A DNA stretch of 63,500 bases, counting the filler, from Collodictyon triciliatum (taxonomy: Eukaryota), in NCBI GenBank assembly GCA_043381765.1. It is 17 parts of 17 records of this genome, joined end to end, with 100 filler letters (N's around TTAATTAATTAA, not from the genome) between each part and the next. Parts side by side here need not be neighbours in the genome. Positions count along the whole stretch, not along the records: positions 40,185 to 44,097 come from JBHJMP010006718.1; 16 more parts are not named here. The stretch is one strand, 5' to 3'. Below, piece after piece: positions 1 through 63,500 of the stretch; position 1 is the first letter of the stretch; each line of letters opens with the position of its first letter. The position numbers and the translations under genes were made by a program. The notes beneath the pieces were generated by a model, which saw only the letters and a program-made list of their open reading frames with translations, did not search any database and was not told the origin of the DNA.

Positions 1-2701
1 CAATCCCATTCACCATTCGCATAAATATACTAGAAGATAAGTTTGCTTTTGATATGAATGGAGAGAGCATTTCTGTAGAAAGGTGATGATTTTTCATGTC
101 ATTCATACTGTATTGAATCACATCTATCAGAATTGCTTATATTAAGCCCAAAAAATCTTTTAGAGTTCTAGAGAATCAAACCTATATATTTGGGATGCAC
201 TTGTCGAATGGACCAGCAACAAATGCTTGGGAAACAAATATCTCCACAACAAACGAAACTATATTAGAGGTGGATAATTTCATGTTTTACAGATATCAAG
301 AAGATAAATGCACCCAATCTCTTAGTGACTGCAAGGCATCTGTGATTGACCATTTGGAGTGTTCTGCTTTGGGGTATTTTATTGAGTTATGCTATGATGA
401 GATACAAATTGTACCCCTAGATGAAAATAAAATAAAAAATGACCCTTATTTCGTAATCAGCTCAATAGAAGCAAAGTCCATATTCACAGAACCTTTTCAC
501 ATCAATACATGGTCTGGTACGTTAGCTGTGCTTTCTCAATATCCCATGAATATTCACCAGATTCATGTCACTTTCCAATCTAATCAAGTCATTCCTCTCA
601 CCTAGATAATCGAATCAGCTTCAAAAAAGGAGAGCCCTTGGAGTTGAGTGTAAAGCACATTGATATAGAAGATTTTGAGACAGGTCAGTGTTCATTACGA
701 TATGACCCAAAAGAAATAGCCCATAGGGTCCCACCCAGATATTGTTTTTTGTCCTAAATATATTATAAAATATTATAGGTAAGTATAAGTGGGATATTCG
801 AGACCATCATGCTCGCTATGATATCTTGCTCGATCCTATCAGTGAAAGGTTTCATCTTTTTCTATATAAATTGATGGCGCTTGATTTTACAATTAATGGT
901 GAAGAAAATAAATACATTATACATTGTTCACTCAGTTGTCTTCTTCCTTTTTTAGTGGTGCAGTCACAAGTTTTGGTCTTTACTATTTTGATTCAAAAAA
1001 AGCGATCCAAATGGAGTTATCAATCAATATACCAGGGAAGAATCATAACACATTGTACATTCACCTTATCAGCAAGAATGGGACCACCATGGTTTGTTAC
1101 GAAGCCTCTACTTCAGTCACTCACAACATGGACACATACATTCATACATTCATACATTCATTCATACATACATACATACATACATACATACATACATACA
1201 TACATACATACATACATACATACATACATACATACATACATACATACATACATACAGATGAAAGTAATCGACAAATCTGCCCTAAATTCCAAGAAATAAG
1301 ATACCTAATGAATTCAGGATTTCAAGGAAATTCCTCTACCTCTTAAGGATGCGGCTGACCGTAATGAATTACAACTATCTCTGGAATACACCAACACGTC
1401 TGTTAATTTTATGTAATCAATCAGCATGTTGGTCATAATATTTCAACTGTGAATACTATATTTATGTTCATATCTCGCTCCAACCAATAATACGTGTGAT
1501 CTTGTAATTTTACATCGATAGCGAAATAATATTTTTGCTGGACGATGGATTACTGATTGCTATGCCATACCCAAGTATTTTTTTCCAGAATATTAGGAAC
1601 AATTATTATATATTAATTTCATTCCTCTTGCCTTTTAAAAACATTTGTTGTAAATTTTTTATAGACTCTTTTACCGAATATCATTCTGCACTTAAACCAT
1701 TCGTCTCGGTCAGAGTCGCTGAAAGGTGACCACCAAGTGCCATCCAATTATTTATTAATTTTTGCTTTATATTCATTATTTAAATATCTATTAGAGTTTT
1801 TTTTTAATTACCTACCTTGCCCTTCAAGTTCAAATATCAGTTTGAGATTAAAAATACTGATTCAAGTATTTTGCTAAGATTTATATTCCCTATAGCTCCG
1901 TGTTACCTTGGGCTGGAGTTGGTAGCGATCAACTTGATAGGAAATATACTTTGGTGAAGAAATTTTCCTACACTTCGTCCGTGTGTGATGTATTTTTTTA
2001 ATCATTTACATTTACTTTATGGATCTCTAATTCTTTCAAAATAATTACTGGAGGCTGTTTTCTTTACGTCATATCCACTTATAAATTCAATTAAAACCAC
2101 AGGAAAATGAGGGAAAGTATGTATCTTGCTCATCACCTGCTATGCAAATGGACCTGGTCGCGCTATTTGGTTCTTGTTCATACATAACACCCATAAATTC
2201 AAGAAAAAATGCCGCTATCTTGAAGTACTTTCTATCTATCAGGTATACATCATCAGGAGCTGTAGTTTAATTTAAAGCGACATTATATATAGTCGCTCTT
2301 GTCCTTTGTGTCATATGTATAGCCAGCTGCAGATACGTGAAGCGCTTAGGCGTGAGATTTTTTCCAAACCTGGTCGTATGGAGTTGGTGCGACGGGAATG
2401 ATGGTGGCGAGGGGCAGACAGAGGTAGGAGTTTCTAATTCCTCTTTATGGTTTTTTTGCTACGACCACATAGTGTTTATCTGTGCTACTTGCATGCATGA
2501 TTCCTCTGATTAAAATTATGTTTGCTTCTTCTACCCGTTGGATGACCCAGCCCCTAAGTGGTGAGCTTATGAATCTGTATTTTATCCCGTTGCAACCTTC
2601 ACTTTTAATTTTCGATTGAATTTGTACCCTGATCACTTTCTTTGAATTAGGTTGGTTCACAGTGAATGGGGTAAATGAAAGAGAACGAAGCTGGGCATAT
2701 T

Positions 2702-2752
<51 letters not shown>

Positions 2753-3367
2753 GAATTGTATATTGAAAAAATATATGATTTTGAAACCTTTGGAAATGGA
2801 AACCTTTTCTTTCTTTCTTTTTTTTTTAAAAAAAAAAAACGCAACACATAACAGAACGGCTCACGTCATACCGCTAATTACCTCACGGGTGGGGATACAG
2901 CAAGGGAGCGAGACACATCCTCACGAAAAATCATTCATGCTCTCCTTGTCACGAAGTGGAACCCTGAAGTACATAGGTTGAGTGAAAGGTAAACAAAATA
3001 CCTATTGTGCGAAACAAAGAGTGAATACTGGAAAGAGACTTATTAGAAAAAAAAAGTTGTTCGCTCCTTTTTCGATGATTGTGTATATTCTTTTGGAAAA
3101 TGAAACTCTTATGAAGGAATCGATTCTAGTCAACTATTAATTCTCTATTGATTATCTTGCAGTTGCTGCATTTGCCTCAGCGATTACACAAGAGATACGG
3201 ACATTCGCGTCTTGCCTTGCCAACATGTATTTCATCCGCGATGTGTGGACCAGTGGTTTTCCAGAAAAATTGAATGCCCCATGTGCAAGGCAAACATATC
3301 TTTAACTCTGCTCTCAAATACACACACTTCGCGCATCCCGACAGAATCTTTCATAACCCCTGCGTGA
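1..3367 (+). CDS. Multi-exon protein ending in a RING-H2 finger (putative membrane E3 ubiquitin ligase), 5' partial
   Basis: Last exon 3163-3367 encodes CCICLSDYTRDTDIRVLPCQHVFHPRCVDQWFSRKIECPMC (C3H2C3). Upstream GT-AG exons from about 164 to 2975 chain in phase and include a hydrophobic exon (CLSVLLACMIPLIKIMF). The RING is certain; the upstream exon structure is tentative. Confidence 0.7.
1135..1255. repeat. (CATA)n microsatellite, intronic
   Basis: Direct tandem repeat; the same unit occurs at about 21118-21214 and 39953-40084. Confidence 0.95.
2702..2752. repeat. (ATCA)n microsatellite, intronic
   Basis: Direct tandem repeat. Confidence 0.95.
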
Positions 3368-3828
3368 ATCTATTCTGCCATTTTGCTTATTGCGGTCTTG
3401 TGTTTGGGGCTCTTGTACATTAGTTTTTCTCTGGCAAGATGGCGTTACATAAAGTCGCATATCACGTCGCACTTGCTCCTTTTTCTTGTTTCTTTCTCTT
3501 TTTTTTTTTTTCACTCTGCTATCGGTTGTATTGCTTTACCCCGCTATTCGATTATACCTAGAAATAAAGCACGATGGCAGTATACACCGAGATATATGCA
3601 TGCAATCGCTCAAATGCCTTTTTCTTTTGTTCGCATATCATACAAATTATTATATCTGAATATGTGTCTCGTCGTGAGGGAAGCAGATGGTGTTGCACGT
3701 CGCACCGTATCTAGTCCCTATGGGTGTTTAATATCTAATTAAATTTATGATTTTTGTTTGTTTTTCTTTGTCTTTTATTTTGTTTTTTGTTAATTTTTTT
3801 TTTGCGTTTTTTGTTTTTTGTGTTTTGC

Positions 3829-3905
<77 letters not shown>

Positions 3906-3921
3906 TTTTTGTTTTTTTTTT

Positions 3922-4021
3922 NNNNNNNNNNNNNNNNNNNNNNNNNNNNNNNNNNNNNNNNNNNNTTAATTAATTAANNNNNNNNNNNNNNNNNNNNNNN
4001 NNNNNNNNNNNNNNNNNNNNN
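3922..4021. other. Artificial contig linker N44-TTAATTAATTAA-N44 (first of 16)
   Basis: The identical 100-nt cassette with stops in all six frames recurs at 7943, 11962, 15983, 20001, 24017, 28034, 32050, 36065, 40085, 44098, 48110, 52121, 56130, 60139 and 61920. True scaffold N gaps lie at about 14376-14862, 19013-19444, 24575-24680 and 44878-45281. Confidence 0.98.
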
Positions 4022-7000
4022 TCCCTCGAGGGTGGCTCGATTTCAACGACACAAAGTATCGAACCATACAGTTATGCATCTGGGTTTATGCAATTGGCCT
4101 GCTTTTTCATGAACTTCAAAGAATTATATCCACTCGCCATCTTTATTTTTATGATGGATGGAATATATTCGACCTTATATTTATGTTCAGCATGTATGCA
4201 GTTATTGCAATCGAACTATACATCTACTCCTTGAATTCTTATCCGGATGACGCCACATTAGATGAAAAATTTGCTGACTTTGCTTCATCCGTTTTTATCC
4301 ACGAGTTCCTCACAAAATTGTTATCTGGTTTCGTGTTTTTTGCTTGGTTGAGGTTGCTTATGTATCAGCGAATTCACCCAGAACTTGGACCAATGCAAAT
4401 TATTGTATATGCGATGTGTGTGGATGTCGTAAGGTTTCTCTTTTTCCTAGTCATATTTTTGATGGGATTCTCTTTTGGCTTTTACGCAATTTATGCGACT
4501 TACTTGAGAAACGATGCGAATATGATCAACACAATCGGAAACCTGATTTTATATCTTTTCGGTACAACGGACTTTGACAACATCAACCAATACGACCCTC
4601 TCTTCGGTCCGTCCTATTATTATATCTATATGGTTGTGTGTGCAATTATGTTGCTCAATTTTCTGATTGCTATTCTATCCGGCACTTACGAAAACACACG
4701 CGATTTATCTGAGAAGCAGTACCGAAAGCTTTTCGCGGATGTTGTTCTTGCCTTGGACATGGCACCATTTCCACCTCCAATTAATCTACTCAGGCCTCTG
4801 TATCTCTTGATAGAAAGCTGGTGGAAGGCAAGACTGCATTATTATCCGATGTTGTGGACATTTACGAATTTAGATGCAGGCATTTCCCTCATAGTGCCTA
4901 TCCCAAATCTTAGGAAATTGTATTCATACCCAAGTAAAATACCTCCTCCGATTTTGTGTACCAAAATTGACGACTTGACATTCTGCCTGGGCTCGTTTGT
5001 CTTTGGCATATTCATCGTGCTGACTTGCCCTCTACATTTTGCATTTAAGAAATCAAATCCTACGATTCTCCAGAATGTGGAAATATTTGTGTCAATTATG
5101 TCACTAACAATACTTCATATCATTTGGCTGGCAACTCTCCCATTGTGGGGTGTTTTATGGAGCTCAAAAGCACTTATGTTTTACGTCAGAGACGCGGTTA
5201 ACTATATGAAAACATGGAAAGAGAAGGTTGGTTTTTTTTCTTTTTTTTCTTTTTAGAATTTTTTTTAGTGGGCTTGTTACTCTTATTTATCAAACTGATC
5301 ACCAGTGTAATTCTTTTTTTCTTTTCTTTTCTTTTTCTTTTCTTTTTCATTTTTCATTTTCTGGTAAATAAAATACATTATCCAAATGCAGAAAAAAGCA
5401 GCGCAAGAGGAGGAAGCTATATGTATGAATATATTTATTTTTCGTATATTTATTCAGAGTTTCATTCACATTTATTTTAAAAACAACCCGCACGATTGTC
5501 GAAGCAAATCGAATTTAAATCCCACGAATTTTCCTTCATTCATATCATAGTATAGGTATGTAACGTTTTGTGATTTAATGACTCATGATTTAAACCTTTT
5601 CTCTAATAAGTTGAGGATGAAGAGGAGGAGGATGAAGTCGAAGAGGAGGACGAAGATATAACGGAAAATGAGCAGCATGATGAAGTGGAGCAATTTTATG
5701 ATGAAAATGAGAATGCTGAGTACGAAGAGGTGCCTATCAACATCAGAGATAAATCAAACTTACCGAATGGTGTGATAGACATAACTGTTTCTGCTCAAAA
5801 AGAGGGCTATGGTGTGTATCGGCTGTTCCAACCTTTCTCAAGTGATGCAGGTCATCATGATTTTGAAGTTTATGTATGCAGTCCGTTCGTATCTGTAGGA
5901 TTAATTCACATGAGGGAAGACCCTTCCAAGATTCCAGGTCTCTGCTCAAACTCCATCGCTTACGACCCTTTGTCAGGAAAGATTTTTGTTGAAGGAAAGG
6001 TTGTTGAAGAGGTGAAGTGTGAGGACTGGAACAAAATCGGCCAGAAAGTAAAACTGACAGCTGACTACGATACTTGCAGTGTCATATTCGAGACTCAAGG
6101 ATTCAAAAAGTCAGTTCACTTCTCTGGGCTCGATAGACCAGGTATGTGCATGGCTATTGGACTTGTTGGACCGAGAGCAAGTGCAAAAATATGCAAAACG
6201 TACTACAAAAGCCTTAATCTCTGGGATACGAATCGGCTTTCAAAAAATAGCAACCAGAAACTAGCAGGAAATAGACAAACGATTGGCACAGAAACTGAGA
6301 TGCAGGAGATGGGTGGTGAAATACAAGATAGTTCTCATGAAACTATATTATCACCCAAACCTGTTTTGTTTGTTGCGAACGGGATGTCATGTTTTTCTCT
6401 AATTCCAATATTCGGCGCTGCCATTCACAACGGTGGAACTGGGTCAGGAGCGATTATGGGGCAACGAGTCATCCAAACATCATCTAAAATCTCTCTTTTC
6501 TATACGGTGCATAATGCAGGTAATACGGGCTATGTCGTTGTAGGGATAACAAAGCGCACAAATGAGATTGATGAGGAGCCAGGAAAGAGCATCGACTCGA
6601 TTGGTGTTCGGGTAGACTTAAACCGGAAAAAAGTTGTTGTATTGGGTCTCATGGGAGAGTAAGCTGTCCCTTTTGTTTTGTTTTCTTTTCTTTTCAACTA
6701 GTGCTCAAATATGTTGCTATTGCCAACTTCTTACTAACAACACATTTGAATCATCAAATCATTTTCTTGTTCACAGCCGCCAGTACTCTTTGAATGCCCC
6801 GTTCTATCCTCTGCCTGTGGGTACGACGGTCGATGTCGCCATCCATTTCGACTTTGTTGGTGAAAATGCGATGATTTCAATGAACGATATGGTGCTCCAG
6901 CGAATGAGCCTCCAGCTACCTAAGGAGTTGCCCAAGGACTTGGTTCCCGTTGTTTATCTGAATTCCAAGGGTCAGTATGTCGAGGCAAGTGAAGCAGCCT

Positions 7001-7257
7001 ATCCCAACTGGGTTGTCCAGCAGAGTCAATACATGGCCAAAATGAGTCGTGAGGCGAAGCCAGTGTCCCTTGAAAAACTACAGGAGATTGCTGCAACGAC
7101 AAGTTCTGGTACGCTCGAAAACACCGTAACAAAAACAAGTATCTTCAAGCGCTTCTTTGACTCGGAGCTGTGGAGGAAATCCCATGGAGATGAGGATGCC
7201 AGCGATGAGGAAGGGATAGACGTATCAAATGGGGATACATCAAACATGGATGAATAG
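4022..7257 (+). CDS. TRP-like cation channel with extra hydrophobic segments and two C-terminal SPRY/B30.2-like domains, 5' partial
   Basis: S4-S5 linker WLRLLMYQRIHPELGPMQIIVYAMCVDVVRFLFFL, pore LYLFG, S6 IMLLNFLIAILSGTY and TRP-box-like YRKLFADVVLALDMAPFPPPINLL. Exons 4022-5226, 5392-5422, 5611-6658 and 6777-7257 join in phase. SPRY-like motifs: VSVGL..PSKIPGLCSNSIAYD..SGKIF and YVVVGIT..EEPGKSIDSIG..VGTTVDVAIHF..LVPVVYL. Confidence 0.8.
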
Positions 7258-8042
7258 TCGACGATAAATAAACATATATAAATCACATCAATGCGACATT
7301 TATTTCTATTAGAAAAGCACCGATATTGTTTGTGTGAATTCAGTCCACCGATGTTCTGTAGATGTAAATCTTCACTTTCATCCTATTAGTTAAGTTTATT
7401 TATAAATAAATACATAATGGAAACATATGCGCACAGCATGAAGCCTTTCTAAGGCCAAAGTAGTTTTAACTTTCACGATTTGGCGGTTGTAAACATCGAT
7501 AAAGGAGAAAGTGGCAGCGCCAAGCCGCCCGCCGCCCCACGAAGAAACTGTCCCTTGCACCCTTATGTGTCCAGATTTGGATATGATGTCCAGATTAGGG
7601 TGTCGAATTCAAACAGCCCTCGATCCCCAACAACATTCCCAAGAGCGCCCTGTGCAACATCATCGTGACAGGCCAAAGCGCGTGGTGAAGGTTGGTCTTG
7701 GATGCGGGGCAGATCAAAGCAGCGATCGACCTTTCTTTCCAAGGCAACAGCAGACCCAACCCTGTCCCGAACTCATTATTCTTGATTCTATGTTGCCAAA
7801 ACCTTCTCCCTCATTGTTTTCCTTTCAGTACCAAGGCATGAGCGAGCAAGCACCGACCCGCCATCTGTTGCGAAAGCCAGAAGGTAACTGGCCACCCACC
7901 TCTATGTGTTGCCTGGCCTTTTCGCGTTAATTGCTAAGGCAANNNNNNNNNNNNNNNNNNNNNNNNNNNNNNNNNNNNNNNNNNNNTTAATTAATTAANN
8001 NNNNNNNNNNNNNNNNNNNNNNNNNNNNNNNNNNNNNNNNNN

Positions 8043-8165
8043 AATAACAATAATAATAACAATAATAATAACAATAATAATAACAATAATAATAACAATA
8101 ATAATAACAATAATAATAACAATAATAATAACAATAATAACAACAATAATAACAATAAATAACAA
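8043..8165. repeat. (AATAATAATAAC)n repeat at contig end
   Basis: Direct tandem repeat. Confidence 0.9.
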
Positions 8166-8221
8166 TAAATAACGAAATGAAAGGCGAGAGTAATCTAGCA
8201 ACAGTCGCCCAGCAAATATAC

Positions 8222-8428
8222 TTTGACAGCCCCGTCAACCGCCTCGTCCACGGGTAACTGACACTGCTTCACTTCGGACGAGTAAAACTCAAAGTTGCGG
8301 ATGGCATCTTCGGGTCGCTCTTCCAGGAACTTCTGGACAAGTCCCGAGATGTGCTCATACAAGCTCTGGCCAGTCGGGTCGATCTGATGAAGGAAGCCCT
8401 GTGCTTCGGCGTATGCTTTGCTGCTCAT
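8222..8428 (-). CDS. RSPH4/6: Radial spoke head protein 4/6 family, first exon (3' partial)
   Basis: AQGFL..GQSLYEHISGLVQKFLEERPEDAIRNFEFYSSEVK matches the conserved N-terminal motif of RSPH4A/6A; a GT donor follows at 8221. Confidence 0.8.
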
Positions 8429-9146
8429 GAGACTTGGGTCGCTTGGTGGTGGTTGCCTATTTGACGATGCAGGGTTCTTCTGATTCGCCTTGCGGTTTCT
8501 TTCTTACTTTGATCTCTTCCTTTGGTGCTCTTGTGAACAGCTACTTTTTTTTTTGATTCTCGTTAGACTTCCGCTCGAGAAGAACTGTGTTCATGACAGA
8601 AGAACAAATGCTCGTGTTCGGGTGAGTGTCTCTCGAACGGAACTTGAGGCGAGTTTCTTCGAGACTGCTTGTGTGTTTCTTTGTTGCGGTCTTGCACATC
8701 ACCTGCTGATCCGATCAATACCGATTCTGCACAGACTCGCAGCCATCACAATGATCACTCAACGAACCCAACGGAAGTTACAAAACAATATCTATATTAG
8801 GCTCTATTCTGATAAAATCATTCCACAACAGATTCGTCGTTGGCAGTTACAATCAAGGGCGGAGTGCAGCATCACTTACATCTCAAATTATCACCACACC
8901 ATGAAAATAATAATAATAATAATCGCTTGCATTCCTCCATCGCCAGCAGCTTGATTGGCATTCAAATGAGTTGACAGGCGGGAAAGGTTCGGAAGGCTGA
9001 TCTGTCCTTTCCACCACACGAACACAAAGAGTCAAGCCACACGGCAGATATTATGATGAAGGACAACCTATCTTCCCGTCCAACTTACATCCACGTCTTC
9101 TTGCTCTTTGTCGTCTTCGGCTTGACTTTGTCTCCAACACAAAGAC

Positions 9147-11501
9147 ATGGGTCACGTCTGTATAGTCGGTGCCGGGCTGGCGGGGCTGAGCGCTGCGCTG
9201 AGTCTCGCTCGAAGCTTCCCAAGCGCCGCAAAGAGCGAGTCGTCAAGAAGGCTTCTAATCAGCGTTGTCGAAGCGGCTGCAGAGATTGGAGGCCGGGCAA
9301 ACACGCAGGTGATAGAGGGTGCACTGATCGATCACGGGGCGCAGTGTTGGAAGATCGACGCAGAGAAAGTGCGTGAGTTTGGACTTGAGCAAGAGCTCTG
9401 TGAGATAAAAAAGTATGTTCTTCAAAGGCCTTCTTTAACCATTTTTTTCTTCCTTCTCTTCATCTTTTTCCTTTTGCCCTTGGTTGCTTATAATTTTATA
9501 TGCCCGATACTGTATTGCAAACAAATGTCCAAAATATCGCGCCGCTTCCACAATTCATCTAGTACCTTTCTGCTTATATTATAATGACCATCAGATACAG
9601 GCAGCTTAATTACATATGTTTGGATTTAATGTAAAGGAAAACCCACCAAGGTTATTCCTGTTTTTCATGAAACATACGCGCAATATCCAGGCCTGTCTAT
9701 GTTTTCGACGAAGATGCTTTGGTTAGACCAGGCGATCCGTCTCAAGAAACAACCACAAAATATACATATCCTACTGGAATACAATCAATAGGTATGATTT
9801 CCTTTCAATTTTTTTTTCGATATCAAGGTCAAATGATTCATATACACTGAATAGCATTCTATCAACACACCATGTTTCATATGGTAGTATATACCTTCAG
9901 TCAGTTATTCCTCGTGAAGTACCAACTTTTGACGTATAGCTCACAAAATATACCGCTCGGTTGTTATGGAACGTAAGGAAAAGGAGATTGGCCTCTCCCT
10001 TAGACTTAATACATACGCCTCCAGCATCGAGGAGCACGAACCAAAGGTATATACCTGTTTCCTAGGCTAATATTATTTTTCCTGATTTTCATACAACCTC
10101 TTTCACTCAGATCCAGTTAAAATTTGTTTTACATCAACTTTATTTTTAACCTAGGATGGAACACCCCAATTCAGTCTACATGATTCCAACGGACACATAA
10201 TACTCCACGCTGATTACTTGGTTCTTTCTCAACCTGCTCCTTTGGTTAGTTAATTAAATTTAGAGAGTTAATTTTACTCCTGCAAAAAAAAAAAAAAAAA
10301 CCCACCCATTACTAATGTAGTTCGTCCAACTTTTATGACTCTTATCTTCAGGCTTTACAACTCATTGAGAACAGTCGAAACATCAAACTTGGCGATGAAG
10401 CGGTCACTGAATTAAGGAAAGTTAGATATCGAAAAGCGATCTCTATAGCCTTCTGTTGCACAGAAAAAAGGTCATATGACTACAATATTATACAAACTTA
10501 GAATCTAATTTGGTCCATTACCTATGCTGTCGTTACCACAGACCACCGCGTTAATTAGGGTTATGATATAAATGGGTCGAAATTCAATGTTTTAGTGTGT
10601 CCCTCCCTTGGTATGCGGCAGTCAATATTGATCGAAAGCATCCTATCAGGTACATTACAAGTTTCATACTATATGTATCCCACCTACCTATTAAGTGTTA
10701 TTTTATGCGACTCGCCTAAAAATATTGTTGTTACTTTAATCGAAAATATTATCATATGATTCAAAACTATTTTACATGCCATTTTTCACATATTCATTGC
10801 GCATCTCTATGTGAACTAAATCAGTTGGCTAGCTATCGAAAGCGAAAAGCCGTCTCGAATTGAGGGAAACAGAGTAATTTCTTTTAATCTTAAAAATTGA
10901 AACTTCAAAACGAAATTGATAATTCTAAATTTTTCAAATTATACAATCACATGACAGTATATTGATGACTCATATGAAAGGGCAATAAAAACCTGTTAAC
11001 ATCTTCGAAAATGTAGTCTTTGTTCATCGCACAAATGTCTCCGGCCTACAGCGAACAAAATTGGGATGCCGTAACCTCAGGATTATTCTCCTGCAAACAA
11101 GTAGATAAACTTTCTTTCCATGTCATTTTTTTTTTTTTGCAAGTTATATTTTTCAATTTAATTAATAATGATTGTAATTATGTTGTGAGTTTATTATGAA
11201 ATTTAATGGCGAATTAATTGCAATCTAGCGAGAAACATCCATGGAATTATCGAAGGAGTTAGACGATATCAAATCGCAATCTGAATCCATTCTCGGTATG
11301 TACACACAAGAGCAAAACATCGCATCCTGAATATACATTATATCCTAATGGCGGGTGCGTTACCATCTCTCTCGACAACCAATTCAAGGTAGTAGAATGG
11401 GCTTGATTGAATGGGTACACGTCTTTAAGTGGCCTTACGCGCTTCCATATTTGAACCCTGATAACTTGGCAGATTTTCGTGTCCTGAACAAGCTCCGACA
11501 T
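9147..11501 (+). CDS. Renalase-like FAD-dependent oxidoreductase, multi-exon, 3' partial
   Basis: Rossmann motif VCIVGAGLAGLSAA, IGGRA and DHGAQ; later exons encode ELRKVRY, WLAIESEKPSR and WPYALP. Confidence 0.8.
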
Positions 11502-11569
11502 GTTCGTATCCTATCTAATTAGACGCAAAGACCGAATATTCTCATATTACCAAATGAAATGAATGGTTT

Positions 11570-11961
11570 AATAATAGTAATAATAGTAATAATAGTAATA
11601 ATAGTAATAATAGTAATAATAGTAATAATAGTAATAAATACAATAATAAATAATAATAATAAATATAATAATAAATATAATAATAATAAATATAATAATA
11701 ATAAATACAATAATAATAAATATAATAATAATAAATACAATAATAAATATAATAATAGATACAATAATAAATACAATAATAAATACAATAATAAATACAA
11801 TAATAAATACAATAATAAATGCAATAATAAATACAATAATAAATACAATAATAAATACAATAATAAATACAATAATAAATACAATAATAAATACAATAAT
11901 AAATACAATAATAAATACAATAATAAATACAATAATAAATACAATAATAAATATAATAATA
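11570..11961. repeat. Compound (AATAATAGT)n / (AATAATAAATAC)n repeat
   Basis: Direct tandem repeats running into the contig end. Confidence 0.9.
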
Positions 11962-12064
11962 NNNNNNNNNNNNNNNNNNNNNNNNNNNNNNNNNNNNNNN
12001 NNNNNTTAATTAATTAANNNNNNNNNNNNNNNNNNNNNNNNNNNNNNNNNNNNNNNNNNNNTTT

Positions 12065-12096
<32 letters not shown>

Positions 12097-12181
12097 GTTT
12101 CTTAAAAAAACAACTAATGCAAAAAAAAAAAATTTCCTATTATTTTTTTTGTTACATCCTCGATGTTTCACTGTTCCCTAG

Positions 12182-12304
12182 GTCATCGAGAAATCCAGCA
12201 CCAAAGGGTTAATCTGCTGCTTGTTTCTTTGCATCATTATTTTCGTTGTACTTGCTGCAACCAAGTGGGGTTGCACCATATTCAAGAGCAAGAATGAGTG
12301 TTGA
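12182..12304 (+). CDS. Terminal exon of a tail-anchored protein, possibly a Q-SNARE
   Basis: After a CCTAG acceptor: VIEKSSTKGLICCLFLCIIIFVVLAATKWGCTIFKSKNEC*, a C-terminal TM helix preceded by basic residues. Confidence 0.45.
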   Translation, partial: VIEKSSTKGLICCLFLCIIIFVVLAATKWGCTIFKSKNEC

Positions 12305-12608
12305 TTCCCATTTCACTTGGCTTCAAACAAAGCACAGAAATCGATTCAAGTCGAACAGCCAAAATTTAGATTTTATGAACCTTAAGAAAATAAAACAACA
12401 CACACACACACACACACAAAAAAAAAGAAGAAAAAAGACGAGATAAAATTGAACCAGATACACCAACTACCCTGAAATACCTTCCAGGGGTTGTGTTTGT
12501 TTAGGTCTTCCCAAGTCTGTGGTCTTTTTCTATTTCTCTGCGTTTTTTTTTTTTTTTTTTACTTTGACACTAGTTTTATTATCTCGACATGTCCTCTGCA
12601 GGATTACA

Positions 12609-13053
12609 TTATTGAACCCTCTCGAACTTGACGTTCATCTTGACACCTGCGTCATGGAAGAGAGCAGCAACAGGGCAACGCTCCTGAGTCTACCAACACC
12701 AAGGCATCGAGTTGAGAACCAAGCTGGATAGAACCTGAGGGCGGTATAAATGAAGAAAGAATGAGCCAAATAATGGTTTCCTTACCATCTTCACCAGCTC
12801 GGCCACTTGTTCATCAGTCGCGTCTGTCTTTATCTTGGCGATGATGCTGACTCTCTGAAAACGCGGAGTAACGCCAGGAATCCCCATCATCCCACGCAAG
12901 TCTATTTAATTTCCCAAGAAACGTTTAATATAATCTTTAAAAGTGTCAGAACAAATGCATATGACACACATCCCAACTTCGGCACTTTTTGCCCTTTTGC
13001 AAATCACCTTGTTATGGTCCCAATAACAGGAACCATACCGCGGATACCCCTCT

Positions 13054-13117
<64 letters not shown>

Positions 13118-13664
13118 CTTGAGATTGTGGTGAAACCCTTTTAGTAAGAAATAAATGAAAGCCGCACCAAACTCTCCTTGCACATCGTAATCAACGTTTT
13201 GAACCCGGATGCTCATCTTCTTGGAAAGCATTGTGAGAGTGGCCTTTGTTTGCAAATCAAGGTAATTCAATCTTGCGTTGGAATAAGTCATGCTAGACCA
13301 GATTTTTAAAAACTAGTGGGATTGCCGAAAATGGATGAGAAACAACAGACCTGTTCACATCCAGCCAAGCTCGCCAGTAACAAATGCAACGGTGTTGGTG
13401 CCTCATCGGTTTTTCTCTCGTCTGTCCCTATGTTGTGCTAAAAAACATTGGGATTTTGAATCAAGTCAGGGCTGGATGCAGGAAAAATACAACCGCAAAT
13501 CACATATATTCAACACATGACATGAAATACATATGCATGACTCGGTATTCAAGATATGACACAGATTGGGTTGGGGTAAAAAAGAATACTTTCTTGGGGG
13601 ACTCTACATCCACAAACTTTCCTCGAAAGTCCAACGCTGAGCCAGCAACTTTAACCTTATGCAT
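12609..13664 (-). CDS. OsmC/Ohr-family peroxiredoxin-like protein, complete, 5 exons
   Basis: Spliced product MHKVKVAG..ESPKK|HNIGTDE..APTPLHLLLASLAGCEQ|ATLTMLSKK..QGEF|DLRGMMG..ELVKM|TQERCPVAALF..ERVQ*; both catalytic cysteines (LAGC and RCPV) are present. Confidence 0.85.
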
Positions 13665-14319
13665 CGTGTTAATTGCGTATCGAAGAAAGAAGAAAGCAAA
13701 GCAAAGAAGAATATATTTGAGGTCTTGTCCAATGCTGTTCATCGCACACACACACCTGGCGCCACATCGGAGTTTCAAACTGGGAAGATGCTTGCAGCAT
13801 GACACGACCAAGTCGAATAACAGACATTTTCTTGCTGCTTGGAAGTTTCTTTTTCTTGTGTGTTGGGGTCTGCCTTTGTGTTTGAAAAATAGCTGATAAG
13901 TTTGCGTCATGTTTGTGACATTTGAAAGATGAGTCTGATTCTTATTCTCTTGTTCATTCTTCTCTCCGTTCTGATTCTTCCAGTTGATATGCATATAGTG
14001 AGGATGTTTGGCCAGGCTCTTAATCTCTTAGTGTGCGTTGTCCTTGCCTGGTGATGTTCTTGTGTCTTCCATAGAGCAAATACTCTGGCGAAGGCAATAA
14101 TTTTTCTGGTGCACTGGCGCTATTATACCCTCGGAGTTATAAAGGTTGCCTCGGTAAAATTATCCTCTCTCTTTTTGTCCTTTTTTCTTTTGATTTAGCC
14201 GCATTACAACGCCGGAGATGTCACAATGACGCGCCCACAGCACACAATTACCCGAAGAGGAGGTGCAAAGGTGTTGGTCAGCACAAAAGGCAACTTGAAA
14301 AACCAGCTACCGTCGCTAA

Positions 14320-15793
14320 ATGGATACGCCTAAGATTACAGAAGAAAAAGACAAAGACAAAGAAAAAGAAAAAGANNNNNNNNNNNNNNNNNNNNNNNNN
14401 NNNNNNNNNNNNNNNNNNNNNNNNNNNNNNNNNNNNNNNNNNNNNNNNNNNNNNNNNNNNNNNNNNNNNNNNNNNNNNNNNNNNNNNNNNNNNNNNNNNN
14501 NNNNNNNNNNNNNNNNNNNNNNNNNNNNNNNNNNNNNNNNNNNNNNNNNNNNNNNNNNNNNNNNNNNNNNNNNNNNNNNNNNNNNNNNNNNNNNNNNNNN
14601 NNNNNNNNNNNNNNNNNNNNNNNNNNNNNNNNNNNNNNNNNNNNNNNNNNNNNNNNNNNNNNNNNNNNNNNNNNNNNNNNNNNNNNNNNNNNNNNNNNNN
14701 NNNNNNNNNNNNNNNNNNNNNNNNNNNNNNNNNNNNNNNNNNNNNNNNNNNNNNNNNNNNNNNNNNNNNNNNNNNNNNNNNNNNNNNNNNNNNNNNNNNN
14801 NNNNNNNNNNNNNNNNNNNNNNNNNNNNNNNNNNNNNNNNNNNNNNNNNNNNNNNNNNNNNNAAAAAAAACGCCTGTAGAAAAGATCATCACAAACGACC
14901 GCCATATACCGCAACGATCTCTCTGGTCTTTTGTTTCGCCTGGGATGGAGTTGAGTCTCGGGGATTCCAAGAAGAACACACGCAAACACAACCGCTTCCC
15001 CCGAAGGCAGCTGATCTTTTATCTCCAGCTGCGAATCAGCCACGCACAGGAACTCAACAAGATCATAAACACGACTGCGTACGAGTCGATTCAGGAAGAA
15101 ATGGCAAAGGAGTTTGGGGTTGTCCGGTCGATCCGCAACCTGAAGGACAAATACACACACTTAAAGTATCTCATGAAGGTTCTTATTGCTATGCTTTCCA
15201 ATATTTATATTTTAAGCAATAGTATTCGTGCTATCATTTAATTATTGATTAATTTTTTTTATTATTACTTATTATGATAAACTTATGTGACTTTTACGGG
15301 CAGATAGGAAAATGCGAGGACGACTATATACAGGATTTAATGAAGCAGCTTGAGTACCTTGAGAGGAAGGATGAGTTCCAACAAGTTGTGGTAAGTATCG
15401 CCGACAGTTCTCAAATGCATATATTCATAGTTAGTGTGCATTTTTCCTTTTACTGTATATATTGGGCCGTTCGCCATTAATTATATCTACGCATTTACTG
15501 CCCTGTTTTTTCTTCTTCTCATCCTGTCGACAAAGGAATATTAACTACTTTATCAAATTTTTATATGTAAAAATGCAAATTTATGACAGCTTTTTTTCAA
15601 CTTTTATTCCGATCAAACCTTCTCAAAACAAGAGAAGCATACAACAATTATCCCACTATTTTTTTTAAAAAAATAAATAATACAATATAATATAATCTCC
15701 CACAAAAAATTTCTCAGTTTCCCCGCGAGTACGAACAAATAACACACCAAGCTCGCATGACCAGCACATTCATGCACCGAACAGATGACCAAG
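14320..15793 (+). CDS. Myb/SANT-like (trihelix/MADF-type) DNA-binding protein, gapped and partial
   Basis: [44 protein letters not shown] has trihelix spacing; GT-AG exons at about 14863-15178, 15304-15390 and 15718-15793. The start at 14320 is tentative. Confidence 0.55.
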
Positions 15794-15841
15794 GTGAGCT
15801 ACCCATCCCTTTCGCTATTAACCATATTATATTATATTCTA

Positions 15842-15893
15842 ATCCATCCATCCATCCATCCATCCATCCATCTATCCATCCATCCATCCATCC

Positions 15894-15982
<89 letters not shown>
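15842..15982. repeat. (TCCA)n(TCTA)n microsatellite
   Basis: Direct tandem repeat at contig end. Confidence 0.95.
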
Positions 15983-16082
15983 NNNNNNNNNNNNNNNNNN
16001 NNNNNNNNNNNNNNNNNNNNNNNNNNTTAATTAATTAANNNNNNNNNNNNNNNNNNNNNNNNNNNNNNNNNNNNNNNNNNNN

Positions 16083-16179
<97 letters not shown>

Positions 16180-16182
16180 CGC

Positions 16183-18862
16183 ACAATCATCTGGATAGTC
16201 CTGAATTTTTGGGTTGGAAGATAACGGCATTGGTGTCTTGGTTTCATGCCCAGGCCTTACTGATGGAGGAGCGACTGCTTTCATGTATTTTTGCCATTCA
16301 CCATATTGCTCGACTAATGAGCTTAGGTGTGCAAACTTGGGTGCAGATGAGGGTTGATGATTTGAATCTGATATATTTGGTGCCTGATGGTTGGGGGGAG
16401 GGGATGCACTACGGAAGGCCAGAGGGTACTTGGACACCTACATATGCAGGTACAAGATTGATATATGTTACGGAATATAAGGTAGGCTTTGGAAATACTA
16501 AAATATTAACATTATGAATACACACATCGCATAGATGCAATCATATATAAATTAAAGAAAAAAAAAGGAGAAAACTAGAAGTAATAAACTGAGGTATCAA
16601 ATACAACTGAAAAGTGATGGAATAACACAAACATTTCCAAAAGCGCTCATGCTCATGTAATGTTGCCAGACTTGCAAATAATGAAGTTGCCATTCCAAAG
16701 ATAAGTGAGACATGGCTGAATAGAAGTCAAGAAACAGGTATGGATAGGAGGCTGCAGCACGAGATGCCAACTTGTGAATAACCTCGTCGGATAATTCAGT
16801 ATTTCCTGACTTCATTGGTGTTTGTGGGGCGGAAACACGCACATAAACTGGATATGGTCCGGAAGGCTTCTTATCTGCATCCGAAAAAAACTGCTGATGG
16901 TCGATTGTGGATGCTATCAGTGCAGATTGGTTGACCTCGAGTGGAGGTGGCAGAGACATGAACTTAATTCTTGGGTTTCCATCATCCCCATTGTCAGTCT
17001 TACTTCCCCAGTTAGGATTTGCGTTGGGTCCAGAGAGGAACCGAGGAACAGCAAATGCAGATGCTTGAGCATCATAATCTGGAGGATACTTGTGCTGCGA
17101 GTCATCTAAACAATATACATTACATGTTTGTCAGATGCAAAGACCAAGAAGGATGAGCTGAAAAAATAAATGAGTGATATCAAAACAAAAGACGAGAAAG
17201 TTGAAATGGCCTTATGGACAAATACTTGATGTCATAGGCAAATCTGATTCCAATGTATGGTCAAGAACGCTCGCAGGTGCAACCTATAAATTTAGACGGT
17301 AGAAGGGTTTGAGCAGACTACTGATGCAAATCATATAAATTTAAAGGGACTGTTTCCTTCTTTTAATATTCTTTCATTTGCCAAAACAAAGCATCTTAAG
17401 TTTATGTAGAGGTGATTTAGTGATAGCATAACTGAAAGTATAATCAAAAGGATCGCCAGAAACCTGTTCAAAGTCAGATGTCGTATTTCTAGAGGATCTT
17501 AATGTTTTTCGTTTGCTTCCTTCAGGTGTTGGTGGGTCCTCATTAGTGGTGCGTGTAACAGTAACATTAGGCTACAAAATAATTGGGGGAATCGATATTG
17601 AATACCACGCAATATAACTATTTGTTTTTCTTTTATCCATGTCCTACATAGTTCTATTTTGTTTCACAAATATAAATCATTGTGTTGTAAATTGTCCCAG
17701 CAGAAGAGGGTGGCACACAATAGAAGTCATGCAAACCTTGTCTGTAGATCATCAGGGCCAAGAACAGTTCCCGTTGTTTTATGTAATTTAATTTAGAATA
17801 TGAAAAAAGACTCGAAGTGAATTAAAATTAGGGATGGTCTAAAAACCCTTCCTCCCCTTGAATCGAATACAGGGGGAAATCATTAGGGATGACATTTCTT
17901 TGATACCTTTTGAGCTCTTATTACCACGATGAGTTTCCTTTCCGTGTCGTGAGGTTGAAACATCTAGAAGTACACGAGAAAAATAACTAGCGGTATCTAT
18001 GTGGTTTATTCAAAACGAAACCATGATCCCAAATCTTATTTGATTATGAAAGGAAGAATATATAATAATGACCTGTCCTCCTTTCAACATCTTTGAAAGG
18101 AGCAGATGACTGTGTGTGAATATTTGCGTCTGAATCAGCTGACATCTGAATGAATTTAAAATGGGCAAACTTTAAGGAAAAGAGGCATGCCCAATTATTG
18201 TCGCATTAATATGCTCATTCATTATGTTGCATAATCCTTGTGATGAAGTGGTAGAAATAAAGATATCAATTTGAGCGAAACAGTCTAAATATTATCCTGT
18301 TTGCTATGGTCTACTAATAGACTATTTTTGAGTTTTCCCGTACTTGGAAGACCCTCATGACTAAACAGAACAGAGGGATATATCCACTGAAAAAAAAAAT
18401 TACCCTCTTTGTAGATTTCAATGAATCCAGCGGCACATTTGTGTGATTGGCTTCATGGTCAGCGTTTGAATAGTCTCTCTTGTCCACCTTGTTCTTCTGG
18501 CGACTTAACTCTCTGCCCTGTTGATAAAAGAAAAGCCATAAATAAAAGAGAAAGGGCATTTTAGTTGTCTGCATAAAGTTAATGTAGGCAAGATACAGTC
18601 GCATACATTCTTTATATTTGTCAGCAAATACCCTAACATCTCCTCTGTTTGGTCTGGTATGTGTCTTTGCGGCGGTGGAATAGTCACTATGTTCTGCATC
18701 CTTTTCGGCTTCTCGAGGGCTGCTAACCATAGGTGTTTGTGGTCGCGATTCAACGCCCTTTGACGTTTTCGATCCTTTCGTCGTGCGTACGTCGGCCTTT
18801 GGTTTTATGCCCTTTGCTGGGGCTGTACGAGGCGGGGACTTTGACTCATTTCTATAGTTCGC
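16183..18862 (-). CDS. Multi-exon low-complexity (S/P/K-rich) protein of unknown function, partial
   Basis: Open exons bounded by GT-AG at about 16183-16447, 16634-17105, 18405-18520 and 18636-18862; no domain recognised. Confidence 0.5.
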
Positions 18863-20100
18863 CTACAAAGGATCCAAAAATATCAGTATAATCTCTGTCT
18901 GAGTTTGAGTTTAGTGGTTGGGCATTTGTTTATTGTGCATCAGGGAATCAGCCTTCTACCATAAGTATATTCCTTCATGACATAAAAGGAGGATGGATAT
19001 GAGTCTTTTGTANNNNNNNNNNNNNNNNNNNNNNNNNNNNNNNNNNNNNNNNNNNNNNNNNNNNNNNNNNNNNNNNNNNNNNNNNNNNNNNNNNNNNNNN
19101 NNNNNNNNNNNNNNNNNNNNNNNNNNNNNNNNNNNNNNNNNNNNNNNNNNNNNNNNNNNNNNNNNNNNNNNNNNNNNNNNNNNNNNNNNNNNNNNNNNNN
19201 NNNNNNNNNNNNNNNNNNNNNNNNNNNNNNNNNNNNNNNNNNNNNNNNNNNNNNNNNNNNNNNNNNNNNNNNNNNNNNNNNNNNNNNNNNNNNNNNNNNN
19301 NNNNNNNNNNNNNNNNNNNNNNNNNNNNNNNNNNNNNNNNNNNNNNNNNNNNNNNNNNNNNNNNNNNNNNNNNNNNNNNNNNNNNNNNNNNNNNNNNNNN
19401 NNNNNNNNNNNNNNNNNNNNNNNNNNNNNNNNNNNNNNNNNNNNTTTGTCCGATCAACGATATGGTGGATGTTATAATTTCCAGATATAGATTAATAGAT
19501 TTGGAAGCGCAAACAGGCCTTAAAAACAAACAACAACAAAAACCTGCAGGGCGGAGGGAAGAACTCAAAAAGAAGAGAACATGATTTTTTTCACATATTC
19601 GATTCAAAGGAGAAAAAAAAACAAGAAAGGCACCGTGCAAAAAAAGGTCATTGGCTGATACGTTCTCCTACCAGATGCCAATAGTGGGAGTTGAGACCAG
19701 ATGCTGGGTGTACAAAGGTTAATGCAAATCAATACCTAACGCTTTTAAAAGCCAACATCTTCACCATCCTGCACAAAATTGAAAGGAAGAATAAAAAAAA
19801 AAAAACCTAACGCTTTTACCCTCTCCCTAACCGTTTCTTCTCATCCCGCGATACTCTCTGATATCCATATGCTGTTAAACACACAGACTTGAAGGGCGGT
19901 TGTTTTCATCCCTTTTCTCACACCACATCGCAAGGGTAACATCATATTCTTGCATGTCTTTTTTTTTTTTTTCATTTAATGTCTTTTCTTCGGTTAGTAA
20001 NNNNNNNNNNNNNNNNNNNNNNNNNNNNNNNNNNNNNNNNNNNNTTAATTAATTAANNNNNNNNNNNNNNNNNNNNNNNNNNNNNNNNNNNNNNNNNNNN

Positions 20101-20182
<82 letters not shown>
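20101..20182. repeat. (CT)n microsatellite
   Basis: Direct tandem repeat at contig start. Confidence 0.95.
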
Positions 20183-20186
<4 letters not shown>

Positions 20187-20380
20187 GTGTGTGCGTGCTC
20201 CTCCCTATCCCCCGTGCTCTCCTTTGTTCGCAATTACCAGACAGGGCTCATCCACTGATGAGTCGAGTTCTTTGAGCCGATCCTTCCGCTCTTCACTCTA
20301 ACACAGCCATAGTGGCGATCAGGCACTCGCTGACAAGGCACCCTTCTCACCCTTTGATTTCCTCTTGACCACACAGCTAG

Positions 20381-23300
20381 ATGGCGAATAGCAAAAGCCT
20401 CTTTACTCTGCCGCGCCTATCAGCACAGCACAAACTTTTCCTTTGTGTTGCAGTCTTTGTTCTTCTATGTTCCTTAGTGGAATCCACTGAAGCGCGGAGC
20501 CGAAAACCGATCTCCCGCTTCCTCTACAACGCGGAAAAGAGCCAAGGGACAAAGTCGGGTGGAAGTGATGACAGTGGAGAGGAGGCCAACCCGTCCGAAT
20601 TCTTGCAACTGGGTCTTGTCCTGGTCACTAGCATTGGTGTTATTACTGTACTTCACCAGTTCCACGTGACAATCATCCCAGAAAGCGTCGTCATCATGCT
20701 AATTGGTGCGTTCTTCTGAATCATTTCTTCATGTGTCGCGTATGGGCGTGACGCTACCTTCATGCATATATTTTTTTTTATTCATATTTACAACGAATGG
20801 ATGACTCGGCGTGTGTATTATTTATAATCTACGTACTCACATCCTATTGCTTTTTTACCCACGGCCTTTTTCAATTTTTTTTTTTTTTTTGTCATGCCCT
20901 ACTTGATGTGCTCATGTATCAGCCTAATATCCCCTCTTACAGGAATGATTGTGGGAGGAGTCGTACGTCTGATCAACAGAAACTCAGAGTCCAACTGGGA
21001 TGATGCTTTCAGTTTTAGTCCTGACGTGTTTTTCTTCTTTCTCTTGCCACCAATTATCTTCGAGAGCGGTTACAGCGTTCAAAAGGTTCATAACTAGATT
21101 CATTTAAAATCATATCACATACATACATACATACATACATACATACATACATACATACATACATACATACATACATACATACATACATACATACATACAT
21201 ACATACATACATACACACACAAAAAAAAAGTAAAGAATGCAATACATGCAAAACTTACCACATTCTTTTCCTCAGAGAACGTTTTTTCACAACTTCGGAG
21301 CCATTAGCGCCTATGCTGTTCTCGGTACCATTATCTCAAACACTGTCATTAGTGCGGGGCTTTATGGTCTAGGAAGTACAGGGGTAAAGTCATTAATAAA
21401 TGTCATGATAATGGGTGCTGATATACATTCAAAATGTGCTTGTGATTTAAACGAATACCTTGTTAAATATCACAAAGGAATGATAAATTATTCTACATAT
21501 GTGTTCATATAATTCAGTATGTGATACTTTCAGATCTCAACCGAGCCGGATATATGCTTTGATATATACAGGCAATTTATGAACTTAAATGGGGGGAATG
21601 CTTGGTTTTTGGAGCCCTGATATCTGCAGTGGACCCTGTGGCAACATTGGCTGTCTTCTCTGAGATGGGTAGTTCCATCGACCCCGACCTTTTCTCCACT
21701 ATATTTGGTGAGAGTGTCTTGAATGATGCAGTTTCTATCGTGTTGTTCAGGTTTGCCATAAGTTAAAGTAATCAATCACATATTTTAGACGCGAACATGT
21801 CATAGTTTCATTCTTGGTTTTCAATAGATGGAAGGAAAAACAAACAAACAATATATTATCTACATTTATTCTCTATCATTTACAGAACTTTTGAAGATAA
21901 GTTTCTTGATGAATCAGAAGTCACCAGTAATATCGTTCTTGAAGCTGTCGGAACAGCATTCTTAATTTTCTTTGGTTCTATGTTGTTGGGATTCGTCTTT
22001 GGTTTGCTGATGACACTGGTGAATTTCTGATATCCAACTCCTTTTTTTTTTTTTTTTTACTTCATGATTACACTGTACACACTATTTTCCCTGTCGACTC
22101 ATTTGAGAGTAAAGACTGAATACTTTTATGTAATACTATGGTTTTGTTGAAAAAAACACACAACTTAATAGTGACTTTCTTTTCCCACCTCGTCATATTT
22201 AGGCTTTTAAGCATTCTAGAGAGAAGTCTATCAAGTTGGAGGTTGTTACAGCATTCATGTTTGGGTACACGACTTACCTTGTCTGCGAATCTCTTGAATT
22301 GTCCGGTATTGTCGGGATGCTTTTCTGTGGCATTACAGGTTCTCATTATGGAAGCTACAATATGAGTCCACAAGGGCGTGTAAGTCAAAAACAAAAAACA
22401 AATTCCAAAGGATTCGTATATCAATTGTCCACAAATATTGAGTTTTTAATTAGCACAATTAGTATCCCTATTCGGCTATACACTATGCTTTTTACTTTCA
22501 TTGACAAAAAAAAAAAGCACGCAGTTATGTTTCAATTTATTTTCCCTGAAAACTATATTCTACGGAATACTTGACAGACTTCCCTGGAAACTGGCTTGAA
22601 AGTAATAGCATTTGCTGCAGAAACGGCAGTTTTTGCTTATCTTGGAATGGCATTGGCTGTTTTCAATTTAAATTTCAAATGGGATTTAATTTGGATGTCA
22701 ATTGTATCCGACTTTAATATTCTTTGTGTATATTGGTAAACTGCTTTGATGGATTCCTAAAATTGCACACAATTGCTATTTCTTTTGAATTTTTCCTTTA
22801 TTGGATTCAAAGTATTTCTTTTGAAATATATAAAGAGGACTATCCTGTTCAATGCATCGAATATTCTTATTTTCTCTTGACTAATTGACTCGTCAGTTCC
22901 TTTGCTTGTTGGGAAGATTCTTGAACATCTTCCCACTTTCCCTTGTCCTCAACAGATTCCGAAAGAACCACATATCGATGAAGAACCAGGTAATGTTATC
23001 GTTCACCTTAAATTCCAGATCACATTGTTTACTCCAACAATATTGCTAACGTCACAAATTTCTATTATCGTAAAGATTGTTATGTGGTTTGCAGGTTTGC
23101 CCTTTTTTTTCATGTCATGAGAAACCCTATCCCCAAACACATTTGATTACACTTTGGGTCATACAACGAACGATACCAGTTCCCATTGCCAACACTTCTC
23201 ATCATGTCTACTCTTTGCATATCACGTTTGTTAATTGCCTTTTCGGTTTACCTTCCAGGTTTGAGAGGAGCCATTGCGTTTGCCCTCGCCCTTTACCTGG

Positions 23301-23891
23301 ACACCGACAACGAGATTATAATTCTCACAGCCACGCTTATCATCGTGCTATTTACTACAATCGTTTTTGGTATTGGAACAACACCACTGGTTAAGTTGCT
23401 TAAGCTTGAGGTTTTTTTTTATTATTATGCAAACAGTCTACTGATGACATTGCCAAATCTGCGCCTATTGCCCAAAATGAATACAATTATCAAAACCCAT
23501 ATGTGCCTACGATTTGAAAACAATATACAACCAATAACTCATATGAAAAGAAATAATATGCATTTAATTACTACTGTAGTACACGCCAGTCCAAACACCG
23601 ATTCATAAAATACGTTCGCACCCCTGGAACAAATTCGACAATAAGTATGTTCAATAAAAAAAAATTGATTATCCTTCAATAGCGATTTGGTGATTTCGCT
23701 TTTCTTGGACTTGTACTTAATTACCTTGCCCTGAATTTTGTTTAAAAGCATTCAGCTTATGTGACTTACTATGATACTCAAGGTATTTCAAGCCGTTCTT
23801 CCTATCAGAAGAGGCATTAAGATACAAGCAGAAGCTTCGTGATGAGAAGGCTTCCGTTATTTTGCCTGGCCGCGAGGCATTTAGCGAGTAA
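20381..23891 (+). CDS. NHE8: Intracellular-type Na+/H+ exchanger (CPA1, NHE8/SLC9A8-like), apparently complete, about 12 exons
   Basis: Signal peptide, [95 protein letters not shown] and [13 protein letters not shown]; all exons join in phase. Confidence 0.9.
22704..22896 (+). other. Candidate U12-type (minor spliceosome) GT-AG intron
   Basis: Donor GTATCCGA; TTCTCTTGAC branch-like motif at 22872-22881 with the A 16 nt from the AG; no polypyrimidine tract. Confidence 0.6.
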
Positions 23892-23930
23892 AGCTTTTTT
23901 TTTTTTTTCTGTAGTCGTTGTTATTGTTGG

Positions 23931-24016
<86 letters not shown>

Positions 24017-24140
24017 NNNNNNNNNNNNNNNNNNNNNNNNNNNNNNNNNNNNNNNNNNNNTTAATTAATTAANNNNNNNNNNNNNNNNNNNNNNNNNNNN
24101 NNNNNNNNNNNNNNNNAAAAAAAAAAAAAAAAAAAAAAAA

Positions 24141-24175
<35 letters not shown>

Positions 24176-24278
24176 ACCTGAATTTCAACATGTAAATAAT
24201 CCCTGGGTCACAGGGAAAAATATGTTCAATCAGATATGTGAAAGAAAATTGGAAATAAATTGAGTGAATTCCCTATTA

Positions 24279-26506
24279 CGTGCGTTCTTTGAACTAATTG
24301 GTCGAACTCATAAAGCTCGATGGAATGCCCTAGGAGAAAGCAATGAAACGAGGTAAAATATGAAATTATATAAAGAAAAATACAAATTAAGGTAATATTA
24401 CTTTCTACACTCAGTATTTTTTCCCCTCTCGAAATGACATTTGACCCCAAATCGTATGTATATACAAATTATCTACCTGGGATGGCCGACAAGTTTTTCT
24501 TCAATATTAAGCGACGAGTGGACTCTGAGGGTAGAATCATCTTTACATGCTGTTCGGTAATAGTATCGACATTTNNNNNNNNNNNNNNNNNNNNNNNNNN
24601 NNNNNNNNNNNNNNNNNNNNNNNNNNNNNNNNNNNNNNNNNNNNNNNNNNNNNNNNNNNNNNNNNNNNNNNNNNNNNNNNTAAAATCACTCAATAAAAGG
24701 TTATTTTAGTTACTAATAACAAGAATTGTTTTGTAAAACCGCATTTAGTTATACTGGGATATGATGCATACGAAGATATAAACAAAAGGCACCTGATCAA
24801 GTCTCCCCGGACGAAGAAACGCAGAGTCTACAAGCTCCGGATTCGTAGATACTAAATATATTTTCCATTGATGGTCACATTACCGTTTTGAATAATCAAC
24901 ATACTATGCATTCTTCGTGTAAAATTTTTTTGTTCTGGCAATCTTTAAAAAAAAAACCAGTCTACTTGCAATCAAAATAAAGTCAGGAATTGCAAGGGCT
25001 TGGGTCGTGACTCCATCTATTTCTGATGATACATAATCCATAAAACTCGGGTTAGACATTTTTTTCTCGTCAGGTTCGAATATCTCGGTGACAATTTTTA
25101 TTGTTATTTTTCGTAGTAAATACTCATCGCTTAACTCACCAGTCAACAGTGTGCTCAATAATCTATCCCCAGCTTTGGACCCATCACTCTGTCTGGACCG
25201 AGAGCTTGCGATTGATTCCACATTATCAATTATAATGATGCACGGAGCGCTGGTAAGTTTTGTTTGTTTTCTTCAGATTAATGAGAACAATGAAAATGAA
25301 AATAATGAAAGTGACTTTGAAAAAAACCTTTCTCGTGCTTTTTGAAAAATTCGTGATAACTCTTTTTCGGAATCTCCGACGTATTTGGAAAGGATTTGAG
25401 ATGCCTTTACACACGACACATATAATTCTTAAGCATCAATCATTTTATTTATTGCAAAGATAGGATTACGATAAAGGAACAAAAAAAAAAATGGTATTAT
25501 AGCTTGGGAGTTACACACGTCTACAGCGAGAACATTGACCCCAGATTCATTAGCAACTGAAATTGCAATGGCTGTTTTTCCTGTTCCTGTTGGTCCTGAT
25601 ATAAATACACCGCGCGGTGGTCTTATTCCCAGGCGCATGTATTTTTCTGGACTGATAAATGGATCGATAACCATGCTCTATAAATGTGTGCAGTTTCACA
25701 AAGTCAACAGATTTGATTTATTTTTGTATTGATGCGCACTAGGACATGGATTTCTTTTTAAAAAAAATTATGAAATATGGTAAGGTATATGAATTTTGCT
25801 GTCGTGTTTCGCGATGCATATTACCTTTAGTATTTGATACTCTTTTTCGATGCCAACTAGATTGTATTGAACTCTCGAAGTGTCAATAATAATCCCTCGT
25901 AGTAAAGAAGGAACAACTCTCTCACGAGCTGACTGAAAATGCTTCAAACTGAGCTCATCCTTTAGAAATTTTTACAAGCATGATATTATGACAAAGTTTT
26001 TGTATGTGTATCAGAGTTGTATTTCGGAAAAGATTTTCAAAGATGGTTCAATACTGTTTTAATGTGACCATTTAAATCAAATATTACTGATCCTCTATCT
26101 TTAGAAAGTTCAATCACAGCTTCTGAGACGAGGTTGACAAGATCAGCTGGAGAAAATCCTGGGGTAATTTTGACGATACTCCATATGTAATCATCATATG
26201 CGCTTAAAAGACAGCGAGATTCCCACTGCCTTGCAAGGTAATACGATAGTATATCGTGTCTTTGTTGGTTGTTTGGATTACTCAAGGAAAAATCTTTTGA
26301 GAATCTGATAGGAGTTTTCAAACATGGGTGAATATTTTCAGCTTGACTCGAGGTACCAACGATGCATATTTTCAGTCTGTAATATTCAAAAATTTATGGT
26401 AGGTAGTTTAATAAAAACTTTTGATAGAAATCAAATGCCCTCGTAAAAAAATATATAAAACAAATAAATGTTGGTGGAATTCTGAACCTATTATTTATTT
26501 ATTTAC

Positions 26507-26584
<78 letters not shown>

Positions 26585-39200: not shown

Positions 39201-39699
39201 AAAATAAAAAAAAAAAAAACAAAAAAAAATAAAAAAAAAAAAAAAACCCCCCCCCCCCAAAGTAAAATGGAGATAACTTGGAATTATTTTAAAAAAAAAA
39301 AAACACACACACACAACTACTCAAAATAACGAAAGAGTTTTTATCGTATTATTTGAGATTATTCATCGACCAGGAAAAAAAATACAAACATTACTTATGT
39401 ACCTTTTGGGGCGTTATTTGGATGATAGATGAAGAGAAAACATATGAATATTACTTTTTTTAAAAAAAAAAAAAAAATCTTTGAATCGAATAAAGGGAAA
39501 AAAAGAAAAGGAAATATTCTTGTCAAAGCTAAACCTTAACCATAACGAAAGAGGTTGAAAGAGATATCTCGAGCCCATCGAAAGATACTGTTTCGTCAAA
39601 ATGGCTCGATTTTCTTGTGCCAAAGTTACAACGAGCAACAGATCGGCACAAAGAAGACTCTTTGATCGTGAGGCTGTAGAGCTTGGGTGGCGGATTCAT
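36283..39699 (-). CDS. DDB1/SF3B3/CPSF1-superfamily beta-propeller protein (Mms1-like), N-terminal part, many short exons
   Basis: NLAPLIDFVSVDATRQNQDQIYCI followed by SGVANKGAVSIIRNG matches the family motif N.AP++DF...DQ+..CSG...G++.IIR.G; also RVAIHPK..IIAYS. Confidence 0.65.
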
Positions 39700-40202
39700 C
39701 AGAGTCCTATCTTTCTTACTATTTAGCGTTGGAAAACTCTCTTAAAGACTGCTCTGTTGAAAAAGAGCGGACAGGATAAAAAAAAAAAACTTTTCAAAAA
39801 TGTGCACTGTGCTACATAGATGCAGTATTTTTTGAGAGAAGGGACGTGTGTTTTATTTTTTTTAAAACTATTATTCATACTACTTAGCCGAAAGCTCCCG
39901 AGACAATATGATTATTTTCTGTGTTAAATACCATAGGAAAGAACAGGAAGAACACATACATACATACATACATACATACATACATACATACATACATACA
40001 TACATACATACATACATACATACATACATACATACATACATACATACATACATACATACATACATACATACATACATACATACANNNNNNNNNNNNNNNN
40101 NNNNNNNNNNNNNNNNNNNNNNNNNNNNTTAATTAATTAANNNNNNNNNNNNNNNNNNNNNNNNNNNNNNNNNNNNNNNNNNNNATAAATTTATCTAATA
40201 AA

Positions 40203-40276
<74 letters not shown>

Positions 40277-40369
40277 AGAAGCTATTTTGATGTATTGCAA
40301 GCTTTAATACCGGCCTGCACCTTACCACTTTAACCGGCTTCATGCAGAAAAAAGAAATCCAGTTTTTGC

Positions 40370-43300
40370 TTACTGCTGGTCGTTTGGTAAAACACGTAGT
40401 TGAGGATTTACTTTTTTCTTCTTTAAACAAATAAAAACATTAGCAGCGTGTGAATGAATTGCAAACACAGATTTCTTACGTGGTTATAGAACTCCAGTCT
40501 ACGAATTAGGTCATAATCTGGATTGCTCTGCTCGTTCCAAAAAGGGAGAGCTGTGATGCCACGAGGTACCCTCTTTATAGTCGATTTTCCTTCTTTGTTG
40601 CGGATGTGCAAGCGACTGAGAGCAGACAGAGCAGTAATTCCGGCAGGAAGCTCATCAATCTGTGGGAATGGAAATATAATTACGAGTTCAAGATAGTGGA
40701 ATGGCTTTTATCATTTAGATATGTTAAACAAACCGGATTATCACGTATATCTAACTGTACAAGGCACGTTAAACTTGATAATGCTTGTGGCAGTGATGAC
40801 ACTCGATTTTGAGAGATGTCGAGGCGAACAAGGCTATTCAGATGTGATATTTCTAAAGCTAGGAGCGAGAGTTGATTTTCAGAAACTTCAAGACTAGTGA
40901 GACTATTTAGGCATGATATTTCTGAAGGAAAAGACAAGAGCCGATTTTGAGAGACGTCGAGATGGGCTAGACTATTTAAACATGATATTTCTGAAGGTAA
41001 GGACGAGAGCTGATTTTGAGAAACATCAAAGTTCGTAATGCACGTCAGACACGATATTTCTGAAGGCAAAGATGACAACTGATTTTGAGAGACATCGAAG
41101 CGAATAAGACCATTCAAGCATGATATTTCTGAAGGTAGTGATGACAACTGAATTTGAGAGACACCGAGTTGAACCAGACTATTTAGGTACCATATTTCTA
41201 AAGGCAAGGGCGACATAACATTATGAGAGACATCAAGGCGAGTTAAAACCGTCAGGTGTGATATTTGAGCAGGTACTGATGATATCTGTAAATCATGATA
41301 AATGATAAGAATGGATGTATGGATGAAGCTGATTCAAATGCAGGTATGAAATTCAATACTAATATTTTATAAAAAAAAAATTATGAATGAAAAGAAAAAA
41401 ACACGCTGAAAACCTTATTTTTTGATAAGTCCAGATATGCTAGGTTTGTAAGGGCGAAGCATGACTCCGGGAAAGATACAAGCTGTAAAAAGGAGTTGAG
41501 TTACAATATGATAAATAATAAAAATGATTTGGTGGTTTTTTATTTTTATTGATTTTTTTTTTAGGATTAAGTAAATATTACTTCGTTTGAATGGAGGTAT
41601 AGTTTCTTTAGCCCAACTAAATGCTTAAGCCAATTAGGAATATGGAAGAGCTTCATATCGCCCATCCACAGCGAGGTTGCGTGTTGGATTCCATGATTAT
41701 AAGGGGTGTACTGCACATTCATATATTGAATTTCTTCCAATTCTTGAAGGGTACCGGAGCTTAATGGATGTTGAGGAGATTCAATCATATTTGGATTTAA
41801 GTGGTCGTTTATGAATTGGGATGCAAACGAGAGTTCTTGCTCGGAAAGCGAATGGGTCGCATGGACATCAGGCTGGTCAAGCTTGGATATTGTGTTTCCA
41901 TCAAGCTTCAGAGCTTTCACCTTCTCAAGTAATCTTTTTGACAACTCGTCTTTCTTTTTCTGCAGATGAGTCACCAATTGGTTGTAAAATAATTCCTCAA
42001 CTTTTTTCTTCGGAGCTTTTGAATCGCTACCAGTGTCTTTCTCTTTCGACAGTTCTAGAAATGCAGAAATGTCATCTGGTGATATGTGATACATATCAAC
42101 CATCGTCCTTTCATCTAGTTTGTCTTGAATTTCTTGGAATCTTCCCCAGCTTTGATTTGAAATTGTATCGCTCAATTTTAAAAAGCCATGCTCTCCAAGC
42201 CACTCCACAAATTCACCCTTGTACATGTCAGCCAAAGGAGCATATTGAATTGGAAGTAATTCGTTCATCATCTTTTGAGAAAGGTTCTGTTCACCCGATT
42301 TCAATTCATCCAGGTATACACAAACTTGATCCAGAGAAGGTCGGAGCTTGTAGTTTTGCCTCCAACTTGTTTTGATGATATGGTTGAGTTCACAAGTTGC
42401 TTCTTTTGGTATTTCGGGTCGCAATCCCTTGATAATGAAGCTCTGTGGTCGTGCCTCGTTCTGGAAAGGCTCGACTCCAGAAAACATGTACCAAACGAGC
42501 ATTCCCAAAGCATACACATTACTTGGTTCTCCTCGATGCCCCTGATTCACTTCATCTTCGCCATACATTTCTGGATTATCATTATAAAACGGTTCACAAG
42601 AAACTTCATGGATTTCCGGTGCTTGCCAGTTTGCAGTTCCGCCTTGCTTGTTCTCACCAAATCTCGTCGGTAAGCTTGACCCGACTTTATCAACTTCACG
42701 GCGGCTCACTATCCCAAAATCCACAATTTTTACTGTTGCTTTGCCTACAATCATAACATTATCGGCCTTCAAATCCTCGTGATATAGGTGTTTAGAATGC
42801 ATGAAAATGAGACCTTTGCAAAGTTGATTCGTGTAAGATATTATTTGAGGTAATGTTGGCTTGATATTTTTCTTCTCCAACATCGCTTTCAACGAAATAC
42901 CTGCATTCTCCATAATCATGTAAAAGTCATCCTCTTTACGATACACACCAAATAGTTTGACTATTTTTTCACATTCATTGCATTCATATAGAAACTTGCT
43001 TTCAAAAATGAGCGATTGAATCACCTCACTGAGGGTCTGCTCGTTGCTCTTCTGGATGGTTTGGATTTTCACCACAGCACTTGTTCCTTTGAATATTGTT
43101 GTGTAAACTCGCCCATAAGCCCCCTTTGCGAGATAACCTGACAGTTCTATTTTTTCATCAATCCATTGACCTGTTAATTCCCGGTCGATTGAATCCAACT
43201 CGCGAGTTACTTCAGCAGATTGCGACGTCTTTTTCTTTTTCTCCTTCATCATAGAGGTGAATCTTTTTGAAATCCCTTTTTTAAAGAAAATATTTAATAG

Positions 43301-44097
43301 AATTCGATAACATATAATTAGATTATCATTTATCTAAAAATAACATATTTTTGAATATATTGATTAAAAATAAACCTTGTTCCAGATAGACACGCCCTTG
43401 CTTTACTGCACTTGCTTCTAGTTGATGACTCTGGTTACACACTTTCAATTCTGAGTCATCTGTCATTACTGTTGTTTGAACATAACCGTCTAATCCACGA
43501 CGCTGACATTCTGGGCATTCAAATCGATATGCTTCCACAAAATTCGGTCGAATTGACGATATTTGTTTGATGAAGGTGCAAAGAATGTCGAAAATCCTGA
43601 CAAATCTATCACCATCATCAACCTCATTTTCGTATTTTCTAATCTTGACTGAAATGCTCTTTTGGTGGATACGGTACAAAATAATCAATCCGTATCCAGG
43701 AAGCAGTTGAATTTCATCTGTTCCTGTTTTGTACGAAGCATTCAGATGTATGAACGCCACATCTCTGAAAAACTGGTCGTCATACTGAACTCCAGCTTGT
43801 GCCTCTTTTGTCAAACGAAGTGCCTGAATGACGACGTTGCTTTTGTCAGAGAGCTGGACCTCACCATTGGTGATTATTTCTACAGAGGTTTCAGCAATAC
43901 AGTTTGACTCTGCTTTTTCATTCCATAAGGCTTTGAGATTTTGGCAATCTTCCATCAGTGAGGGAAAGGCGATGCATTCTCTGTTGAATTGAATCCCGAG
44001 GCCGAAATGGTCAAAGATTCGAAGAATTGTATTGAACACATGTTCGTCTAGTTCTGCATTCAGTTCTTGTTTGATTTGGTCTTTTAGCTTGCTCAAC
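40370..44097 (-). CDS. Roco-like protein: COR - TKL-type kinase - SAM-like repeats - C-terminal LRRs, 5' partial
   Basis: COR-like ILRIFDHFGL..IAFPSLM..W and CPEC..C.QSH at 43375-44097 splice in phase to the kinase (LAKGAYGRVY, VVK, HEDLKADN, DFG, GTANWQAPE), followed by about 11 LRRs of 23 aa. Confidence 0.85.
40734..41285 (-). repeat. Coding tandem array of eight 69-nt LRR units
   Basis: The 552-nt exon equals 8 x 69; consensus LSSLPSEISCLxxLxxLDVSQNQ is also visible at DNA level. Confidence 0.92.
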
Positions 44098-44822
44098 NNN
44101 NNNNNNNNNNNNNNNNNNNNNNNNNNNNNNNNNNNNNNNNNTTAATTAATTAANNNNNNNNNNNNNNNNNNNNNNNNNNNNNNNNNNNNNNNNNNNNTTT
44201 TTTTTTGCATTTTTTTTTTTGGAAGTTTTTTTTTTTTTTTGTTTTTTTTTTTTGTGTGTGTGTGTGTATATATATATATCGTTGTGTAAGTTGTTTGCAA
44301 GGATTCGATCCCTGCTGCGGGGATCAAGAAGGCTTTCCGCTTCGTTCTGATCGGGTGCTTTGCTTGAAGCCAGGGAGGTGAAAGCAGAAAGATTTGAAAA
44401 CAGATTCGACCTCGTAACGGAAATAATATCTGGAAAATATGATGAAAAGTCTATTTACTTATAATTAATTCTCATATTGATTTTAGTATTATTTAAAGAA
44501 ATTTATTTACATAAAATTAAATGAAACAGTAAGTCTATAAAACACCCCCCATTCAGTATCCATGGATACACTACCACACAATCACAAATGCATCGTCCGT
44601 TGACGGTTATTCCAATATTGGCAACTGCGCAACGAATTTCTTGTTTTATTGAATTCCTGCCTCGTCCGCTTCCGCAACCATGATTCAGAATCAGACGGAA
44701 GATGAATCACAAACCCAAAAACCCACACAAGAAAACCCGACACGAACGTACATCGAACAACGCATTGAGTATGTCCTGCTGAGAAAGCTCCCTCCCCCAT
44801 AATCTAGCTAGCAGATACGCCC

Positions 44823-46337
44823 ATGGATGACAACGAACCGCGCCTCGGCACCGTCCGATCGTCCCAGTTTTCGAACTNNNNNNNNNNNNNNNNNNNNNNN
44901 NNNNNNNNNNNNNNNNNNNNNNNNNNNNNNNNNNNNNNNNNNNNNNNNNNNNNNNNNNNNNNNNNNNNNNNNNNNNNNNNNNNNNNNNNNNNNNNNNNNN
45001 NNNNNNNNNNNNNNNNNNNNNNNNNNNNNNNNNNNNNNNNNNNNNNNNNNNNNNNNNNNNNNNNNNNNNNNNNNNNNNNNNNNNNNNNNNNNNNNNNNNN
45101 NNNNNNNNNNNNNNNNNNNNNNNNNNNNNNNNNNNNNNNNNNNNNNNNNNNNNNNNNNNNNNNNNNNNNNNNNNNNNNNNNNNNNNNNNNNNNNNNNNNN
45201 NNNNNNNNNNNNNNNNNNNNNNNNNNNNNNNNNNNNNNNNNNNNNNNNNNNNNNNNNNNNNNNNNNNNNNNNNNNNNNNNNTCGCCTGTAGAATGGACCG
45301 TCCATGTTCCAACACCTTCCAGACCTCCGACCCGAGACTTTGTTGCCATGAACAAAGACTCCATCTCCAACGGAGTATTGTCTCCAGTAGAAACCACAGC
45401 ATACAGAAAGGTTGGCATAATTCTACTAACATAATATGCCTGATCCCACATCCTTTTCATTAGCATAACCGAATCTCTCTGAAACAGAATCACGTCATCC
45501 TCCAAAAAATCCCTGATATTCGGCGCAGTCATCCTGCTCCAATCCCCTCCGACCTCGACCCGAATGTAACATATGGACGGAAGACAGTGTAAACCCTCAA
45601 GTTACATGGACTTTGTCGTTCACAAATCGAACAATATCATAACAGTCTAATTTCTTCTTCTTTTCATCGCCTTGCTTGCTGACATTGCGCATTGAATCTT
45701 ATAGACCAGCTAGAGACCTTGATCTCTTGCTCTCGCACCACTATCAAGCAGAGTGGCTCGATGGAGTTGTTGCCAAGCAAACAAAGGAAGAAGATGTGAG
45801 CACATTTGAAATCCCATTTTCCCTTCATTCAATTTCAACTTCACGAGGAGCAATTATCTTGGATTCTACTACTTGTCAATCAATTTGTGTAGTCAACATG
45901 AAAGTATTTGCTAACGTATAGCGGATTCTTGTTTTCAATACACAGCAAATCATCAAACAAAAAATTGCGGCTCGAAAGAATCTGATGAATCACACAAAAG
46001 CATCTCTGAGTCATTCACAGCGCGCTGAAGAGCCTGCCTCGCCGACAGCATCTTTCAAGCTGAAGAAGTTCCAAAGTGTCCCATCTAAAGTATGTTGTTG
46101 TACAATTTTCATCTCGTCTCGAGTAGGATTTTATACAGACAATTATCTTCAGCAATTGGGGTTATACTTTTTCCGTGTACTTGTTGATCCACTGATTTTA
46201 AAACATTACCTTATTTGTAGATTGAAACACGACGCGCTCGATCGACGAATGATATGTATCGCCCAGAGCCCAGCCCAGAGCGTATCTATAGTGCAGATGC
46301 TAAAAGAGCCCCAATACTCACCGACATAGAGGCATAA
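44823..46337 (+). CDS. CFAP77: Cilia- and flagella-associated protein 77 homologue (gap inside)
   Basis: PRLGTVRSSQFSN, RDFVAMNKDSISNGVLSPVETTAYRK, VTYGRKT..PARDLDLLLSHHYQAEW and HTKAS..FKLKKFQSVPSKIET follow the order of CFAP77 conserved blocks. Confidence 0.78.
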
Positions 46338-47702
46338 GCAGATGCCTCTTGAGCCTTGAGTCGTTTCTGAAATCACCATTTCCCATCCACTTCCCCTCGC
46401 CTTTCCCTTCGTGTTTTCATCATATTTCACTCCAACTGGTTTCTGGGGGTACTCCCAAACGGGAAAAGCATTCTCATATCAGGTTCTCACTCCCCATCAC
46501 CGAAGCAAACCATTGCATATCTGATGCCGAACCTATCCGCCATAACTCTACACTTCCCCTCATTCCAAAGCCTGCTAGTACTACCCACTCCTCGTACATC
46601 AGAATTAGTTGTCCTTGCTCATGTCACGGCCACTCTCAAAATAAACCAACAAGAAAAGAAAAGAAAAAACAGCCAACAAAAAGATTCTGACATACTCTAC
46701 ATCCTTTGCAGTGGAGCCACTAGCACATCGAGTAACCCTTCGTGACAAGGGAGGGCATACATGAAAGACATGGTAATCAACCTCAGTTCTCCTTTTATAC
46801 CAGCTGTTAGGATTCTGCTGCGCAGGAGGTTTATTCGGTGGTCATCTGAGCCTTTGCCTTTACCGCTGGTTCTGTTCTCGTTATTTTGTATTCATCACCA
46901 CGTCCTCTTTTGTGAGCATCATTGCATCCATGTGTTTTTTCTTATCCTTTCGTTTGCTTTCTCATCTTAACTCTTTTCAATTTTTTCATTACCTGAACTC
47001 CACACATATTCAAGCGATTTGAAATATCATGCAGCTCGCTTGTAGCGCAGTCTGGGTGAGCTGAGTGTCTTGCTTGGAAAGAAAATTAGAAACTAAGAAA
47101 AAAGGTGTAGATGGAGATAATCCAGAAGCCATGAGACTCCCTTCAAACACCAGACAAGGAGCTGCGCAGGGCCAAAAATAAATAAATAAAATAAAATCGC
47201 TCCGGCACCAAGCAAAAGCCAAGTCCATGTGGAACGAGAGATGGTGCGAATGGCTTGGATTTGCAATAAAGGAAGAGACCAGAGCACATAAACATACACA
47301 CTTTCTTTCCACAGCAACCTCATTGTATCACCCTTCGCTGTGTGGGTCTGTGGTTGCAATACCTAATCGCCTAGTTATTGTATTTTCTTCTTTTTCTTCT
47401 TTTTATTTTTATTTTTATTTTCCTCTATCGAAAAATGTTACCACAAAGACTATATTGAGCCTTGGGCGGTGGAAAGTGTCGCTGGTTGTCGAATCACTTT
47501 GCGCATTTGCTGGACTCACAACGACTTTCATTCAACAAAGCAATAAAACATGAACCCGGCCAGTGGGAGGAGAGTGTACACAAGACGAGAGAAGATCAAG
47601 ACTCGCTGACACATAAGAACCTACAAGAAAAAAGAAAAAAAGAAAAAAAGAACTCGTGGGTTTCCATCATTATTCGATTCGAGGGGAGGAAGGTTTTACA
47701 TG

Positions 47703-47741
<39 letters not shown>

Positions 47742-47813
47742 TAAAAAAAAAAAAAAAAGGACTTATGGTGGAAGGCCTCTCGTTTTCCCACAATCCTGTA
47801 GAGTTTTCACGAT

Positions 47814-47949
47814 TTAACTCCATGCCTCAAAGTCTGAGCCCTTCTGATCAATTCCTATTGTTGCACGCATCCATACACGCTCTGCCTTTCGGCCGGGGTT
47901 TCCTTCAACGATATCCTTATCAACTCCTTCACATTGGTCGTAATTCCAA
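47814..47949 (-). CDS. Probable terminal exon of an unidentified gene
   Basis: After a T-rich tract and CAG: WNYDQCEGVDKDIVEGNPGRKAERVWMRATIGIDQKGSDFEAWS*. Confidence 0.4.
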
Positions 47950-48424
47950 CTGAAAAAGAGAATAAAAGGAAAAAGGAAAAAGGAAAAAGGAAAAAGGAAA
48001 AAGGAAAAAGGAAAAAGGAAAAAGGAAAAAGCAAAAAACAAAAAACAAAAAACAAAAAACAAAAAACAAAAAACAAAAAACAAAAAACAAAAAACAAAAA
48101 ACAAAAAAANNNNNNNNNNNNNNNNNNNNNNNNNNNNNNNNNNNNNNNNNNNNTTAATTAATTAANNNNNNNNNNNNNNNNNNNNNNNNNNNNNNNNNNN
48201 NNNNNNNNNCGTCGGAATCGATTTGAGAAGTAACTGCCATGTGCGTACTTTCATCGACCCGACAACTTTATCCGCTCTTCTGTCAGTCTCAAATACAACC
48301 AGAAATCGCGTTTTGGAGCTGAATCATCTCGGGTAGAATAGTCTGCGTGTGACAACACTTTCTCTCCTTTCTATTTTCTTTTTCCTTTTCTTTTTTTCTT
48401 TCCACCCAAAACACAAAATCTCCA

Positions 48425-48526
48425 ACCATACAATCTGGGGCTTTCCACTGTCTTGTCCGCAGCTCATTTCTTGTCCTATAGTTGAAGGCGGTTTCCTTGG
48501 CTTTGTTTTCTCTCAATAAGCTGTTG
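48425..48526. repeat. Dispersed 102-nt repeat, copy 2
   Basis: Matches 28134-28235. Confidence 0.9.
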
Positions 48527-49086
48527 GAAAAGAAAAAGGAAATATAAGCTCTTGGGACTGCGCACGCTCCTGCAAAGACTCCCTGGGTGATGGAATACTT
48601 ATTTACTATTATTCATGTCCAAGAACAAGAGGAGCCGCGGAAGCATTCAGTGCCGACAGCGGAGACCTGAATGCGAGGCACACCAGCCGAAATGGTATAG
48701 AATCACCGAGTAGGAATTGAACGCGAAGCGAATGCTTAAAAAAAAGGAAGCAAAAATTAGCTAACCATTAGCCTGAGGACTTCAATCGTGCAATTCAATC
48801 CTCTTCAAAAAGAAAAAGCCATGAGACATCATGAGAAATACTAACGAAGAAGGTAAGTCTCAAGAATATCAGCCAATCAGAACATATCCTCCGCTCGAAT
48901 GCCTGTTATATGCAGATCTGAGAATAACTGCGGAAGTACACAAGCAACAGAATCACAGAGACTGGATTGTGAAAACCTCATCCAATCTAAGGCAATTGTC
49001 GCCGCCCCCTTTATTTGGGTGTGATGCATCATTTTATCTCACAGCTGGTTCTTGATGGTTAAAAATAATTATTATTTCTATATAGC

Positions 49087-51458
49087 CTATCGTGACGGAT
49101 ACCAACCCATGCGCCCAAGCAAATCCAGCACAGACCCGCTTCGTGTGGCAAGAATACCAAAGCTGCGCGGGGAAATGACAGGGTCGAGAACAGGGAGTAC
49201 GGCGCAATCGCCATCAGTCCCAGACTCTGCAAGCTTTTGCTGGAGGAAAGCAACCCTATCGACAAGAATGATGGCCTCCACAACAGGCGAAAGGACGCAC
49301 TTCAACGCCCAGAATATAACCGCCTTGTGTCTCTGAGCCACCATGTCCTCGCGTTCATACATCAGCTGCAAGGACGGCAGGGACAGATGCTCAACTGGCT
49401 CCAGGTGGAATCTTTTTGTCAAGACAAAGTGAGCATACTCTGCAAACGGGCCACGAAACAATGCTGCACTGACATTTTTGATCACAAGCGGATACTCCGA
49501 GCGAGCCGAGGCCAGCGGCACAAACCCGACTGGGACTGCAGGCAGATGGAAAAGCTGCGGGTAGTGCTCGCGAAGAATCTTTTCCATCACACTGCGGTAG
49601 AGAATTGTGTTGAGCGCCTGCTGCCGCTCGCTTTCGGCCATCTCGTGCGGCCATCGGTCGGTGCATTGGCACGCAAGTAGCCGCGCCCGGCGGCCGAGCG
49701 CAAAGGCCTTTTCTTGAAGCGTCCTTGTCATTGGGAAGCCCAGTTCGGACGGCATCTGCGCAAGGACGCTGCTTGGGCTGCAATGCGGTGTGGGCTGAAC
49801 AGAGTCTGCAGAATCGCGAGTGGCATAGTCGACTTGCTCCGTGATAAGGTGGAAACAGCAGCTGAACTGGAAGAGCACGTCTCCCTGTCCGTTTGCAAAG
49901 AGCCGCAGCATGGAGGAGGTCAGGTCTCCGCAGCAGTGGAGCCCAATCAGCATGCTTTGGTGCTTGTGCTCTCTGCTGTCGGAAGGAGCCGTCTCGTGGG
50001 TGGAGGCTGTCACCATCTTTTGCAGCTCGCTCAAGTTGCTCTGCGCGTTGACTTGGGCAGTGATTCCTGTGTAGCTGCCTTGGCTGTGGATTCCTTTTTC
50101 TATGGTGTTTCGTGCTCAGCCTTCTTTAATTCAGAGGGATGTGTATGTGAAGATATGATACATTTTTCGTTGCGATGAGTAAGTGAGCGCACACTGCAAA
50201 AATCGGGTGAGCGCTGTTGTTACATAAAAAAAAACATAATTTCAGATAAAATGAAACAAACGAGCGGGTCATTCGTGATAAAATATGCAGTACAGACTAG
50301 AGAGTTCTTCATAGAATTGTTGGCTTTTGGTGGAGGATGCTTGAATATTATGCTCGGATGAGTCGATTCCAATCACACGGAACCCGTGTCGATGCGCAAG
50401 TATGTTTGAGAGGTATCCCTATTGAATAAGAATCAATGTTGCTTAGCAATTATTGCTTTTTTTTTAAAAAAAAAAACATTTCCTAATAAAAAGTTGAGAA
50501 AAATAGAACCTTTTTAAAAACTTTTAGTTTCTAAATAAATTTTGATATTTCCGCATTATGGGGTTGCAAAATGTTTCATCGACAGTTGTCTATAGTAAAA
50601 GTAAACCTGGCCACTCCCAATATCTATAAGATTCGTGATTTCCTTGCTATTTGCTATGTTTGCAATCGCGGGTGCCAAAACGCTAACCTTTGATTAGTTT
50701 CCATGGCTTTCAAAGGAATATTCATTTTGTTTGAAGCAGACGATTTGTACATGATAAGCGCAAAAAAAAAAAAAGAGAAGAAGAAGGAAACTAGTTGAAT
50801 CCAATATAAGGGGAAATGATGGGAAACTAGTGGCGTTTAAATACTAACGTTTATTGGTTCATTTATAACGGAGTATGGTTATTTTCTATGTTTTGCGCGA
50901 ACGCCAACATATATGTGTACCTCGTGGCGCTTCTTTTCGGTGAACCCGCGCCTCAGTTCATGAAACAATTCCTTATCGCTCTGAAATATAGACAGTGGAT
51001 TTTTTTCCAAGGAAAACTCATGCGCTGTGCGAATAAATCCCTTCAGTGATTCTGGCCATTCTTCCTGTATTCATGTGGTTCCACAGACAAGGACGATGAG
51101 TGCAATGTATGCAAAAAGTCATTTGTAACTCCAGCTTTCACAATGTTTTACACCCCAGGGTATTAATATAAAATCGTTTGGTTTTGGGCATAAAACATAT
51201 GGAAAAGAAATAAAGCCAGTAAACCTTCACAAAGCCAGACGGGAGCTGGAGGATCTCGCTGGTGTCAAGAGCCTCCAAAGGCTGATCCCATTCCCTCGGA
51301 ATATGCTGCCACAAATCGGCCACAAAGAAGTCAACCATCGAAGAATGCAGAAGCACGCTCGACACCGGATGCACAAGGAAATCAGCACAGCGACTGAGGA
51401 ATTCTTCACACGAACCCATCGACGACGGAAGGAAAAACCGGCTTCGTGGAAAACTCAT
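49087..51458 (-). CDS. METTL25: METTL25/RRNAD1-family SAM-dependent methyltransferase, complete
   Basis: VDFFVADLWQHIPREW, EKKRHE|V, LIDIGSGQ|GYLSN, LIGLHCCGDL, SCCFHL, LSPVVEAIILVDR and VLDPVISPR. Confidence 0.85.
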
Positions 51459-51969
51459 TCTGCTCAAACACCTTGTCGAAAGAGAAAACACTCATCATCG
51501 TGAGTCCTTGAAAAGTTGTGTCAAGAGCGGCGCAGATCCCCTTGCCATATTCTTTCTCTTGGTCTATTCTGCCACTTTCCTGCTTGGCCAGGTTTCGAAG
51601 CGGGTGCTGATTCATCTCGGATCGCTCAGCAAAAAATCGCTATCATTTCCACATTTGGTTTGAAAGTTCTAGAAGCATCCGGTTCGCTGATCGATCACGA
51701 AATCGTGAGGTGGATCACAGAGTCAAGAAGCAAATCGAGCCAAGCAACAAAGGATATTGACAATCGTCTCTGATCCGTCATGAAACAGGAGCATTGAAAC
51801 ATCAACCAAGAGCGAAACAGAAGCCACACAGGTACACTAAATGAAGAAAAGCAGGGCTGAAACAAGGGATAAGAGCAATAAAATGAAACAGCGAATCAGC
51901 CAAGCAAGTAATAAAAACTGCAAAAAAAAAAAAAAATAAAAAAAAAAGGAAAAGAAAAGACTCCAAAGC

Positions 51970-52038
51970 ATGGCCGCAGCTCCTCAGTTCATCGGTGTTT
52001 CCATCCCAGGGCACATTCCGATTCTTACCTGGACACAG
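51970..52038 (+). CDS. First exon of a possible Hikeshi/OPI10-like protein
   Basis: MAAAPQFIGVSIPGHIPILTWTQ followed by a GTAGG donor; short resemblance to the Hikeshi N-terminus only. Confidence 0.35.
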
Positions 52039-52234
52039 GTAGGGCACCTTCCTTGTTTAACACTCAAAGTGCTTTCATCTGCTTTTTTTCTCTTTTTTCT
52101 CTTTTTTCTCTTTTTCTCTTNNNNNNNNNNNNNNNNNNNNNNNNNNNNNNNNNNNNNNNNNNNNTTAATTAATTAANNNNNNNNNNNNNNNNNNNNNNNN
52201 NNNNNNNNNNNNNNNNNNNNATAATTATAATAAC

Positions 52235-52324
<90 letters not shown>

Positions 52325-52427
52325 AGAAAACCAAAATAAGGTGATATTAAACAATTTTGTTTCGAAAAATGAGACGTAAAGAAAGAATTATGATAAAATT
52401 GAGCTATATTTTGAATAGAAATTTACC

Positions 52428-55400
52428 CTTTTTAAGGATTCTTTCTCTTCTTCTTTAGTTATATTCTGTGATATCAGTGAAGCAATTTTGGACTGTAGCT
52501 TTGTAATTTCGGCGCTTTGAGACCCAGTTATTACTTGGAGCTGATGAAGGTTCGGTGAATCATAATCAGATATTGTGGTGTGATTCGTTTCGGTTTTCAA
52601 GCAAAAATAATATATATATATATAGAAAGCGAGGAATACATACATCTTCCAAATTCTTTCTTAAAGTCTTCTCTTTTAATAAATCCTCAGGGCTATATCA
52701 GTAAATAGTTGTTATATTTTCAAAATACAACATAACAGTGTATGATTGCGGTGAGTATGGGGAAATTCTTAATATTCGATCAGTGACATAATAAAGAATA
52801 CGTTTGTGTGGTCGCATGCACAGTTTTACTTGCTTGAACTGCACTCTGCAAATATTTAAATTAATAATGAACGTGCATATAACAAGAGATATAGAGAGGA
52901 GTGGTTTGATAATCAACGCTTAAAAAAAAAAAGAGAAGGTATCGAAACCCGAGCGAGGTGAAAGACACATCAGGAATAGGCAGCATGTAAAAATCACTTT
53001 CGCTAATGACACGTTCTGTTCCAAGAGTTTTTGTTTCTCATCGAGCAACTTTTTCTTGGTATCCATCAACTGAGAAAATTCCGACTGTTGCAATAGTAAA
53101 TAAATAATGAAGTAAATATATAAAAATTAAAATATATGAAGGTAATTAAACTTTTGAGAAACAGAAATAAGCAGGGAAGCATAATATTGATGAAAACATT
53201 GATACCTCGACGCTCCTGAGCTTTTCATTCAAGATTGATATTTCTCTCTTTGCAAAGAAAAAATTAATGCAAAAGAAATCAAGGCTAACACTATCATGGA
53301 AAAGGTAAATATAAAAATCAAGAAAAAAAGCTATGTTAAGAATAAAAGGAATGAAATATGGAAAGAAAAAAAGATAGTGTTTTAAATTCAAAAGAGACGT
53401 AATGAAGAAGATAGAACCATCGAAACAAAATCCATAATAATATGGATGAACTTGAAGGAAAAAAGAATTAATCATTACTTGTTGATCCTTTTCAGTCGAT
53501 CGCAATGTATCACAAATCTATTCGTAACAATAGGCAAAACATTCGTTAGCAAAACATGATTATAAAATGGAAGCGATACGGCATAATCATGTGTTGAAAT
53601 TAAATTTCAAAAAAATATGTTTTTGGACTTTTTGGAGGTCTTCATTTTCTTTATTCAGCCGTTTCTCTGCCTCAGTTTTTTCGTGTAAGACAGTATCCGC
53701 CTCGGTCATGAGTTTTTGGTTTCGCATAATTTCCTATCATGATAATTATGATGATGATGGTGATTAAATCAAAAAATATTACGTTCACAAAATTTTCAAT
53801 ATAAATGTTGGTTTTGATAGTGGTAAATTTACACATATGAAACAGAGAATCGGAAAGCTAGAATAAATTTTATTTGCTTTAATCGACTCAAAAGGGGGGG
53901 GGAGGGAGGGGGGTCTTTTGAGAACTAGAATCATTTATCGAAGAGATTATCCTTGGGAATAATACAAAGAAGCGTGTATATTTATGTTAACCTGCATTTG
54001 TTGTTCAACTAGAAATGTTTTCTCCGCCAAAGCAAACTCCAAGGTAGGTATAGATGATAATTTTGCTTCTAGTTTTTTCCTATGGAATACAAAGTCTTAG
54101 TGCAAACACGGTTTAGATTATTCCATCGAAAGGAGAATTTCCTCATTAGATTTACTTTTCTTCACGACAGCTAGTAAGATCATTCATAGCTCTTTCCCGG
54201 GTGATACGAGCTTCCTATTAGAAGGAACAAAAATGAGATGATAAACGAAAATGACGTAATAAATGGAATATTGTGTTCCTGTTTCGTTTTTTAATTTTGA
54301 ACTAAAATCAGTCAGCAAAATTTTTTTATTCAGATGTGGATTTAATTAAGTATTTCAGTGAGCCTTATGTTAATGAAAAAAGGAAACATTGATGGTAAGC
54401 TGAGCTTGGTGAATGGCTTCCTTAAATTCCTCTATCTGTGCATATAGTTCGTTCAGATGAAGCTTCAGATCTATATTCTGAGATATTAGAAAATGGATAT
54501 GTAAATTAGTGAAAGTGTTTAGGTAGGGTATTGGCTTAATGATGATTTCTTTTGGTCCATAATGCGTTCAATTAATGAGATCAATGAAAAAGGGGAATAT
54601 TTGGAAAGGGCATAGATGAATTTACTTCTCGCGTTGTTTCGTCATAGTATTCGGGCTTCATTTTGGCAAATTGGCCTTCGAGATAAAATATTCGCAGCTT
54701 CAGGGAAAAATTTTCCTCTTGGAGATCTTTCATTATCTTATCATGACATAACAAAAGATGTAAGTGATTTTTGAGGAGATGTGTTTTGGATAATCAAATA
54801 CCAAGAGAATAATTATTCCAAAACATCATGAATATCCATGAATCAGTAGAAACAGTGAGTATATAAATTTGTGTATTTATGAACAGTTGATCTCTAAAGA
54901 GCGCAATGTCATAAGCTTGGAAACCGTCCTAATAAAAAAAAAATAGTGAAGTTATAAGCAGCTCACCGCTTGGTATTCACCGACTGTCTGAGGGAGTTGA
55001 ACTTCATCATCTTCATAGATAGTATCAAATATGTGTTGTTCAGTCTGATTAGAAGATGTCTGAGTATGACCATTCGATTTAGGAGAGAGGCGTGCGAAGT
55101 TTTCTCGAAACTCGACGTATTGTTCATCAATTATGGCTTGGCCGATTTCTCCGGTTTCCTTGGTGTTTGCACCAGGTGTGTGAAACTCCCATGTAGCAGA
55201 CTCTTCTCGAAAAAGCCGCAACTGTTCATTCAGAGGTTTCCTTGAGATAAATGTATAAAATGTGTTCTAAATACAAATGGCTGCTCGAATTGATGGAATG
55301 TGGTTACATGATATTTGCAAAAGTTTATTAAAACTCAAATATTTACGCAAATGTCACATTTTGTTCATTATTTCGATGTCAAGAATTGGATAATTATATT

Positions 55401-55810
55401 TTTGTTTAATTTCAGAGAAGGAAAAGATTACAGAATATGTTGAGGAGAAACAGATGACATTTTTCGAAGTGGTGGCGGCCTTCTTTCACGGAGGGGGCTA
55501 GTAAATTATATTCTTGACTGAGCAAATAGAATTTGATGACATCACTGAGGTATGCTCTTTAATGTAATATAATAAGTAATGTTAAATTTCTTATGGGTTT
55601 ATGGGGGTTGGGTTTTATTAGTGGGTAATTGTATTTTTTAAGCTGTTTCTGATTATATATTAAATATATATTCAAACCTTGTCTCTTGATCAGCCGAGGT
55701 GAATGACTCGTCTTTACCAGCTGTGAGATATCGACCGACATTTGTACCTGCGAGGTTCTCGACTTTGTTCGCTTGACCCAAAGACATTTATGTGAACTAC
55801 ATTCCCATGA
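52428..55810 (-). CDS. Multi-exon coiled-coil protein of unknown function, partial
   Basis: Many short GT-AG exons rich in E/K/Q/L, e.g. AEITKLQSKIASLISQNITKEEEKESLK. Confidence 0.55.
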
Positions 55811-56355
55811 CAATTATCAAACGTAGTGAGGACAAAAGTTTGAAAAAAAAAAGTTGAAGTCCTTTAATCAAATGTTGCATTTTTTTTAATTTATTTTTTA
55901 ATTTGCTAATTCTTACAAAAAAATTCTTCTTTAAGCAATAATTTTTAAATTTTGAATTTATGCTATTTCGTTCTTATACTTATTCGTTTGTGTTTTAAAG
56001 GTTTTTTGTTTGTTTTTGTTTGTTTTTGTTTGTTTTTGTTTGTTTTTGTTTGTTTTTGTTTGTTTTTGTTTGTTTTTGTTTGTTTTTGTTTGTTTTTGTT
56101 TTTTGGTTTTTTGGTTTTTTGGTTTTTTGNNNNNNNNNNNNNNNNNNNNNNNNNNNNNNNNNNNNNNNNNNNNTTAATTAATTAANNNNNNNNNNNNNNN
56201 NNNNNNNNNNNNNNNNNNNNNNNNNNNNNAAGCTCTGGAAAAAGAAAAAAAAAAAAAAGCAAATATATCCCTCCACGATAACATGAAGGACAAGATTTAT
56301 GAATAGAATAAATTACAAAGAAAATGTGTGCCCTCTGCAGTGGGCAAGAAATGTA

Positions 56356-56394
<39 letters not shown>

Positions 56395-56949
56395 GAGTTT
56401 ATTTGCGGCATCACTACGACGGGGGGTAATCCACACCCAACGCGGCGTCGAACGGCACTGATTCCAGACCCAGCAAACCAGACACGCACGCCCTTCGTAC
56501 AGAATCCTGGCATGGGATGCTATCATTTCCACAAACGTTGGCCACCGCATGTGGATTATACTTGAAAATATGTCGCCACCGCACATCCATTTTTAAATTA
56601 TGGCCTGAATATATTATCATATAATCTAAAATACACATGTACTAAGTTTTAATGCTTACTAAGGACAGAAGCTCCGACTAAGTGAAATAAGATTATCTTT
56701 TTATATTTTCCAGAATTAAAATTGACCACATAGCATCGCGAACAAGCATGTCATCATTTCCAAATGATAATGTCGACTCACCACAGGACTCAAGACCCAG
56801 GACTCAAGACTCAACCCACATTGTGGTCTATATATAAATATTGCAGCCCACAACGAGGCTGAAAGGATAGTATATATGTTCTTTGCATGATCATCCAAGC
56901 ATTTTTCATTTCAAGACAATGTTCAAATGAACTGCGCATCTGAGGAGAA

Positions 56950-57560
56950 AGAACACGAATCTGTCTGGCCAAGATGAACACAAAGGCAATTGACGGACTG
57001 CAAAGTGGCGTGTGGTGACAGGGGTAACCTGCCCGTGGCCCCTCCACACACACACGTAGACGCGAGGACACACAAACATAATTCTACACGGGCCCAAGAA
57101 TGATGCAGACTCCCAAGGGGGAATGCTATCTGGACTCCAATGATTGAGTCATTTGGTAATCCGAAGCACCGCCACGTGAATCTACACCCAGCTAAGCCGT
57201 GAACATCGACCGCTTCGTCTGCGCATGTGGAGAGGCCAATGGCACTTGGGCATTCGCTCACCGGTATGCTTCAACTCCCGCAAGAGCGACCATGCCGAAG
57301 CTAGACATGGTACTTCTAACGCTACGAAGTGAGTGTGATGAGTGCTGCTCCGGGGCCACTCGCGCTCCGTGTACTCAGGGACCACCGCCTATTAGCTGCG
57401 AAACGCACCCCTTCCCGATTTGCAGTCATAGCCTGGTTCCTTGGAGCGGATGGTTGACGTTCCCTAACGGCACTCATCATGCCTGCTCGTCTTGGAAACT
57501 CATATCTGCAGCGGGGGACCTCAAGCAACCTGAGACCAACTCAGCGAAGAGCTCATTGCC
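56950..57560 (+). mobile_element. Possible highly degraded DIRS1-like retroelement (RNase H / methyltransferase junction)
   Basis: Collinear degenerate motifs across frames: NIILH..N.AD, LDSND*VI, NIDRF, FNSR, PLALRVL and LVPW..W..FPNGTH; GC-richer than the flanks, with stops and frameshifts. Confidence 0.38.
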
Positions 57561-58349
57561 GTCCGTCGCACAGCTGCCTCATGCTCCTTGTCACGCAAAT
57601 CGAAGCTCCCTGCATGTGTCTTCTGCCAGGCTGTGGGTCTGAGGCAAGGGCATGCAGGTAACGCTCTCGAAAATGCCAGGTGAGGAGTTGTAGGACGGGC
57701 CTGAGTGACCCTCGGCAAAGCAGTACGCACTGGGTTGTTGGGTTGTGAGATCGTCCTCCCTTGGCGTCGCTGACTCACGGATTAGACCAGGCCAGAAAAC
57801 GTAGTGCGGCGCACACCATGTGGTTACGAGGCAAATGCTGAGGAGTCCCGAGCCCGTGGACCTGAGAATGCTAGCGTCCTCTTGGTAAGACTACTCCTTG
57901 AACAACCCCCTATCTTGACTCCTGCGATCCTGTTCCACTCGTACCTTTGTCTTCCCTACTCCTTTCTGTTAGCGATGATGTTTGTATATTTGGAATTACC
58001 GTCCGAAGACAGGTTGGTTCCTGTCGCTCGTGTTGATAAACTACGGCTGTTTTCTGAGCTAACACCTAATGCCAACCGCCCTATGTCGGAACCTTTCTCC
58101 CACCTTCGCTAATCACTCACCCTTGCAGCTTGTGGAGCTTCCGCAGCAGGCACCAGTCATGCAGCCTTCCAACAGAGCGTCCGTCAGACAAGACCACCTT
58201 AGATCACATTCGCTTTAATAAACGTCCGATACCCACCCATTCACCTCTCCACTTCGCGATATATCACACTATGAATCGACAGTATTACGAGAACCTGCAG
58301 CGAACAACTCCCGTCCCAAGACAAGGAATCTGATCTGAACTCGAGAAGG

Positions 58350-60023
58350 ATGGAACGAGAGCGCGGCGCACTCTCGGGGCCGGACTTTGAGGAGTTGGAC
58401 CGGGAAAAGATATCTGGACTTATGGAGCGGTTCAAGGGGCTCGTGCAGGAGAGCCGAACAGGCGAGATTCTCGTTGCGTTTGAGTCTCTGAGCAAGGTGG
58501 AGCCCCTCTCTGTCTTTTGCTTTCTTATTCTTGTTCTCATTCTAGTTTTGTTTTGTTTTGTTTTGCTTCCCTCCAACTTTAACCTTCCGCAAACACATAG
58601 AGCCTGATCGAAGCGCAGCAGGAGCTTTCCTTTGCAAAGAGCAATGCTGGAAGCGAGTACGTCGACGAGTTGCAGGGGAAGATCAAGCAGCTGAAGCTCT
58701 ACGTGGACGCCCAGCTTAACTACTTGCAACAAGATCACGAGCAAAAAGTAAAACCTTTGTTTGTTAATTGAGCCATTTAATCAATTACTTATACATACGC
58801 TCATTTTGCTTACACAGCTCACAGTGCCTGTCATTTCCATCTCACTTTATTCATATTATCTTATCTCATTACACCACCTTGTCTTCGTTTTTTATATACT
58901 ATTTCATGTATTTTTTTTTTTCGCAGTGATGGTGTGCTCAATCCTTTTCTTTTTCATTTCCTTATACTCATTTTCGTAGATGATCCATCTGCAACAAGCT
59001 TTTCGAACAGAGCTGTCGAATTCTTTGGCCATCCGAGACGAAGACTGCAAGAGAAGGGTTCGTTAAGTAGACGTAGCTTTTTTATATGAAAAACAAAAAA
59101 ATTAAAAAAATTAAAAGATTAGAAAAAAACAAAAAACAAAAAACAAAAAACAAAAAACAAAAAACAAAAAACAAAAAACAAAAAACAAAAAACAAAAAAC
59201 AAAAAAACAAGACGGAGTTATAATCTATGACTACATGCTGAATCAAATTTGATCACAAGTCGACATGTCATTACTTATATCATTCTATACCCACTTCAAC
59301 ATCGAGTAATCAACGACAATCTCCTGCTTCCAAGATTGCTGCCATAGAAGAAAGCACTCGTGAAGAAATGCTGGTCAGAGGGGAGCAAAATGCCAAGGTG
59401 ATAAATGATTTGATGACTGTGCTGTCCCACAGAGAGGAAATGATATCCGATATGCAGTACTTCATCAGGTCCTCCGAAGCGAAAGTACAGAAATATCACA
59501 ACGAAATGGCGAATGCAGAGGTTACTAATGAACGAATAGGCGGATTTCACTTCAACCCTTAATAACTTTTAATTGTGACACATTCTACACATATTCAATA
59601 TATTAATTCTCGAAATAGATATTCAAATTTAGTATAATACTATAAGTAGGTATGTAATAGAAAAATAAAAAGGAAAGAAAAAGAAGCCAAAGATAATTGA
59701 CATTGTTTACTAATATTCGAATACATAGAAATTGATGACAGAAAGTTTGGCTGCGTGTAAATCCAAGGAGTCTCGCGTGATTGAAGTCATCTCACGTTTA
59801 AAACATATTATCACCCAAAAGGACGCATCAATAAGTATAATTAGCGAAAACTTCTCAGTTCCGACAATATCCATTGCATCGAGCATTTATAGACAGAAGG
59901 AACCATCCTCCAGTTTAATTTATATACACACTATCCTTAAATAATCCCGCGCTAACTATTCAGATTCTTTGCAAACATCGATTAACTTGGCATTGAATCC
60001 GTCACAACGTGAGAGCACAACGG
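58350..60023 (+). CDS. Multi-exon coiled-coil protein of unknown function, 3' partial
   Basis: In-phase exons MERERG..FESLSK|SLIEAQQ..DHEQK|MIHLQQ..CKRR|IAAIEE..MANAE|KLMTESL. Confidence 0.65.
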
Positions 60024-60032
60024 GTGGGATTT

Positions 60033-60138
60033 TGTTTGTTTGTTTGTTTGTTTGTTTGTTTGTTTGTTTGTTTGTTTGTTTGTTTGTTTGTTTGTTTGTT
60101 TGTTTGTTTGTTTGTTTGTTTGTTTGTTTGTTTGTTTG
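60033..60138. repeat. (GTTT)n microsatellite
   Basis: Direct tandem repeat at contig end; (CA)n and (CACT)n follow at 60239-60450. Confidence 0.95.
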
Positions 60139-60238
60139 NNNNNNNNNNNNNNNNNNNNNNNNNNNNNNNNNNNNNNNNNNNNTTAATTAATTAANNNNNN
60201 NNNNNNNNNNNNNNNNNNNNNNNNNNNNNNNNNNNNNN

Positions 60239-60301
<63 letters not shown>

Positions 60302-60469
60302 AAACACATAAACAAAAAACACAAAAACAAAAAACACAAAAACAAAAAACACAAAAACAAAAAACACAGAGACACACACAAATCACATACACGCACTGAC
60401 TCACTCACTGACTCACTCACTCACTCACTCACTCACTCACTCACTCACTCGCCTTCGACCGCAGCAGCC

Positions 60470-61241
60470 ATGCACCCGAGACACAGCACCCACGCCCCGT
60501 CCACGTCGATGGGCCCCGCATATGGCATGGATGCGCCGTGGGCCGCGCCGCTCGCGCACGGCTACACACACACGGACACGGTGTCGCTGCCCTACCACAC
60601 TGCAGACACAATGCCGGCGCCGGCCACGCCCGCCTTCGTGCAGGTGCAGGTGCCCATCGCGATGTACCCACACTCCTCGGCCGCCCGGAGCGACGCCGCC
60701 CTCGCCACGGGGTAAGCCGCCCAGCCGCTCGCCCATGCCACGCGCTTTTGCCTCCCTCCGCCAGCTGATGCCGCATTTGGCCCGGTGACCCACGCCTCCC
60801 TCTCTCTCTCCCCGCAGCCTGCCGCCCCTGCACGCGGTCGTCCAGGACGCTGCGCACGCCGCGGGCCGGCCGCTTGCCAGATACGGCGGAGACATCGCGA
60901 TGCCCGCCCAAATGCAGACACCGATGCAGATGCACCTCCCCATATCCGCCGACGCCTTCCTCCGGCACCACGACCACACCCGCACATATCTGCACCCCCA
61001 CCCGCTCACCCACCCGCCGCACATCCTGCTTCCATCCACGCCTGGCCCCGCGCCTTCGAAGACGTGCGTGTCTCTATCTGCATTCTCTATCGGCATGTTC
61101 TATCGGCATAATCCATCGGCATTCTCTGCCCGCAGGCCCGCGTCTGCCATCAGAAAGAAGCGTCGCGCAGCCCCTGTGCAGCCACCGGCGGGCCCGCAAC
61201 CCCCCGCGCTGCCCGGGTTGCTCCTTAGCGCCGTAGCAGCG

Positions 61242-61273
<32 letters not shown>

Positions 61274-61743
61274 CGCGGCTCCGTCCAGAGCGCGTCGGCC
61301 CACGGAGGTGAATCCATACATAGCGTACTGTACCTTGAAGCGTGCCCAGGTCCGGAAGGAACATCCGTTTGTCACAAATAGAGAGATCCTGCTGATGGTG
61401 GGCGAGATGTGGAGAAACGAGTCCTTGGATGAGAGAAAAAGGTCATTTTATTTTCTAAAGGTGTATTTATTTATTCATTCATTCATTCATTCATTCAGTG
61501 ATGTTTGGTTGTTATTATTTTGTTTTGTTTTTGAATCCTGCCGACATGCTTTCGAAAGAACTTTGTACGTTGAATTATGATTATTATGTTACTACCAAAT
61601 TTCTTTACAAAAGTATTCGATGAATATATGTACTAATAGCTTTATGATCACTTTTCACCAATGCGTGTACGATACATAGATTTGAAGGGATTGCAAAGGA
61701 AATGACCTTGAAGAATACCAGTAAATCTCTATCGGACTCATAA
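60470..61743 (+). CDS. Single HMG-box transcription factor with P/A/H-rich N-terminus
   Basis: RRPTEVNPYIAYCTLKRAQVRKEHPFVTNREILLMVGEMWRNESLDERK|RFEGIAKE; exons 60470-60711, 60818-61441 (possible internal intron about 61064-61135) and 61680-61743. Confidence 0.85.
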
Positions 61744-62019
61744 GTGACAATCAAATGATTAAATGATTCAGCGAATTTAATGGAAAGTAAACGAAGCAAC
61801 TTTGGAAAGGACATCCATTTTGCTTCCTAAAATTTTTCCTCTTTTTTTTTTTTTTTTTTTTGAAGAGTTTAAAAAAAAATATTTTAAGGTAAGGGGGTTT
61901 GTGGGGGGGGATTTTTTTTNNNNNNNNNNNNNNNNNNNNNNNNNNNNNNNNNNNNNNNNNNNNTTAATTAATTAANNNNNNNNNNNNNNNNNNNNNNNNN
62001 NNNNNNNNNNNNNNNNNNN

Positions 62020-62118
62020 TTTTCTCTTCTTTTCTCTTCTTTTCTCTTCTTTTCTCTTCTTTTCTCTTCTTTTCTCTTCTTTTCTCTTCTTTTCTCTTCT
62101 TTTCTCTTCTTTTCTCTT
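62020..62118. repeat. (TTTCTCTTCT)n repeat upstream of a splice acceptor
   Basis: Direct tandem 10-mer. Confidence 0.9.
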
Positions 62119-62147
62119 TTACTTATGTCAAAGTTCTTAATAAACAG

Positions 62148-63384
<1,237 letters not shown>

Positions 63385-63500
63385 GTGCGTCTTTAACAGT
63401 ACAGTCATATTAAGTTGTTTTTTTTTTTTTTTTGAAAGAAGCATTGAAAAAAAGTATAATTCATTTTATTCCAGGAAATAATTTCAATTATTTGGCACTT

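Follow-up and report, generated by a model that had tools for sequence, protein, structure and literature searches.

A non-RD kinase with C-terminal leucine-rich repeats and a candidate COR-like region in Collodictyon triciliatum

Does a short contig of Collodictyon triciliatum (assembly GCA_043381765.1) encode a Roco-type kinase in which the leucine-rich repeats (LRRs) lie behind the kinase, and might such a protein serve as an immune sensor? This was the proposal of the initial annotation, which read the locus as a COR region, a non-RD kinase, two SAM-like segments and a C-terminal LRR array. The host, probably a freshwater protist akin to Diphylleia, belongs to a lineage that stands near the base of Amorphea and to our knowledge has almost no genomic description. 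The window analysed here, 63,500 nucleotides in all, consists of 16 pieces of about 3.9 kb each from unrelated contigs, with linkers of the form N44-TTAATTAATTAA-N44 between them. We find that the layout of an unknown N-terminal domain followed by a non-RD kinase, a helical linker and C-terminal LRRs is real, and that the N-terminal domain may be the end of a COR-like region.

A kinase and leucine-rich repeats in one gene

The gene fragment fills one whole contig of 3.9 kb (40185-44097) on the minus strand. Its spliced model comprises 1088 amino acids in six exons, with the frame kept throughout and no frameshift; the introns (100, 99, 128, 74 and 59 nt) are all GT..AG, and GC content is 0.38-0.47 in exons vs 0.13-0.31 in introns. 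Exon 1 (43376-44096) is an open frame of 240 codons plus one base, with its 5' end open at the contig edge, and is followed by a putative phase 1 intron of 100 nt (43276-43375, GT..AG) that would lead to the kinase exon. At the other end, the final exon (40370-40420), which would supply the stop codon, is tentative and belongs to the gene model only; an alternative 3' end would read through from 40479 and stop about 18 codons on. Public runs contain only small shares of the stretch, in freshwater metagenomes, and no RNA read in them crosses any of the introns; stretches lacking cover carry no information. Pieces of 99-100% identity from independent runs lie over exon 1 and over exon 2, and a metatranscriptome contig of 165 nt is identical to 41784-41948 with no difference. 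The sole joint listed in the public runs (42675 to 42747, side 21) has non-canonical ends and coincides with no predicted intron. Rfam gave no match in the whole window. The spliced model shows no sign of a membrane span, since the Kyte-Doolittle value of its 19-residue windows nowhere rises above 1.26.

The domain at 42302-43150 (minus strand; model residues 283-565) certainly belongs to the protein kinase superfamily. Pfam Pkinase matches it with an E-value of 6.1e-35 (121.3 bits vs a cut-off of 31.7), and PK_Tyr_Ser-Thr scores nearly the same (2.4e-33). The catalytic loop reads HEDLKADN, with H406 at 42781-42779 and HED at 42781-42773, and subdomain IX reads GEPSNVYALG, with SNVY at 42523-42512; an insert of about 18 residues separates APE from subdomain IX. 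The lysine (in VVK), the alpha-C glutamate, the catalytic aspartate, the asparagine, DFG and APE are all present. Judged by its motifs, the kinase is catalytically complete and yet non-RD, with no arginine directly before the catalytic aspartate. The replacements of HRD by HED and of SDVY by SNVY, pointed out at the outset, are invariant in all five aligned family members (this protein and four relatives from Diphylleia rotans), and are therefore not sequencing errors.

Placing this kinase in the TKL group, as had been suggested, is tentative. When the kinase family profile was compared with solved structures (best 60 of 1418 chains), the top full-length matches were RIPK1, TTK and STK10 (5e-23 to 9e-22). 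The best of them, RIPK1, is a TKL kinase, but the E-values of TTK and STK10 are less than 20-fold away. The best 60 of 1418 matches include no chain of LRRK2 or Roco4, and the kinase is not especially near those two. The likeness to RIPK1, TTK and STK10 is at the general level of the kinase fold, none of the three having the HED motif, the insert or LRRs. A search for long relatives of the kinase exon gave only two bacterial kinases, and scans of metagenome contigs with exon 1 and the family alignment as queries returned either nothing or just kinases of 21-24% identity.

The LRRs form eleven regular 23-residue units (residues 773-1025) and one irregular unit, in agreement with the roughly eleven counted at first, and Pfam recognizes them as LRR_8 (1.3e-17) and LRR_14 (3.7e-18). 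Exon 2 (41582-43275, minus strand) is a single open exon that encodes the kinase and the helical linker and runs on through 1.4 units of the LRR array; because the kinase and the first LRR share this exon, their physical linkage is directly demonstrated, and the LRRs belong to the gene of the kinase, as had been claimed. The array continues on the same strand through exon 3 (41414-41482), whose 69 nt are exactly one 23-residue LRR with phase 0 at both ends, and exon 4 (40734-41285), whose 552 nt are exactly eight such units, into exon 5 (40480-40659), with the last regular LRR, the irregular unit and a C-terminal tail. Every exon border in the array cuts the repeat at one and the same register, and the later LRR exons splice in phase. 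Exon 4 also contains a 69-bp tandem repeat (40805-41163; 5.2 copies, 72% matches).

The identity of exon 1

Exon 1 had been described as a COR-like region, and we tentatively read it as the end of COR-A followed by COR-B. It carries the motif ILRIFDHFGLGIQFNRECIAFPSLM and a cysteine/histidine cluster of the form CPEC...C..SH. Standard searches give this assignment no support. Neither COR-A (PF16095) nor COR-B (PF25497) of Pfam matched at E<=0.1 or at E<=10, with the whole exon or its halves as query; a sequence search of the PDB with exon 1 gave no match; and a word-based search at E<=10 scored none of 161 candidates. A phmmer search of 1.84 billion representative proteins gave a single match, P0003, an internally repeated protein of 2018 aa with no COR, which we rejected as spurious because it matches through its own repeats. 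An AlphaFold2 model of exon 1 (pLDDT 36.6) was unusable.

Two other lines of evidence point to COR. In the ESM Atlas, the COR-B/COR-A set accounts for 13 of the 30 clusters nearest to exon 1 (score 0.93), and COR-A or COR-B also appears in other clusters. Among matches with an assigned family, the top ten all agree with the first in family or clan; the recognition value of 2158 is below the reliability threshold of 2300, and the best named match has 165 shared features, fewer than 170. The second line is a profile that we built from 14 bacterial COR regions, which aligns residues 4-64 of exon 1 with the motif at the COR-A/COR-B junction. A local hmmsearch with this profile places exon 1 second among 502 sequences, behind one of 500 shuffles, at 4.8 bits, a score that is non-significant alone. 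Global alignment with hhalign is colinear and scores 11.5, a value reached by none of 217 shuffles (3.2 +/- 1.8) and, by a small margin, by none of 52 natural control segments (3.6 +/- 2.5, maximum 9.9). The local hhalign matches have P-values of 0.024 and 0.1 and HH probabilities of 2% and 0.6%; the second is also colinear and spans a helix and a 'PC..C' motif. Exon 1 agrees with bacterial COR at the level of motifs in two places and in the correct order. The COR-like designation, in sum, is favoured by the ESM neighbours and the colinear bacterial alignment and disfavoured by Pfam, PDB and phmmer and by an HH probability of 2%.

The contig indeed stops at 44097, inside the presumed COR-A, so everything 5' of the COR-like exon lies off-contig, including any Roc domain, as the initial annotation had stated. 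A scan of 32 open reading frames on the window's remaining contigs revealed neither a Roc nor a Ras domain.

The helical linker and the relatives in Diphylleia

Between kinase and LRRs lies a stretch in which two SAM-like segments had been proposed, a description that we regard as unproven. Neither SAM_1, SAM_2 nor the related Pfam models matched the linker at E<=10, a PDB sequence search with it returned nothing relevant, and its AlphaFold2 model was too poor (pLDDT 38.6). The first segment (42041-42235, minus strand; residues 588-652) is partly conserved in the Diphylleia relatives, with G353, E354, E357, L359, K385 and L386 as invariant family columns. Its ESM lead to the SAM clan (0.84-0.88) is below the lead threshold of 0.9, and the low-confidence AlphaFold2 model has five short helices there. 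The first 65 residues of the linker may form a SAM-type bundle. The second segment (41798-42010, minus strand; residues 663-733) has a predicted structure of a single long helix and then several short ones, which lends SAM no support. This prediction is indicative only, as pLDDT is below 50 except over about 20 residues. A MAFFT profile of the first segment with two Diphylleia C-termini was visibly poorly aligned and was left unused.

The closest relatives are transcripts of Diphylleia rotans (TRINITY_DN2007_c0_g1; EukProt EP00002; P0004, P0005, P0006 and P0010), with 45-48% identity to this kinase by BLASTP. Like it, they carry HED and SNVY, have the insert that follows APE and retain the beginning of the first SAM-like segment; their catalytic loop is HEDIKSDN in all four, vs HEDLKADN here. 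Their open reading frames, of 314-378 aa and called complete, begin at or within the kinase and finish beyond the first SAM-like segment, without the COR-like exon, the second helical segment or the LRRs. They may be fragments or shorter paralogues. As these relatives are without COR and LRR, the full architecture is not backed by them.

Alternative readings and relation to Roco proteins

Group-2 Roco proteins (human LRRK1 and LRRK2, Dictyostelium Roco4 and GbpC) have the order LRR-Roc-COR-kinase. The protein described here would resemble them in having a probable COR directly before a Ser/Thr-type kinase (DLKxxN), LRRs in the same polypeptide and a soluble, multidomain constitution. It differs in that its LRRs lie behind the kinase and not ahead of Roc, in HED instead of HRD, in having no WD40 or other known C-terminal domain, and in a COR that Pfam does not recognize and a Roc that, if present, is off-contig here. 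In excerpts of Roco reviews (PMC6320773; PMC6337361), Roc-COR is 'always preceded' by LRR, and the only orders given are LRR-RocCOR, LRR-RocCOR-kinase and the DAPK1 type; a C-terminal LRR would thus be an undescribed order as far as these excerpts go.

On balance, and with considerable reserve, we favour the view that the contig carries the 3' two thirds of one gene for a soluble multidomain signalling kinase of the order COR-like region, non-RD kinase, helical linker and LRR. The chain would begin with the end of a COR-like dimerisation domain, followed by the HED kinase, a helical linker of about 200 residues and eleven to twelve C-terminal LRRs. By analogy with LRRK2 and Dictyostelium Roco4, a Roc GTPase upstream, beyond the contig, could together with COR govern both dimerisation and activation of the kinase. 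Tethered behind the kinase, the solenoid of LRRs might bind a protein partner or substrate, and at rest it may shield the kinase.

The evidence on exon 1 leaves room for a less probable account, in which exon 1 is not COR but an unrelated orphan alpha/beta domain that precedes a lineage-specific LRR kinase, and a Roc GTPase plays no part. The failure of all standard COR searches, the HH probability of 2%, kinases other than those of Roco proteins as the nearest to this one and the lack of COR in the relatives all fit this account; the consistently COR neighbours in the ESM Atlas, a colinear bacterial alignment that outscores all 269 controls and the two motif agreements in order speak against it, as does the position of exon 1 directly before the kinase, where excerpts of the reviews place COR in group-2 Roco proteins (PMC6320773; PMC6337361). 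It is similarly unlikely that two genes are present, with exon 1 closing the coding sequence of one gene, at the read-through stop at 43328-43326, and a separate kinase-linker-LRR gene starting at ATG 43251 (MMKEKKKK...). The in-phase splice that had been reported from the COR-like exon to the kinase exon does keep the frame across GT..AG, but no RNA read spans the junction, and a chance in-phase GT..AG pair between adjacent open reading frames is not rare. The frame of exon 2 has an ATG 32 codons before the kinase domain begins at residue 283, and the Diphylleia relatives, called complete, begin at the kinase domain. Against two genes, GC content falls from 0.47 over the final 60 nt of exon 1 to 0.12 exactly at its donor, and the 16 read-through codons past it have a GC content of 0.12 vs 0.40 in coding sequence. 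From the read-through stop to the first ATG in the kinase frame there are only about 75 nt, which would have to accommodate the 3' UTR of one gene, the promoter and 5' UTR of the next and the intergenic region between them. Putative intron 1 is also of a size like that of the other introns of the gene, and its GC content (0.13) is below theirs (0.19-0.31). A single gene, spliced from exon 1 to exon 2, is therefore the reading that we prefer.

An assembly artefact or pseudogene fragment is very improbable. The assembly is very fragmented, and only small shares of the stretch occur in public runs, but the frame stays open for 1088 codons over six exons without a frameshift, no catalytic motif is damaged, and pieces of 99-100% identity over exons 1 and 2 occur in independent runs. 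Non-RD kinases are linked with pattern-recognition receptors, and this is one argument for the proposed NLR-like cytosolic sensor of immune signals or prey, in which the C-terminal LRRs would bind a foreign ligand and, by way of a nucleotide switch and oligomerisation of SAM, set the non-RD kinase free. The recently duplicated 69-bp units of the LRR array also agree with it. In excerpts on brown-algal ROCO genes (PMC11378527), individual LRRs lie on separate exons; the LRR exons here are likewise cut at a fixed register, with a single LRR making up the whole of exon 3, but most LRRs here (eight) are in one exon, and the LRR-ROC-COR candidate immune receptors of those excerpts have N-terminal LRRs and no kinase. 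The sensor reading is a guess and seems quite doubtful to us, with SAM and Roc unproven, no paralogue of the spliced model in the other 15 pieces of the window (tblastn; self-match only), and Roco LRRs described in the review excerpts as making mostly intramolecular or protein-protein contacts (PMC6320773; PMC6337361). Equally doubtful is its widest form, a fourth Roco topology in deep-branching CRuMs protists, in which Roc-COR, a non-RD (HED) kinase, a SAM-type oligomeriser and C-terminal LRRs would make up an NLR-like cytosolic sensor whose fast-duplicating LRR array, on binding a ligand, would free the kinase by means of a GTP switch.

A new domain-order variant of Roco-like kinases is nevertheless plausible. 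Protists have many lineage-specific LRR kinases, and should our reading fail, this protein would be one more of them. If exon 1 is COR and the gene is single, it would be a Roco-type kinase with the LRR moved behind the kinase, an order absent from the excerpted Roco reviews, and would show that an LRR domain at the opposite end of the polypeptide can make the contact with the kinase known from LRRK2. A further gain would be a natural non-RD (HED/SNVY) variant in which to ask how the arginine of HRD and the aspartate of subdomain IX cooperate.

Gene structure and the leucine-rich repeat array

The gene fragment fills one entire piece of the window (40185-44097), in which four long open frames on the minus strand are connected in phase by GT..AG introns of 100, 99, 128, 74 and 59 nt, giving a spliced reading frame of 1088 codons with an open 5' end. 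The GC content is 0.38-0.47 in the exons versus 0.13-0.31 in the introns. The stop codon of this model, the last small exon of which is tentative, ends at 40370; because this is exactly the start coordinate of the initial annotation, the two models agree. Exon 2 (43275-41582) alone carries the kinase, the whole helical linker that follows it and the first LRR units, so the array cannot begin in a separate LRR gene. Such a gene is also unlikely for the remainder, because every later exon is cut, in phase 0, at one and the same point of the 23-residue repeat: exactly one repeat makes up exon 3 (69 nt) and exactly eight make up exon 4 (552 nt). Eleven units of the array (residues 773-1025) follow the regular 23-residue pattern LxxLxLxxNxLxxLPxxI and one more is irregular, in agreement with the earlier count of about 11 C-terminal LRRs; the array matches Pfam LRR_8 (1.3e-17) and LRR_14 (3.7e-18). 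Units 5-9 form a 69-bp tandem repeat in the DNA (5.2 copies, 72% matches), which indicates a fairly recent internal duplication. As no hydrophobic span was found in the visible protein, this part is considered soluble.

In contigs of four public runs, no RNA read crosses any junction; a 165-nt metatranscriptome contig is identical to 41784-41948, inside exon 2, and freshwater metagenome contigs from public runs match the gene in small pieces at 90-100% identity. One freshwater metagenome holds 25 contig pieces on 40310-44097, four at at least 99%, eight at 95-99% and 13 at 90-95% identity, and therefore either related strains or paralogues of the gene co-occur there.

The window (1-63500) consists of 16 pieces of ~3.9 kb each, with N44-TTAATTAATTAA-N44 linkers between them and a few internal gaps. 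It is not one locus, neighbouring pieces are not genomic neighbours, and adjacent pieces are uninformative on the gene fragment. GC per kb varies strongly between pieces (0.21 to 0.58), and the assembly may therefore be of mixed origin. Other pieces hold an open frame of 410 aa in which a polycystin cation channel domain is recognised (4024-5253, +; PKD_channel 3e-20, Ion_trans 4e-12), an HMG box (60789-61577, +; Pfam 2.9e-9), Methyltransf_32 (49090-50115, -; Pfam 1.1e-10), NAD_binding_8 (9126-9581, +; Pfam 1.9e-10) and a zf-RVT fragment (28921-29292, +; Pfam 6e-5) that suggests a retroelement remnant. The pieces at 34183-36062, 49025-50175 and 60239-61577 are GC-rich (0.52-0.58), quite unlike piece 40185-44097 in composition; both of their strands carry long open frames that overlap, almost none of them with a Pfam match. 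Immediately beyond the 3' end of the gene, the contig edge carries a run of ~80 T (minus strand; 40198-40300), and a TATGCATA-type microsatellite terminates the neighbouring piece (39937-40084).

A family of HED kinases

The kinase domain (Pfam Pkinase 6.1e-35, PK_Tyr_Ser-Thr 2.4e-33) looks catalytically complete, because the Lys of VVK, the alpha-C Glu, the catalytic Asp, the Asn, DFG and APE are all there, and its sequence is that of a non-RD kinase. As noted initially, the catalytic loop reads HED (in HEDLKADN) and subdomain IX reads SNVY (in GEPSNVYALG); an insert of ~18 residues separates APE from subdomain IX. Among 5.8 billion clustered proteins, close relatives were found solely in Diphylleia rotans, as transcripts of one Trinity 'gene' (TRINITY_DN2007_c0_g1; EukProt EP00002), with 45-48% identity in the kinase (BLASTP). 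HED, SNVY and the post-APE insert are invariant in five of five aligned sequences and are therefore family traits, sequence errors being ruled out. The Diphylleia sequences P0004, P0005, P0006 and P0010 are 'isoforms' of that one Trinity gene yet many substitutions apart, and look like several HED-kinase paralogues rather than splice forms.

The TKL group, as proposed for this kinase, is one possible assignment. The solved kinases nearest to the single sequence are STK10, MST and RIPK1, and those nearest to the family profile are RIPK1, TTK and STK10; the best 60 of the 1418 matches of the family profile include neither an LRRK2 nor a Roco4 chain.

The COR-like exon, its junction and the linker

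Exon 1 (43376-44096, -) had been described as COR-like, and two weaker lines, its ESM Atlas neighbours and a bacterial COR profile, suggest that it is probably COR. In the ESM Atlas, unnamed eukaryotic fragments come nearest (0.94-0.95) and COR-B or COR-A clusters next; the largest set comprises 13 of 30 matches (score 0.93), and the ten best family-bearing matches are all concordant (10/10). The recognition value of 2158 is under the tool's mark of 2300, and the best named match shares 165 features against a mark of 170. The profile was built from 14 bacterial COR regions, taken from the 13 of 401 genomes holding Pfam COR-B. In local HMMER, residues 4-64 of exon 1 align to the COR-A/COR-B junction of this profile, 'ILRIFDHFGLGIQFNRECIAFPSLM...LW' pairing with the consensus 'LLALLERFEICFPL...RFLVPQLLPEE...LW', and exon 1 ranks second of 502, with one shuffle above it. 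The global hhalign alignment is colinear over 198 columns with a score of 11.5, attained by 0 of 217 shuffle controls (3.2 +/- 1.8, maximum 10.6) and 0 of 52 natural 240-residue segments (3.6 +/- 2.5, maximum 9.9). The local alignment ranked second runs colinear with the first; it spans the COR-B helix and a motif, 'fP.l.v...PC', that reads IRPNFVEAYRFECPEC in exon 1. In contrast, the HH-suite probabilities for the two local alignments are 2% and 0.6%, Pfam COR-A and COR-B do not match exon 1, whole or in halves, even at E<=10, and a PDB sequence search gave no match. The lone phmmer match among 1.84 billion representatives, a repeat protein, was rejected as spurious; a word-based search returned nothing at E<=10, and the metagenome scan yielded no relative of exon 1. 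The single-sequence AlphaFold model is unusable (pLDDT 36.6).

Three observations speak for exon 1 and the kinase exon belonging to one gene. The 100-nt gap between them is similar in size to the other introns and has a GC content (0.13) below theirs (0.19-0.31). The drop in GC, from 0.47 to 0.12, coincides exactly with the exon 1 donor, and only ~75 nt would separate the read-through stop (43326) from the first kinase-frame ATG (43251). For two genes speaks the fact that the Diphylleia ORFs start at the kinase domain, and no RNA read in the public-run contigs bridges the two exons. The GT..AG junction does keep the frame, as first proposed, and we consider a single gene likely.

The linker had been read as two SAM-like segments. 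No match was obtained for it in Pfam at E<=10 or in the PDB, and linker residues 20-170 gave SAM_TNK (0.88), SAM_1/SAM_2 (0.86) and SAM_NCD1 (0.84) in the ESM Atlas; an unnamed cluster and SpoIVA_C, at 0.87 each, rank between them, and all are under the 0.9 lead threshold. The AlphaFold model from the five-sequence alignment (pLDDT 38.6), usable merely as a secondary-structure hint, has five short helices in the first segment and a 38-residue helix at the start of the second. The first segment is partly conserved in the Diphylleia relatives and may be of SAM type. For the second, a long helix or a coiled coil is the likelier reading, and a pair of SAM segments is not supported.

Domain order and possible function

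Three Roco topologies are described in passages of PMC6320773 and PMC6337361, namely LRR-RocCOR, LRR-RocCOR-kinase (plus extras) and the DAPK1 type, with the LRR preceding Roc-COR; according to passages of PMC11378527, the ROCOs of brown algae have the order LRR-ROC-COR, and each of their LRRs has an exon to itself. The order COR-kinase-LRR was described in none of the papers listed by full-text searches on Roco proteins with C-terminal LRRs and on protist non-RD kinases, which is not proof of absence. The protein is probably, but not demonstrably, of Roco type with a rearranged domain order. Non-RD kinases are linked to pattern-recognition receptors. The immune-sensor role originally suggested for the protein is a speculative analogy. 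The gene fragment itself is real and looks intact; it encodes a soluble non-RD kinase that carries an LRR array at its C-terminus, and it comes from a protist lineage about which little is known.
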